Source: a virus. Taken from it: DNA of 64,000 nt. This document shows positions 1 through 64,000 of this stretch, piece after piece. A program made the translations under genes and the position numbers. How positions within the stretch are numbered: the stretch's first letter is position 1; each line of letters opens with the position of its first letter. A model generated the notes under the pieces. It did not search any database. It was not told where the DNA came from and saw only the letters and a program-made list of their open reading frames with translations. The stretch spans positions 3,925-67,924 of the IMG/VR virus record IMGVR_UViG_3300031463_000006; one strand, written 5' to 3'.

Positions 1-711
1 GACCGTTTCGGAATCAGCGTATGCTTGCCCGTTCGTGCCGCGTAGCGACGGAATGACGGCATAGTTTGCGTTCGGCATGGGTCGCGCAAACACAACATCA
101 ACAACACCTGTCGAAATCCAAACTGCGCCGGCAATGTTGAACCCTTGCACAACCGTTGCTGGCCCACCAATCGCAACTGCGACGCGCCCGCATGCCCAAG
201 ATTTCCCTTTGTAGATGCGCTTGAGAACCTCTTGCCATCGTTGCCGTTCCTGCGCCCAACCTCGAGCGTTGCCAAGCGGGAACACGGCGTCGGGCACGTT
301 GTGTTCGGTCGTCTCGCGAAACGCCATTTCTCGCCGCGGTAGTTCGGCAGGGTCGCTCGCAAGCGCGTTGAGTGTCGGCCCGGCATAGAACGTTATGCGT
401 GCGATGTCGTCTGGAAGCGCGCCAAGTCCAGCACCCGAATCGACGACAACCTGTACATAGTAGGTGCCTTCGATGTCGATCGGCTGCATCTGTGTGATGG
501 GTGCATTCGGCGCCGTGAGCAACGCAACCGACTGTGTGCCGAGTGCGATGTCGACCGTCTTGTCAATGATGCTCCACTGATACGCGAGATATGGCCCGCC
601 AATCGCTGTGAGCTGCACGGGGAACCCAAGCACGAGATCTTCTCGTGCACGTCCAGGCACACCCATCGGTGCGCCAGAGCCTGGTTGATCGATTTGAATC
701 TGCACTGACAT
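1..711 (-). CDS. Tail-associated Ig/PKD-like protein, runs off the left edge (not in the supplied ORF track)
   Basis: Manual translation from the ATG at 711 is open to base 1: MSVQIQIDQPG...YQWSII...GTYYVQVVV...VVFARPMPNANYAV. It follows the baseplate genes. Confidence 0.6.
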   Translation of the reverse strand, partial: MSVQIQIDQPGSGAPMGVPGRAREDLVLGFPVQLTAIGGPYLAYQWSIIDKTVDIALGTQSVALLTAPNAPITQMQPIDIEGTYYVQVVVDSGAGLGALPDDIARITFYAGPTLNALASDPAELPRREMAFRETTEHNVPDAVFPLGNARGWAQERQRWQEVLKRIYKGKSWACGRVAVAIGGPATVVQGFNIAGAVWISTGVVDVVFARPMPNANYAVIPSLRGTNGQAYADSETV

Positions 712-838
712 GCGACGAGCTTACCACGTCTTGCCGCCCGACGAACGTTCCACCGCACGACCATGACGCGCCCCGTGAGCGACAACCCATGCCGACTCGG
801 TTGTCGCGTTCTCGGGCCAATTCCGCCCGACGGCGCCG

Positions 839-1135
839 TCAGTAGTCGCGATCCTCGGCGCTTGCGTTGCCCGTGCTTTTCTTCCCGCCACCAAACGACA
901 CTTCGGCCTCGAGCGGGTCGCTCAAGTCGCACTTGAGCGCAAGCGAGAAATTGAACGGCAGGGGCAACGAGAAGTTTGGGAAGGGAATGTTCAGCGCAAA
1001 ATGGATGCTGAATGATGGCGGAATCTTGAACCCGCAAATGTCAGCCGCCGTCGGGCTTGGCGGGAAACTGATGTCAGCCTGCACGATGGCTTGATCTTCA
1101 GGCGGCGGAGCATCAGGCGGTGGAGGCGAACCCAT
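839..1135 (-). CDS. Hypothetical Pro-rich protein in the baseplate region
   Basis: AGGA-type RBS upstream; directly follows the spike gene. Confidence 0.55.
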   Translation of the reverse strand: MGSPPPPDAPPPEDQAIVQADISFPPSPTAADICGFKIPPSFSIHFALNIPFPNFSLPLPFNFSLALKCDLSDPLEAEVSFGGGKKSTGNASAEDRDY

Positions 1136-1147
1136 GATGCATTATCC

Positions 1148-2206
1148 TCATCCGGCCAGAAAGCCAGCGCAACCGATCCCAGGCATGAGCTGCCCTTGCC
1201 CCGGCACACCTGGCGGCTTCAACGTTGCGCTTGTGAATGCGCCGAATAGTGCAGCCGCAACGGCCGCATTGAGCGATGAATGCGCAGCAACTGATGCGCC
1301 AGGTGCAATACACGAAGCTGAAAATGCCGGATCAACAAACAACGCCGAAAGTGCATTCGGTGTAACAGGATTTGGAAGCGTTAACATAAGCAGCCCAAGC
1401 GTATTCATGATCTGCGCAAGCAGATTGCAGAATGCTTCGGTTGTCAAGACGTGTTCAACGGCCGTAATGATGCTTTGCCCTGCCGCCGTTACAGCGAACG
1501 TGCTTGGTACCTGAAGCACACTTTGTGGATTGCTTCCGCCACCATCACCAGAAAGTGTCAATTGTGCGTTGCCGATGGCGAGATTGAATCGCTTGGCATT
1601 CATGTCGAGTTGCAACACTATATCGCCATCGCCATTTTGAAAGCCGAACACGTCTGGCGACATTTGAAGCACGTTCTTTGCCGAGTCGCGCAACGTGACG
1701 TTGCCCTGTCCCGAAAGTAGCAAAAATGCTCCCGCGGCCGCGCTTCGTACCATGACCGAAGCTCCCGATTCGATCGTGAGCGCAGTGCGCGTGCGAAACA
1801 CGGCAAAGCTATTCTTCGTCGGGTCTGCGCCGGCAACGCTATCGAATGGGAAGGCGTCATAGGCATTGTTCAGCCGCGCGATGATGACGGCACCCGCACG
1901 AAAGTGTCCCTCTGGAATCGCAACCAGCACCTCGTCGCCTGGAACCAGCGGGAAAAAACACGCCTCGCCCGGGCCAGCGAAAAGTTGCCCTACGCGGCAA
2001 CGAATCGGCGTGTCGTAGGGCTTGAGCAACACGTTCGCGTATACCTGCCCGTCATCGCGATCAAACTCAATTGCTTGTTCGTCTTCACCGGCACCCGCTT
2101 CATCGACGACGCCATATGAGATCCAAACACGCGGATCGATGCCCGGTACAGCGAACGCTTGTGCCAGCGTTGTTTGATCGGTCTGTCGCCCCGTCGGAAA
2201 CATCAA
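1148..2206 (-). CDS. Baseplate spike protein (gpV/gp5 OB-fold-like)
   Basis: N-terminal 'G..FPLVPGDEVLVAIPEG...AVIIARL' is typical of gpV OB folds, followed by beta-rich repeats. Start overlaps the hub stop. Confidence 0.7.
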   Translation of the reverse strand: MMFPTGRQTDQTTLAQAFAVPGIDPRVWISYGVVDEAGAGEDEQAIEFDRDDGQVYANVLLKPYDTPIRCRVGQLFAGPGEACFFPLVPGDEVLVAIPEGHFRAGAVIIARLNNAYDAFPFDSVAGADPTKNSFAVFRTRTALTIESGASVMVRSAAAGAFLLLSGQGNVTLRDSAKNVLQMSPDVFGFQNGDGDIVLQLDMNAKRFNLAIGNAQLTLSGDGGGSNPQSVLQVPSTFAVTAAGQSIITAVEHVLTTEAFCNLLAQIMNTLGLLMLTLPNPVTPNALSALFVDPAFSASCIAPGASVAAHSSLNAAVAAALFGAFTSATLKPPGVPGQGQLMPGIGCAGFLAG

Positions 2207-3996
2207 TCCTTGCCTCCCCCTCGCAGCAAACTGGCGATGCTAAAGTTGTGCGCGGCATCGATGATCGTGCGCAAGATGCTCTCTGGCGATTGCCCGGGAT
2301 CTGGTTCTTCGCCGCGCGGTAGGCTATCACCGCGTAGCTCGATGTAGTTGATTGCTGTGATAGCAATGTCCAATCCGCGTTCGATATCCCATCCGAAGTC
2401 GATGCGCTTTACGCGAAAGTATGGCTGCATCACCGCGTTCTGTCGCGCAACACCATACGCTTGCGCGAACTCGTCTGTGTAACCAAGCTTGCGCATGTAT
2501 TCGGCCGCTCGAGCTTCCGTCGTTTGTGCTTGTTCTACTTCCGACGCGATGTTTAGCTGCGCCGTCTGTACATCTTCTGTTACCTCGAATTGAATGGTAT
2601 CCCCTGCTTTCAGATCAAGCACATCAGGATCAAGTGCACTGCCGCCGAACGAACCAAGATCTCGCGTGCGCAGGTTTAGCTCGATCTCGTTGCGACCAAG
2701 TTGTTCGTAGATCGCTTGCGCAATTTTGCGCAATGTAGATAGGTCTTCGATACCAGGAAAGAAAAATTGCGCGATCGTTTCGTCGGGCAAGATCACGCCA
2801 GGAAGCCCGCGTTCCAATCGCTCCGCCTTAAACGGATAGCGCACTACAAGGTATCGCTTAAGCTTCGTGCTGTAGCTGCGCACCTCGATTGTCTTTGGCC
2901 CGGCAACCGTGTACTTTCGCTTCATTGAGAATTCGGCAACGTTGCGCCCATAAACGAACAATCGATACGGTAGCGCTCGTCCATTAACGCCTTCGCGCGC
3001 GTAGGGATCTTCTTCTCGCTTTGGGAATTTGTTCGAGTAGATGGTGCGCGGCATCTGAATGATGAGCGTACTTGTCATTCCATCAAATCGCACGACCAAT
3101 CCAAGGTGCGCCGCAATGTCCGACAAGTAATCGAGCACCGACATCTTACCGCCCATCATACCGGGCGGACCGAACGGCGTTCGAAAGCTCGCTTTCTGCG
3201 CCGCAGATTGATATGCCGGTGCTTGCGTTCCTGCCGGTAGATACTGCACGCTGATGCCCGCAAACTGTGGGAACACGGCAAGATACTTCGCGAACGCCTT
3301 GTCGAGCGGTAGCTTCGGATCGATCGTCAACATCGGCGGCGCCTCGGTATCGATCAAAATCGATCCGTTGTCTCGGCATTGAAGACGCACAATCGGTGCG
3401 CCTTCGCTCCAAACAACTTCCCACTCGTCAACCCAACCACTAAATCGTAGGTTCGTTCGTTGTCTGCCAAAGCCGTCGACGTATTCGGTCGGAATAATGT
3501 TCAGGGGTTCTCGTTCGCCCGTCGATGTCGTGCGTGTTTGCCCGGCAATTCCCGCCGCAAAATCACTCGCCGTTACGGTGCCGAGGTAGAAGTCAACGGC
3601 TACACCTCGCACCATGCGCGGTTCGACCGGCAAGTCGCTGAACGCAATTTCCAAGGTAAGCGTGCTTGCTGTGCGAATACCGTTGATCGCGAGCGTTGCG
3701 CGAAGCGGAATGATGCCCGTTATCGGTTGCGTCATCGAATCGCCACCGATGCTAAGCAGCGATGGGCGCAGCTTGCTTGGCTTCTCGGTGGAACCTTTCG
3801 GTACAAGAACAATCTTTCCGCCCTCGTCTTTCATGTCCAATGCAAGCGGATACTTGTTGGACAATCGCGACACGGGCTTTATATACGGCATGCGATTGAA
3901 TCGCTTGCGTTTCGGATCATCGAATCGTACTACGAAACTAACGCGAGCGCTTGGATAGTAACTTTGCTCGGGATACTCCAATTCGCCCGTCGTCAT
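2203..3996 (-). CDS. Baseplate hub protein (gp27/GpD-like)
   Basis: 'FSGWVDEWEV...LQCRD' and 'LDLKAGDTIQF...FRVKRIDFGWD..G' patterns; lies between the LysM and spike genes. Confidence 0.65.
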   Translation of the reverse strand: MTTGELEYPEQSYYPSARVSFVVRFDDPKRKRFNRMPYIKPVSRLSNKYPLALDMKDEGGKIVLVPKGSTEKPSKLRPSLLSIGGDSMTQPITGIIPLRATLAINGIRTASTLTLEIAFSDLPVEPRMVRGVAVDFYLGTVTASDFAAGIAGQTRTTSTGEREPLNIIPTEYVDGFGRQRTNLRFSGWVDEWEVVWSEGAPIVRLQCRDNGSILIDTEAPPMLTIDPKLPLDKAFAKYLAVFPQFAGISVQYLPAGTQAPAYQSAAQKASFRTPFGPPGMMGGKMSVLDYLSDIAAHLGLVVRFDGMTSTLIIQMPRTIYSNKFPKREEDPYAREGVNGRALPYRLFVYGRNVAEFSMKRKYTVAGPKTIEVRSYSTKLKRYLVVRYPFKAERLERGLPGVILPDETIAQFFFPGIEDLSTLRKIAQAIYEQLGRNEIELNLRTRDLGSFGGSALDPDVLDLKAGDTIQFEVTEDVQTAQLNIASEVEQAQTTEARAAEYMRKLGYTDEFAQAYGVARQNAVMQPYFRVKRIDFGWDIERGLDIAITAINYIELRGDSLPRGEEPDPGQSPESILRTIIDAAHNFSIASLLRGGGKD

Positions 3997-4003
3997 GCGT
4001 CAC

Positions 4004-5353
4004 CTACGGTGTATAAGGATATTGTTGACCAATTCCGTTCGGTAGCGTCGGATTCTGGGACAACGCCGGTTTGATTGGCGGCTTCGCCTTGCCAGCCTGT
4101 ATTGCTCCAATTCCCTTGTATGGCGGAATGATCAACACCTTGCCAACTGGCGGCGTTGCCGTCTTGAACGAAAGGTTGTTTGCATAAGCGATGTCAGCAG
4201 CTCCGTCAGGCATTCCGTAAAATCGCTGACTGATACCGATGAGCGTATCGCCAGGACGCACGATGTACACGTCGGTTTGCATTTGTTCGCCACCGGTGTG
4301 CTTGTGCGGTTTTTGATATGGCCCAAGATTCTTCGTGCCTTTGCCATCGATGCCGGTTCCAGCCCGTTGTGCTTGCGTCGCGCGGAATTGTTCCCGCGCA
4401 TTGCTTGCCTCGCGGGCAACGCGCATTGACGAATCCAAGCCACCCTTGAAGTAACTTGCTGTGCGAGTCAAGCTGCCGAGCCGTTGTTGCGTGTCGTAAT
4501 AATCTGGCGGGGTTCGCGTACAATCGTCGTAGAACTTTATTGCCGATTGTACAGCGGTTGTCGCAATATCAATTGCTTGGTTCGTAACCTCGAACGGCAA
4601 GTTTGCAGCTTTGCCGATCAAATCACCAAGTGTGCGAACACGATTGCTGATTCGGTTGCATGATTGCGCAAAATCTCGCATGAGCTTACTTGGCGCACTA
4701 AGCATTGCATCCAATTGCTCCAACGAGAACGTGTTTGCGCTTCGTGGAATTGTACGCCTTGTCAACTGAATCTGTGTGTTGTTTACAGATTCGTCTACTG
4801 CAAGCAGAACGAGATCAAGCGAGTTGAGTGACTGCGTTGCCGCACCATCGTTTCGAAGTGCAACGCGATCTTGTCCGAGTCCACGCCCAATCCAATCCCA
4901 CGTTACCTTCCAAACGATATCGTCAATGCGATCGTAAGCAAAATCCCAATCGCTTGCACGTCCTTGCCGACTGATTTGTTGCGGCGTAACAAATGGATTT
5001 TCGTTGTCAACGGCCCAAGTGACTTCGAGCAATACGCCGCTGCGAAAGATGTCCTCGAGCACAAGCGCGAGCGAATGCGCGAACGCGAGCTTCATCGAGG
5101 AACCGCCCTCTTCGTAGATCGCAGGCGACCTAACAAGGCGTGTCGTGTTCCATTCGCCGCTCCATTGCGATTGCGCTTCGATCGGCCCGATGACTTGTTG
5201 TGACGCTTGCGCAATGTTGCCGGGATACCACGTCGTAACAAGCCGTTGCTTGCCCGGCCAGTTTGCACCGCGTTTAGGCAATCCCGCGCCAACAAGCCGA
5301 AGCGTTCGTTTACGCCCGGCCAACTCCTTGATGATGATCTCGCTACTTGCCAC
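4004..5353 (-). CDS. Tail tube initiator / LysM-domain baseplate protein
   Basis: C-terminal LysM domain 'YIVRPGDTLIGISQRFYG...IAYANNL...VGKVLIIP'; downstream of the tape measure gene. Confidence 0.75.
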   Translation of the reverse strand: MASSEIIIKELAGRKRTLRLVGAGLPKRGANWPGKQRLVTTWYPGNIAQASQQVIGPIEAQSQWSGEWNTTRLVRSPAIYEEGGSSMKLAFAHSLALVLEDIFRSGVLLEVTWAVDNENPFVTPQQISRQGRASDWDFAYDRIDDIVWKVTWDWIGRGLGQDRVALRNDGAATQSLNSLDLVLLAVDESVNNTQIQLTRRTIPRSANTFSLEQLDAMLSAPSKLMRDFAQSCNRISNRVRTLGDLIGKAANLPFEVTNQAIDIATTAVQSAIKFYDDCTRTPPDYYDTQQRLGSLTRTASYFKGGLDSSMRVAREASNAREQFRATQAQRAGTGIDGKGTKNLGPYQKPHKHTGGEQMQTDVYIVRPGDTLIGISQRFYGMPDGAADIAYANNLSFKTATPPVGKVLIIPPYKGIGAIQAGKAKPPIKPALSQNPTLPNGIGQQYPYTP

Positions 5354-5430
5354 GCCACAAGTTTACATCGGGCAACGGCAAAGGCGAATAGCGACCGTGC
5401 TTCTTGTGAGCGGTCGCTGATACAGATGCG

Positions 5431-5979
5431 TCAGCGAATACGGCCTCGGCCGCCGACCATGTTTCGCGCCCAAGCTGCAAGCGGGGGCATGAGTGCACCT
5501 CGGCCACGGCCGCCTTTACCGCGACCCATTCGGCCACGTCCCGTGCCAGACGGCTTGTCGTCATCTTCGTCATCGTATTCGTCTTCGTCGTCGCCCTCGC
5601 CGCCGCGTTCGTCGTATTCGTCTTCGTCGTCGCCCTCGCCGCCGCGTTCGTCAAGCATATCGGAATCGCGATCACCTTCGGCACGGCCGCCTCGGCCACG
5701 ACCCATTCCTTCTCGCTTCTTTTCATCCTCATCATCGTCGAAGGATTCATCGTCAGGGCCTTCGCCAGAATGCGCATGCTCGGCTTCTTCTTCTTGCGCC
5801 CAATCGACAAGGGCGCCTTCGCCGCCCTTCTCGTCTTCAAGCGCAAGCCCACCGGACGCGGCATTCAAGGCGGCCATCGTGTCGTCGCCAAGTTGCTGTG
5901 GGTCGATTACGATTACATCGGGGTTTTCCGCCAGCTCGGGCGGGAGATTTTCGGGCAATCCGATGACGATAATTTTCAT
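5431..5979 (-). CDS. Acidic, RG-rich low-complexity protein with C-terminal PLAAWARNMVGG motif
   Basis: AGGAG RBS; D/E-rich tracts and GRG repeats. Confidence 0.65.
   Translation of the reverse strand: MKIIVIGLPENLPPELAENPDVIVIDPQQLGDDTMAALNAASGGLALEDEKGGEGALVDWAQEEEAEHAHSGEGPDDESFDDDEDEKKREGMGRGRGGRAEGDRDSDMLDERGGEGDDEDEYDERGGEGDDEDEYDDEDDDKPSGTGRGRMGRGKGGRGRGALMPPLAAWARNMVGGRGRIR
5573..5652. repeat. 39-bp tandem duplication encoding DERGGEGDDEDEY twice
   Basis: The unit tcgtattcgtcttcgtcgtcgccctcgccgccgcgttcg starts at 5573 and again at 5612. Confidence 0.9.
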
Positions 5980-6028
5980 GGTCGTTCTCCTAGGTTGAAA
6001 TTACCGCAACCAAGCGGCCTTGTGCAAG

Positions 6029-8041
6029 TCATCCGCCGAATGGCAACGCGGTCCGTGCCTGCAATCTGCTCTCGGCGGCTCGCGCAATATCACGCTGGAA
6101 AATAACGGCAATGCGATCGGGGTCTTGGTCGCGGAAATCTTGCTTGATTTGAAACACTTGTCCGCCGTTGAAAATATTGTTTGCAACCGGACCCTCGGTT
6201 TTCGCAGCCTTCTCTTGTTCGCCGAGCTTTGTCTTGACCTTATCAACGAAATCCTTTGCTCGGTCACCAATAATATCGGCAAGCTCTGCAAGTCCTTTGC
6301 TAATGTCATCGCCTCCTTGCAACAGCGCAATTTGCAATCGCTTGTTTCCGATAACAATCTGCGCCGCCGCTTCCATGGCAGCCTTGTTTCCCGCCGCGGA
6401 CACTTCGCTATAATTCTTCATGAATAGATCAAGAGCTTCCTGTGTTTGCCGTGCGGCTGCTACCTGATCTTCTTCACTTCGCGAAGCGATGTCGGACGGT
6501 ATACGATTCAAAAATGCTTCGGCGCGTTGCATATCGCGTGTTGCGTCTACAAGTGCTTTATGCTCGCGATATAGCGCATCGATGCGCTCGCCAACCGCGG
6601 CCGCATTCTGGCCAGCCGCTTCGGCTTCTTGAATTGCTTTCGCGCGAATGTAATCGTAATCCTTAGCTTGTTGTACGGATAGAACGTGATAATCCTTTGC
6701 AAGCCGTTCAAAGGCGCCAACTCGAGCCGTTACGTTTTCTTCGGCCATTCCTGCACTTGGGGTTAGGTGTCCGTGCGTTTCGTCGAGATACTTCGAGAAT
6801 TGCCAAACCGCCGCCGTTACAGCCCCAAGCGCAAGTGCGAACGCGCCAAGCGTTATTGCCATGCCTCCAAGTCCGGCCGCAGCTCCACTTGCAGCAATCC
6901 CAAGCTCCGGAATGCCCGTTTTGGCAAGCGTTGTTAGCGCCCGCCCAAATTCCAAGACACTCTTCGTTCCCTCAATTGCCGGCGTAGCTGCCTTCGTCGC
7001 TACAACACCAAGCGTAAGTGCAGTCTTATGCTCGATCGCAAAATCAATAACTGACTTTGCGAACTCAAATGCTTCCTTAATTGCGGCTTTAATTTCCTCG
7101 GCGTGCGATTGCACATATTTGAACCCCTCTTCGATTTTCTTCGCCGCCTCTGTAATCCATTCGCCCGCTTTCTCGCCAACCATCTTTGCATACTTCTCGA
7201 TGGCTCCGCGGTTCTCCATGATTTTATCGTACAAATTCTTGAAGGCCGGCGTTATAGCGCGCACCATCGGTTCTCCGATCATGCGCATAACGTCGGTTTT
7301 CATATCGTGCAGCATGTTACCCATGTCCTTCAAGGTCATGGGCATTTTCTTCGCGCGCTCCTGCATTTCTTTGAGCGCTTTCAACATTAAATTCAACATG
7401 CCTTGCCGACCCATCGTTTGTAGCCGCAAGGCAATTTGTTCATTGTGGCCTCGCATCAGGTTGGCTTGCTTCACCATTTCGATAAGCGGGTTTGACGCAC
7501 TAATGGTGTTCTTCTCGATCTCACCAAAGCCTTTCACAATATCGCCAACCGGGGCAGGAAGCGCGCGAGCTGCACTTGTTACCTTGCCCATCAGATCAAG
7601 AACCTGCTCCTTTGTGCGCGACGTGTTTGCACCGAGCTCGCTGAATGCCGCAACAATCTCGCCTCGAGCAACACCCGATTCGATGCTCATTTTACGAATT
7701 GTCTCGTAGGCATCCTTCGCGCGTTTGTCGAATCCTTCGAGGCCAACACCACGCTCGGCACTCATGCCAGCAATCGTTTTCGTTAGCGCGCGCATTTGTT
7801 CTTGGCCTTCCAAGGCTGCGCGCACTGCACCGGTTGCAATGTCTTGAATGCCGCCGACAATGTTGCCGATGTTTACGCCGATTGCCATCGCCGCGGTTTG
7901 CGAAGCGAACGCCAACACACGCGACTGCACCGTATTGACCGTAGCTTCAACCCGCTTGAACCCGCTCTGAATCTTGGCAAGCGTTGCACTCGCTAGATCA
8001 TCTAGCTTTAGCTCGGTTCGAACCTCGGTCTTAGCGGCCAT
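6029..8041 (-). CDS. Tape measure protein
   Basis: 670-aa Ala-rich helical protein after the tail chaperones; N-terminus 'ELKLDDLASATLAKI'. Confidence 0.75.
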   Translation of the reverse strand: MAAKTEVRTELKLDDLASATLAKIQSGFKRVEATVNTVQSRVLAFASQTAAMAIGVNIGNIVGGIQDIATGAVRAALEGQEQMRALTKTIAGMSAERGVGLEGFDKRAKDAYETIRKMSIESGVARGEIVAAFSELGANTSRTKEQVLDLMGKVTSAARALPAPVGDIVKGFGEIEKNTISASNPLIEMVKQANLMRGHNEQIALRLQTMGRQGMLNLMLKALKEMQERAKKMPMTLKDMGNMLHDMKTDVMRMIGEPMVRAITPAFKNLYDKIMENRGAIEKYAKMVGEKAGEWITEAAKKIEEGFKYVQSHAEEIKAAIKEAFEFAKSVIDFAIEHKTALTLGVVATKAATPAIEGTKSVLEFGRALTTLAKTGIPELGIAASGAAAGLGGMAITLGAFALALGAVTAAVWQFSKYLDETHGHLTPSAGMAEENVTARVGAFERLAKDYHVLSVQQAKDYDYIRAKAIQEAEAAGQNAAAVGERIDALYREHKALVDATRDMQRAEAFLNRIPSDIASRSEEDQVAAARQTQEALDLFMKNYSEVSAAGNKAAMEAAAQIVIGNKRLQIALLQGGDDISKGLAELADIIGDRAKDFVDKVKTKLGEQEKAAKTEGPVANNIFNGGQVFQIKQDFRDQDPDRIAVIFQRDIARAAESRLQARTALPFGG

Positions 8042-8402
8042 CGCTGTCTTTCTCGTATTGTTCGATTTGACGTTTCGCCGCGGCGTTCTCTTCTTGTAGT
8101 AGCTCAGCTAGCACAGCCACGTATTGACGCACCAATCGCCCGTCCATGTTCTCCCATTGCGTTACGGGTTGCCTCCCCCATCGCGCCAAGAACACGTGTC
8201 GGCGCAACCGTTGACGCTCGAGCTCGTCCGGGTCTAACGCCGATGCAATTGCCATCGCAAAGGTCGCATCAACATAGCGCGATCCCGTGCGGAGCACGAG
8301 TATTCGTAACTCGTGCTCCACAACATCGGGATCTTGTAGGTGCGCACCATCCTCTGTGTACCTTAGCCAGCCGTTCTTACTGCGACGCACTGCTCGAAAA
8401 AA
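8031..8402 (-). CDS. Tail assembly chaperone, frameshift extension (gpT-like part)
   Basis: Lies in the -1 frame relative to 8363..8899 and is entered through the slippery T TTT TTC at 8402-8396. Confidence 0.65.
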   Translation of the reverse strand, partial: FFRAVRRSKNGWLRYTEDGAHLQDPDVVEHELRILVLRTGSRYVDATFAMAIASALDPDELERQRLRRHVFLARWGRQPVTQWENMDGRLVRQYVAVLAELLQEENAAAKRQIEQYEKDSDGR

Positions 8403-8899
8403 TCACGCAGTTCCTCATCGCTCGCAAGATGCATTTGCGTGTAAACGCGCATGAGAATGTTGCGCCCTTTCGGCCCAATCTCGCGCCAAAATTCATCAAC
8501 CGACCCTGGCCCTCGAGGTTTACTCCAATCCACAACAACCCCATCCACGGCGCGCAACATTTGCTTCGAGTACTCGGCCGCTGCCCGGTTCGGCTTGCCA
8601 TCGCATCGATCGGCCGCGAGCTTTTCTTCTCCGTCGGTCAACGACCATGCGATGCACTGTCGATCGCCTTTCGATGGCGTGTCGGTAAGCGAAGCCGGGA
8701 ACCGCAAGAACACGATCTGCTTACCACGCGGCACCTTCAAGTGCTTCGGCATGATTACCCAATCGGGCACATCATCGCCTTGCGCTTCTGGGATCTTCGG
8801 AGCCGGCTTTACCGCTTCGGCAGATTCGGCTTCTGGTTCAACCGTCGCTTCGGGTTCTTCGTCAAGCACGATGCTCGACAATTTGCGTACATCCTCCAT
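8363..8899 (-). CDS. Tail assembly chaperone (gpG-like)
   Basis: GGGAGG RBS before the ATG at 8899 (MEDVRK); lies between tube and tape measure genes. Confidence 0.7.
   Translation of the reverse strand: MEDVRKLSSIVLDEEPEATVEPEAESAEAVKPAPKIPEAQGDDVPDWVIMPKHLKVPRGKQIVFLRFPASLTDTPSKGDRQCIAWSLTDGEEKLAADRCDGKPNRAAAEYSKQMLRAVDGVVVDWSKPRGPGSVDEFWREIGPKGRNILMRVYTQMHLASDEELRDFFEQCVAVRTAG
8396..8402 (-). other. Programmed -1 ribosomal frameshift site (T TTT TTC)
   Basis: In-frame GAT TTT TTC GAG; a -1 slip gives DFFRAVRRSKNGWLRY and joins the downstream ORF. Confidence 0.75.
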
Positions 8900-9018
8900 C
8901 GCATCCTCCCGTTTCGATAGAGGATGCGGGTCACGGCTGGGAGGTGCCTCGCTCGTCAGCGCTGCGCGCCGCAACCCGCATCCATCCTTGCAAGCGCGCC
9001 GTCGCGCGCGGGGTTTAC

Positions 9019-9471
9019 TCACAGCACAGAGTTGAGCAACTGCTCATCGCGATCGCTTGCACTAAAATCAAGCGTTACCTTTACGAACTCGCCACGTCCC
9101 GCAACACTTGTCGGCGATGGACCGAATTTGCAATCGCTATACGTAATGACTGACGTTTGCCCGTTCGCGTAATAGTCTGTGCGAACCATGTTGATTACGG
9201 TTTCCGGTTGCTTGCGTTGCGCTTGTAACTTGATCGCATTCTGCAACTGAATCCAATCGTTCGTGTTGACTTGAAACTCTACTTTGCCATCGATACCGTT
9301 GTAGATGTGGTCGTATCGATTCGTTGTCTCGCCCAAGAACCCATCTTCCTTCTTCTCGAGCTTGAATGTTTCCTCGAACGTCGCAATCGCTGTAATGGTT
9401 GCCTCGGGTGTACCATCACGCACGATACGAACCTCGACTTCTTGACCTCGGAGCCTCGGATCGTTGCTCAT
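9019..9471 (-). CDS. Tail tube protein
   Basis: 150-aa beta-rich protein directly after the sheath gene. Confidence 0.75.
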   Translation of the reverse strand: MSNDPRLRGQEVEVRIVRDGTPEATITAIATFEETFKLEKKEDGFLGETTNRYDHIYNGIDGKVEFQVNTNDWIQLQNAIKLQAQRKQPETVINMVRTDYYANGQTSVITYSDCKFGPSPTSVAGRGEFVKVTLDFSASDRDEQLLNSVL

Positions 9472-9479
9472 TGTTCACC

Positions 9480-11987
9480 TCACGCCGCTTCGGACACGTC
9501 AACCGATTCGCCAACCGTTGTTTGTAGCACGATCGCATCGAGCGAAGATAGCGTGCGCACACTCAAGATGATTCGAAAGATACCAAGCGCAAGCGTGGTT
9601 GGCGTATTACCGCTCACGACATCTAACTTGAATCCGTCGATACGCTGTGCCGCAGGATTCCCAGGCGACAGAAGCGTATTCATGAATGCTCGAATCTCGC
9701 CAGTAATGAGTGCGCGTCGCGTGCGCGTGTTGAGTTTCTTCCCGAACGCCTTAAGTCGCCGCGCAAGCGAATCCTGAAGAAAATCAGCAAAGCGTCGTCG
9801 CGCAATGTTGCGCAAATTCGGCTGCACTTGCGGATCAACGCTAGTCACGCCGCTTTGGAAGATCATAGTACCGTTATCCATCCGCGGCGCACAGATGCCA
9901 GCTTCGCGGAAGTTTGTGTAGTCAATGATCGTCATCGACTGAACGTCGGGATTGTTCTTTTCAAGGCCGATCGCGCCGCCAGCGAATGACGTCAGTTGCC
10001 CGGGATTCTCTTCCGGCGCGAGCTGCGAGCATACCGAAATCAGGAACCCATCGGCCCCGACGTCGATGATCCCATCCGCCGAGAAGCCGTCTCCACCCGC
10101 AAGCCCTTTGCTTGCAATGATCGGCACGAACGTCTGAACCCCCGGATAACAATACCAAACACGTTGATCGCGGTATGCTCCAACACCCGGTTGTGCCGCG
10201 CCGCTAAGCGCCTGCGACCGGGTCGTCGTTCCAAGCGGAGGCCGAATGGCGCAGCATCGCCCGTACAACCCGCCTACGCTTGCATCGATTGTGTTCTGTC
10301 GCAACGCCGAACGCACTGCATTCGATTGACGTGCCGACCAAATGAGATTGGCTTGCGCCGCAACCGATGCCGGATTCAGTGTTGCATCGAGTGCCGTCAA
10401 ATATGCGGCATCGATCGCGTATTCCGAAAGTGCTGCCGAAAGACCGATTGGATTGACTACAGCAAGTGCAACCGAATCGTTATACCGAGCCAATCCTGTG
10501 ATACCTAGCGGCGACACTGCTGGAGCCGTACCATCATCCGTCGCAGGTCGTACCTTTACGCTGTACGGGCCAGGATTGTCCGCTGCGATGACGAAAGTTT
10601 GCATGGTGACCCATTGTTGCGCCGACGAGTCGTGCACGGGTGTTCCCGCCGCGACCTTCGAGCTATTCGTGCCAGGGCCAGCAAGGGCCAACACCGTTGC
10701 GCTTTGCACGACAACCGCCGTATAGCCGAGCGTCGTGTTGATGCGTGACGCAACCTGCGTGATGGTCTGGTCGGTCGATTTGAAAGTGATTTTCGTTGCG
10801 GGGCGACCCGTTACCTGCACGGTCATCGTTTCGCCGCCAACGAACCCCGTCGGATAGGTACCGGCACCGCTCGTCAAGACACTTTCCGGCGCGCTGGACA
10901 CCGCGAACCCCGTTGCGGCCGCGACAACGGCATCAATTGCCGTGATGGCAATCGTGTTCGGCACGTCTTGCCAAGCCGCGTTCTGACCGGCGGCGAACCC
11001 AAGCGCGAACGCGGTTCCTCCCGTAACACGCAACACGCCCGTCAATGGTTGGCCTACGTTCTCCATGCGCAACTGCCCGCTCGCAAGCTGACGCACTCGC
11101 ACTTCGCCAACCGATGCGGCGTTCACAACCGCGTCAATTTCGTTTGGAAGCACGGCTGCAATGTTGGCGACGTTGCCGCCGCCGCTTGCCGACGCAAGAG
11201 CGAACCCCGTCGCCGCAAGCACACCTGCCGTTGTCGGCGCTTTGATCTCGATCTTTCCACTCGTGCCTTGCACAAGCGACGACAACGTTGTGACGCCGCC
11301 GCCCGCATCGACCGCGGCCGTATATCCGAGCGCCGCGTTGATGCGCGCGATGACTTGTGCCTGCGTTTGATCTGTCGCCTGGAAAACGACGGTGTAATCG
11401 GTGCCGTCTCGGTTGATTGTCATTACCTCGCCGCCAGCGAATCCAGTGGGATAGGTCCCGGCTGCACTCGTCAACGTTGCAGGTGTTCCGGTAAACGTTG
11501 CCGTCCACGACGACGTTGCGTCCCCGAAGACAAGCGTTTGTCCGCTCGAAAGCGGGTACGAAAACAGCGACGAGCCACCAAGCCAAGCAAGCCGTTCGAA
11601 CTCTACCGAGCCGACGCTCGTGTCAACTCGGCACAAGATGAGACGTCGAAACTTCTTGCCATTGAGCGCGATGATGCCGTTGCCGTTCCAGTATTCTGGC
11701 ACGATCGCGCCGTCTGCTTTGCGACTTCGCGCGCATGGATTGTTTGCGACGTCGCCGTTGTAGACGAATCCAAAGCCGCCGAACGTGTTGGCGAGGTCCG
11801 TCGCGCTTGTGACCTCGGTCGGTTCGTTGAACGGTCCATCCTCAAACTCGGCAACGAGCAACGCCGTTCCTGTGCCGACGCCGCTAATGCTACCGGGCGG
11901 TTCAAGATCCAAGATGTTGACCGCTTCGATCTCGAGTAGAACCTCGATGCCTGGATCGGTCGTGAAACGACGAATGAACATGCTCAT
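9480..11987 (-). CDS. Contractile tail sheath protein
   Basis: N-terminal 'PGIEVLLEIE...FEDGPFNEPTEVTSATDLANTFG' and C-terminal 'LRNIARRRFADFLQDSL' sheath patterns. Confidence 0.9.
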   Translation of the reverse strand: MSMFIRRFTTDPGIEVLLEIEAVNILDLEPPGSISGVGTGTALLVAEFEDGPFNEPTEVTSATDLANTFGGFGFVYNGDVANNPCARSRKADGAIVPEYWNGNGIIALNGKKFRRLILCRVDTSVGSVEFERLAWLGGSSLFSYPLSSGQTLVFGDATSSWTATFTGTPATLTSAAGTYPTGFAGGEVMTINRDGTDYTVVFQATDQTQAQVIARINAALGYTAAVDAGGGVTTLSSLVQGTSGKIEIKAPTTAGVLAATGFALASASGGGNVANIAAVLPNEIDAVVNAASVGEVRVRQLASGQLRMENVGQPLTGVLRVTGGTAFALGFAAGQNAAWQDVPNTIAITAIDAVVAAATGFAVSSAPESVLTSGAGTYPTGFVGGETMTVQVTGRPATKITFKSTDQTITQVASRINTTLGYTAVVVQSATVLALAGPGTNSSKVAAGTPVHDSSAQQWVTMQTFVIAADNPGPYSVKVRPATDDGTAPAVSPLGITGLARYNDSVALAVVNPIGLSAALSEYAIDAAYLTALDATLNPASVAAQANLIWSARQSNAVRSALRQNTIDASVGGLYGRCCAIRPPLGTTTRSQALSGAAQPGVGAYRDQRVWYCYPGVQTFVPIIASKGLAGGDGFSADGIIDVGADGFLISVCSQLAPEENPGQLTSFAGGAIGLEKNNPDVQSMTIIDYTNFREAGICAPRMDNGTMIFQSGVTSVDPQVQPNLRNIARRRFADFLQDSLARRLKAFGKKLNTRTRRALITGEIRAFMNTLLSPGNPAAQRIDGFKLDVVSGNTPTTLALGIFRIILSVRTLSSLDAIVLQTTVGESVDVSEAA

Positions 11988-12011
11988 GGCGATTCCTCTT
12001 GCGAAAATGTC

Positions 12012-12986
12012 TCACGGCAACGCGGTTCGCGGCAAGCCACGAAATACCGCTTGTGCCACTGTTTCACTCGGCGAGTAAGGGGGCCTTCCTTGGGCCGTTT
12101 CGAACGAAGCGTTCTCGGCTGCCATCGTCTGGATCAAAGCGAGTAAGTAGTCCGCGGTCAACTCGGCTGCTTGCGCTTGCGTCAAGCCTAGCGTTGCACG
12201 TGCGATTTGCCGTGCAAATGCGACATCGATGCCCATTGCTCGCAACCCGGCTTCGCCTGATAACCCGGCCGATGCAGCAACCGCCTTGGCTCCAAGCCCA
12301 TCGGTAAACCCATTATTTGTTATATTCACAGCAATGTTTGGGTTCAATGGTAGGAATCTTGCGGCAGTTACCACGGGAACCGTCATTTGCACGAACAAGT
12401 GTACTCGTCGCCTCCCACGTACACTTTCATCTTCGAGATTCTCACGCTCCATAAGCGCAAACGTGGCAACAAGTCCATAATAATCGGGCATGATAAGACG
12501 AAGATCTGTCGTGCCTTCGTATGTACCCATCGCAACTTCGATTGCTGCAACGATGCTGCGACGTTCGGCAATCTTCGAACCCCATCCTTCGACCGTAATT
12601 AGCTCCTGATAGTCATACGGCACAAGAAGGGCGAGCCCGTCAACAGTTGCCGTTGCATCGTCTGGTTCCGTTCCCCCGATTCCGCGTGTCAAATACGAAC
12701 CACGGCCCGGAAGAATACCAATCGCTGGAAACTGCAATCCTTCAACATTATCCGGCTGCTCGATGAAAACACGATCGGGCGTAATGCTAAACGGCTCAGA
12801 CGGCATTCCCGGAGCCATCGTGCGGCGGTACACAAGCGCCGAAAGCCATCTGGCGAACACGCGCAAGGCATGCGTTCGCGCGTCTACGTCAGGCAACGGC
12901 ACCTCAGGATAGGGCGGCGGTTCTCCAAATCGCCGTGTTGGCGACGGCGGAAACGGACCCTGTAGATCGTTTGCCTTCGTGCTCAT
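12012..12986 (-). CDS. Putative tail terminator/completion protein
   Basis: Position just upstream of the sheath gene; 'FPAIGI' motif. Confidence 0.5.
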   Translation of the reverse strand: MSTKANDLQGPFPPSPTRRFGEPPPYPEVPLPDVDARTHALRVFARWLSALVYRRTMAPGMPSEPFSITPDRVFIEQPDNVEGLQFPAIGILPGRGSYLTRGIGGTEPDDATATVDGLALLVPYDYQELITVEGWGSKIAERRSIVAAIEVAMGTYEGTTDLRLIMPDYYGLVATFALMERENLEDESVRGRRRVHLFVQMTVPVVTAARFLPLNPNIAVNITNNGFTDGLGAKAVAASAGLSGEAGLRAMGIDVAFARQIARATLGLTQAQAAELTADYLLALIQTMAAENASFETAQGRPPYSPSETVAQAVFRGLPRTALP

Positions 12987-13507
12987 TTCCGAGCCACCTT
13001 TGCAACTTCACGCGCGACTTCTTGTCGTATGATAGCAGGTAGCGTATTGCGAGCATAATCCTCCATTACTCGCAATCCTTTTCCTCGCGCAAAGATACCA
13101 CGCCGCTTGAGTGCATGCATAATCGCGGTCGCAACACGCATTGCTTCGGCACCCGCTCGAATACCGAGTTTTCGATGCGCCCATTCTGCTATTGCAAGAA
13201 TAGCTTTTCGTGAGATAACAACATTCGCAGCAGGTACGCCGTATTCGATCATTGCTGCATGCGGAACCGGATTGTAAACGGCGGCCCCAGTGCTTAATCG
13301 TTCAACTTGCCATCCCGCACGGTAAATGCCGCGATCAATTGGCCTCGGCATCTTGTTTGGGATTTCCTTGACCACGATATCATGCTTCGCACGCAACGCC
13401 GCCGAATACAGACCATCGAGTGCAGCCGAGCGCAGTTGCTCAGCAAGCGGCCCATCTGGAGCGAAGTATCCCGCCGCCTCACGCATCGTAATGCGTAACA
13501 TTGCCAT
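12983..13507 (-). CDS. Neck / tail-completion protein (HK97 gp10-like)
   Basis: 'PIDRGIYRAGW...NPVPHAAMIEYG' motif. Confidence 0.65.
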   Translation of the reverse strand: MAMLRITMREAAGYFAPDGPLAEQLRSAALDGLYSAALRAKHDIVVKEIPNKMPRPIDRGIYRAGWQVERLSTGAAVYNPVPHAAMIEYGVPAANVVISRKAILAIAEWAHRKLGIRAGAEAMRVATAIMHALKRRGIFARGKGLRVMEDYARNTLPAIIRQEVAREVAKVARK

Positions 13508-14058
13508 CAACGACCCCCGAACGGCGGTAGGTTGTCTTGCTGCGTTGCTTCGTCTTGGCGTTCGAGCATCACCGTCCACGAAACATTCCCTGCAACACGG
13601 AACGGCTGCGAACTCAACCGAAAGCGCAACGCGACGGGACGGTCGCCGCCGCGCCCGTCTTCTCGCATCTCGTACCAGAAATCGATCTGCTTTGGCATAT
13701 CGGCGACTTGTCCCATGCCTGGAATCTCCAAGCCGCTTAGTTGCGCCTGCGTAAACCCAGCACTGATTCGTTCGAGTCGAATAGTACCAGTCGTCAACAC
13801 GCCGGCAACATACGGATTCTGTTGTAGCGCCGTTAAATCGGCAACCTTTGGCGTCGGCAAAATCTCGACACGCGCAATCTCGCGTTCAACGCCTTCGCCA
13901 CGTTCCTCGCCGTCGAACGTCGTCCATACAAGGAACACGCGATACGGCCGCAAGCCAAATTTTGTGCTGAATTGTCGTAGCCGATCGACTTGTCGGCGCA
14001 GCCGATGCGCTAGCGTGCGCTTTGCTTCGAACGGTTGCAGTGCTCGAGGAGTCGGCAT
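13507..14058 (-). CDS. Putative head closure (stopper) protein
   Basis: Position in the neck gene order, size and beta-rich pattern. Confidence 0.5.
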   Translation of the reverse strand: MPTPRALQPFEAKRTLAHRLRRQVDRLRQFSTKFGLRPYRVFLVWTTFDGEERGEGVEREIARVEILPTPKVADLTALQQNPYVAGVLTTGTIRLERISAGFTQAQLSGLEIPGMGQVADMPKQIDFWYEMREDGRGGDRPVALRFRLSSQPFRVAGNVSWTVMLERQDEATQQDNLPPFGGR

Positions 14059-14070
14059 AATGGGAGCATA

Positions 14071-14280
14071 TCACTCCGCATCGGGGTTGGCTTCTTCCTC
14101 GTCAGAGTCGGCAGCTTCTTCGTCGAACTCGTCGTCTTCGTCTTCGCCTTCCTCGTCTTCGTCGCCGGGGCCGTCCAAGTCCAACGCCTCGTCGTCGTAA
14201 CCGTAATCAGTATCTTTGCTTCGCTGCGACAACCATTTGGCGTATCGTTCCAAATCGGCTTGCGTCAATTCTTGTTTCAT
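14071..14280 (-). CDS. Small, highly acidic protein
   Basis: ATGA overlap with the topoisomerase stop; D/E-rich C-terminal half. Confidence 0.55.
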   Translation of the reverse strand: MKQELTQADLERYAKWLSQRSKDTDYGYDDEALDLDGPGDEDEEGEDEDDEFDEEAADSDEEEANPDAE

Positions 14281-15362
14281 GCGGGCCTCACGCTTTGCAT
14301 GTAGTTGTCGATGATCGCCGGGTTGATATACTTCTTCCGGCAAACCGCGGGTGTATTGTTAAGCTCTGCCGCAGCGGCCTTTACTGCGGCATTTACGTTT
14401 CGCTTGGCTTCAGCCATTGTGCGCGGCGTACCCATGCGCTCGAGTTCGCGAAGCGCAACCGCACTGCCACGATGTGTGCGAAAATCCTTTGCTGTAATCT
14501 TTACAGGCGAAGATTTTCGCAAGTAATCGTTCACATCTTCCGCCGTCGTATTCAGCAATCGATCGCCAGGTTGTTTATTTCGCACGGCTTCTTGCAACGC
14601 TTGCACAAGCGCCGGATCGCGTACAGGACGATCCCACATCTTACCGCTCTTGCCCTTGAATTGCAATCGCATCGTGCCGTCAGGTTGCTGTGTAACGTTC
14701 TCGACGCGCAGTGTTGTTGCTCCGCGAGAACCCGTGCGCTTTTCGTGTTCACTTCCGCCAATACGCATTGACGTTTCGGCGATAAGTGCTACTGCCGTTG
14801 CGGCGTTGCGCACGTGAGGATCGCTGCTCTTCAAATCATTGTTTACTTTCGAGAGTAGCTCAGGCATTGCCTTCGCCATTCTTGCGGTACGCGCAAACTT
14901 TCTAGCCGCCGCTTTCTGCTCGTGTTCTTCGGTGTATTTGTATGTCTTTACTTCGCGGCCATTACGATCGATACGATGAATTACCGCTTTCAATTCTGTC
15001 GAGCCGGGGAATTCATGCACCTTCAAAATCTTGCTAAGCGGATATCCCATATACCGCTGCTCTTTGCCTTCTGGTGCAGGCGGCAGCTCGGCAGCAAGTT
15101 GTTGCGGCGTCTTTACAACGGGCTCGCCGTGTTTCGATGCGGTTGTTGACGATTTCGTACTTGCCTTTGGCTTTTCTTTTGGTTTTTCTTGTTCCTTATG
15201 CTCGGTTGATTCTTTCTGTGCAACCGTATGCTTCGATACGTCGGCCTTTGGATGTTGCCGCAAATACGCTTGTAATGCGGCTTCGGTTGGGAACTCTGTA
15301 CCGCCGCCGCGTATTCCTGCGCCACCAAGAGCGCGAGCCCAAATGAGAAGATTCGGTTTCAT
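14277..15362 (-). CDS. topIB: DNA topoisomerase IB (bacterial/poxvirus-like)
   Basis: 'KFAR', 'MRIG', 'GATTLR', 'FKGKSGK', 'AKDFRT' and 'LNNTPAVCRKKYI' (catalytic Tyr) all present. Confidence 0.92.
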   Translation of the reverse strand: MKPNLLIWARALGGAGIRGGGTEFPTEAALQAYLRQHPKADVSKHTVAQKESTEHKEQEKPKEKPKASTKSSTTASKHGEPVVKTPQQLAAELPPAPEGKEQRYMGYPLSKILKVHEFPGSTELKAVIHRIDRNGREVKTYKYTEEHEQKAAARKFARTARMAKAMPELLSKVNNDLKSSDPHVRNAATAVALIAETSMRIGGSEHEKRTGSRGATTLRVENVTQQPDGTMRLQFKGKSGKMWDRPVRDPALVQALQEAVRNKQPGDRLLNTTAEDVNDYLRKSSPVKITAKDFRTHRGSAVALRELERMGTPRTMAEAKRNVNAAVKAAAAELNNTPAVCRKKYINPAIIDNYMQSVRPA

Positions 15363-15763
15363 CAGTGCATCACCGGCAAATTGATAGAACCAGCACCACC
15401 TTCGAATCGTTTGTCAAATGGATTCGGATAAACGCCAAGCACATTTGCAAGACCATTGCGCCAATAATGATATCGATGCAGTAGTGCTTGGAATTCGTCT
15501 TGGCGCACACCGATTTCATCGACTTGCGTTACCGCAAGCAACTCTTGATTCTCGATCAACTGCGCTTCAACGGCATCGCACTTTGCAATGAGCTCGCGCG
15601 CCAACGTTTCGGCCGCCGGAAGAACCTTGTTCATTGCAGATTCAATAATGAATGTTGTTTCAACGCCCGCCGGCGCACCAAGAACAAATGTCGCGGCCGC
15701 TGCAACATTCAGATAACCAAGATGATGCCGGATTCGAACTTTCTCTTCTTCCGTAAACGGCAT
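15362..15763 (-). CDS. Putative head-tail adaptor
   Basis: 'EEEKVRIRHHLGY' N-terminus; helical; located after the capsid genes. Confidence 0.55.
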   Translation of the reverse strand: MPFTEEEKVRIRHHLGYLNVAAAATFVLGAPAGVETTFIIESAMNKVLPAAETLARELIAKCDAVEAQLIENQELLAVTQVDEIGVRQDEFQALLHRYHYWRNGLANVLGVYPNPFDKRFEGGAGSINLPVMH

Positions 15764-15949
15764 GCTCTTACTCCTATATCGGTTTAGTCACCTGAATCGT
15801 TGCAACACCACGGCGCACGTCTATGTCATATCGTGCGATGAACCACAACAATGCCAACATGCAAAGATTGTTGTCTTGCAAAGCAGACCATGTATCCGGC
15901 TCGAGTCGGAACAAGAACTCGCTCGCAACATCCTTTGCATGCTTTCTCA

Positions 15950-16270
15950 TTACAAAGCCAAGCGCTCGAGTTCAACACCTTGTCGTACAAGCGCTTCGAT
16001 GTCGTAATTTGCACCATCAATTAGCTTGCCAGGCCGCAACAAAACCCGGGAACCACGATTCATAACAAGCGCCTGCCGTACGACACGAAACTTCGGCATC
16101 GCGGCCACCGTTACCGAGGCCTCGCCATCTCGCTGCACGGCGCTTGGCATCAGCGGCGACGGGTTTACCAGCTCGGTGCTTGTGTCGATGATCTCGGTCA
16201 TGCCATGCGGGCTCGAGACATACGGGTCGAACGTTGTTTCTTGTTCGTCGGTCTTGATTTTACGCGCCAT
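15950..16270 (-). CDS. Hypothetical virion-module protein
   Basis: GGAGG RBS; co-directional with neighbours. Confidence 0.55.
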   Translation of the reverse strand: MARKIKTDEQETTFDPYVSSPHGMTEIIDTSTELVNPSPLMPSAVQRDGEASVTVAAMPKFRVVRQALVMNRGSRVLLRPGKLIDGANYDIEALVRQGVELERLAL

Positions 16271-16298
16271 CGTGCACCTCCAAGCTCAACATACCGCA

Positions 16299-17132
16299 TC
16301 ATAGAAGCGGCGTCACTGCCTCCAAAATCTTTGTGTGATTTGCTGGCCTGTCGCCACGCAGAACAAGCGCCAAACCATTCACTTGTTTCATCATGTTGAT
16401 GCAGTGCCATCGTTCTTCGAATTCGTTTACCGAGATGATCGCACGCGCGTTGTCGACGCTCGGGTCCATACATTCGACAACGACAGCGTCGCCCATATCG
16501 GTTATCGCACACGGTACAACCCAATGACTGTTATCGTAACTCGATTCGTATGGCGAACCATCCGTTGCATGCATTTTCTTTGGATCTTTCCATGCCTGAA
16601 TACATGCAAGCACAACGGCACCTTCCTTTAGCGCGTCAACCACGTCATCAATGCGCATGGCTTCCCGTTTCTCGGGCTCCACACCGCATTGTTGCGCGGC
16701 ATAAGCCAACCCTTCGATGCTTGTGCCGCCATCGGCAGTTGTGCCAGCCAAGGCCGCAAGTTCGTCTTCCTCGCGGCCGATGCCGAATGCCGCAAGTGCG
16801 GCACGCAACGCAGCCGGGCCGCACGTGTAGTTCGTCACCTGCCGAACCCGTGGCACTCGCACACCTACGCCGCCTTTCCCGCCCATAGCGGCCGCCCATC
16901 TTGCGAGCGGAATGTCGAACGCGGCCCGTTCTTGTGCACTCGGCATTCCACGTCGCGCGCCTTTGCCCTTGCCGCGACGCGCACTACATCGTCCACCTCG
17001 CGCACAACCACCCGACTCGCGCGCCTTGCGCAAGGCCGCTGCAACTGCTTGGTCTTGCGGATGGCCAGCTCGCATCATTTCGCGGATGTTGCTGCTTATC
17101 GTTTCCTTCGACGAACCTTCTTTGAGCGGCAT
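16299..17132 (-). CDS. Peptidase C39-like cysteine protease with N-terminal extension
   Basis: '[12 protein letters not shown]', 'DGGTS', 'HWVV' and 'MDP' give the Q-C-H-D papain-like C39 pattern. Confidence 0.85.
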
Positions 17133-17165
17133 GACCCAATATTACCGCACGACATCGCAAATAGG

Positions 17166-17236
17166 GAATCGCCCGCGGCGACGTGCAACTGGAGGGGGAG
17201 GGGGGCAATAACAGCACGTCTCAACGCGGGCGATTC
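17166..17236. promoter_or_regulatory. Long intergenic stem-loop (possible processing site or terminator)
   Basis: Nested inverted repeats gaatcgcccgcg/cgcgggcgattc and gacgtgc/gcacgtc. Confidence 0.55.
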
Positions 17237-17247
17237 GAGCGGTGCCA

Positions 17248-17691
17248 TCAGGAGGGGTTACTGACGTCACCACCGGCAACGAAAGTATATTCGCCCGCCG
17301 GCGCCTGCGCAACATCATTCGGCAGGCGCGGCACGATGCAAAGCGAGATCGCTCCGTCGCTTGACCGCGCGTTCAAATGCGCAACGGTCGGTGTCTCGAC
17401 GTAAGCGAGTCGTCCGGCTCGCACAACAATGTCATGCTCGGGTTGCGTGTTGAACCACCGATCACTCAAATCGTCGTGCACGTAAACCGCAACCGGAATG
17501 CATGCGCCCTCCGGTGCATCGAGCCCAATTACAACTCGCTGAACGGGGAAGCCGTTGATGTTGGCCGGCCGCAACTCCAATAGGTTGTCGCGATCTGCAC
17601 GCGGCGCATGCGAAGGCGGTTCGTCTGTGCCGAGTGTTCCGCCTTCGCCAACCGTTCGCGTGAACTTGATCTGAAAGCGCATGACGCCCAT
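17248..17691 (-). CDS. Hypothetical protein downstream of the major capsid gene
   Basis: Start overlaps the capsid stop (TGATG). Confidence 0.6.
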   Translation of the reverse strand: MGVMRFQIKFTRTVGEGGTLGTDEPPSHAPRADRDNLLELRPANINGFPVQRVVIGLDAPEGACIPVAVYVHDDLSDRWFNTQPEHDIVVRAGRLAYVETPTVAHLNARSSDGAISLCIVPRLPNDVAQAPAGEYTFVAGGDVSNPS

Positions 17692-19079
17692 CAGCCAAGC
17701 GAATGCTCGATGACGACGGCGCGCTTGTATCGCTCTGGTCCCGTTCCGTTCGTCATGTCGCTTGGCACCGGGAAGCTAGTCGTAATCTGCCACGTTGCAG
17801 CAACTGTGTCCTGCAACCGATTCAGCGGTGCACGCAAGATGAGATCGATGCGCTCGGTTTGCACAGACACACCTGCGTTAATGATCTCGAACTCGCCCAT
17901 CTTGCCAGTGATACCGGCTTCGCTCACGTACAGATTGCCAGGCAGCCACTTCTCGTAAAGCGCTCCGCGACCCGTAATGATGATTCGACCGACACGAATC
18001 CCGCCTTCGTTCACTACTTCGCCGCCGATATCCTCACCATACATCGCATTTACACCCGTCGGTGTAAGCGCTCCCACGTTCAGGCTATCGGGCGACTCGG
18101 TGTTCATGAAGAACATGATGCCGGCAATCGTACCGATGAATCCTTCATGATAGATGTGATAATCCGGCAACGCAGTGTTGAGCCGCTGGAATGCCGGATC
18201 GGTAAACACTTGCGCGTTGCCATCCGGACTGATGTGTGCGTGATAGTAACCATCCTCGTGCGGCGGAACGTTGTTCCTGCGCAGCTTGTTCACCGCATTG
18301 ATCGCATCCTGCAACGTGAACACGTCACCTGCGCCAAGTGCATCGACAGAGGTGCCGCCGCCGGATCGAATCACAAGCGGGGCTGCGCTCGAGATGACCG
18401 GGGTTCGTGCGGGAATACCACCCCCACCAATCGCAGCGTCGAGCTGAAGCGTTCCCGGGCCAAACGGATCGTCGGGGTTGTCGGGCGTGAAGCCAACAAC
18501 ATTTCGCGTACCGATGGTCGCGATGTTGATGGCAAGCGGCGTCGCGGGGCTGACTGGAACGGGCCGCACCGTGGTCGACGGAATCACGACGTCAGTAAAC
18601 CCGTTGAGCGCTGCAACGCGAATAAACGTGTCGCCTGCCGCCGCCGCCGCAATGGTAAGCGTCTGGCCCGAAAGATACGCCTTGAACAATTCGTTTCGCG
18701 GAATGCGGTTGAGCGACTGCCCGGCCTGCAAGCCGAGCTGATGCACGTTGCGCAGAAACAGATTTGCCGATGCCGTTGCGGAAGTCGGCATGTGAGTGTC
18801 GATCGTTCCGCTATATCGAGCGAGCCGTGCAATCCATTGTTCGAAGTTGATCGACTGCGGAAGCGGATCGTTCCCAGGTGACAATGGCTTCGTGATTGGA
18901 GCCAGCAACCCGGGGCGCGACATGAACAACTCGGTTCCCGTGTTCGCTGGCCATTCTTCGACAAGTGCTTCCTGTCGATACTGTAGGGCGGGATACAAAC
19001 CATCGTGGAAAGCACGCTCAAGCAATCCTTGCTGGACGAGCTGTACGACGGCAGGCGGAATTCCTAGAACTAGCGGCAT
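17691..19079 (-). CDS. Major capsid protein
   Basis: 462 aa after the scaffold gene; strong AAGGAG RBS; HK97-fold-like 'AVNKLRRNNVPP..DGYY.AHISPD...L...GFIGTIAGIMF'. Confidence 0.85.
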   Translation of the reverse strand: MPLVLGIPPAVVQLVQQGLLERAFHDGLYPALQYRQEALVEEWPANTGTELFMSRPGLLAPITKPLSPGNDPLPQSINFEQWIARLARYSGTIDTHMPTSATASANLFLRNVHQLGLQAGQSLNRIPRNELFKAYLSGQTLTIAAAAAGDTFIRVAALNGFTDVVIPSTTVRPVPVSPATPLAINIATIGTRNVVGFTPDNPDDPFGPGTLQLDAAIGGGGIPARTPVISSAAPLVIRSGGGTSVDALGAGDVFTLQDAINAVNKLRRNNVPPHEDGYYHAHISPDGNAQVFTDPAFQRLNTALPDYHIYHEGFIGTIAGIMFFMNTESPDSLNVGALTPTGVNAMYGEDIGGEVVNEGGIRVGRIIITGRGALYEKWLPGNLYVSEAGITGKMGEFEIINAGVSVQTERIDLILRAPLNRLQDTVAATWQITTSFPVPSDMTNGTGPERYKRAVVIEHSLG

Positions 19080-19202
19080 GGTTATCTCCTTGCGTTGTGG
19101 TTGTTGCTTCGCCGCTTCCGTGCCGCTCGCCGATGGTCCGTCTATTGACCGCCGACGTTAGCGTTGTGCGACCGACCCGTCGCGCGCAAAGCCTTGGTGC
19201 AT

Positions 19203-20030
19203 TTACCATTGATAGCCGAGACGTCGCGCCTCGGCTCGTGCTTCCTCCCTCGTCATGCTGTTTGGCAGACCAGGCTTGAATGTCTTGCCGCCGTTTGTTT
19301 GCGGCGACGCTTGATTCTGTGGCCTCGGCGGCGGCGTTGCTGCCCCTGCCGGTGCGCGTTGCTGACGACGTGCATTCGGCGATGCTGCAAGCGCTGGCTT
19401 GCGCTCAACATATCGCTGAAACCATCGTGCAACATCTTTCTCCGTGTAACGCGCCACCTCGCGTGGATCGCGCTGCGCGATATCTCGAGCAAATGCAATC
19501 GCTGCTTCCTCGAGATATAGCGGGTTGACATGTCGCGATGCAATGCGCTCAACAAAGCTCTGTTGTTCGCGCACGATCTCACGTTCCTTCGCTTGTGCAA
19601 GCTCGCTGCGATATCGAATCGCTTCCTGTCGAGCACGATCGCGTTCGTACTTCATACGCTCGATCTCGCTCATCTGTGCGAGCCGCGCCGCTTCGGCTTG
19701 CTTCTCCAGTTCCTCGGCCTTGCGAAGTCGCTCGCGAATAGCGGCAGCATCGTCGGTACCAAACACGTCTCGAAGCGCCGCTGCCTTTGCCCGTCGCAAG
19801 CGTTCGTTCAACTCCTCCGTCGAGAGTTGAAGGCGTTTACTGCCGCTAGATTGCCTCGAGGGTGCGACGGCAGGTTGTGTCGGCTGTGTTGGGGCAGGGG
19901 ACGGCGACGGGCTCGTTGTCGGGCCAACTGCGCCAACCGGCGCACCGCTAGGAACCGGTGCACTCGTACTAGTAGAGACGGGGGCCGCTGGCGTCCCAGC
20001 GGCAATGGAACCTGTATTCGGATCTGACAC
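19203..20030 (-). CDS. Capsid scaffolding protein
   Basis: Pro-rich N-terminus and a coiled coil ('QMSEIERMK'), immediately upstream of the capsid gene. Confidence 0.7.
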   Translation of the reverse strand: MSDPNTGSIAAGTPAAPVSTSTSAPVPSGAPVGAVGPTTSPSPSPAPTQPTQPAVAPSRQSSGSKRLQLSTEELNERLRRAKAAALRDVFGTDDAAAIRERLRKAEELEKQAEAARLAQMSEIERMKYERDRARQEAIRYRSELAQAKEREIVREQQSFVERIASRHVNPLYLEEAAIAFARDIAQRDPREVARYTEKDVARWFQRYVERKPALAASPNARRQQRAPAGAATPPPRPQNQASPQTNGGKTFKPGLPNSMTREEARAEARRLGYQW

Positions 20031-20061
20031 GAGAATCCTCCCTTTACTCGTCTATATATTC

Positions 20062-20739
20062 TCAGACGTACTCGCTCATGCTGTCAAGCATTGCACTAAC
20101 ATCAACGCTCGATGCCACGAGCAACTTGATGTGAGCACTCGTTACCCCATCTGCCGGTGCAAATGCAATCTGTGTTTTGCTTGTATTCAATGCGGCTTGT
20201 CCCGCAGCGACAGCCGTACCGGGCGACATAATGATCTTCGCTCCCGTTGCGGTTCCAGTCAACGCCGTTGCTTCCAGCAACATGACGGCGCCGATCATTG
20301 TAATGTTCGTCGGCAACGCCAAAATTCCCGTTGTAGGATCCACAGTAAAATCGAATTCTTCGACGTCACCCTTCTCGGGCAGATACATTACATCGACGTC
20401 CGTCCATGCATCCGCGCCCCATGTAACGATCTTACCATTTGGCGCGATTGCATATTCGCCAGATGCAGGCGGATAACTAGCCGACTTGTTGAGCATGCCG
20501 GGAACACCCGCACCTGCCCGTGCATAAACCGAAAACACGGTTGCCGCCGGTGCGAGATCTGATTGCTTTGTCAATACATGCACATTCGATGCAACAAACG
20601 CATTTGTTGCAGTGCCGCTCTTGCGCAATGCCGTCGGAAGTGCGCGAAGCACGTCGCCAAACTTCATCGCGCGAAGAATATCCGAAAGCGTATTCAGATC
20701 CGAACGATTGATGCTTTGTTGCTTGATCTCGTTGCTCAT
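20062..20739 (-). CDS. Putative head decoration/structural protein
   Basis: Ala/Thr/Gly beta-rich composition; lies in the head module; GGAG RBS. Confidence 0.45.
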   Translation of the reverse strand: MSNEIKQQSINRSDLNTLSDILRAMKFGDVLRALPTALRKSGTATNAFVASNVHVLTKQSDLAPAATVFSVYARAGAGVPGMLNKSASYPPASGEYAIAPNGKIVTWGADAWTDVDVMYLPEKGDVEEFDFTVDPTTGILALPTNITMIGAVMLLEATALTGTATGAKIIMSPGTAVAAGQAALNTSKTQIAFAPADGVTSAHIKLLVASSVDVSAMLDSMSEYV

Positions 20740-20747
20740 GTTTGCTC

Positions 20748-21164
20748 CTATTGCCCTGTAATCGCATACTCGATTGTTGCAGAACCTTGTGCTTCAAGTA
20801 AGATCAACGGCGACGCGGCGGGGAATTCTATTACCGCAAGCCCGTTGACGAACAACTCGCGTATCAGCGGAGGACCAGACGGATTTAGCGGATCGGTTTG
20901 CGACAATCGAAGCAACACTTGCGAATCGCTGCGAAAGTATAGCAAATCTCCCTTCGTTACCGTATCGTCAACGCCAACTCCACTTAGCACAGCGAATGCG
21001 GGAGCTGCAACATTCACTCGTCGTTGCAGAACGCCCGTCGCCGCGCTGAAAGGCTTTGGCGATGGCGTCGTGCCGAGCGTCGTCGTGAAGATCGCTTGCG
21101 GGAATCCGGCGCCAACCTGCACCGGGCCACCAAGCACTGTTCCAGCAATCGAAACTTGTCCCAC
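20748..21164 (-). CDS. Hypothetical structural protein
   Basis: Tightly packed co-directional ORF with GTG start. Confidence 0.55.
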   Translation of the reverse strand: MGQVSIAGTVLGGPVQVGAGFPQAIFTTTLGTTPSPKPFSAATGVLQRRVNVAAPAFAVLSGVGVDDTVTKGDLLYFRSDSQVLLRLSQTDPLNPSGPPLIRELFVNGLAVIEFPAASPLILLEAQGSATIEYAITGQ

Positions 21165-21166
21165 GA

Positions 21167-21529
21167 CTAGATCCCCTTGAACGGCTTACGGCCATCACCG
21201 ATAGAGCCGACGCCAATCAATGGAGCACGAGGCGAACCCGTCGGCACGTCAGCCAAAGGAACACGTTGCCCGCTTTGTTTGATCGTGCTTTCCGGATTTA
21301 GGTCCTCGGGCTCGCCGCTTTTCTGTGCACTCTTGCCACCCTTGGTGAAGTCGATCGGCGTTGCACCGGTTGGCCCTGTACCTACGGGGTTCGCGACGAA
21401 ATCGGCACCTGGCCCTCCAGGCGTTGCACCCGCGGGATTCTTCGTGAAGTCGTTGCCTGCCATCTTTCCATCTCCTGGTCCACCAAACGGATTGGTCTTC
21501 CCATCGCCCGTTGTCTTCCCATCACCCAT
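21167..21529 (-). CDS. Gly/Pro-rich small protein with repeated GDGK and DFxxNPxG motifs
   Basis: GAGG RBS; internal peptide repeats. Confidence 0.6.
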   Translation of the reverse strand: MGDGKTTGDGKTNPFGGPGDGKMAGNDFTKNPAGATPGGPGADFVANPVGTGPTGATPIDFTKGGKSAQKSGEPEDLNPESTIKQSGQRVPLADVPTGSPRAPLIGVGSIGDGRKPFKGI

Positions 21530-21532
21530 GAT

Positions 21533-21844
21533 TCACCTCGTCAGCTTGAATGGAACCTTGCCGGCGTCGTTGATTGGCCCGGCCTCTGGCCATGGAATCG
21601 CATCAGGATATACCGGTGCCGGTGCATTCGCATTCGGCCCGCTAACATCCTTCACTTCATCGTCACCGACCTCGCGATCTGGAACACGTGCGGCGCGCAA
21701 CGCTTCGTTGTTCGTCGCCCCCGTGTCGGCGCTATTCTTTGCAATCACCTGTGCTGGAAGCGGTGCTTGAATACGCACAAACTTCCCGTCGCTTCTTCGC
21801 CCGATTGTCGGTTCTGGCGTCGTCAACTTGAATGGCTTCGGCAT
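21533..21844 (-). CDS. Pro-rich small protein with PFKLT at both termini
   Basis: Likely start MPKPFKLT at 21844 after AGGT; ends KVPFKLTR. Confidence 0.55.
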   Translation of the reverse strand: MPKPFKLTTPEPTIGRRSDGKFVRIQAPLPAQVIAKNSADTGATNNEALRAARVPDREVGDDEVKDVSGPNANAPAPVYPDAIPWPEAGPINDAGKVPFKLTR

Positions 21845-21891
21845 AGCATCACCTACTGCAACGATACCGCAAGTTGGAGGGGGCGTGCAAC

Positions 21892-22620
21892 TCAAGGAAC
21901 GCCAGGCGGGATGTATAGGCTTTCTTCGTAGGGGTTATCATCGGGGATTCCGCCTTCGAAATCTGGCGGAACAATAGCACTTTCCTTCAATACAAGCCGT
22001 TCCAAATCGATCCATCCGCGAAGTATTCGATCGCCAATCTGTAACATACCATTGCTTGTATGCTGAAACTTTCGGTCGCGTTGCCTGCCATACGGTTGAC
22101 CGTAATCGTATGATCGCAACGTTGCGGTCGCAAGTTCAAAGTAAACAAAGATCATGATATGATCGCTATTGGGCGCGCTTCCGCTAATATGCAGCACGTC
22201 ACCGGGCTTTGGTAACGCACCTTCTTCGGCGCGAACATATCCAGGCGCATTGACAAGTCTCGATACATTTGCGCCGACCTTCCACGGCACAACGCCGCCA
22301 TCCCAATCGCGATTGATGATGCGCTCGTCGCGTACACCAAGACACATCAAAAGCCAGTTGCCCAAATCGCCGCAAGACGAATACGACACCTCGGGTGAAC
22401 CACACGCGCGCCGACGTTCGTTTTCTTTGCGCCTGTTCTCGGTAACCCAATCATACACGGGGTCGCCTACATCGCGACCCTTCTCGCCATTCACGGCGAA
22501 ACGCCCAAGTGCAACCGCCGCCGCTCGCAAAATGGTTGGATCAACAAGCAATGCGCTTGGCTTGCCTGCAAGAATCTCCGCAATTGGAGCTCCGGGTCGT
22601 TGAAGAAATACTCGTTTCAT
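21892..22620 (-). CDS. Putative CHAP/NlpC-P60-like Cys-His amidase/peptidase
   Basis: 'YSSCGDLGNWLL...PKPGDVL...DHIMIF' spacing resembles CHAP-like enzymes. Confidence 0.5.
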   Translation of the reverse strand: MKRVFLQRPGAPIAEILAGKPSALLVDPTILRAAAVALGRFAVNGEKGRDVGDPVYDWVTENRRKENERRRACGSPEVSYSSCGDLGNWLLMCLGVRDERIINRDWDGGVVPWKVGANVSRLVNAPGYVRAEEGALPKPGDVLHISGSAPNSDHIMIFVYFELATATLRSYDYGQPYGRQRDRKFQHTSNGMLQIGDRILRGWIDLERLVLKESAIVPPDFEGGIPDDNPYEESLYIPPGVP

Positions 22621-22629
22621 AGTTGGCTC

Positions 22630-23847
22630 CTATTGAGCTAATGCTATTGCGTCGGCGGCGCCTTCTCGCGTCAATGCACCGCCACCTCGTACTTTGCGCA
22701 ATCGATCTATTGCTTGCTGCATCGTAAGATGTTCTGGACCAAGTCGCATCGCCATCGCAGCAATAATCGCAGAACGATTCATACCGCGCAAACACGTTAC
22801 AAACACGCGCTTCCCAAGTGCTCGTTGTTCGTTTACCCATCGTGCCGCATCGCGTGCGATAAGTGCATCGCGCAAACTCACAGGATCGTCGTACATCGGA
22901 GCATGATACACTTCGACGCCAGGAAACTTCTCATCTGGCGCTTGATACTCAACTGCCGCAAGCACAATTGCATCAAAGTAACGACCGATCTCAACGCCCT
23001 TTGGCGGCGCAGATCCAACCCACAAGCCTTCGGCCACTTGCGCCGCGTCAAATGGCATCGGATGCGATTCGCGTTCTCGTTGCGGCAATCGTTGTCGGCG
23101 TGCAACACGAATCTGCGCTTGCGTTTCTTCAGGCGTCGGCCATGGCAATCCAACCGCCTGCACAACTTCGGGCGGTGCAACGGGTCGCGGCGCCGATATC
23201 CCGAGATCAAGCGCGTGTAGGTATTCGCTTGCAGCTCGCGCAAACTTCGCAATCGAATCGTAGTTCTCTTCGATTGCGCGTCGTTGTTCTGGCGACGTCG
23301 GCTTGTACACGGCATGCTGCCATTGCGCAAATGCGTCGGCATGCTTGGTTCGTAGCTGCACTTCCTTCGCCAACCCATCGTCATCGATCACCGTGACGTG
23401 TCGCGCTCGATAACCAATCTCATTTGGCGCGTCGAACATATCGTCATCGTCAACAACGTCGAACTCGTCATGCAGTACACGTGCGGCCGCATCCACATCA
23501 TCGAGCGTATCAACAACAACCGATGCGCCCGTTACATCCTCAAGCTTTTCGGGTTCGTCGTACTTGTCAGCACGACGCGGTAACTTCTCGAGCATCGAAT
23601 GCAACGTCTTGAGTCGCACGCCAACTTTGGCATCAGGAAACAACTCGCGCAGTCGGCGCAGAAATGCCTCGGCCGATTTCGCATGCTTGCGCTGCACTCG
23701 TTTGGCTTCATTTTCAAGCGTATCCGCATCGCCATCAAGCTCATCATCTTCGATTGCGCTGCGTACCTTGTTACGAGCAACATCAAGCTCACGGTCGGCA
23801 ATCTCGTCGGCCAATACACCACGCGCCCAAGTCGTTAGCTTGCTCAT
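22630..23847 (-). CDS. RelA/SpoT-like nucleotidyltransferase fused to a dual-specificity (CX5R) phosphatase
   Basis: 'RLKTLHSMLEKL', 'LEDVTGASVV', 'GYRARH' and 'EVQLRT' (SYNTH motifs); C-terminal 'VTCLRGMNRSA' with upstream 'PMYDDP'. Confidence 0.85.
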   Translation of the reverse strand: MSKLTTWARGVLADEIADRELDVARNKVRSAIEDDELDGDADTLENEAKRVQRKHAKSAEAFLRRLRELFPDAKVGVRLKTLHSMLEKLPRRADKYDEPEKLEDVTGASVVVDTLDDVDAAARVLHDEFDVVDDDDMFDAPNEIGYRARHVTVIDDDGLAKEVQLRTKHADAFAQWQHAVYKPTSPEQRRAIEENYDSIAKFARAASEYLHALDLGISAPRPVAPPEVVQAVGLPWPTPEETQAQIRVARRQRLPQRERESHPMPFDAAQVAEGLWVGSAPPKGVEIGRYFDAIVLAAVEYQAPDEKFPGVEVYHAPMYDDPVSLRDALIARDAARWVNEQRALGKRVFVTCLRGMNRSAIIAAMAMRLGPEHLTMQQAIDRLRKVRGGGALTREGAADAIALAQ

Positions 23848-24911
23848 GCGCTTTCCCTACCAAATCGGTTGAGCGGTACGGTCGTCATGGTCGAAAGGTC
23901 GCGCGGCGGAGGTGCGCCACGACGTCTTTCGCGTCGCCAGGCGGCTGCAACCTCGGCGTCGCTACGCCATCGAAGCTCATCAGGAATGGGCCATGCGATG
24001 CGATGCGGCACGACAACTTCGCGGTCATTCGGCCGATTCGGCGGGTGCTGGTAGTATCCGCCGGCCCATTGAAAAGCCTCGTCTGGACGTCGTATCTGTC
24101 CGTGCACCTGATAGCTATCCCAACTGGTTCTATCGTCGAACGTTGCGCTAAGGATCTTTACCACGTCGCCGAGTTCGTCGTCTGCCGCGCGGATGCTTTC
24201 CCATCCGCTTCGATTCAAAGCTCCCATCGTTTCCGTTCGCACGATGCGCTCGGCCCAATAGCGCGGCGCGCCTTGCAGAAACGGGCTTCGCTCAATCAAT
24301 TCGGCACGCACGTCACCCCACGGCTTTCCGGTTGCGATGCCAACCTGAAGCACCTTCTCGAACTCGCCGATGGTTGCCATGCTGTACCTCGAAAGCACAC
24401 CGCCCTCGCGCATAGGTTGCGGCGGCACGGCCTCGGTAACGTCTTCGTCGGGCGATTCCTGCGCCGCTTCGGCTTCCTTCTCGCGAGTCGCTAAGCGGCG
24501 TAGCACCGACGCTTCCGCACCCGACACCGCACGCGACAACATCGAGGCTTCCCGTAACCCAAGCGGGCGCGCGCGCGCGCCAAGTTCCTGATTGGCGCTT
24601 TGCAAGTAATCGTACATACCAAGCGCGCCAAGCTCGGCCGCTTTGCGTGCAGTCGTTGTTGTTGTGCGCCCAAGTCGTTGCGCAAGATCTCGCATTACTG
24701 CGCGAAGCTGCGTCAACGTAGCTTGCATTTGCGCAACGCTAGTTGGCGTTGCAGCTCCGGCGCGAACCGCAACGTCGAGCCGGTGCGCAAGATCTTGCGT
24801 CGCCCGCTGCAACAAGGCTTCGACTTCCTTGCGCCCAACACGATCTGCCAGCGCAAGCGCTTGTTCGCGATTCAGGCGAAGCACATCAGCCGCGCGGCCG
24901 AGCCGTGGCAT
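23844..24911 (-). CDS. MuF / SPP1 gp7-like head morphogenesis (minor capsid) protein
   Basis: 'AERIVRTETMGALN', 'DDRTS...HGQ' and 'HPPNRPNDR'; follows the portal; GGAGG before the ATG at 24911. Confidence 0.85.
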   Translation of the reverse strand: MPRLGRAADVLRLNREQALALADRVGRKEVEALLQRATQDLAHRLDVAVRAGAATPTSVAQMQATLTQLRAVMRDLAQRLGRTTTTTARKAAELGALGMYDYLQSANQELGARARPLGLREASMLSRAVSGAEASVLRRLATREKEAEAAQESPDEDVTEAVPPQPMREGGVLSRYSMATIGEFEKVLQVGIATGKPWGDVRAELIERSPFLQGAPRYWAERIVRTETMGALNRSGWESIRAADDELGDVVKILSATFDDRTSWDSYQVHGQIRRPDEAFQWAGGYYQHPPNRPNDREVVVPHRIAWPIPDELRWRSDAEVAAAWRRERRRGAPPPRDLSTMTTVPLNRFGRESA

Positions 24912-26895
24912 CGCTCGCCTCCGTCTCGCGTGCTGCATTGCGGCGGCGTTCGTCTTCGATGGCAGCTTTCTCGCGTTCGACCGCAATGCGCTCGCTTGCC
25001 TTTGCCATCGACAAGAACTCGGCCACGGTCATGTCGCCATCGGCGCCCTCCAACGGCGGCAATCCCATTCGTTCGCGCAGCTCGTTCACGCGCATCATGC
25101 CGACTTGCTTGAGGTCTGCTCCGCGATCCAATACGCGGCTCCAGTTGCTGCGCGGCAATGCATCGGGCGGTAGCTCATCTTGGCTGCTAACTCGGCCGCC
25201 CATGCCGCCCATGCCTTGCCCCGTGTCGCCAAACATTTGCGCTTGTGCGGCTTCCTTTTCCTTCTTCTCGCGTTGAATGCGCTCCCAATCCGCCCGAGGA
25301 TCGATGCGCACAATACGCGCAGCCAAATCGGCTCCGCTTTCCTGCGAAAGCAACGAGCCGCTCACAAGCTGCGTCAGCGTGGTTGCGGTCTGTTGCTGGT
25401 CCTGCGCCGTCGGCGTGAAGTAGTCACCCCAATCGAACACAAGCACATCGCTCTTCCCGGGACGTTGTTCCTCATATTCGGTTCGTGTTTCGCCGGTAGG
25501 CTCGCCCGTTGTTTCGTCACGCTCTGGTACCTCAACGGCTCGCGGCGGCAAGTCCAGATAGAAGGAGCGCTCAACCTCGTTGCCTTGTTCGTCTTGCACG
25601 ACGGTCACAAGCTCGAGCGCGCGCCGTGCGCTACGAATCATCTGTACTAGCAACTCGCGAATTCCACGCTCATATTGCTCGCGCAAGATGTCTGCTTTAC
25701 CGAGCATCGGCGCATAGATAACCTTGAGCGCAACGCTGCTTGTTCCCGCGGCTCCGATCTGATTCGGGTCGGGAACCACGCATTGTGCTACCTCGAGCGC
25801 ACTTTCGCGCATCTTCGTGAAAAGCTGCGTGCCGACTTGTACGCTGGTTCCCTGAAGCTCCATGTAGTGAGCATCGCCTGTTTGCCCAACCAGCAATGCG
25901 TTATCCGAACCTTTGCTGACACCGGTACGCGCAACGATATCAGGATCTAGTTTTAGGATAAGCGTAGGATCAAGGTTCAACGTTGTGCCGCGCACAAGCG
26001 TCGAATGCAGAATGTCGAGCGCATCAAATGTCTCGTAAAGCCCTTCGTAATCTGTCGAACCGTCGATTTCTTCACTGTGTTCGCTTGGCAGATTTTGGAT
26101 CCAAACAAAGTGTGTGAATCCATCGCCGTGCGAGTAAGTGTTTGCTTCGTCGACAACCCATTGCGGATCTAATGACGGTGTGAACAATTGCTCATGGAAC
26201 GCCACATCGGCAACGGGCGTCCAATCTCGTCTGAACCAGTACCAGTTTCGCACAAAGCGCTTCTTGTTTTCGTCCCATTCATCACGCGGGAATTTGTAGA
26301 TCTCCATGACGTGACGCGGAATCAACCGCTCACGATCTTCCCACTCGTGCACGTACAAGTGTTTCGCGTTGTGCGCTTGCACTACCGGACGTCCTTTCAC
26401 GAACCGCCACGACAAGCCGACAGTGCCAACCATGCCACCGATCGTGCGAGCTCGAATCATCAACGTGCGAAGTCCAGCCGCATCAGCAAGTGCACGCACA
26501 AATTCTTCGGTCGTTTGATCTCCAGGGCATCCGATGCTCGGCCATCGCTGGTAACCAAACACAAGATTCGTAAACGAATCGACGATGACACGAGCGAGTC
26601 GGTATGGTGCACTTGGACGTCGCAAGCGTAGCGGCACATACCACGGCGAAGGCTCGCCGCTTAGGTTCGGCTGCCCGAGTAACGGGTTACCTGCTGGAAT
26701 TGGACGGCCCTCGAAGTCAAACTGTTTCCAGTCGTGTTGCGTGCACGAGTAGTAACTCTGCTTTCGATCAAGCAGCTTGTAGCGCTCGGATTCGATGATG
26801 CTGCGAGCGCGAAACTGTGGGCCTAGTGTTGTTTGATCAAGGCCGAAGCTGGACGCCACGAACACGTCCTGGCCGAATGCATAGGCTTGGCTCAT
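24886..26895 (-). CDS. Portal protein (SPP1 gp6-like)
   Basis: 'LARVIVDSFTNLVFG', 'GSTDYEGL' and 'SSVALKVIY' patterns; position before the MuF gene. Confidence 0.85.
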   Translation of the reverse strand: MSQAYAFGQDVFVASSFGLDQTTLGPQFRARSIIESERYKLLDRKQSYYSCTQHDWKQFDFEGRPIPAGNPLLGQPNLSGEPSPWYVPLRLRRPSAPYRLARVIVDSFTNLVFGYQRWPSIGCPGDQTTEEFVRALADAAGLRTLMIRARTIGGMVGTVGLSWRFVKGRPVVQAHNAKHLYVHEWEDRERLIPRHVMEIYKFPRDEWDENKKRFVRNWYWFRRDWTPVADVAFHEQLFTPSLDPQWVVDEANTYSHGDGFTHFVWIQNLPSEHSEEIDGSTDYEGLYETFDALDILHSTLVRGTTLNLDPTLILKLDPDIVARTGVSKGSDNALLVGQTGDAHYMELQGTSVQVGTQLFTKMRESALEVAQCVVPDPNQIGAAGTSSVALKVIYAPMLGKADILREQYERGIRELLVQMIRSARRALELVTVVQDEQGNEVERSFYLDLPPRAVEVPERDETTGEPTGETRTEYEEQRPGKSDVLVFDWGDYFTPTAQDQQQTATTLTQLVSGSLLSQESGADLAARIVRIDPRADWERIQREKKEKEAAQAQMFGDTGQGMGGMGGRVSSQDELPPDALPRSNWSRVLDRGADLKQVGMMRVNELRERMGLPPLEGADGDMTVAEFLSMAKASERIAVEREKAAIEDERRRNAARETEASDATARPRG

Positions 26896-26904
26896 GCAAC
26901 GAGT

Positions 26905-27150
26905 TTAGCGCGAACCGCGCGCAGATTGCATCCGCGCATGCACGCTGCCCGTCAAAGGCGGTTCCGGCTGCGATAATGGCGGCGGCGATGGTGGTTGCCA
27001 CATCATTGCTCGCGCTTGCGGCGTCAATGGTTCTTGGGGCGGCACGGCGTCGAACTCATCATTGCACGCGCCCGCGCCACCAAATCGCATTGCAAGCGCA
27101 AAGCATCGTTCGCCAAGACGCTCCAAGATGCTAGCGAGTAAACGTCGCAT
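26905..27150 (-). CDS. Hypothetical protein
   Basis: Overlaps the upstream stop and fills the gap before the portal gene. Confidence 0.45.
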   Translation of the reverse strand: MRRLLASILERLGERCFALAMRFGGAGACNDEFDAVPPQEPLTPQARAMMWQPPSPPPLSQPEPPLTGSVHARMQSARGSR

Positions 27151-27665
27151 TAGATTCCAATATGAATTCTACTAGGCGGCACAAATACGTCGCCAATTCG
27201 CACAACTTCGAGCAACGAACCCGGATAACCATAGTCCGTTTGAACAAAGAACTCCTTAGCACTTTCGGCTTGGAAAGTAAACCACGCGCCAGCTTCTAGT
27301 GCAAGCACAGCACTTGCGTGCAACGAATATCGCGCAGTTATCATGTTCGGCATGACTGGCATAACAAACATCCAATCGCGAATAGTCGTCTGAAAACTAA
27401 ACTGCGTTCCTCGTGTCAAGTGCAATCGCGCATTGAATGCAGCATTCGGACTTGGATCCGGATATCGCAACACAGCTGACATTGTTATAAGATACAATCC
27501 GGAATAATCGACGATTGTTCGATCCGGATTACTGCCGTTCGACACTTCGTACCTAACACCAAAATTTGGTACTTCGATTGCCGCATCGGCATCGAAGGCG
27601 AGTACATTGTCGCCAGCCAGTGTGCGATCAATGCTCGGTGCAAACCGTCCATGTATACTTCTCAT
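27150..27665 (-). CDS. Hypothetical C1q/TNF-like beta-jelly-roll protein
   Basis: 'YSGLYLITMSA...ASAVLALEAG...LLEVVRIG' pattern is typical of C1q-like fibre tips. Confidence 0.45.
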   Translation of the reverse strand: MRSIHGRFAPSIDRTLAGDNVLAFDADAAIEVPNFGVRYEVSNGSNPDRTIVDYSGLYLITMSAVLRYPDPSPNAAFNARLHLTRGTQFSFQTTIRDWMFVMPVMPNMITARYSLHASAVLALEAGAWFTFQAESAKEFFVQTDYGYPGSLLEVVRIGDVFVPPSRIHIGI

Positions 27666-28516
27666 GGCCGCACCCCAAGATATCCGATTGCGAATACCTG
27701 AACCGCCTCGACTGGCGGCGGGTTTACCGGTGTAAATGGCGTCGCTTCAATACTCGCCATGCCGCGTACATATACTCGTGCGCGTTTCATTCCGATCGGC
27801 ACTTCGAATTCGTGGTAATGCGGGATTTCGAACCCGGGTGCACTGCTTACCTGTCGTCGCACCATATACGAGTATCGTTCTACGGAACCCATCGGGTCAT
27901 CGGTAGTGACCCAATCAATTACGGGATCGTTGCCCGCTATGATAGCGCCTTTCAACGTCCAGCCTTCAAGCACTGCGTTATCGCTCCAAAGAACCATGAA
28001 ATCTGCGCCCCACAATGTTGATGTGCCTGTGGGCGATTCGATCCAAACTGCCAACCCCAACCGATTTACATTGTCTGGAATGTCAATGTAGTTTGCCGAA
28101 GTAAATTCAGCGATGCGATCTTGCTGTGGCTGCAATGCAGATTTGACATACGGTCGCAATGGCGTTGCGATATTGCGATTCTCAATCGGCAATCCGATTC
28201 TCGTATAATTCGACGTTGCCGTTACCGAAACTTGTGTCGCGTGCGTTAACCGAACATGCCCATCGACGACCGACGCAAGCCCTGGGAACACACCATTAAT
28301 TCGGGCTGCAACTGCGGCAGCGGTTGTATCTCCAGCATGCATTGTAACGACAGTTGGCGCGCCACCGCCCGCTGCGATTGTGACTGTTTCGCCACCAACA
28401 ATCGATGCAAAGTCGGCGGCCCAACCATCAATGATTGCTTGTGCACCGGGGCCCCACTGAAACTGAACTGGACTTCCGACGCTATTACGCACATTCGGCG
28501 GATAGATTGTTCCCAT
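27662..28516 (-). CDS. Hypothetical virion protein sharing a domain with the sheath insertions
   Basis: 'GGETVTI...GDTTAAAVAARING' resembles the sheath repeats. Confidence 0.5.
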   Translation of the reverse strand: MGTIYPPNVRNSVGSPVQFQWGPGAQAIIDGWAADFASIVGGETVTIAAGGGAPTVVTMHAGDTTAAAVAARINGVFPGLASVVDGHVRLTHATQVSVTATSNYTRIGLPIENRNIATPLRPYVKSALQPQQDRIAEFTSANYIDIPDNVNRLGLAVWIESPTGTSTLWGADFMVLWSDNAVLEGWTLKGAIIAGNDPVIDWVTTDDPMGSVERYSYMVRRQVSSAPGFEIPHYHEFEVPIGMKRARVYVRGMASIEATPFTPVNPPPVEAVQVFAIGYLGVRP

Positions 28517-28526
28517 TGTATTCTCC

Positions 28527-29171
28527 TTATGACGAGAATTCGATTACAACACACAATCCTTCTGGCCCCGTTGCGCTTGCATCTTCTTTATCGCGCAAGA
28601 TTACTTCGATTGTATCGTTCTGCACAAGTGAAGTGCTACCAGGTACAAATGTTGTCGAAGAAGCAATCGCATAATCACCCATTGCCGACGTAACTTGTGG
28701 TTCGTTTGCCGGTGCCGGGAATATGTTGGCTCCGTTGACAAGCACAGCAACGCGCGTTGTGCCTGCCGAACCAGCCGTTCGGCGCAGCAACCAAACACGA
28801 GCAATGGTGCGCGCCGCGATAACAAGCATCGGGCCATCGAACGACCCGTCCAAAATCGCGCCCGAGTAATCGCCCTCGAGCCGGAACACGAATGCCTCAG
28901 CCGCCATGGAACTACCTCCAGACATCAACACCCATCGCCCCGGTGCCGCCGGTGCGACGTCGTTTGGCTTGATTACCGTTGCCCCGTCGTCGGCCGCCGT
29001 GCTGAGCGCATCCCAGACAAAGAAGCCAGGTCCCAACCCAACCATGACGACCGCAAGCATGTTCGTCGCGAACCCGCTTGATGGCCCGAACGGCCGCAAT
29101 GCCGTCGGTCCACCATTAACGGCAACGAGCGGTCGAACTGCAATGCCTGGGGCTGGGAAGAAGAACGGCAC
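28527..29171 (-). CDS. Tailspike/fibre N-terminal-like protein
   Basis: 'GFFVWDALSTAADDGATVIKP...GRWV' motif, as seen at tailspike N-termini. Confidence 0.55.
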   Translation of the reverse strand: MPFFFPAPGIAVRPLVAVNGGPTALRPFGPSSGFATNMLAVVMVGLGPGFFVWDALSTAADDGATVIKPNDVAPAAPGRWVLMSGGSSMAAEAFVFRLEGDYSGAILDGSFDGPMLVIAARTIARVWLLRRTAGSAGTTRVAVLVNGANIFPAPANEPQVTSAMGDYAIASSTTFVPGSTSLVQNDTIEVILRDKEDASATGPEGLCVVIEFSS

Positions 29172-29195
29172 GGGAACCTCCGCACATCGAATATA

Positions 29196-29426
29196 CTATG
29201 GTTGCTGCAACATAGCGAGTGCTTGCTCGAGCACGAACGCGAGCTTTGGCTCAAACTCGGTATTTTCTGGGAACGGAATGCCAGCGCTTCGCGCCGTCAT
29301 ATCAGTTGGCTTGCGACCATGCCACACAAGCACTCGTTGCATCGTCGGCATCGTCGTGTACTCAATGCACACCCGGAAATCAGGTGCGAGAGCAATGCAT
29401 GCATCAAACAATTGCTTTGGCGTCAT
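29196..29426 (-). CDS. Hypothetical protein
   Basis: ATGA coupling to the upstream gene. Confidence 0.45.
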   Translation of the reverse strand: MTPKQLFDACIALAPDFRVCIEYTTMPTMQRVLVWHGRKPTDMTARSAGIPFPENTEFEPKLAFVLEQALAMLQQP

Positions 29427-29959
29427 CGACTTTGACTCATCGCGAACCATTGCACGCGAGCACCCATCAGCGTGCCATACAGTTGCACCGCAAGAAACAT
29501 ATCCGCTGGGATATCAGCCCGGGCTCGGCCACCTACGAACCATCCGCCGCCAGCATCGGGCGGTCCAAGGTGCAGCATACTCACGGGTGACGTTTCAGGC
29601 ATGAGCCCCGTCGCATGCGCTCCTACTTGCGCCGTGTCGCTTGCGATGCGCAACGTTCCGCCCAACGAACCAAGCTCGGCATCAACAACGACGCGCGCTA
29701 ACCAGTGAATGACGGGGTACTCGGGCGTGACGTGCAGCATGAGCGGGCAACCACGCGAGCTGCGCCGCGGATCAAAAACCCAACCGCGACCGTAAGCGCG
29801 CTTTGCCCAACCAGCGAATGCTCCCCGTTTCATCAACTCGGGAACCACGGGCAACGTTGCGACGCCACGTGCACGAGCAACCTCGGCTCGGTTGTCGATC
29901 AACACCTCGCCTTCGGGTTCAACACCCGCCGGATCGTGAACAACAACAACGTGAAACAT
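29423..29959 (-). CDS. Hypothetical protein
   Basis: GAGG RBS; directly after terL. Confidence 0.55.
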   Translation of the reverse strand: MFHVVVVHDPAGVEPEGEVLIDNRAEVARARGVATLPVVPELMKRGAFAGWAKRAYGRGWVFDPRRSSRGCPLMLHVTPEYPVIHWLARVVVDAELGSLGGTLRIASDTAQVGAHATGLMPETSPVSMLHLGPPDAGGGWFVGGRARADIPADMFLAVQLYGTLMGARVQWFAMSQSR

Positions 29960-29980
29960 ATCAGCACCTCTGCGCGCACA

Positions 29981-32752
29981 TTACCGCGCCATGAGCGATG
30001 CTGCCAAGCCCGGTCGCAATCCACCCGCACCTGCCGCATGCGATACACCGGCCGTCAGCCCCATGGCTCGTGCTTGTTCTCTTGCCAACCATGATGCCAT
30101 CAACACGTCATCAACGTGCGCATCAGGCTGATAATACAAACACGCATCAACCCATCGTTGCACATTTGGATGGCATCTTCCTGCGTGATCGCACGGAATA
30201 ATCCACGCGCCATTCTGAATCTCGACGAACAAACTTTCGACACCATATTCCGGGTGCGCTTTGTTTCTTCCAGTTGTGTGTGCTTTGATCGGCACACTCG
30301 CATTCTGCGCACGCGCAAACTGCAAGATATAATCTTGCGCGTTATGTACGATGTAATCTTCGACAACATACGATTCGTCTTCTTCAACGATCAAGTTGTA
30401 CACCGGACCATCATACTTCTCAACCACACCTGGTTCCGGTTGCAATATGCTCGCCCATACACCTTTGTCATCGATCGCAAACTTCGAGTTCGAAGCGTGT
30501 TTGCGAGTTACATACGGCGCCCATTGCACATCTTCGATCTCGCTCGTGAATGTTTCGCACAATCGAAACGCATCATCGGCGTACAACGAAAGCGTGTAAA
30601 TCGAACGATCGACAACGCCAGGCTTGATGTATCGATACGAGCTTTCATTATCCATTGTCAGCATCGCACGGCAACCAAATTCGAATAGCGTCGTTCGTGC
30701 AAACAATATCCAATTGCGCGATATACTGATGCCGGAAATCTCATGCAATAACATATTTGTCGAGCGCATACATCCGGCTCCCATGAGCCAACCGCGCACC
30801 ATTGCAAGTCGTTGTGCTAGCGGCCAGCCAAACAATGGGATCGGTGGACACTTTGCATCGCCAACACCGAACGCGCCAAACATGTCTGCAATTGCCGCAC
30901 CATCTACGCGGAAGACGAAATCGTCAATTTGTTCGCAGCTAGCGTTGCGAGTTATGTCGTACAACACCGAACGAACAAACTCTGCAAGATGCGACTCGTG
31001 TCGCCCGAATATAAATCGAACTTGATGATCTACAACTTCCCCTCGCGCCATGAATAGCCCAAGCAATAGCGCTTCGCGCTCACCAACAGACACGTCAACG
31101 CTGCCGACATGCAATACCGGGTCGACCGCTGGCCAACACGGAACCGCAAGCCCTGCATAGGCCGGGCGGTCACGTAGCCCAAGCGAAATCCATGTCGCCT
31201 CGCCAACCAGCCTACGATATTCCAACCCGTCGTGCTCGGCTTCGCGCAACCAGAACCAGTGATTCGGCGTCGTCACAACCGGCAAAGAACCATACGCTCG
31301 AGCCGTACAAACGGCGTGAGCAACACCGGCGACCCGTTCTAGGACTCGGCGCCAGCGGCCACGATGCGTCCACACCTCGGTGCCAGGCGTAACCAGTTCG
31401 ATGGGAACATAGCCGTTCTTCGTCAGCACGCGCGTTCCCGGAACAAAGCACGAATTGTTCTCAACCCGAGCAATCGATTTATATCGTTCGCACTTCTCGA
31501 TGATCTTGCGAACGATTGTAGGTGCATCCCATTGCCCGAACTCGACGTCGAGAATGAGCCGCTTCCCGTCGGGCAAACACTCGGCCGTGAACAACGCCGT
31601 CAAGTCGTGCTGCGCGCCTTTGCCTACCGCGAGGTCAACCCCGGTCACGGTAACGTTTGAGCCCGTGTACTCGCTAACCAGCGTGCGACCCTTGCCTTGC
31701 TCTTTACAACGCTCAATCCAATCGATCTTGCAACGAGCCGTTTCGTCGTTACGGCAGACGCACATATAAAGTTGATTATATCGATGCGGCAAGTGCTTTG
31801 TACGCAATCGTTCAATCTCATCCCAGTCATAGCGTTCTGGCCAAAGCGGCACGTTCTCGGTAATAACTTCGCCGCGTTCGTTGCGCGCCTCATTGTGCGC
31901 CGTCAATCTGTACACTTCGCCAGGGCGTGCACTCGGAACAATATCCGAACTATCCCAATCTGGGCAATTCGATAGCTTGATGTTGCCCTCAATATCCATG
32001 GTCAGTGTCGGCCAACCAGCGGCTTCCAATCGATATGTGATATCGTCGGGCGACCATGGCGTGTTCGTTACGACAAGTCTTCCTTTATGCGGATCGATAC
32101 GCGATAGCACCGATGAATCGAACCACTCATGAACCTTGTGCAACCCGGCTGTCGTACTCGTGTTCTCGCGGTCAAGTATGTCATCCACAACCGCCCATGA
32201 AAGACGGGACCCCGCGATTGCACCGTCAATGCCTACTGCCACAAGCGACGGGTCGCGAATTGCCGGAGGTCGATCAACCGTGATCTCCGTCTGCGTCCAA
32301 GGGTCGGTCTTACGAACCGATTTGCGTAGCCGAGGAAACACAAGCCGCAACTCATGGCTGGCTTCGATCAAGTCGCGCACCATAGCAAGCGGCTTCATGG
32401 CCTGACCTTGCGTCGCGCTAACCAAGGCACCGCGGCTTGCCGGGTCGCGCCCGAGAAAGTGCAACCCAAGTGTCGCCATGCAGAACGTCTTGCTTGTGCC
32501 GACCGGCATGCGCACAACACAGAACCTATGCGCCTCGACGAAATCAAACAACACTCGTTGATGCGGTGCAATTACAAGTTCCGCGTTTGTATGTTCTTCG
32601 CGCATCACGAAGCCAAAGAATTCTTTCACATCGGAACGTGCACGTTCAGCTACCCATTCAAGATGCGCAACAAGTAGCTCACTTTCTTCGATCGCTTTCG
32701 GATCGATGCCGACTCCTGCAACAATTTCTTGGTACCTATCGCCTTGCATCAT
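29981..32752 (-). CDS. terL: Terminase large subunit containing an intein
   Basis: Walker A-like 'MPVGTSKT', Walker B 'AVVDDILD', 'NTPWSPDD', 'LWPERY'; nuclease motifs 'GVDLAVG' and 'DDVLMA'. Confidence 0.92.
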   Translation of the reverse strand: MMQGDRYQEIVAGVGIDPKAIEESELLVAHLEWVAERARSDVKEFFGFVMREEHTNAELVIAPHQRVLFDFVEAHRFCVVRMPVGTSKTFCMATLGLHFLGRDPASRGALVSATQGQAMKPLAMVRDLIEASHELRLVFPRLRKSVRKTDPWTQTEITVDRPPAIRDPSLVAVGIDGAIAGSRLSWAVVDDILDRENTSTTAGLHKVHEWFDSSVLSRIDPHKGRLVVTNTPWSPDDITYRLEAAGWPTLTMDIEGNIKLSNCPDWDSSDIVPSARPGEVYRLTAHNEARNERGEVITENVPLWPERYDWDEIERLRTKHLPHRYNQLYMCVCRNDETARCKIDWIERCKEQGKGRTLVSEYTGSNVTVTGVDLAVGKGAQHDLTALFTAECLPDGKRLILDVEFGQWDAPTIVRKIIEKCERYKSIARVENNSCFVPGTRVLTKNGYVPIELVTPGTEVWTHRGRWRRVLERVAGVAHAVCTARAYGSLPVVTTPNHWFWLREAEHDGLEYRRLVGEATWISLGLRDRPAYAGLAVPCWPAVDPVLHVGSVDVSVGEREALLLGLFMARGEVVDHQVRFIFGRHESHLAEFVRSVLYDITRNASCEQIDDFVFRVDGAAIADMFGAFGVGDAKCPPIPLFGWPLAQRLAMVRGWLMGAGCMRSTNMLLHEISGISISRNWILFARTTLFEFGCRAMLTMDNESSYRYIKPGVVDRSIYTLSLYADDAFRLCETFTSEIEDVQWAPYVTRKHASNSKFAIDDKGVWASILQPEPGVVEKYDGPVYNLIVEEDESYVVEDYIVHNAQDYILQFARAQNASVPIKAHTTGRNKAHPEYGVESLFVEIQNGAWIIPCDHAGRCHPNVQRWVDACLYYQPDAHVDDVLMASWLAREQARAMGLTAGVSHAAGAGGLRPGLAASLMAR
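30341..31450 (-). mobile_element. Intein (370 aa) with degenerate LAGLIDADG homing endonuclease
   Basis: Starts CFVPGTRVLT; block B 'TTPNHWFW'; LAGLIDADG-like 'LLGLFMARG' and 'VRGWLMGAG'; ends 'VYNLIVEEDESYVVEDYIVHN'. Confidence 0.92.
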
Positions 32753-32787
32753 AGTTTACGATATACCTCATACCACGGAGGGCCACC

Positions 32788-34143
32788 ATGCGCCGTCAAC
32801 TCAAGGTATCTGCCACGTCTCCAGTTGCAACCCCTACAATTGACAACGCCTCCCAAATCGTTCCCATCGACTCAATCAAACCATGGGACAAGAACCCGCG
32901 CAAGAACGATCAAGCCGTCAACAAGGTCGCCAAGAGCATCAAACAATTTGGCTTCAACGCGCCGATCATTGTGTGCCGCGCGACAAACGAAATCATTGCC
33001 GGCCACACGCGCTACAAGGCGGCACGCAAACTCGGGCTCGCATCGGTACCCGTGCGCTTCATCGATCTGCCACCCGAGCAAGCACACGCTTACGCCCTGG
33101 CCGACAATCGCACCGCCGAAGAAGCCGAGTGGGATACCGAACTTCTTGGTAGTATTCTCGACGAATTACGAAACGATGGCGCCGAATACTTCGATGCCAT
33201 CGGCTTTGACCGAGAAGAACTCATCCGCCTATTAACGCCGCTTCCCGAAGAATCCACACCCGAACCGGCTCCAAATCTTGTCGAACGGTATCAAGTAGAA
33301 CTCGGACAACGATGGGTCATCCATGGCACCGCTGGCGACCATGTTGTCGTGTGCGGCGATAGCACCAATCCGCAACACGTCGCTCAATGCGCAGGTGGCG
33401 AGCAATTCGACTTCGTATTCACATCGCCGCCATACAACGTCGGCGTGCGATACGCTTCGCATTCCGATATACACTTGCCATGGGAACAATACTCGCAGCC
33501 ATTGCGACATACAATAGAAGCATTCATGCCATATCTCGCGCAGGGCCGCATGGTTGCGTGGAACATCGGCACTGCACCAAGAGTGTTTCCTCATCGTCAA
33601 GCAGTGCTTCTCGAAGAGTGTGGACTAACATACAATCGGCAGATCGTATGGTCCAAGAACAACGTACCGATGCCGTTGTGGTATGTAAACAAACGACGAA
33701 TCGCCGCGCGCTTCTTTACGCCAAACATGAAGCACGAGCTCATCTTGCTGTATTCGAAGGGCAAGGTTGCTTATGGTGGCAACATCACAATCATCGAAGA
33801 ATTGCGCGACGATGTTATATCATGCGATGCTAGCAATTCTACCAAAGAACTACCATCGAGCTCGGCACAGAATATTAGCGGTGCTTCGCATATACGACAT
33901 CGAGAAGTCACACGCGCGTCGCATCCTGCACCTTTCCCCGTCAAGTTGCCATGGATGTTCGTCAACATGCTTTCCGACGTCGGTACCGTTGTTTTCGATC
34001 CGTTCGTCGGAAGCGGTTCGACAATACTTGCGTGTGAAAAGGCAAATCGCCGAGGCTACGGCATCGACATCGCGCCCGAATACGTCGCGCTCACGCTCGA
34101 ACGTATGGTGCAAAATGGCTGCACCGTTGAGCGTGTAGCTTAA
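32788..34143 (+). CDS. ParB/Srx-domain plus N6A/N4C DNA methyltransferase fusion
   Basis: 'PWDKNPRKN...SIKQFGFNAPI...IIAGHTR...ADNR'; 'TSPPY', 'HPAPFP' and 'DPFVGSGST'. Confidence 0.92.
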   Translation: MRRQLKVSATSPVATPTIDNASQIVPIDSIKPWDKNPRKNDQAVNKVAKSIKQFGFNAPIIVCRATNEIIAGHTRYKAARKLGLASVPVRFIDLPPEQAHAYALADNRTAEEAEWDTELLGSILDELRNDGAEYFDAIGFDREELIRLLTPLPEESTPEPAPNLVERYQVELGQRWVIHGTAGDHVVVCGDSTNPQHVAQCAGGEQFDFVFTSPPYNVGVRYASHSDIHLPWEQYSQPLRHTIEAFMPYLAQGRMVAWNIGTAPRVFPHRQAVLLEECGLTYNRQIVWSKNNVPMPLWYVNKRRIAARFFTPNMKHELILLYSKGKVAYGGNITIIEELRDDVISCDASNSTKELPSSSAQNISGASHIRHREVTRASHPAPFPVKLPWMFVNMLSDVGTVVFDPFVGSGSTILACEKANRRGYGIDIAPEYVALTLERMVQNGCTVERVA

Positions 34144-34844
34144 TCAATGTCCGGAGAAACTGTGGTAGGTTGACCGGGGATCTGCCTAAGCGCGGCGCGC
34201 ACGGTCTTCACCCACCATTTGCCGCCGCGCACGCTTGCCACACCCTCGGCATTCAGCCGCTCGACAATCGCGCGCAACGTCAACCCTTGCGCGCGAAGCT
34301 CGTGCACTTTTCGCACGGCCTCGGGGTTGATCATGCTCATTGACGGCGCGCCGAGCCGCTGACCCTGCGCCCGCACGTGCGCCAAGGCATCGCGCGTGCG
34401 CTCGCTTACCAGATCGGCCTCGAGTTGCGACCATACGCCGATCATGCCGAGCATGGCTCGCCCCATCGGGCTCGCCGTGTCGAACGGTTCGGTCGCGCTA
34501 ACCAGCGCAATTGAGTCGCCCCGTGCCGGGTCAAGCAACGTCCAAAGAATGCGCTGCGACCTGGCTACCCTCGACACGCTATAGACAACCAAGACAGCCT
34601 CGTGCTCGCGGCACAAAGCAATCGCTTCGCGCAAGCCAGGCCGCTCGGCTACCTCGGACCGACCGCTCGCGCCCGCATCGCTGCGAACAGCAACCACGGT
34701 CAGCCCCCGAGCCGCGCACACCGCGCGGCAACGCTCTTCTTGCGCGTCGAGGCTAACGCCGTCGCGCGCCTGCATCGCCGTGCTCACGCGGCAGTAAATG
34801 ACTGCGCGAGACACGGCTGCAACTGTAACAGAGTTTCTAGTCAT
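34140..34844 (-). CDS. Small serine recombinase (resolvase/invertase family)
   Basis: 'YCRVST' catalytic Ser, 'ERPGL', 'SRVARS' and 'ERTRDAL'; C-terminal HTH. Confidence 0.9.
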   Translation of the reverse strand: MTRNSVTVAAVSRAVIYCRVSTAMQARDGVSLDAQEERCRAVCAARGLTVVAVRSDAGASGRSEVAERPGLREAIALCREHEAVLVVYSVSRVARSQRILWTLLDPARGDSIALVSATEPFDTASPMGRAMLGMIGVWSQLEADLVSERTRDALAHVRAQGQRLGAPSMSMINPEAVRKVHELRAQGLTLRAIVERLNAEGVASVRGGKWWVKTVRAALRQIPGQPTTVSPDID

Positions 34845-34850
34845 GTGTGT

Positions 34851-34879
34851 ACACTAGCACACCAAAGCTTGGTGCACAA
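34851..34879 (-). promoter_or_regulatory. Sigma70-like promoter (TTGTGC-17-TAGTGT) with palindromic operator; leaderless start of the recombinase
   Basis: The ATG lies 6 nt after the -10 box; a near-copy sits at 37005-37033. Confidence 0.6.
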
Positions 34880-34902
34880 TCTCCCTCGCCAGACGTGTAC
34901 GC

Positions 34903-35310
34903 TCAGGCGCGCAAGGTGCGCCACGTGCGCCACGACCCGCTATCGATCCGGATGCAGGGTTGCGGCTTGCTCGCTGCAACATACATCCACGCTTGCAGAG
35001 CCTCGTCGGTCTGCAAGTCGTGCACGTAACGCATCACCCGGACATAGTGTCCGGCCGCGACACCCTCGAGTACGTCGAGCCTCGCCAGCGTCGGCTCATC
35101 AACTCGCCACACTTCCCCCCGCACCCGATCCCGCCGATTTCCCGTAAGCACCGCATAGGGAAATCCAGCGTGCCGGCTCGTCACGCACAACATCAGGCCG
35201 CCCGCTTCCGCATGCGCAATCACGCACTCGCAATCGGCAAGTAGAGCGTGGTTGGGCTCGCCCCGAAGAAGCGTCCCGTACACGAACACAAAGTGCTTCC
35301 CGCTCATCAT
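34903..35310 (-). CDS. Gamma-glutamylcyclotransferase (GGCT/AIG2-like)
   Basis: 'FVYGTL', 'VRGEVW' and 'LDVLEG'. Confidence 0.88.
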   Translation of the reverse strand: MMSGKHFVFVYGTLLRGEPNHALLADCECVIAHAEAGGLMLCVTSRHAGFPYAVLTGNRRDRVRGEVWRVDEPTLARLDVLEGVAAGHYVRVMRYVHDLQTDEALQAWMYVAASKPQPCIRIDSGSWRTWRTLRA

Positions 35311-35311
35311 G

Positions 35312-35806
35312 CTACTCCTCTCGGACAACCTCGGCCCGCAAACAACGCTCCGCCGCCTCGACGATCGGCTCCCACGGCAAGCCGTGTTCCGTAGCCCCCG
35401 CTACCAGGGCCGCAAGGTATCGGTAGCTAGGTCCGCCGACCTCGGCCCCCGTGTGCACGTACACCCATGCATTCACACGCCGCCCGGCTGGCGACCCGAG
35501 CCGCACCAGCAACCACAGCCGACGGTACACGATCGGCGCGCCCTCGTACACGTCGAGCTGCAACAAGTCGTCGCACGTGATGCTCGCTATCACGCCGCCA
35601 ACCATACCGTTGCGCCGCGGCTCGACTGTGGCCACGCTCCCTCCCCAGGCCCCACTATGCCCGACGAACGCCAGCCGATGCCCTGGCAACCAGGCCGGCG
35701 CAAAGTCGGTCGCGCTCGGGCACCGCGCACGCAATTGCTCGGTGCGCATGTTCGACCCGTAGCCGAACACGCGCACCATGCCGCCAGCATGCTTGCTTAC
35801 GCGCAT
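35312..35806 (-). CDS. Gamma-glutamylcyclotransferase (GGCT-like)
   Basis: 'FGYGSNM...RCP', 'LDVYEG' and 'PSYRYL'. Confidence 0.88.
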   Translation of the reverse strand: MRVSKHAGGMVRVFGYGSNMRTEQLRARCPSATDFAPAWLPGHRLAFVGHSGAWGGSVATVEPRRNGMVGGVIASITCDDLLQLDVYEGAPIVYRRLWLLVRLGSPAGRRVNAWVYVHTGAEVGGPSYRYLAALVAGATEHGLPWEPIVEAAERCLRAEVVREE

Positions 35807-36711
35807 GCGACCTCCACGGCGGCTTGCTCGGCCACGGCCCGACGTGCAGGCGCACGCTTCGGCAGCCGACTCATGAGATGCTCGAGCACCGTCTGGTCGT
35901 CGATGCCGAGCGTCAGCTTTACTAGCCGACGCATCAGCTCGCGATCGCTGGCATCAGCATCGACCGGGCGGCCGCTGACGTGTCTCGCCGTCACCGCATG
36001 CGCTACCAGGGCCAGACACAAGGTAATCATGGCCCGAACCTTACCCGCATGCAGCGTCGACGCGAAATATCTGAATTCGACGGTCCCCCGGTAGAACCAC
36101 GAGTTCAGATTTAGCCCGTGGTAGCGGCTCGCGTCGTAGCGCGTCGGCGAGCCAAGGTATCGCCCGTACCATGCTCCCTCGAGCGAATACCGGGTGACGC
36201 GACTGCCGTGCCGCCACACATAGTCGGCGAATTCCGGGTCCATGCGCTTGCAGTACCGATTGCCCGGCCGGCCAACCGCCTTCTCAATTACCGGCTCATA
36301 CCGGCAGATGGCCGCCGCCAACCGCGCGATCATCTTCGCCCCCCGATCATCGCGCTCGATCCCCCCCACGTGCACGTGCAGCCCGCATCTATCACTAACC
36401 TGTGCGCCCGCACGTCTAAGCGCGCGCACAACCTCCTGCACGCGCGGAATGTCGACCGTCGTGCAGATCGGCGACACGACCTCGCAGCCGCAAACAAGCG
36501 AACCGTCGTTCACAACGGTCCACTCGCGACGATCGGACGTGCGTACCCCGTACGCGACGCCCATCGCGTACAGGTACTCGCCGCCTAGCGCGGCGCGTAT
36601 CGCCGCGACCGCGCTAGACTTATTGACGCCCTCCACCTCAATCTCAACCCCGAACGTGAGGCGGTCCATCATCCAACGGACCGCCTCGTGTTTCTTGTCG
36701 CGGGTGGCCAT
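35797..36711 (-). CDS. Amidoligase (Amidoligase_2, COOH-NH2 ligase)
   Basis: 'TFGVEIE', 'DGSL', 'EVVSP', 'CGLHVH', 'RYHGLN' and 'TVEFR'. Confidence 0.9.
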   Translation of the reverse strand: MATRDKKHEAVRWMMDRLTFGVEIEVEGVNKSSAVAAIRAALGGEYLYAMGVAYGVRTSDRREWTVVNDGSLVCGCEVVSPICTTVDIPRVQEVVRALRRAGAQVSDRCGLHVHVGGIERDDRGAKMIARLAAAICRYEPVIEKAVGRPGNRYCKRMDPEFADYVWRHGSRVTRYSLEGAWYGRYLGSPTRYDASRYHGLNLNSWFYRGTVEFRYFASTLHAGKVRAMITLCLALVAHAVTARHVSGRPVDADASDRELMRRLVKLTLGIDDQTVLEHLMSRLPKRAPARRAVAEQAAVEVACA

Positions 36712-36716
36712 CGTGC

Positions 36717-36959
36717 CTAGCTCCTCACCGCCGCCAACAATTCCGAGACGGCCCGAAGGTCGTCAAGTACAACCTCGGGGATAGACACCCAACACTTATC
36801 CCCTTCGTATCCGACCCGCCACTTCCGCCCGCCGGACACGTGAATAAAATACGTGTCGCGGAACAGTTCCACCACCCCGGTGGTAGCCGCAACAACCGCC
36901 GCGACTACCGCCGCAACTTCAACCCCTTCCAACTTGATCGTAATGTTGGCGCTTGCCAT
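36717..36959 (-). CDS. 80-aa protein resembling the amidoligase N-terminal region
   Basis: AAGGA RBS before MASANITI; visual alignment to the adjacent amidoligase. Confidence 0.55.
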   Translation of the reverse strand: MASANITIKLEGVEVAAVVAAVVAATTGVVELFRDTYFIHVSGGRKWRVGYEGDKCWVSIPEVVLDDLRAVSELLAAVRS

Positions 36960-37004
36960 CGTCCTTGCTCCTTGCGGCGTCCTTGCGCCGCCTTTGATAT
37001 GTAC

Positions 37005-37033
37005 ACTATAGCGCACCAAACTCCGGTGCACAA
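37005..37033 (-). promoter_or_regulatory. Sigma70-like promoter (TTGTGC-17-TATAGT) with GCACC...GGTGC operator
   Basis: 17-nt spacer; paralogous to 34851-34879. Confidence 0.65.
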
Positions 37034-37449
37034 GTTCTTTCTTCAAACGCCATCGCTTTTTGTAGTACCTACGCGCATACCACCCCGCCGCCACGGCTTC
37101 GCCCTTCCACCGCCCTCGCCAATCCCAAATTTTTTTGCACAAACCCGAGTCGGGTACCTTGCGCCGCGACCCCCCTCGTTCCCCCCGGACCCCCCCACCT
37201 GCACGCCGGCCACGCCGCATCGCACCCGCCCCCCGCACGACCGCGCCGCATCGCGCGAACACCAAGACGCACGTTTCGGTGTCCGCCAGGCGGCCGCCCT
37301 CGCCCGACGTCGCGCCGCGCACAACATCATGCATGCGCGCTACACGTCGCAGCAAAGGCCGGCCTCGAGCCCGTGCGCACCATCGTCCGCACCATCGCCA
37401 GGCCGAGCGGCGCGCATGCGTACCCCGCCCGCACGACCGCGCCGCGCGC

Positions 37450-37572
37450 GGTACCAATCCCTCAAGTACACAGTCAAGGATCGCTCGTAACCCCACGAAT
37501 ATTGTGCGAATAATGTTGTGTGCGCCGCGGTGGTACCAATCCCTCAAGTAAACAGTCAAGGATCGCTCGTAA
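37450..37572. repeat. Two 41-bp direct repeats (1 mismatch), 82-bp period
   Basis: ggtaccaatccctcaagta(c/a)acagtcaaggatcgctcgtaa at 37450 and 37532. Confidence 0.9.
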
Positions 37573-37646
37573 GCCCGCGAAACAACGCAAGTTCTCGCGC
37601 GCGCGCGGAACGCGCGAAGCGCCGCGCGGTGGGGGTCGCGAGAGAC

Positions 37647-38227
37647 GATGTTTCGTGCACGAAATATTAGGATAGGAACGGAAGCAGGTAAGGGGAAGGC
37701 GATGCTGAGCGTTCTGAATATTCAGAATGGAAGGGATGCAGGTAAGGGGAAGCAGGTAAGGGGAAGGCGATGCTGAGCGTTCTGAATATTCAGAATGGAA
37801 GGGATGCAGGTAAGGGGAAGCAGGTAAGGTGGGCGCGTGTGTTGGGGCGCGTGTGTTGGGGATGTAGGTATGGGGGAAGACGATATTTCGTGTACGAAAC
37901 ATTAGGATAGGAACGAATGCAGGTAAGTGGGAGCAGGTAAGTGGGAGCAGGTATGCTTGGGGCGCGTGTGTTGGGGAGCGTATGCTTGGGGCGCGTGTGT
38001 TGGGGATGTAGGTATAGGGGGAAGGTAGAGGGGGATGTTTCGTGTACGAAACATTAGGATAGGAACGAATGCAGGTATGGTGTGGAGGCTGGAATGGTGT
38101 GGGAGCTGGGATGGGGGAACTTGTAACCGGGGCTGATATGTTGGGGCGGGTATGGGTGGAGCAAGTGATATGGGGTATGGGTATTCGAGCGCGACGCGGA
38201 TAGATGTTTCGTGTGCGAAGGATTAGG
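37647..38227. repeat. Purine-skewed repeat region: four palindrome-containing ~34-bp motifs plus a 68-bp tandem duplication (possible origin or packaging region)
   Basis: gat(g/a)tttcgtg(c/t)acgaaa(t/c)attaggataggaacg at 37647, 37882 and 38034, degenerate copy at 38203; 68-bp units at 37681 and 37749 each carry ttctgaatattcagaa. Confidence 0.85.
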
Positions 38228-38278
38228 TGGGGTAGGGGAACGTGTTTGTGGTTGGCGAGGGATAGGTGTGGGGCTAGG

Positions 38279-38827
38279 TTAGCGGGGAGGGAGGTTACGG
38301 AGTGGGGCAGAGATATAGGAGCGAGGGAAGTTAGGAGGGAGCGGGGAGCCGAGGGAGGCGGCATTGAGGGCGTCATGGATATCGGCGGAGATGAGGTCGA
38401 GGTGAAGTTTGAGGGCATGGTAGTCGGCGAGGAGTAGTTGATATGCGGAAAGGGCTTCTTGTAGCCGGGAGGGTAGTTGATTTGGGTGAGGTGGGATGGG
38501 GTTAGGTGATGGTGGGATAGTTTGTGTGTTAGGTTGGAGGTGGAAGCTATTGGCTGCGAGAAGGATGATAAGGTAGCCGGCGAGGTCGCGCAGGGAGTCT
38601 TCGTTGTCTTGTGTGGGGAGGGTATGTTTGATGCGGGCGAGTTTGTCGTCGATGCGGACGAGGATTTGTTCTAGCTGTGGGGCTTGCGAGAAGATTCGAA
38701 TTGGCTCGAACACACTGTTACCATAGCGATTGTTCTTGTCGATGAGCATTTGCTTCAGGTTGTCGCAAACCGCGGCGATGGCTTGCTGCGCTTCGAGTTG
38801 ATGGGACGGGCTTGTAGCGTCGCGCAT
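38279..38827 (-). CDS. Nucleotide modification-associated domain 1 (DUF1599-like) protein
   Basis: 'KNNRYGNS...VRIDDKLARI...EDSLRDLAGY'; AAGGAG RBS before the ATG at 38827. Confidence 0.8.
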   Translation of the reverse strand: MRDATSPSHQLEAQQAIAAVCDNLKQMLIDKNNRYGNSVFEPIRIFSQAPQLEQILVRIDDKLARIKHTLPTQDNEDSLRDLAGYLIILLAANSFHLQPNTQTIPPSPNPIPPHPNQLPSRLQEALSAYQLLLADYHALKLHLDLISADIHDALNAASLGSPLPPNFPRSYISAPLRNLPPR

Positions 38828-38878
38828 AAGGTAACTCCTTGTCGTAACTCGTTGAACGGCAACTATCACAACACATCG

Positions 38879-38912
38879 GTGCACAGTTGAAACTCGAGTT
38901 TCAACTGTGCAC
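38879..38912. repeat. Perfect 34-bp palindrome
   Basis: gtgcacagttgaaactc|gagtttcaactgtgcac with no loop. Confidence 0.95.
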
Positions 38913-39019
38913 GAAAGTTCGGTGTTCCATAACGATTGCCAGGGGTTGCATGGTGTTCGTCGAGTACGGCACCCGCGTCGATAATGGTACCATGCTTGGT
39001 ATGCACACCGATCGAACAC

Positions 39020-39643
39020 CTATTCAGGGTTCGTCGACAACGCGGGTGCGGCATCGCCCGGGGGCGAGCTCGATGCTTGTGACGACGTCGAACCCGGTGC
39101 GCTCGCAGCCGAAACATTGACCGTCGCACCTTGCGCCAAAGCGCGCAACCGCCGTTGCTCCTCGATCAAGGCGCGCTTGCGCTCGGGGCTAAGGTTGGCA
39201 ACCACGTGTAGCATGGCTTCGGTCACGGTAGCGTCGACGTTTACCTGCACTTCGATGGGTTCTTTCGTACCCTGAATGTCGGAAAGCAACCGCTCGAGTT
39301 GTGCAACGGCGGCCCAATTGCTGGCTTTTCGGGCCTCGGCAATGTGGCCGTACAGCCGACGAATTGCTTGCGTCTTGTAGTGCGCACGATTGGTGCGCTC
39401 CTCCTCGGCCCATCGCGCGTGCACCCGGCTGATATAGTTGCGCACGGCAGTTTTCGACATCGGCGGGTTGAAGGCTTCGCGGCACGCACTTTCGATGCGC
39501 GATATGCTTACGCCCGCGATAAGCAACTTCTCGATGAAATCGAGCCGCTTACGGCGTTCGGCCGGAAGCACAACGTGCACGCGACGCTCGCTGTCGGTCG
39601 CGGGCTGATAGTCGGGCACGTTCGATAGGTACCTTCGAGGCAT
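39020..39643 (-). CDS. Putative terminase small subunit / HTH protein
   Basis: N-terminal HTH-like segment, helical middle and 'DIQGTKEPIEVQVNV' tail, as in TerS. Confidence 0.5.
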   Translation of the reverse strand: MPRRYLSNVPDYQPATDSERRVHVVLPAERRKRLDFIEKLLIAGVSISRIESACREAFNPPMSKTAVRNYISRVHARWAEEERTNRAHYKTQAIRRLYGHIAEARKASNWAAVAQLERLLSDIQGTKEPIEVQVNVDATVTEAMLHVVANLSPERKRALIEEQRRLRALAQGATVNVSAASAPGSTSSQASSSPPGDAAPALSTNPE

Positions 39644-39753
39644 GACGAATCAACGGCCTGCACGTGCAAGCACAGTCCAAGCCTGCCGAACAAGAACAAT
39701 CGTTTCCTTTACGAATCCGGCTGCGATTTCAAGTGCCGCACAAGCTTCTCGTT

Positions 39754-39960
39754 CTAATGCTTCGAGTCTTCTTCGACGTCTGCTAGTACGTCGAGCGCTT
39801 GGCCAAATCGTTGCTTTGCGCGTTCGACAATTGTGCGAATTGCCTTGTCCGCTCGATGTCCTCGCACTGCATCTTCGATGCTCTTCCATCGTTGCAATTG
39901 CTCCCATGCGGCAAGCACTTCGGCTTCGGCAAATATTCGTTGTTCTTCGCGCGCGCGCAT
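39754..39960 (-). CDS. Hypothetical helical protein
   Basis: Fills the operon gap with protein-like composition. Confidence 0.45.
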   Translation of the reverse strand: MRAREEQRIFAEAEVLAAWEQLQRWKSIEDAVRGHRADKAIRTIVERAKQRFGQALDVLADVEEDSKH

Positions 39961-39966
39961 AATGCA

Positions 39967-40653
39967 TCAACCGATGATTGGATTGCACTCGCAGTTTCCA
40001 ACCGGCGGGAAATAACCATGCGGGCATTGCACGTTTTTTCGCCCGCACAATTCTTGTGCATAGCGAAGTCTTGCGGTCGTTGCATGTTGCTCGCACTCGT
40101 CCCACGACCATGCCCCCGTCAATCGCGCGAATTGCGCTTGCGCTGCGAATTGCTCGGCGGCCGTACCAATCCAAAGCGAACTTGTCGGCACAAACTCGCA
40201 ACCCGCGGCAAACAAAGCTTCTCGATCGTCGGAATCGGTCATTACCGTTCCCGCCCAATATTGACGCGACCCAATATATGCACCGCGCATTAACAACGCA
40301 GGTCCTGGCGGCAATGGCGTCGGAAAAACAACAATCGGCGGACACGGAACATTGATGTGAGAACCAAGCCGTTCGCATTGAAACAGACCACTGCGTTCGG
40401 TTGCGCTACGCACCGTCTCGGCTGCCCATCCAACCAGATATTTTTCGATGGCGCCCCAATCCTCACCGCGCAACCGCATTCTTGTTGACGTATCGACAAT
40501 CTCTCGCCATTGCCGTTCATCGATCGTATCTGGAACGAACATTGCGCCTGCATCAATGTACGGCGAAGTGTTCTCGAACACTTCGTCCACCAAATGCCCG
40601 GGGGCAACCATTCCACGATCGGCCAGCGTGATTCGATTGAGAAGTAGCAACAT
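39967..40653 (-). CDS. Hypothetical protein with an internal two-fold repeat
   Basis: Halves end '..DAGAMFVP' and '..AAGCEFVP'; GGAGG RBS. Confidence 0.55.
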   Translation of the reverse strand: MLLLLNRITLADRGMVAPGHLVDEVFENTSPYIDAGAMFVPDTIDERQWREIVDTSTRMRLRGEDWGAIEKYLVGWAAETVRSATERSGLFQCERLGSHINVPCPPIVVFPTPLPPGPALLMRGAYIGSRQYWAGTVMTDSDDREALFAAGCEFVPTSSLWIGTAAEQFAAQAQFARLTGAWSWDECEQHATTARLRYAQELCGRKNVQCPHGYFPPVGNCECNPIIG

Positions 40654-40675
40654 GATGACCTCCTACACGTGCAAG

Positions 40676-41464
40676 CTACCACGTTTCCGCATCGAGCGCA
40701 GCACGCAGCCGCCCCGTTCGATGCGCGAACGTCTCGGGCCAAGCACCCGCATGTTGCGCTAGCTCCATGAGGCGTTCGGCGTCGGGTCCGGCCGCCTTTA
40801 GCAGGCGCATCGCTCCGCGAGGATGGTTGATCGCATAGGCCAGATAACACGCGGCGGCACGTCGCAACCCGGTTTGTGACGGCGGACTATACGGGCTCGC
40901 AAAGCCAAGAAGTGTTGCCGCTTCTTGCGCGACGTAGCCGCTCAACAACTTTCCCGATGCTTGTGCCGTCGCACGCAATGTCGCAGGATCAGTTAGTAGT
41001 GCGTTGATTGCGACAACCCATTCAAATGCAATGCGTTGCTGCTCTTCTGTCCATTCGATGCCGTTACTACCACCGAGAAACACTTCTCGTTGCTCGATCA
41101 ACGACAACGGCCGCAACCCGCGAACAAGCCGCGGCACCCCGTGCGCCGGGTTGCTTTGCAGCCCGATGCCATGCGCCGCGAATCGATCGCCAAGATGGTG
41201 CGCAAGCACGGATCGTGGCATTTCCGCAAACAACTTCGGCAACGTTTCGGTCGCAGCCGTAAACCCGAGCGGCCCGGCCGTCATGATGCCGGCATCGTAG
41301 CATTGCACCATGTCGACATGACCACCTTCGGCCGCGCATGCTACGCGCGACGCCTGTGACCAGAAATCACCGCCCGAAAGACGATTCGCAGGCAATGCTC
41401 CCGTTATAAGCCAACCGTGCCGTTCTCCGTACTTGACCCATTGCGGATTACAAGGATTACTCAT
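40676..41464 (-). CDS. Putative lysozyme-like glycosidase (endolysin candidate)
   Basis: 'AEGGHVDMVQCYDAGIMTAGPLGFT' resembles the EG-x-D...YD-x-G-x-x-S/T-x-G muramidase motif. Confidence 0.5.
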   Translation of the reverse strand: MSNPCNPQWVKYGERHGWLITGALPANRLSGGDFWSQASRVACAAEGGHVDMVQCYDAGIMTAGPLGFTAATETLPKLFAEMPRSVLAHHLGDRFAAHGIGLQSNPAHGVPRLVRGLRPLSLIEQREVFLGGSNGIEWTEEQQRIAFEWVVAINALLTDPATLRATAQASGKLLSGYVAQEAATLLGFASPYSPPSQTGLRRAAACYLAYAINHPRGAMRLLKAAGPDAERLMELAQHAGAWPETFAHRTGRLRAALDAETW

Positions 41465-41877
41465 TCTTCATCCTCCGCAATCTTCTTCGGCACGTGATTC
41501 AACACATCGCGATGCAGATGTACAAGCGCAAATCGTTGTATATGATTGCGGACAAGTCCGCTTGTGCACTGTGTTTGCCACGTTTCGCCGCACTTTTCGC
41601 ATCGCATCTTGATCAATTGTGGTTCGGGCATACCACGCTCATCAAACACGCGATCAGTCCATTCACCTTCGACGTGCGGCGCCGCTGGAGGTCGCCATCG
41701 CGTAACATGCTCCCGCGCTTGTTGCGCTCGTGCTTGCCATTCAGCTTCAACCACGGCATTCGCTAGTACTGCTAGCCGTTGCGTGTCGACACGCTCACCT
41801 CGCGCTGCACGTGTCGCAAGGCGCAGGTATTCGTCACGCGCTTTCGCCGCCTCGGCCCAAAGCTCAACCGCCTTCAT
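41461..41877 (-). CDS. Hypothetical C2H2-like zinc-finger protein
   Basis: 'CEKC...H...HxH'; GGAGG RBS before MKAVEL. Confidence 0.55.
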   Translation of the reverse strand: MKAVELWAEAAKARDEYLRLATRAARGERVDTQRLAVLANAVVEAEWQARAQQAREHVTRWRPPAAPHVEGEWTDRVFDERGMPEPQLIKMRCEKCGETWQTQCTSGLVRNHIQRFALVHLHRDVLNHVPKKIAEDEE

Positions 41878-42169
41878 TCGGGCCTCCGTCGAAAGCTCGC
41901 AGCACAACACCAAGCGCATGCAAAGCTTCGAGTAGCAGATGCGACGGCGGTTGTTCCGGATTTTGTCTTGCCGCGGCGCGAACAACGGCACGTGCCGCCG
42001 CCACAATCGAAGACGAATCTTTGCTCGAATGCGCTGGCTCTTGTTTGGGTTGTGCGGCTTGCTTAAGCGCAGCTTGCATCTGTTCGACAAGCTGCGCTTG
42101 TTCGCTTAGTGCCTCGGCGTAGGCACTCACCGTGGCCACAATCGCGTTGCTAAATGTAGTGGGTCGCAT
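41864..42169 (-). CDS. Hypothetical protein
   Basis: Overlapping operon arrangement. Confidence 0.5.
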   Translation of the reverse strand: MRPTTFSNAIVATVSAYAEALSEQAQLVEQMQAALKQAAQPKQEPAHSSKDSSSIVAAARAVVRAAARQNPEQPPSHLLLEALHALGVVLRAFDGGPNEGG

Positions 42170-42206
42170 GCCTATACTATGGCGCGGACCCGTGAGGACA
42201 CGTCAA

Positions 42207-42623
42207 CTAGGCAGCCGATTCGACTTGCATAGGGAAGGCATTGCGCAAAGCGGCGAGAAGGGGAGCGTGCGTCGGTGCGTGCCACCATGGCTCACGCGCC
42301 GGATCGACAACAGATAGGCTGCGAGGCACCTGAGCAAGAAGATGCCACCATTCGATATCGGAGCCAACAATACGCGCAGAAAATCCACCGTGTGTTAGCG
42401 GATCGCTACGCATTGTTGCGCTCGAGGTTCCCCAAACTTTCGCCCATTCACCAGGGGGAACCTCGAACACGGCAACGTCTTCGCCTTCGATACGAAACGT
42501 CAAGCGCAACACGCCATCGTACTCCGTATCGGTGGCAACGATACTAGTATCACCATAACGCTGCAGAAAGCGCAAATACTGCGCAATCTGCGAGCGCACG
42601 TGCGGCAAGAAAATGAGGCGCAT
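42207..42623 (-). CDS. Hypothetical protein
   Basis: Starts 2 nt after the DUF1874 stop. Confidence 0.55.
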   Translation of the reverse strand: MRLIFLPHVRSQIAQYLRFLQRYGDTSIVATDTEYDGVLRLTFRIEGEDVAVFEVPPGEWAKVWGTSSATMRSDPLTHGGFSARIVGSDIEWWHLLAQVPRSLSVVDPAREPWWHAPTHAPLLAALRNAFPMQVESAA

Positions 42624-42625
42624 GG

Positions 42626-42961
42626 TTACGCCTCACGCTTCAGCATGCCGATCTCGGCATGCTGAAGGATGAATTCTCGCCCGAGCCCACCTTTGGTAGA
42701 CGGGTCGATGCGGCGCGACCCTGGCGGGACAATCAGGCGAAACACAAGCGCCTCGTCGCCTGGTTCCATGCGGATCGTTGCACGATTGACCGGAATCTCA
42801 ATTCCGGTCAGCTCGGACAACGCCTCCGCCGTTTCGGCATACCCAATGGTGGATTGCCACCCACCAGAAGCCAGCCACGCCGTCGCGGCCGCGACATCGA
42901 TCAGTTGATACTCGTATCTTCCTGGAGAAGTAATGACTGCGCTGTTGAGGATATACTTCAT
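42626..42961 (-). CDS. DUF1874 / STIV B116 / YddF-like protein (AcrIII-1 ring nuclease family)
   Basis: 'LNSAVITSPGRY', 'STIGYAETAEALSELTG', 'PVNR' and 'GDEALVFRL'. Confidence 0.75.
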   Translation of the reverse strand: MKYILNSAVITSPGRYEYQLIDVAAATAWLASGGWQSTIGYAETAEALSELTGIEIPVNRATIRMEPGDEALVFRLIVPPGSRRIDPSTKGGLGREFILQHAEIGMLKREA

Positions 42962-43185
42962 CGCGACCTCCTTTTCACCGCACTATTCTTCGCCGCACGT
43001 GCACAGATCCATGCGGCACGTGCAGCCGCGACGACGAGCCGCAACGTGCTCCACAGCCCATGCGGCATCGTGTGCGGCTCCACGAATGCCACCGCACGAC
43101 GGAGGACCGTTGGCGGCACGCTAAATCCCATCCATGCCGTGCGCCGCGTGAGCAACGCACGGACACTTCCTTGCTTCACTCTCAT
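42958..43185 (-). CDS. Hypothetical basic protein
   Basis: AAGGAG within the conserved leader, before the ATG at 43185. Confidence 0.45.
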   Translation of the reverse strand: MRVKQGSVRALLTRRTAWMGFSVPPTVLRRAVAFVEPHTMPHGLWSTLRLVVAAARAAWICARAAKNSAVKRRSR

Positions 43186-43190
43186 CGTTG

Positions 43191-43218
43191 TCTCCTTGCC
43201 GCGCATCAGCCCGCGGCT
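43191..43218 (-). promoter_or_regulatory. Conserved 28-bp gene-leader repeat, copy 1
   Basis: AGCCGCGGGCTGATGCGCGGCAAGGAGA. Confidence 0.8.
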
Positions 43219-43864
43219 AAGCCCACCCGTTCCACATCGGGCCTTTAGGATTCAGTGGGAGCGGCTTGCCGCATCGACAGCAAGTCGCCTCTCCCCGCCA
43301 TCCTTGACCGCGATAGACGACGGGATATCGCCAGTCATCCCTATCGTCGTAGCACCCTTTACATACGACTCGGGGCCTGTCCAAATCTTTGGTCACGTTG
43401 CGCCCAATTACAGATTTGGACACGACCTTCCATCCACTTCTGCTCATTTTCACGAGCGGCCGAAGCCACTCGTAACCATCTACCGGACCATTTGACCCGC
43501 GACGAATTGGCGGGATCATCCGGAGACATCCCTCGAGGGAGTCCCCGGCAATAATCCACTGTCCTTCTTCGTATCGACGAACAAAGGCCACAAACGGCCT
43601 TCGCAACTCGTCGATGACATTTCCCCATATCGGCACTGCAACCTTTACGGGGAAATACGGCCGAAACTTACAGATCTCATCGACCTCCGGGGTCCGCTGC
43701 CCCCGGTACTCGATTTTGCGGACCTCCCACACCGGATATCGGGTCGGGTCGGCCCACGGACCGCCCAACGATTTTATTTCCTCGAACGCGGCTGCGCGCG
43801 CAACCGCGTCGTCCTCTTGTAGCGCATGGATGTATCTCACCCATGCGCCAACATTCCCGTTCAT
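43217..43864 (-). CDS. Hypothetical protein with C-terminal CxxC...CxxC
   Basis: GGAGG RBS; 'CKGC' and 'CCRCG'. Confidence 0.55.
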   Translation of the reverse strand: MNGNVGAWVRYIHALQEDDAVARAAAFEEIKSLGGPWADPTRYPVWEVRKIEYRGQRTPEVDEICKFRPYFPVKVAVPIWGNVIDELRRPFVAFVRRYEEGQWIIAGDSLEGCLRMIPPIRRGSNGPVDGYEWLRPLVKMSRSGWKVVSKSVIGRNVTKDLDRPRVVCKGCYDDRDDWRYPVVYRGQGWRGEATCCRCGKPLPLNPKGPMWNGWA

Positions 43865-43986
43865 GACGCCTCCATGTGCGAGCCATCAGTGCAGCCCGGC
43901 CACCAAGCGCCAGACTCGGCGGCCAAAGCGCAAAGCAGATGGTCCTCGCGAATGCACGCCTATAATCGTGCGGAATACGCTATTAT

Positions 43987-45567
43987 TCATGGCGTCTCCT
44001 TGTACTGCGCCAGTTTGTTCCGGCGCAGGAATTTATCGAGCACCCGCGCGCAAAGCGGGTGCGGTTCTTGGTTCCACTCGGCGAAGTGCTGACGCACTTC
44101 GCGGCCATCGGGCGAGATCTCTACTGTCGATCGATGCCCGCACACTTCTAGCGAAATGATCACCGACCGTCCCGCGCGGACAGCCGGGATCATGGCCGAC
44201 ACGCAGTGATTCATGTCTCGTTTCTCCTGCACAAGTTGTGCAGGAGTATTGAGAATTCGCATACACGGGTACAGCCGCCATTTCGGCGGCTCGTGAAGGA
44301 TCGTATGGTCATCCACAAAGATCTCCTCGTACTTCGTCGCGTACCGCTCGGCGGCACGCCGGAATACGGCGTCGACGCCGGTGCCGCCCGCGCCGACGAG
44401 GTCCTCGTCACGGACCTCGTCGAGGCGGTCAACATAGCGAAACCGCACGATGCGCCCGCCCGGGGCGCGCATCGTGCGCTCCCGGACGATGCCGCCCCAC
44501 CCCCCGCGACGATACACGTCGAGGAGCCAGCGCGCCACAGCTACGCTGTTGACGCGCAGGTGGCGCGCATCGGGAAGCTCGCGGGCGAGCCAATACGATG
44601 GCTCCATCGTGGCTCCCGACAAGAGCCACTCGTGCGCCTCGCGGCGCGTTAGGCCGCCGCTGATCTGCACCGGGGTCTCGCCCCGGCACAGGCGTACCGC
44701 GATGGCCAGCGACACCAGCGGATATGCCGGGGCGAGCCACGGCACCAAGCCGTCGTAGCACAACACGCCGGCAGCCTCGGCCAGGCGGCGAAAGCGCTCG
44801 CCCGGGCCGCGCCCGACGGCGACTAACTCTGGATCCACCGCCCAGGCCGCGCGCACGCGGCCAGACGTGTCCCGCGCCATTTCGTCGCGCACACGCGCGA
44901 CGAACTCCCAATCGATGTCGTGCATCCGCACGACAGTGCGGCCCTCCTCGAGGCGCACGGTCGACAGTGCGGCGCGCTGAAGCTCGGCATCCAGCGCCCC
45001 GAGCGCACGCGCAGTGCGCGCGTCGGTCCACCATCGGTAAGCCGACGCCCGGCGCGCGAACCGCGCAATCTCCGGGAGCCAGCGCATCGCGCGCCGAGAG
45101 ACGCGAAGCGCGCCCGTCTCGCGATCGCGCGAGACAAGCAGAGCCCACCTGTCCGGCGGCAGCCTGCGCGCCGCGCGCTGGACCGCCGGTCCGGCGAGCC
45201 ACAGCGTTCCGGCAACGTCGGGGTCGGCGTTGTAGAATGACCCGACGGCGCCGGGACGCGGCTGCGTCCCGTCCCACCACGCTAGGAAATCCCCCAGGAA
45301 CCGAGGGGGGCGCCCGTCGTCGCGCTCGCCAAGCACCCATTCCCGGGGGGGAACGCGCCTGAAGCCGACGGCGATTAGCCGACCATCGACTGGGCGCTCC
45401 CCGTCGAGCCGCAGCCCCGGGTCGAGACGACGGCAGGCGGCGACATACTCGCCTGCCGTCCGAATATGGTGGGGTCGGGCCGTCCTCGACAGGACGGCCC
45501 ACTCGCGCGCCCCGGCACACGTCGCCGGGACGCCATATTCATGCTCGATGAAAGTGATTGGTTGCAC
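43987..45567 (-). CDS. PcfJ-like domain protein
   Basis: C-terminal 'LVQEKRDMNHCV...GRSVIISL...STVEI...Q...N'. Confidence 0.7.
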   Translation of the reverse strand: MQPITFIEHEYGVPATCAGAREWAVLSRTARPHHIRTAGEYVAACRRLDPGLRLDGERPVDGRLIAVGFRRVPPREWVLGERDDGRPPRFLGDFLAWWDGTQPRPGAVGSFYNADPDVAGTLWLAGPAVQRAARRLPPDRWALLVSRDRETGALRVSRRAMRWLPEIARFARRASAYRWWTDARTARALGALDAELQRAALSTVRLEEGRTVVRMHDIDWEFVARVRDEMARDTSGRVRAAWAVDPELVAVGRGPGERFRRLAEAAGVLCYDGLVPWLAPAYPLVSLAIAVRLCRGETPVQISGGLTRREAHEWLLSGATMEPSYWLARELPDARHLRVNSVAVARWLLDVYRRGGWGGIVRERTMRAPGGRIVRFRYVDRLDEVRDEDLVGAGGTGVDAVFRRAAERYATKYEEIFVDDHTILHEPPKWRLYPCMRILNTPAQLVQEKRDMNHCVSAMIPAVRAGRSVIISLEVCGHRSTVEISPDGREVRQHFAEWNQEPHPLCARVLDKFLRRNKLAQYKETP

Positions 45568-45570
45568 GGC

Positions 45571-46200
45571 CTAACCTCGTTGTGACGAAAGGTCGCCCCA
45601 CCATGCGTCGGGCTCCGCGGACGCCACTGCGCGCAGCCGCTCGTCATCGAAGGGGGGGAGAAAGAACCATATTGAATGCTCGGCAGCGGCGCGTTCATCC
45701 AGGGTCTGCAAGGCGCCTTCGAGCACGAGGGCATCGCCCGTGCCGCGAGCCAGAAACAGAATTGCTTCCAGATCGTCTCGACGTCGTAGCCAGTCCAGCG
45801 CCAGCGGCGCCGCCGTCACCGGATCCGCGGCAACCCTGCTCCGCAGCTCCGGCAAGTCGTCCATCAGGCTGTCGATTCTCAACAGCGCATCTCGGACCAC
45901 GGTACGTCGGTCTTCGGGCGGCAGCGCCGCCCACCATGTGCGCCCCGTCTGGCCTGGCCCGGCGCCTCTCAACGATATTTGCAGTGCCGCCTGGACATCG
46001 TTTTTGCGCAGCGGCAGCCATAGTCGCCCAAGCAACCCGACTGCCGCACACCTATCTATCGCGGCAGAACTCTCCATCAAGGATTCCGCGGCAGCCTGAA
46101 GCCACGGCTGTGAGCCGAGGTCGTGCGTCAGGCTCGCGACCGAGGGTGCGGCCAGCTCGTGCCGCGCGTCAGGCTGCCAGGCGGCAATGGTGCGAATCAT
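45571..46200 (-). CDS. Hypothetical helical protein
   Basis: ATGA coupling; protein-like composition. Confidence 0.55.
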   Translation of the reverse strand: MIRTIAAWQPDARHELAAPSVASLTHDLGSQPWLQAAAESLMESSAAIDRCAAVGLLGRLWLPLRKNDVQAALQISLRGAGPGQTGRTWWAALPPEDRRTVVRDALLRIDSLMDDLPELRSRVAADPVTAAPLALDWLRRRDDLEAILFLARGTGDALVLEGALQTLDERAAAEHSIWFFLPPFDDERLRAVASAEPDAWWGDLSSQRG

Positions 46201-46469
46201 GGCTTCACCGATGGGATGGTGGATGGGGTGGGGGTGCGCCGCGGCCGCCAGGTCGCTCCCGTTAGCGCCCAGTCGGTCTCCGTCCAGTTCTCGAACAAAC
46301 TCGCTGCTCTCTCATCGAGAGCCGCGAGTTCTTCTTGGAATTCTTCGGGGACAGGCTCATTGCTGAGCCTGTCCCTCAAACTCAGGAACTCAATGGTGTC
46401 CCGCGTTACTTCGAATGGGTTGCAACACTCCAGGACCTCAACGAGGTCCTCAATCAGCCTCTTGGTCAT
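46197..46469 (-). CDS. Hypothetical protein
   Basis: Start MTKRLIEDL follows leader repeat copy 2. Confidence 0.55.
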   Translation of the reverse strand: MTKRLIEDLVEVLECCNPFEVTRDTIEFLSLRDRLSNEPVPEEFQEELAALDERAASLFENWTETDWALTGATWRPRRTPTPSTIPSVKP

Positions 46470-46474
46470 GGTCG

Positions 46475-46502
46475 TCTCCTTGCCGCGCATCGGCCCGCGG
46501 CT
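46475..46502 (-). promoter_or_regulatory. Conserved 28-bp gene-leader repeat, copy 2
   Basis: AGCCGCGGGCCGATGCGCGGCAAGGAGA. Confidence 0.8.
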
Positions 46503-46572
46503 GGCCTGATGACCGAGCCTGACCGGCTCTCTACCGCACCCGAGCCGTCGCTCGGACGCGGTCGGCAGACGG

Positions 46573-46785
46573 TCAAGCGTCTGCGTCTTTGTCGGCTGGC
46601 ATGTACCAGCCGGTAGATTCGTCACGACCTTGATTGAAGTTCGTGCGGCGCTCGGCGCCGCACGAACACCATTCGTGGCGGCACGCCCATCCGTGGCTGG
46701 CCGGGTTGCAGCCACGGCGGTCCACGTCGCCCAAACAGCCAAAAAACGGCTCAATTCTACTTTTCACTGCCCGATGACGGTGCAT
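46573..46785 (-). CDS. Small Cys-rich hypothetical protein
   Basis: ATG follows leader repeat copy 3. Confidence 0.5.
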   Translation of the reverse strand: MHRHRAVKSRIEPFFGCLGDVDRRGCNPASHGWACRHEWCSCGAERRTNFNQGRDESTGWYMPADKDADA

Positions 46786-46789
46786 GGTA

Positions 46790-46818
46790 TCTCCTTCGCC
46801 GCGCGTCGGCCCGCGGCT
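46790..46818 (-). promoter_or_regulatory. Conserved gene-leader repeat, copy 3
   Basis: AGCCGCGGGCCGACGCGCGGCGAAGGAGA. Confidence 0.75.
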
Positions 46819-46847
46819 GGCCGTTCGTTGTTGACACCCCTGGATAG

Positions 46848-46864
46848 TGCACGTGCGGTGCCAG
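46848..46864 (-). promoter_or_regulatory. Putative sigma54 (-24/-12) promoter
   Basis: CTGGCACCGCACGTGCA has exact GG-N10-GC spacing, at the head of the accessory operon. Confidence 0.45.
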
Positions 46865-47126
46865 GACCGGCCACGAGATTTCAACAACTTGCGCGGCACT
46901 TTTCAACCCGCATTGCAGGAATGAAAGGGCTGCCTTGCAAGCCTGCAAACTGCTTACTTTCCCGTCAGATTTACGAAAGCGCTCGCAAAATGAGCAGAAA
47001 TGCCCGCGAAAACACGCATTTCACGGCTGCAATAGCAACCCTGCGACAAGACGTTTCTCGTGCGCACGAGCGCTTTACATGCCCGACGCCGGGCTTCCTG
47101 GCCCGACTCCCCCCGACGCTCGGGCC

Positions 47127-47174
47127 TCGCCTGGCTACCTGTACCTGGCATCGCCTGGCTATCTGTACCTGGCC
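47127..47174. repeat. 24-bp tandem repeat, two copies
   Basis: tcgcctggcta(c/t)ctgtacctggc(a/c). Confidence 0.85.
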
Positions 47175-47200
47175 TCGTCTGACGCCCTGGCGTCCCCTGA

Positions 47201-47665
47201 CTATGACGGCCTACCACCCGACGCGCGGCTCGGCATGACAACTACACGAAACGTCCCGTAGTACCGACCAAGTACGTCTAGATATCGCGCGCGCGCCTCG
47301 TCATCGGGAAGTTGCAACAAGAAGTCACCGACAACTACCTGCGTCAGCTCGTCGCTCGTCAGCGCGTCCGGCGCATGCCAGGTCCAATCGTGTGCATATT
47401 GATCGACAAGTCGTTCTGGATCGTCGGGTCGCAATTGATCAAGATCGCGCTCCGCCCACTCAAATCCGCGCGTCCACCCGGCACGATACGCACCGCGCGC
47501 TAGATTTGTTGCGAATTGCGCCCATCGTTCGCGAGTTGCTTGCGGATGCGATTTCGCGAACGCGACAACTTGTTCGGCATATCGAATCGGCGGCTCCGGA
47601 CCCTCGTAATACCGCTTGGCGAGCCGCTCGAGCACGTTACGCAGCATGCGCCCGACCCGTGTCAC
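47201..47665 (-). CDS. Hypothetical protein
   Basis: Start overlaps the upstream stop. Confidence 0.55.
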   Translation of the reverse strand: MTRVGRMLRNVLERLAKRYYEGPEPPIRYAEQVVAFAKSHPQATRERWAQFATNLARGAYRAGWTRGFEWAERDLDQLRPDDPERLVDQYAHDWTWHAPDALTSDELTQVVVGDFLLQLPDDEARARYLDVLGRYYGTFRVVVMPSRASGGRPS

Positions 47666-48123
47666 CGTGCGCCTCGCAACGCAAGCACAACTGCCGGGGT
47701 TCGCAATTGCGGCTTTGTATCGTTTACTGTCGACGACACTTGAATCGACATCACTTTCGGTAGTTGCGTTGCAAGTTCAATTGCTTGCCATGCTGCAACG
47801 AAATCGCCGAACACAGTTGCGATATCAGGCGATGTGCATGCTTTACCGAGCGCACCCAAAGTTGCCGTGCTTGCCGCAAGCGTGTCGCGCGCCTTCTCGA
47901 CGGCAACACGTGCAGTCACAAGTCGCTCGGGCGGCAAGCCAAGGGACGGCAACACAGCATCAACTTGATCGAGCGCAATCTCGGCGTCCATAACGTACAT
48001 CTGCGCTGACGACATTGCCGGCGTAGCATTTGCGCATGCTCCGCGCAACCACGCACAACCAATCGTTGAAAATACGGCCAACACAAATGCAAGAACGGCA
48101 AGTTTCCAACTCATTTCGTTCAT
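47662..48123 (-). CDS. Putative lipoprotein (possible spanin-like)
   Basis: Hydrophobic signal ending 'STIGC' (lipobox-like); helical body. Confidence 0.5.
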   Translation of the reverse strand: MNEMSWKLAVLAFVLAVFSTIGCAWLRGACANATPAMSSAQMYVMDAEIALDQVDAVLPSLGLPPERLVTARVAVEKARDTLAASTATLGALGKACTSPDIATVFGDFVAAWQAIELATQLPKVMSIQVSSTVNDTKPQLRTPAVVLALRGAR

Positions 48124-48425
48124 CGGAATGTTCCTCCCATGTTCTCATAAACATGCGTCACGACGGCATACGGCTCGTCGTAATTGCTCCAGTACTTCTC
48201 CACCGCCTTCTTCGCACGCTCCCACAGAGCTTCGTTCGCGACCCACTGCGGCGGGTTGTCGGGCCGCTCGAAGTCGCGCGGCGCAAGATCGATCCACGAA
48301 AGGATCTCGGGCCGATCGGCGTAGATGTCTCGATGCACGTTCGGCGGCGCCTTCTCGTAGCCTTTACCATCGCCGCGACCACCGACCATGCTTCGCGCCC
48401 AAGTAAACAACGGATTCGGTTTCAT
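48120..48425 (-). CDS. Small protein with N-terminal MKPNPLFTWARSMVGG leader
   Basis: Likely start at 48425; C-terminal 'LWERAKK...YAVVTHVYENMGG'. Confidence 0.6.
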   Translation of the reverse strand: MKPNPLFTWARSMVGGRGDGKGYEKAPPNVHRDIYADRPEILSWIDLAPRDFERPDNPPQWVANEALWERAKKAVEKYWSNYDEPYAVVTHVYENMGGTFR

Positions 48426-48456
48426 GCCGAATATGCTACCGCGCGGATACGAGCAT

Positions 48457-48777
48457 TCAACCGATAAAGTTACCGTCAAGCCTCCGGCCATACAGTGATG
48501 GCGCGTTAATACCTCGTTGTATGACTACATCGTGCTCCGTCAGCACCGTAACAAGTGCCGATAATCCTCGCGTCGATGGTATAACAACAAATCTCAATCG
48601 AATTGGCTTTCCAGATCTCCACAACTGCGCTTTGTTATCTAGATTCTTAACATAATGCGCACGCTCCGACAATTGAATCAACTCTCCCAGTCCTTGTTCG
48701 TATGTCAAACCAGGACGCACGCGCATAATGTATCGTCGTACCGCATGCGGAGTAATGAACCATCGTCCAGGAATCAT
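48457..48777 (-). CDS. Hypothetical protein, possible RelE-like fold
   Basis: 'ITPHAVRRY..R' start and 'LVTVL' end. Confidence 0.4.
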   Translation of the reverse strand: MIPGRWFITPHAVRRYIMRVRPGLTYEQGLGELIQLSERAHYVKNLDNKAQLWRSGKPIRLRFVVIPSTRGLSALVTVLTEHDVVIQRGINAPSLYGRRLDGNFIG

Positions 48778-50267
48778 TCATCGCCTTTCAACCGATTCAT
48801 CATTACATCGTATGCTTTGCGAAGTGTACGACGCGAATAAGCATGCGCAATCCAATCCCAAGGAAGCGGCGCGTCTGGATCCAACTCGCCATATCCTACA
48901 CCGGCAATTTCCGCCGCGACATCGGGCGTGACTCTGCGTTCGCCAAGCGCCTCGAGCAAGTCGACTCCACGCCGATCTGAACGCGCAAGCACTGTACACA
49001 CCTTCGCCACGTCATCGGTGCGCCCGGCATGCTGACGAATGCACACCCACGACAGATCCTCAACACCACGTATCGTGGCAGCTAAGCGCCGAGCACCACC
49101 ACCGCACGAGCACCATTGCATCGGCGTTCCCGGTAACGGCTGAAACGGCTGCCAGTGCAACGACAAATTGCGCGCTATTTTACCTCTTCGTCTGTAATCA
49201 AGCTCTATAAGCACTCGCATAAATGCAATTGGATCATCTGCAGTTTGGCCAGGCAATCCAGCAATCATGTGCCATGCAAGCCGTCCTTTCCCATCGCCTT
49301 CTGTTCGATCCATTATGGAAAGCGTACTATCGATGAGTCGTTCGTCTGTCAAATATCCCTTCCCAATTGCACGACGCACACGTTCTGTCATGCCTTCTAC
49401 ACCAAAGGCGTATCGCTTGTTCGCAACAATCGGCTCGTCACCTTCGATGCTATCGAGCCTACCGGTCCAACCATTGTCTACCGCCGCACGTTCTCGCAGC
49501 GCAGCCCGAATCGCCGTGATTCCAGAATGGGATTCGGCATCTCCGGCCTGCAAATGCAACTGCCGCGGGCTCATCTTTATCGCCGAAATGATTGCGTCAG
49601 TTGAATTTTCACGCAACGGAGCACGCCAACCAAGCCCACAAAACAAGCACTTGTGACGGCAATTTCGGGCAATCTCTATACGGCGCAAGCTGGTCAAGTT
49701 TACTCGAACGTCTGCACGCAAAGTAATCCCTATGTCTTGCGAAACCGATTGCACAATCGTTGCTTCGCCTGGAACATGATATGCTGGGACAAGCACGCCA
49801 GGAATTGTCGAGCACTCGGCAAGGAATCCTGGCGTGCGATGATGACGTTCCCACGCACCAAGAATAGCTGGCAGCGGTTCTTCCGCATCGCCAACCACAA
49901 TCACATCAGCGATGTCGTAGTATGGCATCGGATTATGCAATCCTTGACCTCCGGCGATAACCCACGGATGATTCGGTCCACGTTGTTGACGACGCATGGG
50001 TATCTTCCAAGCACGAAAGTGTTTAGAAGTCTCCATCATCAAACGCGAATCGAGCACCGAGATCATGATTGCATCAACACCACTTGGGCGTCGTTCCTCT
50101 TCTGCTACCATGCGTAGGCCATAGGGACGACCAATCGCTTCAACAACCGCAAGCGGAAACGCCAATCCGTGGTGCTTAACAATCCGCTCTACTCGTTCAA
50201 TTTGATTCCACGCACCAAGTGAAGAAGCAAATGCCAACATTACTTTCTGAATTGTTTGCGCAACCAA
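48774..50267 (-). CDS. Radical SAM protein with B12-binding-like N-terminus
   Basis: 'CRHKCLFC' (CxxxCxxC), 'IAGG...NPMP...GDAEE', 'FQPLPGTP' and 'PLPWD'. Confidence 0.85.
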   Translation of the reverse strand: MVAQTIQKVMLAFASSLGAWNQIERVERIVKHHGLAFPLAVVEAIGRPYGLRMVAEEERRPSGVDAIMISVLDSRLMMETSKHFRAWKIPMRRQQRGPNHPWVIAGGQGLHNPMPYYDIADVIVVGDAEEPLPAILGAWERHHRTPGFLAECSTIPGVLVPAYHVPGEATIVQSVSQDIGITLRADVRVNLTSLRRIEIARNCRHKCLFCGLGWRAPLRENSTDAIISAIKMSPRQLHLQAGDAESHSGITAIRAALRERAAVDNGWTGRLDSIEGDEPIVANKRYAFGVEGMTERVRRAIGKGYLTDERLIDSTLSIMDRTEGDGKGRLAWHMIAGLPGQTADDPIAFMRVLIELDYRRRGKIARNLSLHWQPFQPLPGTPMQWCSCGGGARRLAATIRGVEDLSWVCIRQHAGRTDDVAKVCTVLARSDRRGVDLLEALGERRVTPDVAAEIAGVGYGELDPDAPLPWDWIAHAYSRRTLRKAYDVMMNRLKGDE

Positions 50268-50860
50268 TCAACTGCAACGTCAAGCCGATTCTGATTGAGC
50301 TCGCACCCGCGAAATCGCCCGCCAAGCCGATGCGTATGGCGAGCCGTAACACCTTTTCCAGTGCATGGATCAAGCACAATCATTCCTGGAAGCACCACCG
50401 CAGACAACACTGCCTTTGTTAATGCCGGGCCATGCTTGTCGGGAAGATTGATCGAAATATCTCGTGAGCCATATAGTGTCAACGTATATGGACGCATAGG
50501 CGAACCTTTGAGGTTCTCCCATATACGTTGCCTGACAAGTCCAACTTTTTGCATGGCCAAATCCAAATCACGAAGCCCTTGCACTCCCATCTCTACAAAT
50601 ACCGGTGCATCCGGCGTACGAAATGAAGCGCAAACATCGCAAAAAGCATTGAGAAATTCGGCCCACGATGTTCGCCGCGCCGACCCGTTGATGCTGTACC
50701 AATACTTATGATGTTTCTCGTCGGATGGTGGATTGCTATAAATTACGTCTGCGCGTTCCGAACCCATCAATTCTGCAACGGCGCCGGTCGTAATATCAGC
50801 ATGCATCAATCGATGCAATCGGCGAGGGCCAACATTGAAAATCATTGCATCGGAAGTCAT
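50240..50860 (-). CDS. Small SAM-dependent DNA methyltransferase-like protein (variant NPPS)
   Basis: 'DVIYSNPPS', 'VLDPCTGKG' and 'GCELN'; ATGA-coupled to csf3. Confidence 0.75.
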   Translation of the reverse strand: MTSDAMIFNVGPRRLHRLMHADITTGAVAELMGSERADVIYSNPPSDEKHHKYWYSINGSARRTSWAEFLNAFCDVCASFRTPDAPVFVEMGVQGLRDLDLAMQKVGLVRQRIWENLKGSPMRPYTLTLYGSRDISINLPDKHGPALTKAVLSAVVLPGMIVLDPCTGKGVTARHTHRLGGRFRGCELNQNRLDVAVDWLRKQFRK

Positions 50861-51507
50861 GGCACTGCAATCTCACACTCATTAGGGTTAAGCCGACCCG
50901 GATACGGATACGTCAAGTTTCCATATCCGATGTTCGGATCAACTAGCCCGGGCCAATCGAGCGGAAGATTGCGCAGGGCTTTCCCGTCGCGCACGACCGG
51001 GAACCCGTCCCACGTGTCGCACGGCTCCACAATCCACTCCGCCACTTGTCCGAGCCCCACCGCTCGCTTCTTCCCGAGCCCCATACACATCTCGACAAGC
51101 GATCTTATCTCCGCCTCGTCGCCGATGCACCACCACGTCAACATATCGTCGACGAGATAAACCGTGTCGAGCGGAAACCGATACGACTTCGTGCGCCCGC
51201 TTTTCGTCGAGAAACGACGCAACCTGGGGCCGCCAAACATTTGCGCTTCTTCGACTGGAAATCTACGGTTGATTCGATGCATTCGATGCCGTTCAATCTG
51301 CGCGACGCTGAACGATGCAAGGTGGAACCGTCCCTTCGGCTCACGTTGCACGGGAATTTCTATCCGCACTACCTCTTCGGGGCATGTTGCAGGATGAATA
51401 TTATCGCGCAATGCTACTTGTGCCGCGAGCAACGAATCAAGCGCAATCGGCCCGTTCGGCATCGCAATCGCCCCATTAATTCTTGCCTGTACTCGTAGCG
51501 GTTTCAT
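50857..51507 (-). CDS. csf3: Type IV CRISPR Csf3 (Cas5-family RAMP)
   Basis: 'IALDSLLA', G-rich 'GLGKKRAVGLGQVAEW' and 'RNLP'. Confidence 0.85.
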   Translation of the reverse strand: MKPLRVQARINGAIAMPNGPIALDSLLAAQVALRDNIHPATCPEEVVRIEIPVQREPKGRFHLASFSVAQIERHRMHRINRRFPVEEAQMFGGPRLRRFSTKSGRTKSYRFPLDTVYLVDDMLTWWCIGDEAEIRSLVEMCMGLGKKRAVGLGQVAEWIVEPCDTWDGFPVVRDGKALRNLPLDWPGLVDPNIGYGNLTYPYPGRLNPNECEIAVP

Positions 51508-52496
51508 GCGTCCACCCTCAACAAGAATTCGCGTAGACGTTCTGCACGATCGGCAACATGCCGACGAAACAAAGCTCCAACACGCGGTGCTAGCGATGCG
51601 ACGTCCAGATCGTTCGCCGCATCGCGCGGCCTCGTGAGCGTAATCTGTCTCGCCGTAATAGCCCTGACGCGGCCATGTCCCGTCCCCGACTTTCCTCCAA
51701 CGACCGCGTTGCTCAAAAACGCCATCACAGTCGTATTGAAGGTGTCGACGTCGAGTTCATTCATCAACGTTGCACCGATTGTCCAGTAAAACAAGCTACC
51801 AGCCTTCACTCGCTCGAACCGACGCGGCATGTTTGTCGACTTCTCCTTGTCGCGCTCCGCGTCGTCGGCTTCTTCGCTCGCCTTCTCGCTCAGCCGCAAT
51901 CGCTCGTTGACAGCGACCTGCGCCCCCTCCGTCAACAGCACCCGTTTCTGCGGGTCCAGCACCGGGTCCATGCGTACTCGCTGCACGCTCTCGATGTGCT
52001 TGCGCGCCGGTGCCGTCGTCGCCCCCACGGTCGAGATGTACTCTGCCACCCATCCAGGAAGTACATGCATCGTCTCGTCCGCGATCAGCAACGCTTCGGA
52101 CACCTGTAGACGCCCTGGAATGCAACGGTTCTGCGCGCATCCACCGAACAACGCGAGCGGAGGAATCAGCTCGCAGAGCTCGCGGTAGATGTCGAGCTTC
52201 ACCGCACCGCCGGCAGAGCCAGTGATCATGCCTCCTGCGAACAACAGGCGCAAAGCCTCTTCGCTGAGCGTGCTGCCGAGCAGTCCGGCCGCGTCGAGCA
52301 GCGCGTAGGTGCTCGCCTCCCGTAGCTTGTGCCGCATCGTGTCTCCGCTGATGATCGGTACATGTGCAAAGCTTCCGTTCGGTTGCCTCACTTCCGTTCG
52401 CATCAAGAATGATTCATTGCCGATCGTTCCCTCCGAGTGACAAATCGGTTGTTGTGCTTCAAGAATGAACTCATACCTTTTCTGTTCCATGTGCAT
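51504..52496 (-). CDS. csf2: Type IV CRISPR Csf2 (Cas7-family backbone)
   Basis: 'PICH..G..GN', 'VPIISGDTMRHKLR', 'LFAGG', 'PPLALFGG', 'GRLQV' and 'VGGKSGTGHG'. Confidence 0.92.
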   Translation of the reverse strand: MHMEQKRYEFILEAQQPICHSEGTIGNESFLMRTEVRQPNGSFAHVPIISGDTMRHKLREASTYALLDAAGLLGSTLSEEALRLLFAGGMITGSAGGAVKLDIYRELCELIPPLALFGGCAQNRCIPGRLQVSEALLIADETMHVLPGWVAEYISTVGATTAPARKHIESVQRVRMDPVLDPQKRVLLTEGAQVAVNERLRLSEKASEEADDAERDKEKSTNMPRRFERVKAGSLFYWTIGATLMNELDVDTFNTTVMAFLSNAVVGGKSGTGHGRVRAITARQITLTRPRDAANDLDVASLAPRVGALFRRHVADRAERLREFLLRVDA

Positions 52497-52869
52497 CCTC
52501 CCTATGTTCGCGATCCCGACGCTCTTCTACTGTCTTCCGCGCCATTGCAATCAGCAGCCCGTATTCGCGCTCCACCATATCTAGCCACTCGGCCGCTGCT
52601 CCAAGCTCACGCACGTGGTCAGCGAGCTCGAGCAAACAGGTCGAGCTGAGTAGGGATGGAGCGGCCTTGATCTGCAACGTCCTGAGCATGGTCGTGTACC
52701 ACTCCTCCGGGCTCTCGCTTGTCCGCACAGCTCCCCTCATCCGGTCCGACAACTGCGTCCAGTGCTTGATCGCATTCGCTCCCTGCGCCAGGTACGCCGC
52801 CCGGATCGACAACAACACCTCGACTGTTTCGGTTCGCAGCTTTTCTTTTTCCTTTTCGTTTAGCTTCAT
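52471..52869 (-). CDS. cas11: Type IV-B small subunit (Cas11/Csf4-like)
   Basis: 132-aa all-helical ORF between csf1 and csf2, with GGAGG RBS. Confidence 0.65.
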   Translation of the reverse strand: MKLNEKEKEKLRTETVEVLLSIRAAYLAQGANAIKHWTQLSDRMRGAVRTSESPEEWYTTMLRTLQIKAAPSLLSSTCLLELADHVRELGAAAEWLDMVEREYGLLIAMARKTVEERRDREHREDAHGTEKV

Positions 52870-53674
52870 CAGCTTGCCTCCTTGCTACTTGTTCCTCATC
52901 TCGCTGCGCGAGCCACAATGCCAGCGAGAACCACGCTCCGCCTCGGAGCCGACCCCAGCGGCGCTCGAACTCCTCGATCTCTGCGCGCGCACGCTCCCAC
53001 TCCCCGGCCACGTACTCTCCCGTCTCCATCGCCCCCTTCGTCGCGCCCGCCGTCAGCGCTTTCGCCGCGTCGTCAACGATGCTCCACCCCATTGTATCGC
53101 GTGGCAGTTCGACGCGAGCTTCCTCAAACATGACGATCCCGCGCAGCGATCCGCTTGGGTTCACTGGCGTGAACGGCACCACGTGTTTCTGCCCCGAATC
53201 CGCGATCGCAGCGAACCACGGGCCCTTGTGCGGTCTACGAAGGAAGCTGAGAATCTTCGGCTTCTCCGCCTTGGTCGCGTTGTCGTAGTACCCCGCATCA
53301 TATAGATGCGAGTAGTTGCGGAACGATCCTCCGTGCGGATTCTTTCCGGTTCCCTCACAATGCGCGCACGACTCGCGCTTCCCAGGCTCGCCTCTGCACT
53401 TCGAACATGGGCCTGCTTCGCGCCCAGGCACCGAAGACACCCTGGCGCAAATGTATACGCACGCAGGACAAACATGCCTCGAGGCCGGCGATGCAACGCG
53501 GTTGGCCGCTGTGAAATTTTCTCCGAGCCACTTGTCTATTGGCACTCCAGCGTTGATGTACTCACCGCACATCCAGCATCTGTTGCTTCCTTTGCCAAAG
53601 AGAATGGCTTCGAGAGGGACACCAATATCTGGATATCCCATGCACTCGTATAGCAACTGTGGCGCAGTTTTCAT
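52619..53674 (-). CDS. csf1: Type IV CRISPR Csf1 (Cas8-like large subunit)
   Basis: 'CWMCG...NFT...VCPAC', 'RNYSHL' and 'IADSGQKHVVP..PVN'. Confidence 0.82.
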   Translation of the reverse strand: MKTAPQLLYECMGYPDIGVPLEAILFGKGSNRCWMCGEYINAGVPIDKWLGENFTAANRVASPASRHVCPACVYICARVSSVPGREAGPCSKCRGEPGKRESCAHCEGTGKNPHGGSFRNYSHLYDAGYYDNATKAEKPKILSFLRRPHKGPWFAAIADSGQKHVVPFTPVNPSGSLRGIVMFEEARVELPRDTMGWSIVDDAAKALTAGATKGAMETGEYVAGEWERARAEIEEFERRWGRLRGGAWFSLALWLAQRDEEQVARRQADEAKRKGKRKAANRNSRGVVVDPGGVPGAGSECDQALDAVVGPDEGSCADKREPGGVVHDHAQDVADQGRSIPTQLDLFARAR

Positions 53675-53677
53675 CGT

Positions 53678-54118
53678 TCATCTCACACAGCGCTTTGCAA
53701 CCACGTTCACCCCGTCGAGCCCCATCAACAACCGAGCGTGCTCGGCATCAAAGGCAAGTACTTGCCTAACCACAATACCATCATCCTTTTTGGCCACATA
53801 ATAACCGCGATGCTTTGTTCCGTGACCAGCAAGCACTTCCTTGTATCTGCCTCGCTGTACTACCGTTCCCACCCACCATCGGCCATCCGAGTACAGCCGC
53901 AGTTGCACCGTCGGAAGCGGCTTGCCGTGCTCATCGTACACAACTTGTGTATTTGCCACGATAACCGCAGACTTCGACACCGACCGATAAGAAAATGCTT
54001 CGCGAACAAGTGTTATCGGAAGACGACATTCTTCGGATACCGTTTCGTTCCTGCTCTTTACTGAAGCAAGAATTGCTTCTTTCGTCGCCCGATCTATATC
54101 CACAGCCCCTCCGTTCAA
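53678..54118 (-). CDS. Hypothetical protein
   Basis: Co-directional; ends 3 nt before csf1. Confidence 0.5.
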   Translation of the reverse strand: MNGGAVDIDRATKEAILASVKSRNETVSEECRLPITLVREAFSYRSVSKSAVIVANTQVVYDEHGKPLPTVQLRLYSDGRWWVGTVVQRGRYKEVLAGHGTKHRGYYVAKKDDGIVVRQVLAFDAEHARLLMGLDGVNVVAKRCVR

Positions 54119-54133
54119 AACATAGTTCTAACA

Positions 54134-54709
54134 CTACACGTTGCGTTTTCTCATCCTCGGCAACAACGCACTCGGATCGATTGCAAGCAATGCCGTTGCT
54201 GCAACAATCGAAACACGTTCGCTCGAACCTGCAACGCAAAGATCCTGCGCAAACAAGAATCGTGGCATAATCAACGAACAGATCCACGACGTTACTTTGG
54301 CGTCGGGCAACACAACACGCCAAAGCTCATTATTCCGACGAAGCCACAACATCGGCATCGCTTTCTGTTCCTCAGCCGCACGACACGTCTGCGCCCACCA
54401 TGCCCAAACCGGGCTTGGCTTGCTCGCGAGAACGCGATCCCAACTGAACTGCTCGCGCCGCTTTATCTCCACGCAAAAAGGAAACTTCGCGGCCGTCGTC
54501 ATAACATCGCCACTCGCACGAAACTCCGCGCGCACCTGCTTCGTGCTCCAACCGCCGCTCGACGGTGTACGAACAAACTGGCAATCAGGTTCGAGTCGTC
54601 GCCACCATTGCGTCAACATAGCGGCAACCGCACGCTCGCTGTTTGCGCCCTTGCGACGGCTTCGACGACCGATTGCAGACGAATCTCGAGGTTGTTCCAC
54701 ACGACCCAT
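54134..54709 (-). CDS. Holliday junction resolvase (PD-(D/E)xK, Hjc-like)
   Basis: 'KGANSER', 'RTPSSGG', 'GDV' and 'VEIKRRE'. Confidence 0.8.
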   Translation of the reverse strand: MGRVEQPRDSSAIGRRSRRKGANSERAVAAMLTQWWRRLEPDCQFVRTPSSGGWSTKQVRAEFRASGDVMTTAAKFPFCVEIKRREQFSWDRVLASKPSPVWAWWAQTCRAAEEQKAMPMLWLRRNNELWRVVLPDAKVTSWICSLIMPRFLFAQDLCVAGSSERVSIVAATALLAIDPSALLPRMRKRNV

Positions 54710-54712
54710 TGC

Positions 54713-55468
54713 TTACCCTCGCCCAGGAAACAAAGGCAGTTGACCGGCCCGCAATGCTGCAAGCGTCATGTTGTTCTCGGTCGCAATACATCGCTCACGC
54801 GCAATGTTTGCCCATCGCGGTTCCTTCTCGATCAAAATACATCGCCGTCCTTGCTGCACGGCCGCAACGCCAGTAGTACCAGCCCCAGCGAAAGGATCGA
54901 GCACAACTTCGTCGGGGTCGGTAAACAATGAGATCAACTCGAGCATCAACGAAACCGGTTTCTGTGTCTCGTGCTCGCGACACTCGGCGGCGTGCTTGCT
55001 ATGAATGAACACGCCCGCGCGCCCGCCACCATTCCACCTCGACTTGCCGCGAGCATGACAACAAACAATCGATTCATATCCCATTGCAGGGCGGTCACCA
55101 CTGAATTGTGGCGTCGGATCTGGCTTTACCCAAATCGCAGTGCGTCGATACGACATCGACGATAACACTTCTCGCCACAACATTGCGGCTTCAACTTGAC
55201 AGAAAACAAGCGCCCAACGCCGTGTCAATCTTGCGATTTGAAGCCCAAACAATGATCGCATTTCTTGCGTCATCGGTTCGAACGCAAGGCTCTCGTTCTC
55301 GTTGCCAAGTTTCGTTCGCTGCTTGGTATGCGCTTCAACTTCGTATGGCGGATCTGTGATTACGTGGTCAACGCAAGTAGCAGGCAATGCCGGCAAAATG
55401 CTCGCGCTATCGCCGGTAATAACGGTCCAACGCGCGCGGCCCTCGAGCACTGCTAGTGCGTCATCCAT
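54713..55468 (-). CDS. N6A/N4C DNA methyltransferase (beta class)
   Basis: 'ITDPPY', 'HETQKP' and 'LDPFAGAGTT'; likely start MDDAL at 55468. Confidence 0.92.
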   Translation of the reverse strand: MDDALAVLEGRARWTVITGDSASILPALPATCVDHVITDPPYEVEAHTKQRTKLGNENESLAFEPMTQEMRSLFGLQIARLTRRWALVFCQVEAAMLWREVLSSMSYRRTAIWVKPDPTPQFSGDRPAMGYESIVCCHARGKSRWNGGGRAGVFIHSKHAAECREHETQKPVSLMLELISLFTDPDEVVLDPFAGAGTTGVAAVQQGRRCILIEKEPRWANIARERCIATENNMTLAALRAGQLPLFPGRG

Positions 55469-57428
55469 TAGACACACCGATCGTAGAACCAGAATCCCCC
55501 GCCTGCACAACCAAACATGCGGGAAGACCATCAAGCACATCGCGATCGTGCGCCACGACAAATGCTTGCTCGAACCCGTGTCGACCGCGCAGCATGCTTA
55601 CAAGATGCGTCGCGAAAGCACGTCGGTTGGCTTCGTCGAGGGCGCCAAACGGCTCGTCGATGAGCGCAACCGACCAGCTAACATCCCGATTGCGCCGCAA
55701 CCACGATGCCGCCGAAAGCTGAAGCGCCGCGCCTGCAAGATCCTCCGCGGCCCCGCTACGATCGCTTAGCTCGACGTCGAGCCGGTCCATAACCTTTGGG
55801 CCACGCTCAGCTCCACAACGGGGGCATTGCTTGACACGTGTCGACGGGGGAAACGGAGCCCCACACTCACCGCACCATGCGGCAAGGCCAACGCCTTCTC
55901 GGCCCCATAGCACACGGACCTCGAGCGCAATGCCGGCTTCCCGAAGCACCTCGTTCGCGCCGGCTTCGATCTCGCCAAGGGCAGTCTCGGCAATGCGTCG
56001 CTGTGCACCCTGCCGACCAAAGATGCGCAACGCTGCACGTGCAACTCGTTCCTCGTCGGCAATGGTCGCAAGCTGCGTAACTACTTCAGCAAGCTCGGCA
56101 TGCAATTGAGTCATCAGTTCAATTGCATGCTGCACTTGTTCAACTTTGGCCTCGGCTACCGCAAGCTCGCGTTGCGCCGCTTGGGCAGAATCTCGCAGCG
56201 CATTAACTTCCGAAGCTTTGATTTGCGGCGCATGTTTGGCAACTTCAACCGCCGATTTGAGTGCGCTAGCTTGTTGACGCAATGAATCTCGCTGCGCCAC
56301 AAGCCGCACCAATCGATCACGATTACTTGCAGCACTTTCTACGTCTAGTCGCGCGGCGGCTTCTGCGCGGCAAGCCTCGTCGTATTGCACTGCGGCGTCA
56401 TCGTGCAGTTGCCGATTCCGATCCATCGCCGCATTGATCTGATGCGCCGCAGGACAGGCAATACCTGCAACGGGGCAACGACCATCAAACTCACCACGCG
56501 CCAAAGAGCGTTTTTGTTTCAGATTCTCAGCCGCTTGCACTACAGCCGCACGCAATTGCATCAACTGTTCGCGCGCTTCCTTTTCTTTCGCGTCGGTGCC
56601 GGATAGCTCAGCGATTTGACGATTCAATTCCTTTCCTTTGGCAACAATACGATCAAACTCGGCTGCTTGTTCTATCGTGCGCCGAATTTCTTCTTGTTGC
56701 GCAAGCATAGCTTGCGCCTCATCGACCTTCACTTTCGCGGCTTCTACGTCTCGACGCGCTTGTTCGTAACTTGCTTCGAGATGTTTCTTCAATTCATCGT
56801 CATCGACAGAAACTGCACCATACTCTGAAGCCAATCGTTGCAATTGCGCTTCCAACGCCGTGCGTTTTGTTCGCAGATCCGAAGCCTTTATCGAAAGCGT
56901 CGATAGCTTCCCGCGCACGTTCTCTTCACACCGCTGCAACGGCGCCAACCCAAACCAGCCAGACATCAGGTCGAACCGTTCCGACGGCCGTGCAAGCACA
57001 AGACGCGCAAGCTGCTTCTGTCCGAACCAGCACGTTACCTCGAAATCGTCTTTGTCGAATCCAACAACTCGATTCAAGAGATCCTGCGCATCATCGCCAA
57101 CCGAGAACCCGCCCGGCCCTTCAACCGTCAACTGCGTCACACGGCCGCGCTTGCGTTCGCGACGAATAATCCAACCATTATCCGTCACCAACTCAACAAA
57201 TCCACTCTCTTTGTCGCGCGTAATCCAACCATCTTCGCGTGCGGCTCGATGCACTCCAAACAACGCGAATCGTATCGCTTCAACGAATGACGTCTTCCCA
57301 GACCAGTTTGAACGCCGCTTATCATCGGCGTATTGCCCCACGATGCCGTAAATCGTTCCGTCCAACGATATCGAATGCTCGCCGGCATAACGAAGCCAAT
57401 TCAGCAATCGAATTCGCTCAAGGCGCAT
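55461..57428 (-). CDS. sbcC: SbcC/Rad50/gp46-like ATPase
   Basis: Walker A 'SNWSGKTS', Q-loop, coiled coil, Walker B 'LIDEPFGALD' and H-loop 'VAHD'. Confidence 0.9.
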   Translation of the reverse strand: MRLERIRLLNWLRYAGEHSISLDGTIYGIVGQYADDKRRSNWSGKTSFVEAIRFALFGVHRAAREDGWITRDKESGFVELVTDNGWIIRRERKRGRVTQLTVEGPGGFSVGDDAQDLLNRVVGFDKDDFEVTCWFGQKQLARLVLARPSERFDLMSGWFGLAPLQRCEENVRGKLSTLSIKASDLRTKRTALEAQLQRLASEYGAVSVDDDELKKHLEASYEQARRDVEAAKVKVDEAQAMLAQQEEIRRTIEQAAEFDRIVAKGKELNRQIAELSGTDAKEKEAREQLMQLRAAVVQAAENLKQKRSLARGEFDGRCPVAGIACPAAHQINAAMDRNRQLHDDAAVQYDEACRAEAAARLDVESAASNRDRLVRLVAQRDSLRQQASALKSAVEVAKHAPQIKASEVNALRDSAQAAQRELAVAEAKVEQVQHAIELMTQLHAELAEVVTQLATIADEERVARAALRIFGRQGAQRRIAETALGEIEAGANEVLREAGIALEVRVLWGREGVGLAAWCGECGAPFPPSTRVKQCPRCGAERGPKVMDRLDVELSDRSGAAEDLAGAALQLSAASWLRRNRDVSWSVALIDEPFGALDEANRRAFATHLVSMLRGRHGFEQAFVVAHDRDVLDGLPACLVVQAGDSGSTIGVSNG

Positions 57429-57705
57429 GTGACGCCCCCTTCAATCCTTCTCTCACGGCACTTGCGTCAACAACCGGCATCAACTGACGACCGGCCCATG
57501 CTCCAGTAATTAGCTTCTCATACATGCGAACAACCCGATTGCTTGCAGCTTCGAATGCCTGCTTTGCTTGAAAATCATCGAGATTTTCCCGCACAAGCAA
57601 TCCGCAATGTTCGCAAACATGCGCGCGCACATCCATATCATCCGCCAATTCATCAAGCAATGCAATTGCTTGTTTCATCTTCTCGGCCAATTCGATCGGT
57701 GTCAT
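57418..57705 (-). CDS. Hypothetical protein (CEHC)
   Basis: Overlaps both neighbours. Confidence 0.55.
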   Translation of the reverse strand: MTPIELAEKMKQAIALLDELADDMDVRAHVCEHCGLLVRENLDDFQAKQAFEAASNRVVRMYEKLITGAWAGRQLMPVVDASAVREGLKGASHAP

Positions 57706-58142
57706 TACAACCCCTCTTCATCCATAACGGAGGCAACCATTGCAACCAAAGCTGCAAGATCCGCAGGATTCGGCATTCGCGCTTCCGACGCCAACTGCGT
57801 TACCACGTCACGCGGCGTCAACCGACCTTCTTTCGTGTCGACCGATGCGGCCGTAACTACGGCCGGAGCCAATACGGGCGGCACAACTCGCACCGCAACC
57901 GCATGCCCTCGCAGCGATGCAACAACGGCGTCTGTCCACTCGGCGGGCGTGCCTGGAGGCGGCCGCAATCGCACGATCTTTCCCTCGCAATCATGCTCAG
58001 GCAACGGTTCCTTACTAGTCCACACTGGATGATCTTCCGCAATTGTGATAAGCTCGCGCGCACGATGTTCAACAATATGCACACAAAACAGTTCTTTGCT
58101 TTCTGGTTGCACGCCAGTAGCTCTACTTCTACGAGGCATCAT
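57705..58142 (-). CDS. Probable SbcD C-terminal (capping/linker) portion encoded separately
   Basis: 'GKIVRL...AVAVRV...TPRDVV' resembles an SbcD/gp47 C-terminus; has its own GGAGG RBS. Confidence 0.45.
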   Translation of the reverse strand: MMPRRSRATGVQPESKELFCVHIVEHRARELITIAEDHPVWTSKEPLPEHDCEGKIVRLRPPPGTPAEWTDAVVASLRGHAVAVRVVPPVLAPAVVTAASVDTKEGRLTPRDVVTQLASEARMPNPADLAALVAMVASVMDEEGL

Positions 58143-58890
58143 TCACCTCCACAATCACAACACCTGGCGTATTCTCTTCTTCACCGAACGTAAGGCGCTC
58201 GAGGCTTCCAGGAATAATCAACCCGCCACCATAAACGCCACGACCTTCAACAACCCGTCGATGATAATGACCATTGAGCATGAGAACCTTATCGCCCCAT
58301 AGTTGCGCAGCATCATTGACGGGGAATCGCATATCTCGCCCACGCGGCATATCGATCGTTTCACTTCCGGGCGCCAACTCTGGAATCATCAAATGACCAG
58401 CTAGCACAACGGTAAGATTCTTTTCGTCACGATCCGACTTGCCGACACTTCGCACAAACTCGGCGGCGTCATAGTCACGAACGCGAGGCACAAAGGGCAA
58501 GAACACAAATCGCACACTGCCACTGTCAGCAACAAATGGCGTGTCGTGCACAATCGCGCCAGACGCGGCAAGAGGCGTGAGCGTGCTAGTCCCCGAACCA
58601 TCTTCGATGACGTCGTGGTTACCAGTCAACCAAATCGAAACGATGTTTGCACGCTGCAATCGTCGTTCGATCTCAATTGCCTTTGCAATACAACGCGGCG
58701 CTCGATTTGCGCTGGGGTCGCACAAATCACCTAGGAACATGTACATGTCGCAACCTTGCGAGATCGCAAGCTCAACTGTGCGATCTGCCGCCGCGCTAAT
58801 ATCGTCAAAGCGCTCGTATCCGGCCGTGCTCGCATCCAAGTGCCAATCGCTCGTTACCAGTATTCGCATAGTACAATTGCCTTTATGCAA
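58129..58890 (-). CDS. sbcD: SbcD/Mre11/gp47-like metallophosphoesterase nuclease
   Basis: 'SDWH', 'LGDL', 'GNHD', 'GH', 'GHYH' and 'GSL..LTFGE'. Confidence 0.9.
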   Translation of the reverse strand: MHKGNCTMRILVTSDWHLDASTAGYERFDDISAAADRTVELAISQGCDMYMFLGDLCDPSANRAPRCIAKAIEIERRLQRANIVSIWLTGNHDVIEDGSGTSTLTPLAASGAIVHDTPFVADSGSVRFVFLPFVPRVRDYDAAEFVRSVGKSDRDEKNLTVVLAGHLMIPELAPGSETIDMPRGRDMRFPVNDAAQLWGDKVLMLNGHYHRRVVEGRGVYGGGLIIPGSLERLTFGEEENTPGVVIVEVNDAS

Positions 58891-58904
58891 CGGATTCGAA
58901 CGCG

Positions 58905-60152
58905 CTAACCTTCGAACGTATTGTCGGCTTCGACCGTATTGACGGGTTCCTCGGCACCTGGCATTTCTTCTTCGGCGGCAGCTTCGGTGCTACTTTCTCC
59001 GGCAGGATCGCTTTGCGCTTGTAAGAAACTGTCGCGCACTGCGGCTTCAACGTCGTCAACGAGTCCCTGCCGCAATTCGGCCAGGCACTTCGCCTCGCCC
59101 TGCCATCGATGCCGCTCAAACTTCAGCCAAGCGCCCGCGCTTTCTATGATACCAAGCTCTTTCGCTAGCTCCAACACATCACGCGCACGATCGAAGCCAA
59201 CGAATCCCTCGGCGCCGTTTCCGGTATGAAAGAAAGCATCCGCATGCTTGTCATCTTTACCGCCGATTTTGGTTTTCCAAATACGAGCACGATGCCGCTC
59301 GCCAACAATCGAAGCACTTGGCCCATCGCCAACACGAATCCAACTATCGCGCGTTATACGCACGACAAGTGACGCATCATAAATCAGCGACTTGCTACCT
59401 TGTACGCGCCAAGCCATGTCGTATTTCATATCGTTTGCATCGGCCAACGGATCATCGGCTTCGCGCGCAACAATAACAAGCGCAGTATGAGTGCTAGCAA
59501 GAAGCGGCACAAGCTCGTCGAGCCATTGCGACTGCAACGCCGCCTTGTACATCGCAGCCCGGCCACCCATTCCATCAACCGAGCCACGCTTGCCTTGCGC
59601 GCCTTCTTTCGCAATTTTTTCGAGCAAGCGATCTGGAACTAACTTGCGAATCGAATCAATCCCAAGCAACGCCGTTGTTGCAGGATCAAGATTGCCCTTT
59701 TCGCGCGCTTCGGCAATCAATTCGACGAACTCTCGCACAGCATCAACAGTTTGCTCGAACGACGACGGGCGCAACGCAACAAAGCCGGGATGACTTGCAA
59801 AGCGTCCCATCAACTCACCAAGCCACGGCGAAGGCGTCGTGTACTCGGCATCGACAAAGCCGTAAAAATGTGATTGCTCCAAGAACGAAAGCCCGAGCCC
59901 GTGCAAGAACTCGGTCTTCCCGTGATTCGAAGGACCATGCACCGTCGCAATTCGCTCGATCGGCCACCCGCCAACCCGTGTCGCAAAGTCAACCTGCACG
60001 AAGCGCGTCGGCACCGCGCGCACCCGCGTTAGCACTTCGGGCGCCGGTCGCCATGCCGCAAATCGCTCGGCAACCGCTTGCATTTGCGCAAGCCGATCGC
60101 GCGCATCAGCCGGGCTGGACGTCACTACTTGTTCTCGCTTTCGTCTCGCCAT
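58905..60152 (-). CDS. recA: RecA/UvsX-like recombinase
   Basis: 'GGWP..RI..VHGPSNHGKT', 'FVDAE', 'IDSI', 'KTKIG' and 'SAGAW'. Confidence 0.88.
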   Translation of the reverse strand: MARRKREQVVTSSPADARDRLAQMQAVAERFAAWRPAPEVLTRVRAVPTRFVQVDFATRVGGWPIERIATVHGPSNHGKTEFLHGLGLSFLEQSHFYGFVDAEYTTPSPWLGELMGRFASHPGFVALRPSSFEQTVDAVREFVELIAEAREKGNLDPATTALLGIDSIRKLVPDRLLEKIAKEGAQGKRGSVDGMGGRAAMYKAALQSQWLDELVPLLASTHTALVIVAREADDPLADANDMKYDMAWRVQGSKSLIYDASLVVRITRDSWIRVGDGPSASIVGERHRARIWKTKIGGKDDKHADAFFHTGNGAEGFVGFDRARDVLELAKELGIIESAGAWLKFERHRWQGEAKCLAELRQGLVDDVEAAVRDSFLQAQSDPAGESSTEAAAEEEMPGAEEPVNTVEADNTFEG

Positions 60153-60160
60153 GCGCTACC

Positions 60161-61579
60161 TCAGAACGGCAGATCGTCGGCCGGCTCGCCTGGCCATGCC
60201 CCAGACGCTTCGACATCGCCAGGCTCAACACGAGGCACCGGCCCCCTGCTAACCTGCACCGCCGTCGGCCGAGGTTGTCCTTTCTGCGCGACTTCTTTCC
60301 CTGCCGCACCCGAAGCACTTGCCTTGCTCGAAGACGGCGCATTCGCCGACGAACCGGAACTCCCATTGTCATCGTCGATTTCGTAACGTGCGCCACACTT
60401 CCAGCACACTTCGTCGGTCTCGGCCATCGGTGCGCCGCAAGCATCGCAGGGCAACATAACGGTCCCAGGCGGGAATGTCGGCTGTGCCGGTTGCGATTTG
60501 GCTGGCTTGCGCTGCCCCATCGACGCCGATGACGCAGCTCGCGGTTCTTCTTGCGGCGACACGTCCCGCCGCTGCGATTGCTCAACCCGAGGCACTTGTC
60601 GTGGTTGAGCAACTCGCGGCTCTTGTTGCGACAGCACTTGCCCGGTTGCCGCTTCCGCGGCCGCAAACAATGAGTCGAATGGCAGCGAAATCAGCGCGTG
60701 TTGTTCCATGACCGACCGCAATGCGGCCACATTACCACGAGCAATCAACTCACCAATCTCGGGCAACGGCGCATCGTAGATCAAGTCCCGAACCTCGGGC
60801 GTGAGCGCAAGCTTTGGCATGGCGAGCGCGCGATACTTCTTGCCAAATTCTTGCTCTTGCGCACGATACTCCCAACGAATCGCATACGGATGCTTCAACG
60901 GATGGCCTTCTTCTTCGCCAAGGGCATCCATTTGATCGCGAATCACGCGCTTTACCGCATCGCCAAGCGCCGTTGTTTCAATGGCAGTTTGCACGCCTTT
61001 TTCGGGCTCGTTGTGGTCAACGATGCAAAACAAATAATTACACTTCGCAGTTGTGTTCTGTCGCCATGCTTCATCGCGGCGAACGCCAGCACGCTTCAGG
61101 TCGTACAACTCTTGGCGGGTCAAATCGCCACCAAAGCCGTTGTACATGCCGGCCGCCGTCAACACGACGGTCTGCTTCGGGTCGTCGCCTTCGAATTTGA
61201 AGACTGGCTCAAGCCACGAAAGCGCTCCAACACGCACTTGCTCGCGCAAATGTTCGAGTAGCAAACACACCGGACAAATCTTGGGTGGCACAAGCCGCGC
61301 ACCATCATCGGTACGTCGATGCTGGCGTCGCAACACGTCTTCGTTCTCCCAACAATTGAAGAAGCCAGACCAGACCTCGGTGCTTGTGTCGCCATCGTGT
61401 TCGATCTCAACAAGCCGAGGCCAACCATGCCGCCAAAGCGCAATGATGCGTCCCTTGGTATGCAGCCACGTGTCAATAATTGGCGGCTGACGTTTACGCC
61501 AGTTGAGCACCTTACCGCTACTTCCACGAAACGAGCTGCTATGGCCCAGAAACTCGTCCAACCCCATGCCTTGTGTCAT
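60161..61579 (-). CDS. Putative single-stranded DNA-binding protein (gp32-like)
   Basis: 'CPVC'; position among recombination genes; acidic tail 'DDLPF'. Confidence 0.6.
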   Translation of the reverse strand: MTQGMGLDEFLGHSSSFRGSSGKVLNWRKRQPPIIDTWLHTKGRIIALWRHGWPRLVEIEHDGDTSTEVWSGFFNCWENEDVLRRQHRRTDDGARLVPPKICPVCLLLEHLREQVRVGALSWLEPVFKFEGDDPKQTVVLTAAGMYNGFGGDLTRQELYDLKRAGVRRDEAWRQNTTAKCNYLFCIVDHNEPEKGVQTAIETTALGDAVKRVIRDQMDALGEEEGHPLKHPYAIRWEYRAQEQEFGKKYRALAMPKLALTPEVRDLIYDAPLPEIGELIARGNVAALRSVMEQHALISLPFDSLFAAAEAATGQVLSQQEPRVAQPRQVPRVEQSQRRDVSPQEEPRAASSASMGQRKPAKSQPAQPTFPPGTVMLPCDACGAPMAETDEVCWKCGARYEIDDDNGSSGSSANAPSSSKASASGAAGKEVAQKGQPRPTAVQVSRGPVPRVEPGDVEASGAWPGEPADDLPF

Positions 61580-61645
61580 CGTCTTTTCCTCGAATTCGTA
61601 TCACAACAACTGCGCCGCAGACTCGCCGGTTCCGCGGTTCGCTTG

Positions 61646-62086
61646 CTACAAGCTAGGATTCGTCCACACGGTATATTGATATGATTGCTGCGTAATTTCC
61701 TCCAGCGCCAAAGCAAGCGGCTTGGCAACCCAACGTTCCAAGTAGCCTCGCATTGCCTCTTGATGCCGCTTTGGCACCGGGCACGTCGCTAATCGCACTT
61801 CGGTCAATGCGAATTCCAACCTGTATACGCACGCCCGAGTAATTCGCAACCGATGCCTAATATCATCATATTTCTCTGCGGCGCTTTCGCGCGCGGCGGC
61901 ATCTGATTGCTGTGTTATCGTTTTCAGCGCATCATCAATCTGCTTTGCGACGTAAATCTCCAAATACTCACGCATCGCATCTTGATGCTCCTTCTCAATC
62001 GTGCATTGACGCAACCGAGCTGCCCGCAAAGCGCGTTTCAATTGATCAACAATCGAAAGGTTGATTCGAAGCCGCTTCGAATTCAT
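61646..62086 (-). CDS. Hypothetical protein with a duplicated helical motif
   Basis: HQDAMREYLEIYVAKQIDDALKTITQQS and HQEAMRGYLERWVAKPLALALEEITQQS. Confidence 0.55.
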   Translation of the reverse strand: MNSKRLRINLSIVDQLKRALRAARLRQCTIEKEHQDAMREYLEIYVAKQIDDALKTITQQSDAAARESAAEKYDDIRHRLRITRACVYRLEFALTEVRLATCPVPKRHQEAMRGYLERWVAKPLALALEEITQQSYQYTVWTNPSL

Positions 62087-62745
62087 CGTCGGGCCTCCAA
62101 CTGCTTTGCCAGCGAAAAGCATCGAGTCTTCCAAAGCTCAGCGAAACGCTCCAAATGTTCGAGCATCTTGCGTCCTTTAACCCGGCGTTCCGCCAAATCG
62201 CGCCACTCGTCGGGAAACATCACCAAACACTTGTGCTTCACGTCTTCTTGCGTGATCTGTTTGGAGCGCTGCCCCGTTTCTTTTTCACGCTCCAACTCTG
62301 TCCGCGCTTGCGCAGCCATGCCAGCTTCGATGATATCAGCATCAATGCTGAAACGTTCATATTCAAGACGCGCGTTCACATATAGCTTATGCGCTCGCCT
62401 CGCATTATCCTCGGCATCGTCAAGTGCACGCGAAACCGAATCGAATTCACGAGTTCCGAGTTTCATCGCACGCTCGAGTTCGTCGTACTCTGCATTTGGA
62501 TCTGGCAACGTGAAAATGCGTTCTTGAACCGCCAAATATCCGTCTTCAAGTGTCGGCAACGACTGCGCATGCGTTCTCGCTGCATCGGCAGGGCTTACAA
62601 TTCCAGCCGCACGAGCGCGAATGTCAGCCTCATCGTCCGTTGCACGGTTCTGGAAAGACGGGGTTGCAGGGTGCGCAAGGTTCAAAGGCGAATTCAAGAC
62701 AGACTGCGAAGCCATGCGCCGCCTTTTTCTAGTTACCTCTTCCAT
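62083..62745 (-). CDS. Putative UvsY-like recombination mediator
   Basis: Coiled coil with 'ITQEDVK...WKTRCFSL'; lies near the SSB and RecA genes. Confidence 0.45.
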   Translation of the reverse strand: MEEVTRKRRRMASQSVLNSPLNLAHPATPSFQNRATDDEADIRARAAGIVSPADAARTHAQSLPTLEDGYLAVQERIFTLPDPNAEYDELERAMKLGTREFDSVSRALDDAEDNARRAHKLYVNARLEYERFSIDADIIEAGMAAQARTELEREKETGQRSKQITQEDVKHKCLVMFPDEWRDLAERRVKGRKMLEHLERFAELWKTRCFSLAKQLEARR

Positions 62746-62762
62746 ACGGGCCTCCTATTCAT

Positions 62763-64000
62763 TCAATGGCGCGGGCCAACCGCTTTCAGCGAAAACAGGC
62801 CCAACTGTTTCGTGTCGTCCTGCTCCTTCGGCGGCACTGCCGATATGGGGGCGGACGATACCACCACGACCGGCTGCCGAATACGCCGCGGACGAATTCG
62901 CGCGAACCGGCCGTCCCAATCCACAGCCGGAAAAGCTGCCTCGAGCAACCGAGCGGTCGGCGGCCAAACGTGTTTTTCCCACGCATCGATGCGATCAAAC
63001 TCGCCAGTCCAATCGCCTACTGGAGCAACAACACGTTCCGCACCATTCACGACAAAATAATCAATACGTGCGCCAACACCGACACCTTCTCCGCGCTCTG
63101 CCAACATAGCAGCAACGCGAACATGCGGAGGCAAATCACCAAATCCGCCGTTCTTCTTCTCACGAGGCACGTAATCTCCAACTGGGCGAGCCAATCGTTT
63201 CGACAGTTTCACATCATCGACTAACAATTGGCCTTCGAGAACAAGCGTTCGATATCGCTCAACAAGCGCAACAAACACTTCGGGATTCTCGGCGCATTCT
63301 TCACGACGCGACGTCTTGTACGCCGATTCATCAGCGCACGCAGGAATTTCAACACCGCCTCCCATAAGCAAATCGATCACCTCGGCCTGAAGACGACGTG
63401 CAAGCCGCATCGAATCGCCGCGCTTGTACTCCAAGCCCTTCACTTCCGGCTTGGATTCTTCATTCGCCGGCTCCCCCTTGTAATGCTCATACCGTCCGAT
63501 GTATCGCTTCGCGCCTACGAACAGAATGCGCTCAAACTTCTTTTCATACGCCAGCTTGATCGCATTCCGAATACAACCACGTTCCGCAACAAGACGAGGA
63601 TACAATTCTTCGTTGCAATGCGCTACAAATTCGCGCACACGCGCATCGCTAGCGCCCTGCAAAAACCCGGAATCGGTATCACCATAGACGGCCGTCATTC
63701 CCCACGACTTCGCCTCGTTTAACGTCTGTTCGATAAGCCAACGCGCAGTGCTCGTAATACTTTCGGCAACTCGTTTCTCATACAAGCGCGAAACTTGAGC
63801 GCCAACAACACCGAAAAAGCTATTTGCCGCGATCTTGTACGCAGTGCTTCGGCGCATAGCATCAACCCAGGCAGACGAACCAGGCGCAGCATGCGCCGCT
63901 TTCTCACTCCATTCTTTGCGCATGCGCAGCAACTCTTCCAAAGCAACCGCAAGCAACCCTCGAGGTTCGTTGACGAACAACATTCCATTCGATGGCACTT
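62763..64000 (-). CDS. polB: Family B DNA polymerase, C-terminal part (5' end outside the window)
   Basis: 'KIAANSFFG', 'YGDTDS', 'KRY' and 'KGLE..RGD'. Confidence 0.95.
   Translation of the reverse strand, partial: VPSNGMLFVNEPRGLLAVALEELLRMRKEWSEKAAHAAPGSSAWVDAMRRSTAYKIAANSFFGVVGAQVSRLYEKRVAESITSTARWLIEQTLNEAKSWGMTAVYGDTDSGFLQGASDARVREFVAHCNEELYPRLVAERGCIRNAIKLAYEKKFERILFVGAKRYIGRYEHYKGEPANEESKPEVKGLEYKRGDSMRLARRLQAEVIDLLMGGGVEIPACADESAYKTSRREECAENPEVFVALVERYRTLVLEGQLLVDDVKLSKRLARPVGDYVPREKKNGGFGDLPPHVRVAAMLAERGEGVGVGARIDYFVVNGAERVVAPVGDWTGEFDRIDAWEKHVWPPTARLLEAAFPAVDWDGRFARIRPRRIRQPVVVVSSAPISAVPPKEQDDTKQLGLFSLKAVGPRH

Follow-up and report, generated by a model that had tools for sequence, protein, structure and literature searches.

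What does a gene that joins a RelA/SpoT-type (Rel) synthetase to a cysteine-based phosphatase do directly behind the MuF gene of a phage? The gene (22630..23847, 405 aa) was taken from the ORF list of a 64,000-nucleotide window, by which we mean the whole stretch of DNA analysed, within the 67.9-kb record of an uncultured tailed phage. CheckV estimates the completeness of this record at 75%. The gene lies on the minus strand, as do all other features of the window for which coordinates are given here. An earlier note, made from the sequence of the window, had proposed that its product is an injected effector that adds and removes phosphates.

The fusion gene stands in a head module. The portal gene (24886..26895) was recognised by a match to PHROG 64 (portal, E 1.6e-6) and by a homologue directly upstream of MuF in 78 of 80 kin loci. 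Immediately after it comes the MuF gene (head morphogenesis/minor head; 23844..24986), for which Met26 at 24911 is the probable true start, giving a protein of 355 aa. MuF scores 28.9 bits against Pfam PF04233, slightly below the cut-off of 29.6, and also matches PHROG head morphogenesis; its homologues (n = 497, mostly 340-360 aa) bear precomputed PF04233 annotations. As the earlier note had pointed out, the ATG of the fusion gene (23847-23845) and the TGA stop of MuF (23846-23844) overlap as ATGA (23844..23847), and a purine-rich AGGGAAAG is found 4 nt 5' of the ATG. However, a 4-nt overlap is shared by 10 of the 44 pairs of neighbouring minus-strand ORFs in the window and is ATGA in eight of them (crude ORF calls), so this coupling with MuF is generic rather than special. 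We considered a MuF-Rel fusion produced by -1 frameshifting and rejected it, as the Rel frame contains a TAG four codons before the ATG and there is no canonical slippery site; a GGGAAAG heptamer is present, but in register with the Rel frame instead of with MuF. Complex prediction of MuF with the fusion protein, run without controls, returned a score of 0.00 in both runs and a mark of 0.32, which speaks neither for nor against binding. Downstream, a 242-aa ORF (21892..22620) gave no match in Pfam and PHROG searches, and its ESM Atlas feature matches were to CHAP clusters (24/30, score 0.96). This CHAP/NlpC-P60-like identity is no more than a lead. Compared with kin phages, the ORF is co-inserted with the fusion gene. 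MuF relatives were found in MAGs labelled Bifidobacteriaceae, Methylocystis, Armatimonadetes, Polyangiaceae and Deltaproteobacteria, and we rejected a host call from these labels because binning of phage contigs is unreliable.

The protein begins with an N-terminal helical hairpin (aa 1-69, 23641..23847; helices at 2-33 and 41-69 in the model secondary structure), the second helix of which is kept across the wider Rel family. The RelA/SpoT-type domain that follows, similar to small alarmone synthetases (SAS), spans aa 70-235 (23143..23640). Pfam RelA_SpoT (PF04607) matched aa 78-182 with 54.4 bits (E 1.8e-14, cut-off 27), and Foldseek retrieved RelP (6ewz) and RelQ (5ded) with E values of about 2.5e-8 and a probability of 1.00; in NCBIfam, every match was far under its cut-off. 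RelQ and RelP (5ded, 6ewz, 6fgk) are the closest solved sequences and folds, and share syn1, syn4 and the Mg-binding residues with the fusion protein, which differs from them in its hairpin, its fused phosphatase, its phage head-module context and two active-site substitutions. The syn1 motif RxKxxxSxxxK (R78, K80, S84, K88), the Mg-binding Asp of syn2 (D104) and the syn4 motif ExQxRT (E162, Q164, R166, T167) are all present and, together with G107, Y146 and H150, invariant in 20 aligned relatives.

The two substitutions are in syn2 and syn3. The earlier note had read the syn2 motif DVTGAS (aa 104-109, 23521..23538) as a DxxGxR motif that lacks its Arg, and alignment with B. subtilis RelQ agrees, with S109 at the Arg position and D104 retained. 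In syn3, the Ser of YxSxH is replaced by A148 (YRARH in the query). Across 93 relatives, 80 have the syn2 Arg and 75 the syn3 Ser. The window protein forms with P0001, P0002, P0003 and P0004 a monophyletic fusion clade (support 0.98), in which Arg to Ser in syn2 and Ser to Ala in syn3 are a clade-wide pair of changes and the remaining catalytic residues are invariant at 40-48% identity. All nine relatives with neither Arg nor Gln in syn2 also carry Ala in place of the syn3 Ser, and they represent more than one lineage. Moreover, Apk2tox, a proven pppApp synthetase, is described as having 'RYT' in syn2 where RSH enzymes have 'AVR' (PMC12226406). The monophyly of the clade, the recurrence of the paired change and the Apk2tox precedent suggest that loss of the syn2 Arg is no sign of decay.

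A basic linker modelled with lower confidence (aa 236-265, 23053..23142; pLDDT 63-85, net charge +2), which is not kept in P0002, leads to a Cys-based phosphatase domain of the dual-specificity (DSP)/PTP fold (aa 266-405, 22633..23052), assigned by PDB phmmer, Foldseek and a family alignment. Pfam DSPc (PF00782) reached 21.7 bits at aa 333-388, under its cut-off of 33.5, but this is offset by phmmer matches of aa 285-395 to ShufPTP (9e9l, E 2.5e-10) and Tk-PTP (5z59, E 1.2e-9) and by a Foldseek superposition on Tk-PTP (5z5a; target-normalised TM 0.81, rmsd 1.9). PHROG 10650, 'dual specificity phosphatase', also matched (E 1.6e-6). The P-loop CLRGMNRS (aa 352-359, 22771..22794) was located by reading the sequence and contains C352, R358 and S359. 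The general-acid Asp, expected some 30-35 residues before the P-loop, is D318, which lines up with the Asp in the 'IPDF' loop of Tk-PTP and ShufPTP and with the invariant Asp of the family. These four residues are invariant columns of 18 stand-alone relatives, in which the C, G, R and S of the P-loop are invariant and T and N nearly so. Identity to stand-alone phage DSPs is 36-52%. The fold, the CxxGxxRS P-loop and the general-acid Asp are thus those of Tk-PTP, ShufPTP, DUSP23 (2img) and the PHROG 10650 DSPs. In contrast to the small archaeal and atypical DSPs, a Thr replaces the usual His before the catalytic Cys, which is a family-wide trait. Both enzyme domains named in the earlier note, the synthetase and the CX5R phosphatase, are therefore present.

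That note had also allowed that the fusion might be an assembly artefact. P0002 speaks against this: it is a 399-aa protein from another assembly, on a 94.7-kb contig, which aligns over its full length at 48% identity and keeps the same architecture and both sets of catalytic motifs. Its 90%-identity cluster gives the 405-aa protein three more copies of the same length, which occur on other contigs. P0003 (294 aa) ends within the DSP domain, P0004 consists of Rel only, and the closest stand-alone DSP is P0006 (52% identity). These comparisons indicate that the fusion is real and under selection. It is also rare. Among the 150 best representatives from a library of 1.84 billion proteins, the Rel-DSP fusion was found in two full-length and one truncated 50%-identity clusters, a DSP is present in no more than 3 of the roughly 130 Rel-type representatives, and none of the 150 is a single MuF-Rel-DSP chain. 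Pattern scans of IMG/VR, JGI metagenomes and GTDB genomes yielded no relative. No two-domain match was found in BFVD (best match 197 columns, Rel only), in the PDB, where each match covered one domain, or among INPHARED phages, where only a Nitrososphaera provirus matched, with the Rel part alone. The AlphaFold2 model of the fusion has a mean pLDDT of 93 and a pTM of 0.66. The chain carries two enzymes that fold separately and appear competent.

Gene context is the strongest evidence in this case. The head module is well kept in the 80 kin loci (ORFs from crude longest-ORF greedy calls): besides the portal (78), we found MuF in 79, homologues of w20748 in 67 and of w20062 in 68, and a scaffold homologue in 65. 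The fusion gene and the CHAP-like ORF have a counterpart in 1 of 80 loci each, in the case of the fusion gene as Rel only and at another position. Similarly, 2680 bp separate MuF from the next conserved gene in the window; in 61 of 67 kin loci this distance does not exceed 1351 bp. Conservation of the module around such sporadic genes argues that the fusion gene is accessory cargo of the MuF effector slot. In agreement with the statement of the earlier note that MuF neighbourhoods carry toxins or effectors, 21 of 79 MuF orthologues have a C-terminal extension of at least 150 aa, ADP-ribosyltransferase (ART) domains were found in 3 of 10 extensions scanned, and in one locus (L165) a Zeta toxin gene directly follows MuF. 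The Rel family has virion links of its own. Among 39 long Rel relatives, seven are fused to portal, one to MuF, one occurs with LPD1 and one with ddrB-ParB, and others carry phosphohydrolase folds on the same chain (InPase in two, HAD in one). The neighbours of Rel in eight IMG/VR loci are portal, head-morphogenesis, minor-head/DNA-pilot and protease genes, and in the Nitrososphaera provirus the Rel-like gene comes immediately after the portal gene.

We tentatively favour, at somewhat below even confidence, the reading that the fusion represents the MuF polymorphic-toxin and polyvalent-protein theme in split form, as accessory cargo of the effector slot with two independent heads. The protein would be made late alongside MuF, travel with the virion and be freed into the next cell. 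There, its RelA/SpoT-type 3'-pyrophosphokinase would transfer pyrophosphate from ATP to a purine nucleotide, giving a (p)ppGpp- or (p)ppApp-like alarmone, and so impose an alarmone or ATP-drain shock. The phosphatase would be a second effector, of a kind that works independently in most other phages. Several elements of this reading are inferences: that the protein is packaged in virions and injected, which nucleotide it makes, what the phosphatase acts on, and that the heads are independent. Several points count against this reading. The protein is not fused to MuF, the ATGA overlap is generic in the genome, and the stand-alone DSP relatives lie outside head genes. In RelP, it is the syn2 Arg that stacks against the adenine of ATP (PMC5794853), and its loss would alter donor binding. 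An injected ATP-draining enzyme would also harm the replication of the phage itself. Furthermore, no immunity gene was seen in the 75%-complete record (no HD_4, HD, MazG or NUDIX domain), which fits a phosphatase that acts as a built-in hydrolase. The role in countering defence signalling that the earlier note raised is conjectural.

Among the closest described systems is Apk2, one of the MuF-RelA_SpoT polymorphic toxins known from temperate phages of S. pneumoniae SPNA45, M. haemolytica and P. multocida (PMC12226406). Both are MuF-tied RelA/SpoT pyrophosphokinases of the head module that lack the RSH-type syn2 Arg and can be read as toxin-like cargo. Unlike Apk2, which is a single chain, MuF and the enzyme are here separate ORFs joined by the ATGA overlap. 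The syn signatures are RYT, GxN and YH in Apk2 (PMC12226406) and, on our presumptive mapping of signatures to positions, GAS, AxH and LR in the fusion. Downstream of Apk2 are iapK and aph1, an HD hydrolase gene, whereas the fusion gene, in its 75%-complete record, is followed by neither and has the CHAP-like neighbour. The fusion also ends in a Cys-phosphatase, and the Apk2 phages are temperate, which the phage here need not be. A second parallel is offered by phage polyvalent proteins, which carry several effector domains per chain, lie beside portal or MuF genes and have been proposed to be packaged and injected, with RelA/SpoT a listed module (PMC5512222). The fusion resembles them in having at least two effector domains on one chain within a portal/MuF head module, and Rel relatives bear LPD1, ddrB-ParB, InPase, ART, Zeta and portal domains. 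Unlike the polyvalent proteins of that study, it has just two domains in 405 aa. Neither 'dsp' nor 'phosphatase' occurs in the text of PMC5512222, so the Rel-DSP pairing is not described there; its supplementary architecture files may list one.

There is thus precedent both for RelA/SpoT toxins linked to MuF (Apk2) and for polyvalent phage proteins with a RelA/SpoT module. New, as judged by sequence comparison, is a Cys-phosphatase fused to the synthetase, a combination confined, within the 150 best matches, to three 50%-identity clusters. Also apparently new is the split arrangement, with a cargo gene coupled to MuF in translation at the place where sister phages bear ADP-ribosyltransferase or Zeta-toxin domains. 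A literature search for a small alarmone synthetase with a dual-specificity phosphatase in phage found nothing, and the supplementary subfamily lists of Jimmy et al. (2020) may hold a Rel+DSP entry. If the phosphatase does not act on the product of the synthetase, the locus would be a clean natural example of effector-cargo swapping at MuF and a handle on the role of the widespread stand-alone phage DSPs.

If, on the other hand, the phosphatase does act on that product, the protein would be a built-in synthetase/hydrolase pair, a reading that we consider possible if rather doubtful. In place of an HD-type small alarmone hydrolase (Aph1/SAH), the PTP-fold domain would shorten or remove the terminal phosphates, 3' or 5', of pyrophosphorylated tRNA or (p)ppNpp, and so serve as a cis antitoxin, as a limiter or as a route to another nucleotide (e.g. 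ppGp). Cleavage of terminal phosphates on pyrophosphate-bearing substrates is established for Cys-phosphatases such as RNA 5'-triphosphatases and inositol-pyrophosphate phosphatases. A hydrolase close to Rel also has parallels: an HD_4 hydrolase accompanies related Rel genes in two of the eight IMG/VR loci, directly downstream in L086 and one ORF away in L088, and the InPase and HAD folds mentioned above share the chain with Rel. The Aph1 hydrolase is encoded after the characterised Apk2 toxins (PMC12226406), and toxSAS enzymes are paired with product-undoing SAH type-IV antitoxins, phage SAHs neutralising all toxSASs tested (Jimmy et al, 2020; PMC7229694). In the fusion, the putative partner is a PTP-fold Cys-phosphatase rather than an HD hydrolase, and fused rather than encoded separately. 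The want of HD_4, HD, MazG and NUDIX domains in the record, the paired active-site changes peculiar to the fusion clade and the retention of both active sites at 48% identity would also fit. Against this, Rel occurs within 6 kb of a stand-alone DSP in 0 of 80 DSP loci and a DSP in 0 of 9 Rel loci, and DSPs are rare among Rel-type representatives. A monoesterase would take off one phosphate and not the entire 3'-pyrophosphate, a covalent antidote would also be active in the target cell, and the pTM of 0.66 at a pLDDT of 93 indicates no confident packing between the domains. Since the stand-alone relatives are never near Rel nor next to MuF, removal of the phosphates added by the Rel head is one possibility and not the default.

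A bolder version, which we regard as unlikely, is that a PTP-fold Cys-phosphatase has taken the job that falls to HD hydrolases in all other alarmone biology, giving a non-homologous bifunctional 'Rel' that acts on (p)ppNpp or 3'-pyrophosphorylated ends with a retuned ATP/acceptor pocket and is placed in phage heads via the MuF slot. Such an enzyme could yield a ppGp- or pGp-type nucleotide, or a self-limiting pulse for host shut-off. Action of the phosphatase on the synthetase product would make this the first alarmone system with a PTP-fold hydrolase, and possibly the source of a new signalling nucleotide.

Packaging as such is given up in a third reading, in which the fusion is an intracellular late or accessory enzyme that shuts down host metabolism or excludes competing phages (superinfection exclusion, cf. 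the prophage PhRel Gp29) and the MuF spot is simply a permissive insertion site. The lineage-specific insertion of the gene and its generic coupling fit this picture, as does the precedent of PhRel, an SAS that a phage encodes and turns against other phages (PMC7229694). A further match of the Rel domain is to PDC-S33, a defence candidate in PADLOC (E 1.8e-11). Stand-alone DSP relatives, none of which adjoins MuF, sit among replication and transcription genes rather than head genes; judged by this context, the phosphatase would not by nature be a virion protein, and the fused copy differs from them in lying within the head module. However, ART domains covalently joined to MuF occupy the same slot in kin phages and seven of the 39 long Rel relatives are portal fusions, observations which both point to virion association, and neither an integrase nor an antitoxin-like partner was seen in the 75%-complete record. 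We therefore consider an unpackaged enzyme improbable in comparison with cargo of the MuF slot.

A tRNA-directed toxin appears very unlikely. Here, Rel would pyrophosphorylate the tRNA 3'-CCA as FaRel2, CapRel and PhRel2 do, and RNA ends would be the substrate of the phosphatase. In line with this, CapRel (7ztb, E 1.3e-11) and FaRel2 (8pu3, E about 3e-10) were matched in Foldseek and profile searches, and the phosphatase weakly resembles the polynucleotide 5'-phosphatase 1yn9 (E 0.11). Nevertheless, the family profile is far nearer to RelP/RelQ (E 6.5e-25); these E values come from the best 60 of 84 matches with E no higher than 1, and Tas1 was absent from those 60. The Rel domain is also acidic, with a net charge of -13 and a pI of 4.8 here and charges of -12 to -26 over five clade members, against a family median pI of 8.6. 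The profile and the acidity weakly favour a nucleotide over a tRNA target. In addition, toxSAS enzymes (FaRel2, CapRel, PhRel) are encoded in two- to three-gene toxin-antitoxin operons with their antitoxin, an arrangement not seen here, where the neighbours are MuF and the CHAP-like ORF.

Finally, that the synthetase domain is a dead scaffold beside a working phosphatase, having lost catalysis with the replacement by S109 and A148 of residues conserved in most relatives, among them the Arg that stacks on ATP in RelP (PMC5794853), is scarcely credible, given that the other catalytic residues stay invariant through the clade, that the identical paired change recurs in other lineages and that an active pppApp synthetase likewise does without the syn2 Arg (PMC12226406).

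The source record is a single linear virus of 67,924 bp, 64 kb of which are covered by the window, with a completeness of 75% as estimated by CheckV, and nearly all window genes lie on the minus strand. ORF 22630-23847 (-) encodes a 405-aa protein that, judged by sequence, belongs to both the RelA/SpoT synthetase (Rel) and the Cys-phosphatase (DSP) superfamilies. Pfam placed a RelA_SpoT domain at aa 78-182 (E 1.8e-14, 54.4 bits; cut-off 27) and a DSPc domain at aa 333-388 (21.7 bits, under the 33.5 cut-off). Searching solved structures with phmmer, the phosphatase region (aa 285-395) matched ShufPTP (E 2.5e-10) and Tk-PTP (E about 1e-9), and this domain also matched PHROG 10650, 'dual specificity phosphatase' (E 1.6e-6). 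The AlphaFold2 model, built from 112 aligned sequences (mean pLDDT 93, pTM 0.66), begins with a pair of long helices (aa 2-33 and 41-69), followed by the alpha/beta core of the synthetase (aa 74-232), which a less confidently modelled linker (about aa 236-265) joins to the compact alpha/beta phosphatase domain (aa 266-405). In Foldseek comparisons the first core resembled RelP, RelQ and CapRel (E about 2-4e-8), and the last domain matched Tk-PTP (TM 0.81, rmsd 1.9) as well as DUSP23, SDP-1 and PTPMT1. Since phmmer against solved structures, PHROG and fold comparison agree, the phosphatase identity is secure despite the Pfam score. Both motifs quoted in the earlier note, DVTGAS (syn2) and CLRGMNRS (phosphatase P-loop), were located, at nt 23521-23538 (-) and nt 22771-22794 (-), respectively.

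When 1.84 billion representatives were searched exhaustively with HMMER, 1857 matches had E up to 1e-3. Among the best 150, which were examined, the only full-length two-domain relatives were P0001 (97% identity), from the 90%-identity cluster to which the window protein itself belongs, and P0002 (399 aa, 48% identity, alignment spanning 4-404). P0003 (294 aa) ends after the first strands of the phosphatase domain, P0004 has the Rel domain only, and the closest stand-alone phosphatase in this set was P0006 (52% identity). Three further 405-aa proteins of the window's cluster lie on other contigs, and P0002 sits on a 94.7-kb contig of another source, so that the assembly artefact considered in the earlier note is excluded. 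P0002 retains the catalytic sets of both the synthetase (R78, K80, S84, K88, D104, G107, Y146, H150, E162, Q164, R166 and T167) and the phosphatase (D318, C352, R358 and S359); the linker between the domains is not conserved. No two-domain match was present in BFVD or PDB, and we found no published description of such a protein, which supplementary tables of papers may nonetheless list; the accessible text of Jimmy 2020 and Iyer 2017 (PMC5512222), supplementary tables aside, mentions no phosphatase. By these sequence comparisons, the fusion is real, conserved but rare.

In the alignment to RelQ, Ser109 takes the place of the syn2 Arg, which in RelP stacks on the ATP adenine, according to PMC5794853. 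We compared 93 Rel domains, namely that of the query and those with at least 120 domain residues from 111 relatives of up to 420 aa. The syn2 position held Arg in 80 domains, Gln in 4, Ser and Thr in 3 each, Ala in 2 and Met in 1; at the syn3 Ser position 75 domains had Ser, 15 Ala and 3 Gly. All nine sequences that lack both Arg and Gln at syn2 carried Ala at syn3. The window protein and P0001 to P0004 form a single clade (support 0.98), and the same pairing appears elsewhere on the tree, in P0019, P0108, P0119 and P0131. We read the syn2 change as shifted specificity, not decay. According to PMC12226406, Apk2tox, a proven pppApp synthetase of a MuF-linked toxin, has 'RYT' at syn2 versus 'AVR' in RSH enzymes, and this signature would map onto the Ser109 position. 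In the fusion protein syn4 resembles that of RSH enzymes, syn2 departs from theirs and syn3 lies in between, a combination of motifs from which a (p)ppGpp, (p)ppApp or other product cannot be read.

The ORF upstream of the fusion gene (23844-24986, -), itself preceded by the portal gene, is identified by homology as MuF: it scored 28.9 bits in Pfam (cut-off 29.6), matched PHROG head-morphogenesis families and had 497 homologues, mostly of 340-360 aa and many with precomputed PF04233. Its listed 380-aa form, which opens with TTG, probably includes 25 surplus codons; close homologues have 355 aa and begin with the Met equivalent to nt 24911, the likely true start (Met26). The ATGA overlap of fusion gene and MuF is genuine, as first described. 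Because 4-nt overlaps are common in the window (10 of 44 adjacent minus-strand ORF pairs), it signals ordinary operon coupling and nothing further.

A MuF-orthologue profile run against IMG/VR gave 121 relatives, of which 80 loci (38-66% identity) were retained, and homologues of window proteins were sought there with phmmer on crude, greedy longest-ORF calls, some of them wrong in GC-rich DNA. Homologues were found for the portal in 78 loci, MuF in 79, w20748-21164 in 67, w20062-20739 in 68, the scaffold-like w19203-20030 in 65 and the major capsid protein in 41. The fusion gene had a homologue in one locus (L100, where a 320-aa protein with Rel only is encoded after the capsid gene), and ORF 21892-22620 (-), which encodes 242 aa directly downstream of it, likewise in one of the 80; the pair therefore resembles a single inserted cassette of two genes. 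The window has 2680 bp between the MuF stop and w20748-21164; in 61 of 67 kin loci the corresponding distance does not exceed 1351 bp. C-terminal extensions of at least 150 aa occurred in 21 of 79 MuF orthologue ORFs, 20 of them with at least 400 aa. In line with the earlier statement that MuF neighbourhoods carry toxins, three of ten extended ORFs scanned contained an ADP-ribosyltransferase domain, and in L165 an ORF starting 10 nt past MuF (4587-5519, +) encodes a Zeta-toxin/AAA_33 kinase (E 3.4e-22). Other MuF homologues have HExxH metallopeptidase-like tails or ParB-like inserts. Extensions and separate toxin ORFs together mark the post-MuF place, fused or separate, as a position of variable cargo in this group of phages, and the cargo of the window's phage consists of the Rel-DSP gene together with its neighbour. 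The remaining seven extensions scanned had no Pfam match and may hold novel effector domains; orthologues with extensions of 400-800 aa (20 of 79) include L091, L092, L101, L113, L119, L133, L138, L148-L153, L157, L158, L160 and L166. ORF 21892-22620 had no Pfam or PHROG match. Its language-model features resemble CHAP peptidoglycan-hydrolase clusters (score 0.96, 24 of 30 matches; a lead only), with CHAP/NlpC-P60-like Cys...His features, and its product may be a cell-wall hydrolase associated with the virion. A small Gly/Pro-rich ORF (21167-21529, -) with GDGKT/PGG-type repeats separates the cassette from the conserved head genes; a homologue of it was detectable in only 18 of the 80 loci.

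The Rel family belongs to the head module of phages. RelA_SpoT was present in all 39 relatives above 420 aa, fused to portal (7), InPase (2), Zeta toxin (2) and, once each, LPD1, ddrB-ParB, MuF, ADP-ribosyltransferase and HAD; in the 112-sequence alignment (window protein and 111 relatives of up to 420 aa) it occurred in 94 and DSPc in 21. At nine IMG/VR Rel loci (8 distinct) the Rel domain is C-terminal in proteins of 286-988 aa, and the 60 adjoining ORFs matched portal, head-morphogenesis, minor-head/DNA-pilot and protease PHROGs, and phosphohydrolase twice. Ten neighbours scanned singly revealed MuF next to Rel in L089. The sole phage-database match was the Nitrososphaera provirus Pro-Nvie1 (L001, FR725450.1), whose Rel-like gene 6 (5813-6445) directly follows portal gene 5, so a portal-linked Rel module also occurs in an archaeal virus. 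Seven members of the wider family (P0005, P0007, P0010, P0011, P0014, P0016 and P0027) share a C-terminal two-Cys motif, 'PPCPPxVxxxFGC', and upstream a short motif, 'PVGTxRxWxxGxYxKxxxGW'; in the fusion clade both Cys are gone (APPEVVQAVGLPWP) and the N-terminal motif is absent.

Our best explanation, held tentatively, is a split version of the MuF polymorphic-toxin/polyvalent-protein theme, as set out in Iyer 2017 (PMC5512222) and the Apk2 work (PMC12226406; PMC11806420). The fusion protein would be made together with MuF, travel inside the head and be delivered to the next cell, with the phosphatase as an independent second effector head. It would work like a MuF-linked toxin. However, Apk2 joins MuF and toxin in one polypeptide, has different syn signatures and is followed by iapK and aph1, neither of which was found after the window's fusion gene. 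The synthetase would probably act on nucleotides rather than tRNA, given two slight indications: the family profile is nearer RelP/RelQ (E 6.5e-25) than CapRel (1.3e-11) or FaRel2 (about 3e-10), and the fusion Rel domain is strongly acidic (net -13, pI 4.8; family median pI 8.6). tRNA-targeting toxSAS were reportedly described by Kurata in 2021.

Less likely, in our estimate, is a second reading of the phosphatase, as a built-in hydrolase for the synthetase's product, a case that would raise the interest of the fusion from moderate to high should it prove to act on an alarmone. In its favour, Apk2 systems encode the HD-type hydrolase Aph1, three of the 39 long relatives carry InPase or HAD in the same chain as Rel, the fusion clade has an active-site pair of its own, and no HD_4, HD, MazG or NUDIX was found in the 75%-complete record. 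HD_4 neighbours at two of eight related Rel loci also favour it; these RelA/SpoT-type hydrolase genes of two uncultured phages, immediately downstream of Rel in L086 (1782-2261, +) and one ORF away in L088 (7833-8474, -), are probably Aph1/SAH-like antidotes. Against it, and counted in favour of an independent head, no DSP lay within 7 kb of Rel at the nine Rel loci and no Rel domain within 6 kb of DSP at 80 IMG/VR loci retained from 92 relatives of the DSP family (signature LWxGSAPP, EYQ, general-acid Asp and VTCxxGxNRS). The remaining weight is shared by an intracellular role without packaging, a target among tRNAs and a synthetase that is dead. A tyrosine integrase was looked for in the 75%-complete record and not found.

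The DSP neighbours matched sigma factors, UDG, DNA polymerase A, RuvB and gp32 (131 of 244 neighbour ORFs scanned), and their 25 most frequent families included no head genes. A recognisable MuF was present in 2 of the 30 DSP records searched (out of 80), each about 14 kb from DSP. With no Rel nearby and among non-head genes, the phosphatase leads its own life in phages, outside the virion module. One unrelated DSP-bearing viral contig encodes, at L016:2781-4514, a strong homologue (E 1e-92) of the 923-aa window ORF 29981-32752 (-).

What the first reader, a model, noticed from the sequence alone, without database searches (positions are those of the whole stretch)
48774..53674. Array-less type IV-B-like Csf complex in a phage, coupled to a methyltransferase and radical SAM enzyme instead of CysH
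Seen: csf1, cas11-like, csf2 and csf3 overlap one another, then an ATGA-coupled NPPS methyltransferase and an overlapping radical SAM gene follow. No cas6, dinG, cas1/2, cysH or CRISPR array is visible in the window. The operon continues directly from the replication genes. Established: type IV-B loci usually lack arrays, carry a cysH-like gene and have unknown function. Inference: a repurposed Cascade-like ribonucleoprotein that directs or scaffolds nucleic-acid modification, or sequesters host crRNAs as an anti-CRISPR, with a new SAM-dependent accessory pair.
Basis: partly seen in the sequence, partly recalled or inferred. Interest (0 to 1): 0.88.

Follow-up and report, generated by a model that had tools for sequence, protein, structure and literature searches.

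The report
Phage type IV-B CRISPR, radical-SAM partner
An uncultured tailed phage carries a guide-array-less type IV-B CRISPR-like complex whose usual CysH-like helper enzyme is replaced by a radical SAM enzyme, a swap that recurs in related elements and, with a sliding-clamp docking peptide on the large subunit, gives testable clues to what this unexplained CRISPR subtype does.

Summary
On the minus strand, csf1, cas11, csf2 and csf3 are followed by a small beta-class methyltransferase, a radical SAM (rSAM) gene and a missed seventh gene, p106 (48457-48777). The 67.9-kb virus record has no cysH, Cas1, Cas6, DinG or CRISPR array.

The rSAM link is recurrent. Of 25 rSAM-seeded loci, 21 have csf genes beside the rSAM and 3 others are cut at a contig end. 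Of 42 Csf2-seeded loci, 39 carry a cysH-like gene and 1 the rSAM. No locus has both. On a quick Csf2 tree the swap needs at least 5 changes.

The "methyltransferase plus rSAM pair" is not conserved: 0 of 26 other rSAM loci have the methyltransferase. Its relatives sit beside cysH-like genes. They read DPPW or DPPY where this copy reads NPPS.

p106 models as a RelE/ParE-like fold and is fused to Cas6 proteins elsewhere. Csf1 ends in QLDLF. That pattern occurs only three times in the record, each near a C-terminus: PolB, a DNA methyltransferase and Csf1.

Best reading: a clamp-tethered Csf ribonucleoprotein that brings an interchangeable modifying enzyme to replicating DNA. The mechanism is inferred.

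This scan already found the rSAM-for-CysH swap on other DNA. My four paper searches on the rSAM link and on CasCysH found no report of it.

The parts
52619..53674 (-). csf1 (type IV large subunit, 351 aa). It has four invariant Zn-site cysteines. It also has a second CxxC...CxxCxGxG insertion, a Lys/Arg-rich tail and a C-terminal QLDLF.
   Evidence: PADLOC Csf1_0_IV 7.7e-30. TIGR03114 2.4e-11, below its cut-off. C33, C36, C69 and C72 are invariant in 35 sequences, and the insertion is shared by 5 of 35.
52634..52648 (-). QLDLF, a beta-sliding-clamp-binding-type pentapeptide, 4 residues from the Csf1 C-terminus. It lies inside the stretch that also encodes Cas11 in another frame.
   Evidence: One of only 3 QL.LF matches in all open frames of 80 aa or more in the record. 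All three lie 4-9 residues from a C-terminus. A strict Q[LIVM]x[LIVMF][FLYW] pattern is found in the last 28 residues of Csf1 in 23 of 49 loci.
52471..52869 (-). cas11 (small subunit, 132 aa). Its first 251 nt overlap the csf1 3' end in another frame.
   Evidence: No hit as a single sequence in Pfam, NCBIfam or PADLOC. A profile of 34 homologues hits 7jhy_h 'Csf4 (Cas11)' at E 2.3e-4. An overlap of 200 nt or more is seen in 39 of 49 loci.
51504..52496 (-). csf2 (Cas7 backbone subunit, 330 aa)
   Evidence: PADLOC Csf2_0_IV 1.3e-49. The family profile's best PDB hit is type IV-B Csf2 7jhy_e at 1.3e-16, against 3e-4 to 1e-3 for type IV-A Csf2 chains. 651 homologues were found among the scored candidates.
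50857..51507 (-). csf3 (Cas5 subunit, 216 aa)
   Evidence: PADLOC Csf3_0_IV 4e-29. TIGR03116 6.2e-13, below its cut-off.
50240..50860 (-). Small beta-class N6/N4-type methyltransferase (206 aa). Motif I (LDPCTGKG) is intact. Motif IV reads SNPPS instead of the family's SDPPW.
   Evidence: PF01555 8.1e-7 over residues 145-197. Alignment with 5 Csf-linked relatives. Motif IV in relatives: DPPW in 7, DPPY in 1, and NPPS only here.
48774..50267 (-). Radical SAM enzyme with an N-terminal Rossmann-like (B12-binding-type) domain. The open frame is 497 aa; the likely start at 50240 gives 488 aa. It occupies the CysH slot.
   Evidence: PF19864 1.6e-15 and PF04055 9.5e-7. The CxxxCxxC cysteines C203, C207 and C210 are invariant in 28 sequences. 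The model has pLDDT 88. Its nearest folds are the cobalamin-dependent rSAM methylases MgmA, TokK, TsrM and CysS, and MiaB/RimO, at TM about 0.5.
48457..48777 (-). p106, a small conserved accessory protein (106 aa; core about 78 aa). It has an invariant His11 and a modelled RelE/ParE-like fold.
   Evidence: The family occurs in 13 of 42 Csf2-seeded and 14 of 25 rSAM-seeded loci. Alignment A4. The model has pLDDT 78. Foldseek top hits are RelE, HigB, BrnT and Cami1 at E 0.07-0.5. VIA-align gives Z 8.5 for 6l7q, then ParE, RelE, BrnT and colicin D at Z 5-6.7. Fusions to Cas6 are seen.

Best explanation
What it is (shown, about 0.9): a phage-borne, array-less subtype IV-B-like CRISPR-Cas effector cassette, csf1-cas11-csf2-csf3. 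Its near-universal CysH-like accessory enzyme is replaced, in the same slot, by a dedicated radical SAM enzyme with a B12-binding-type N-terminal domain. Two facultative accessories accompany it. One is a small beta-class methyltransferase whose catalytic motif is altered here. The other is p106, a RelE/ParE-fold protein.

How it most likely works (inferred, about 0.35):
1. Csf2 and Cas11 polymerise on a short RNA, capped by Csf3 and Csf1. This is what the solved IV-B complex shows.
2. p106 takes the role, or shares the role, that Cas6-like proteins have in relatives. It would cut or hold the RNA that is loaded.
3. The flexible Lys/Arg-rich Csf1 tail ends in QLDLF and docks the particle on the host beta sliding clamp. 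The phage's own PolB and a DNA methyltransferase carry the same C-terminal peptide.
4. At replicating DNA the complex presents a nucleic-acid substrate to the accessory enzyme, which modifies it chemically. That enzyme is the rSAM here and a CysH-like ATP pyrophosphatase in most relatives.
5. The methyltransferase is an optional second writer.

The repeated exchange of CysH-like and rSAM genes on related Csf backbones implies that the two enzymes serve the same step.
For: Identity:
- HMM hits for Csf1, Csf2 and Csf3.
- The Cas11 and Csf2 family profiles both hit the type IV-B complex 7JHY best.
- No cysH, Cas1, Cas6, DinG or array in the record.

rSAM linkage:
- 21 of 25 rSAM-seeded loci have csf genes next to the rSAM. 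Three of the other four are cut at a contig end.
- 39 of 42 Csf2-seeded loci have a cysH-like gene (PF01507 confirmed on 3 of 3 tested), 1 has the rSAM and 2 are truncated.
- 0 of 27 rSAM loci have a cysH-like gene, including 10 with more than 2.7 kb of sequence beyond the rSAM.
- On a quick Csf2 tree of 46 rows the rSAM label needs 7 changes, at least 5 of them forced by well-supported branches.

rSAM chemistry:
- The CxxxCxxC motif is invariant.
- The fold matches class B rSAM methylases and MiaB-type RNA/protein modifiers.

Clamp tether:
- QL.LF occurs 3 times in 70,260 translated residues. Each match is 4-9 residues from the C-terminus of PolB, a DNA methyltransferase or Csf1.
- 23 of 49 Csf1 relatives keep a strict motif. 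I estimate about 1% per tail by chance, and several others carry near-variants.
- No phage clamp gene was found.
- QLxLF as the beta-clamp motif, and QLGLF as the E. coli Pol II tail, are recalled knowledge.

p106:
- RelE/ParE-like by Foldseek, VIA-align and the Atlas.
- Its distribution is near-complementary to Cas6-like genes: 22 loci with Cas6-like only, 11 with p106 only, 2 fused, 7 with neither, of 42.
- It is fused to Cas6 proteins of two families.

DNA context:
- The cassette follows PolB, a RecA-like gene, SbcCD-like genes, a DNA methyltransferase and a PD-(D/E)XK nuclease on the same strand.
- The Csf-linked methyltransferase belongs to the DNA N6/N4 family.

Literature: IV-B function is still described as unclear in 2026 (PMC13676074, passages read).
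Against: - No step of the mechanism is demonstrated. No binding, substrate or product is known.
- The nearest solved rSAM folds act on proteins, small molecules or tRNA, not DNA. TM is only about 0.5 and sequence identity 12-16%.
- The solved IV-B complex bound heterogeneous RNA, and DNA targeting has not been shown (PMC7937560 abstract; PMC8175902 passages).
- The clamp motif is a five-residue pattern. The loci are related, so 23 of 49 is not 23 independent events. Ten of 49 Csf1 proteins lack the long tail altogether.
- The p106 fold matches are weak (Foldseek E 0.07 or worse; most Z values under 8, a range the tool warns can be a common arrangement).
- One locus (L066) has p106 plus the rSAM with no csf gene within 9 kb. 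Two loci have the methyltransferase plus a cysH-like gene without csf. The enzymes can therefore exist without the complex.
- The window's methyltransferase reads NPPS and may be inactive.
- The record is only about 75% complete, so a cysH or an array in the missing quarter is not excluded.
- The tree is a quick, midpoint-rooted one with two very long branches.
Confidence: 0.5

Rival explanations
1. RNA modification, not DNA modification. The Csf filament assembles on a cellular or phage RNA and presents that bound RNA, or an RNA it base-pairs with, to the rSAM or CysH-like enzyme, much as tRNA and rRNA modifiers work. The clamp peptide would only localise or regulate the particle.
For: - The solved IV-B complex carries RNA (PMC7937560 abstract).
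- Among the nearest rSAM folds are MiaB bound to RNA, and RimO.
- PP-loop/PAPS-reductase-fold enzymes include many tRNA modifiers (recalled).
- p106 and Cas6-like partners are RNA-directed folds.
Against: - The accompanying methyltransferase family is the DNA N6/N4 type.
- The Csf1 tail motif is shared only with PolB and a DNA methyltransferase in this phage.
- The cassette sits in the DNA replication and recombination block.
Confidence: 0.2
2. Counter-defence sponge. The phage Csf complex captures host crRNAs or other guide RNAs and neutralises host CRISPR immunity. p106 or Cas6 would process them, and the enzyme would inactivate them.
For: - The idea is raised, and judged unlikely, in PMC7038947 (passages read).
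- The cassette is phage-borne and array-less.
- Relatives carry Cas6-like genes without arrays.
Against: - It gives no role to a clamp-binding tail, or to chemically demanding enzymes such as an rSAM.
- The host and its CRISPR content are unknown.
- This phage has no Cas6 at all.
Confidence: 0.12
3. Signal or small-molecule producer. On target recognition the accessory enzyme makes or alters a small molecule, for example a nucleotide-derived messenger, and does not modify a nucleic acid. The CysH-like and rSAM enzymes would be alternative generators.
For: - PMC13676074 (passage read) cites a proposal that CasCysH AMPylates substrates or makes second messengers.
- Most of the nearest rSAM folds act on small molecules or peptides.
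Against: - No sensor or effector gene is conserved downstream of the rSAM.
- Two unrelated enzyme folds are unlikely to make the same messenger.
Confidence: 0.08
4. The methyltransferase alone is unrelated cargo. It would be an ordinary phage anti-restriction DNA methyltransferase, possibly decaying, that landed between csf3 and the rSAM and has no functional tie to the complex.
For: - It is absent from 26 of 26 other rSAM loci.
- The phage carries at least two other N6/N4-type methyltransferase-like genes.
- Its motif IV is degenerate here: NPPS against DPPW or DPPY.
Against: - Homologues of this short family recur in the cassette neighbourhood. Nine of 10 methyltransferase-seeded loci have it beside a cysH-like gene, and 6 of 10 have csf genes.
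- In L025, L028 and the window it starts within about 60 nt of the csf3 end.
- It is translationally coupled on both sides here.
Confidence: 0.3

Closest known systems
Subtype IV-B CRISPR-Cas (csf1-cas11-csf2-csf3 plus a cysH-like gene), e.g. the Mycobacterium sp. JS623 Csf complex, PDB 7JHY (PMC7937560)
   Same: - Same four effector genes in the same order.
- Cas11 is present.
- No array, no adaptation genes, no helicase and no nuclease.
- It sits on a mobile element.
- The Csf2 and Cas11 profiles hit 7JHY best.
   Different: - The 'nearly invariant' cysH-like gene (PMC7038947) is absent, and an rSAM enzyme fills its slot.
- Extra genes are present: a methyltransferase and p106.
- Csf1 carries a second zinc-ribbon insertion and a clamp-type C-terminal peptide.
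- The host element is a tailed phage, not a plasmid.
Virus-borne type IV-B systems with CysH, e.g. 'Fuxiviridae' of Bathyarchaeia (PMC10848311)
   Same: A type IV-B cassette encoded by a virus, proposed to act in counter-defence or in conflicts between mobile elements.
   Different: - Those carry the CysH-like gene and a mini-array.
- This one has neither.
- It is a bacterial-type myovirus-like phage (tail-sheath domains).
Cobalamin-dependent (class B) radical SAM methylases (MgmA, TokK, TsrM, CysS) and methylthiotransferases (MiaB, RimO)
   Same: - An N-terminal Rossmann-like domain followed by the rSAM barrel with CxxxCxxC.
- These are the best structural matches.
- Pfam Radical_SAM_N2 plus Radical_SAM.
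   Different: - Only 12-16% identity and TM about 0.5.
- No invariant cysteine in the N-terminal domain, so no MiaB-type auxiliary cluster.
- Cobalamin binding is untested.
- A dedicated family of about 490 aa, found almost only beside csf genes in my sample.
RelE/ParE-superfamily (BECR-fold) RNases and DUF4258, including the RelE-like domain of the type III CRISPR accessory Cami1
   Same: - The p106 model has the helix-helix-four-strand order.
- Its best structural matches are RelE, ParE, HigB, BrnT, colicin D and Cami1, and DUF4258 by Atlas structure.
   Different: - No significant sequence match to any of them.
- No antitoxin-like partner.
- It is linked or fused to Cas6 and to Csf cassettes, not to toxin-antitoxin pairs.
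Type IV-A CRISPR-Cas with CasDinG
   Same: It shares the Csf1/Csf2/Csf3 core and the principle that a nuclease-free complex recruits an accessory enzyme.
   Different: - IV-A has DinG, Cas6/Csf5 and arrays, and no Cas11.
- None of these holds here.
- IV-A Csf2 structures match the profile far more weakly.

Membership tests
[quoted passage not shown] | Csf1 (large subunit), Csf2 (Cas7) and Csf3 (Cas5) encoded together | tested here: met
   PADLOC E-values 7.7e-30, 1.3e-49 and 4e-29. The NCBIfam equivalog models hit, but below their curated cut-offs.
Subtype IV-B | cas11-like small-subunit gene between csf1 and csf2 | tested here: met
   A profile of 34 homologues hits 7jhy_h Cas11 at E 2.3e-4. 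The single sequence has no library hit.
Subtype IV-B | No CRISPR array, no Cas6/Csf5, no DinG or RecD helicase, no adaptation genes | tested here: met
   on the 67.9-kb record. The record is about 75% complete, so absence is not proven for the whole phage. RecD was not searched.
Subtype IV-B | Adjacent cysH-like (PAPS-reductase-fold) accessory gene | tested here: not met
   No PF01507 match at E 1 or better anywhere in the record. 39 of 42 Csf2-seeded relatives have one.
Radical SAM superfamily | CxxxCxxC cluster motif in a Radical_SAM domain | tested here: met
   C203, C207 and C210 are invariant in 28 sequences. PF04055 scores 29.6 bits against a cut-off of 29.5.
Class B (cobalamin-dependent) radical SAM methylases | N-terminal cobalamin-binding Rossmann domain that binds cobalamin | not testable with these tools
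   The domain architecture and the best folds agree. Cofactor binding cannot be read from sequence here.
Methylthiotransferases (MiaB/RimO) | Three conserved N-terminal cysteines for an auxiliary [4Fe-4S] cluster | tested here: not met
   No invariant or nearly invariant cysteine before residue 203. The only other conserved cysteines are C386 and C424.
Beta-class N6-adenine/N4-cytosine DNA methyltransferases (PF01555) | Motif I (FxGxG-type SAM site) C-terminal to motif IV | tested here: met
   PF01555 scores 29.6 bits against a cut-off of 26.7 over residues 145-197. LDPCTGKG is invariant in the family.
Beta-class N6-adenine/N4-cytosine DNA methyltransferases (PF01555) | Motif IV (D/N/S)PP(Y/F/W) with an aromatic fourth residue | tested here: not met
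   The window reads NPPS. Seven relatives read DPPW and one DPPY. The role of the aromatic residue is recalled knowledge.
RelE/ParE (BECR-fold) RNases | Characteristic fold and catalytic basic or His residues | tested here: inconclusive
   Consistent but weak fold matches: Foldseek E 0.07 or worse; Z 8.5, then 5-6.7. Invariant His11 and conserved Arg19, Arg60 and Arg62. No sequence-level match.
Beta-clamp-binding proteins | QL[SD]LF-type pentapeptide at or near a terminus that binds the clamp | tested here: inconclusive
   The motif is present 4 residues from the Csf1 C-terminus. It is shared only with PolB and a DNA methyltransferase in this record, and is kept in 23 of 49 relatives. Binding itself is not testable here.

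The most novel reading that the evidence does not exclude
Type IV-B Csf complexes are replisome-tethered, RNA-loaded platforms that deliver interchangeable chemical 'writers' to newly replicated DNA. The writer is a CysH-like ATP pyrophosphatase or a B12-type radical SAM enzyme, sometimes with a methyltransferase. This would be an RNA-guided or RNA-scaffolded epigenetic modification system of phages and plasmids. A RelE-fold protein, p106, would act as a non-Cas6 way of producing the RNA that is loaded.
Probability: 0.22. Interest if true: 0.92.

Novelty: new variant of a known kind. Interest (0 to 1): 0.72.

Why it matters
Subtype IV-B is the one widespread CRISPR-Cas subtype whose function is still described as unclear in 2026 (PMC13676074). 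Thinking about it has centred on its CysH-like partner. If the partner can be swapped repeatedly for a radical SAM enzyme, the shared task is probably chemical modification of a macromolecule presented by the complex, not anything specific to PAPS-reductase chemistry.

The clamp-type tail on Csf1, shared only with the phage polymerase and a DNA methyltransferase, points to replicating DNA as the place of action. p106 and its fusions to Cas6 point to how RNA might be supplied without an array. Each clue can be tested directly at the bench with standard methods.

Tried and rejected
- Single-sequence scans of viral contigs with Csf2 and with the rSAM found no relatives. Alignment-based scans were needed.
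The long contigs behind the best protein hits, such as P0001 at 94% identity, could not be inspected.
- I looked for a CRISPR array with TRF and a k-mer chain script. The only chain is an exact 68-bp tandem duplication at 37680-37829, which is not a repeat-spacer array.
- No tRNA and no Rfam family were found. Promoter-like and terminator-like sites around the operon were no more frequent than in shuffles.
- I found no conserved gene downstream of the rSAM, except among near-identical contigs.
- Complex prediction with Csf1(1-264), Csf3 and the rSAM as partner returned 'no answer' with score 0.00. This is neither support nor evidence against binding.
- The rSAM profile against PDB sequences gave only RimO at E 4e-3. 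The p106 profile gave nothing meaningful.
- The profile of the relatives' Cas6-like family hit a Cas6 chain only at E 0.04. Its Pfam hits are marginal, so I call those genes 'Cas6-like'.
- GenBank phages have no close rSAM homologue, and only one distant Csf2, in Skermania phage SPI1 at 28% identity. PLSDB plasmids hold only TIGR03960-type rSAM proteins at 25-28% identity.
- Paper searches: 'type IV-B' + 'radical SAM' + 'CRISPR' found 2 papers, 1 listed and unrelated. 'Csf2' + 'radical SAM' found 2 unrelated papers. 'Csf1' + 'clamp' was swamped by the human CSF1 gene and is uninformative. 'CasCysH' found 2 papers.
Supplementary Data S1 of PMC7038947 may list IV-B loci without cysH, and I could not see it.
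- I considered the MiaB-type methylthiotransferase reading and rejected it, because there is no N-terminal cysteine triad.
- I rejected the reading that p106 is a broken Cas6 remnant. It is a separate 78-residue family that also stands alone in many loci.

Full report
**The record and the genes.** The window is bases 3925-67924 of a 67,924-base IMG/VR virus record. The record is classed linear and about 75% complete. It is a tailed phage. It has tail-sheath domains, a Hint-containing 923-aa ORF and family-B DNA polymerase. It also has SbcC-like and metallophosphoesterase genes, a RecA-like gene, a PD-(D/E)XK nuclease and N6/N4 DNA methyltransferases.

On the minus strand, straight after that replication and recombination block, lie seven coupled genes:
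- csf1, 52619-53674
- cas11, 52471-52869
- csf2, 51504-52496
- csf3, 50857-51507
- a 206-aa methyltransferase, 50240-50860
- a radical SAM gene, 48774-50267 (likely start at 50240)

**Identity of the effector genes.**
- PADLOC models give Csf1 7.7e-30, Csf2 1.3e-49 and Csf3 4e-29.
- The NCBIfam equivalogs hit, but below their curated cut-offs.
- The 132-aa gene has no library hit as a single sequence. A profile of 34 homologues hits the Cas11 chain of the type IV-B complex 7JHY at E 2.3e-4.
- The Csf2 profile hits 7JHY Csf2 at 1.3e-16. That is better than a Cas7c chain (3.5e-10) and type IV-A Csf2 chains (3e-4 to 1e-3).
- The record has no PAPS-reductase/cysH match, no Cas1 and no Cas6 by two Pfam families.
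- It has only a sub-threshold DEAD_2 hit, no repeat-spacer array, no tRNA and no Rfam family.

So the cassette meets every subtype IV-B criterion except the cysH-like gene. The literature calls that gene 'nearly invariant' (PMC7038947 passages) or 'strictly conserved' (PMC8175902 passages).

**Is the rSAM linkage real?** Csf2 has 651 homologues among the scored candidates, and the rSAM has 206 at 52-75% identity. I collected three sets of loci:
- 42 Csf2-seeded loci (29 viral, 13 from genomes)
- 25 rSAM-seeded loci (2 viral, 23 metagenomic)
- 10 methyltransferase-seeded viral loci, of which 5 repeat earlier contigs

I mapped nine families on all of them with HMMs built from the loci themselves.

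In the Csf2-seeded set:
- 39 of 42 have a cysH-like gene (PF01507 confirmed on 3 of 3 tested).
- 1 has the rSAM (L031).
- 2 are cut before that position.

In the rSAM-seeded set:
- 21 of 25 have csf genes directly beside the rSAM.
- 3 are cut at the contig end within 230 nt of the rSAM.
- 1 (L066) has p106 plus the rSAM with no csf gene in 9 kb on either side.

No locus has both enzymes. None of the 27 rSAM loci has a cysH-like gene, and 10 of them have more than 2.7 kb of sequence beyond the rSAM. Many rSAM contigs are short, which limits the negative.

I built a quick IQ-TREE of 46 Csf2 rows. Five duplicate rows were dropped, and loci without a Csf2 hit longer than 800 nt were left out. On this tree rSAM-type loci are scattered among cysH-type loci. 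The label needs 7 changes, at least 5 of them forced by starred branches. The label is not significantly clustered (71 of 500 shuffles are as low). The tree is midpoint-rooted, and L045 and L055 sit on very long branches.

**The rSAM enzyme.**
- Pfam gives Radical_SAM_N2 and Radical_SAM.
- The CxxxCxxC cysteines are invariant. No cysteine is conserved in the N-terminal domain. C386 and C424 are conserved later in the protein.
- The model (pLDDT 88) is closest to the cobalamin-dependent rSAM methylases MgmA, TokK, TsrM and CysS, and to MiaB/RimO. TM is about 0.5 and identity 12-16%.
- Its chemistry and substrate are unknown. A MiaB-type auxiliary cluster is excluded.

**The methyltransferase.** This is a short beta-class enzyme. 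Motif IV lies near the N-terminus and motif I near the C-terminus (PF01555). It is absent from all 26 other rSAM loci. In the methyltransferase-seeded scan, 9 of 10 loci carry a cysH-like gene next to it. Six of 10 carry csf genes. Two (L069, L077) have the methyltransferase plus a cysH-like gene without csf within 8 kb. Relatives read SDPPW (7) or DPPY (1). The window reads SNPPS. The gene is a recurrent optional member of the accessory set, and its catalytic motif is altered here.

**p106.** A 78-residue core is conserved, with invariant His11 and conserved Arg19, Arg60 and Arg62. It occurs in 13 of 42 Csf2-seeded loci and 14 of 25 rSAM-seeded loci. It usually lies directly upstream of the rSAM. 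In the window and in L062 it lies downstream.

Pfam finds nothing. The model (pLDDT 78) matches several RelE-type structures:
- Foldseek: RelE, HigB, BrnT and the RelE-like domain of Cami1, at E 0.07-0.5.
- VIA-align: 6l7q at Z 8.5, then ParE, PrpT, Cami1, colicin D, RelE and BrnT at Z 5-6.7.
- The Atlas adds a DUF4258 cluster by structure.

The family list is consistent, but the scores lie in a range the tools warn may reflect a common arrangement.

Twenty-four of 42 Csf2-seeded loci carry a Cas6-like gene. The support for that label is marginal PF10040 and PF01881 hits, a C-terminal glycine-rich loop, and a PDB Cas6 hit at only E 0.04. Cas6-like genes and p106 are nearly complementary: 22 loci have Cas6-like only, 11 have p106 only, 2 have both in one open frame, and 7 have neither. 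A search for longer proteins found 5 proteins with the p106 domain. Two carry the Cas6/Cmx6 family PF09559, confirmed for P0241 at 8.6e-37. I infer that p106 acts with or in place of Cas6 in handling the RNA. That Cas6 and RelE-type RNases are both metal-independent is recalled knowledge.

**The Csf1 tail.** Csf1 has four invariant zinc-site cysteines. It also has a second CxxC...CxxCxGxG insertion, shared by 5 of 35 aligned sequences. Its last 251 nt overlap cas11 in another frame. An overlap of 200 nt or more is seen in 39 of 49 loci. The tail is Lys/Arg-rich and ends in QLDLF.

In all open frames of 80 aa or more in the record (70,260 residues, six frames), QL.LF occurs three times. Each is on the coding strand, 4-9 residues from a C-terminus: PolB (QLGLF), the 282-aa DNA methyltransferase (QLPLF) and Csf1. 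A strict pattern is present in the last 28 residues of Csf1 in 23 of 49 loci, and several others carry near-variants. The 10 loci without the long tail lack it. No phage clamp gene was found. That QLxLF is the bacterial beta-clamp-binding motif is recalled knowledge, not a tool result.

**Mechanism.** Shown: gene content, linkage, mutual exclusivity and motif conservation. Inferred: the Csf particle is tethered by Csf1 to the host sliding clamp at replicating DNA, and it presents a nucleic acid to an interchangeable modifying enzyme. p106 or Cas6-like proteins would supply or hold the RNA.

Rivals are RNA modification, a crRNA sponge and a small-molecule signal. None is excluded. The complex prediction gave no answer.

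**Novelty.** Four paper searches on the rSAM link and on CasCysH found no report of an rSAM partner for type IV-B. My only search for a clamp-binding Csf1 was swamped by the human CSF1 gene and shows nothing either way. Supplements were closed.

This scan's earlier notes report the same rSAM-for-CysH swap on at least four other genomes: e1-5324816, e1-5963271, e1-5963270 and e1-3434310. I re-derived it independently here.

Specific to this window:
- the methyltransferase inserted between csf3 and the rSAM, with its altered motif
- the rSAM-then-p106 gene order
- the three-protein QLxLF set

Noticed in passing
window 54713-55561 and 62763-63998 (minus strand): The 282-aa N6/N4 DNA methyltransferase ends ...QLPLFPGRG and the PolB fragment ends ...QLGLFSLKAVGPR. 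With Csf1 these are the only three QL.LF matches in the record. This suggests a set of clamp-docked phage proteins.
   Followed up: partly
window 52619-52869: A 251-nt dual-coding stretch. It encodes the Csf1 tail in one frame and the first 83 residues of Cas11 in another. An overlap of 200 nt or more is kept in 39 of 49 related loci.
   Followed up: partly
window 37450-38114: A non-coding, repeat-rich region with an exact 68-bp tandem duplication and G-rich 14-bp microrepeats. GC skew changes sign in the 38-40 kb bin. It may be an origin or a packaging region.
   Followed up: no
window 22630-23847: A 405-aa protein joins a RelA/SpoT synthetase-type domain (1.8e-14) to a dual-specificity phosphatase domain (weak, 1.9e-4).
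   Followed up: no
window 29981-32752: A 923-aa ORF contains a Hint domain at residues 435-492. This fits an intein inside a large structural or packaging gene.
   Followed up: no
L066:8674-12196: p106 and the rSAM stand without any csf gene within 9 kb. They are followed by an HNH-type nuclease and lie beside a C5 cytosine DNA methyltransferase.
   Followed up: partly
L069:7708-10810 and L077:8037-9361: The Csf-linked methyltransferase family sits next to a cysH-like gene with no csf gene in the 8 kb on either side. In L069 a p106 gene is also present.
   Followed up: no
L025:5050-6174, L043:704-1747; proteins P0241, P0244: The p106 domain is fused to the C-terminus of Cas6-type proteins of two different families.
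   Followed up: partly
L080 (Skermania phage SPI1, KR011061.1, Orf40-44): A cultured actinophage has an unannotated run of five 'hypothetical' genes. Its Orf42 matches Csf2 at 28% identity over 97% of the query. It may be a type IV-B cassette in an isolate.
   Followed up: no
L006, L008-L011 (and L071-L073): One group of phage contigs carries two cysH-like genes, and the methyltransferase in three of them. It has neither Cas6-like nor p106, and its Csf1 lacks the long tail and the QLxLF motif.
   Followed up: no
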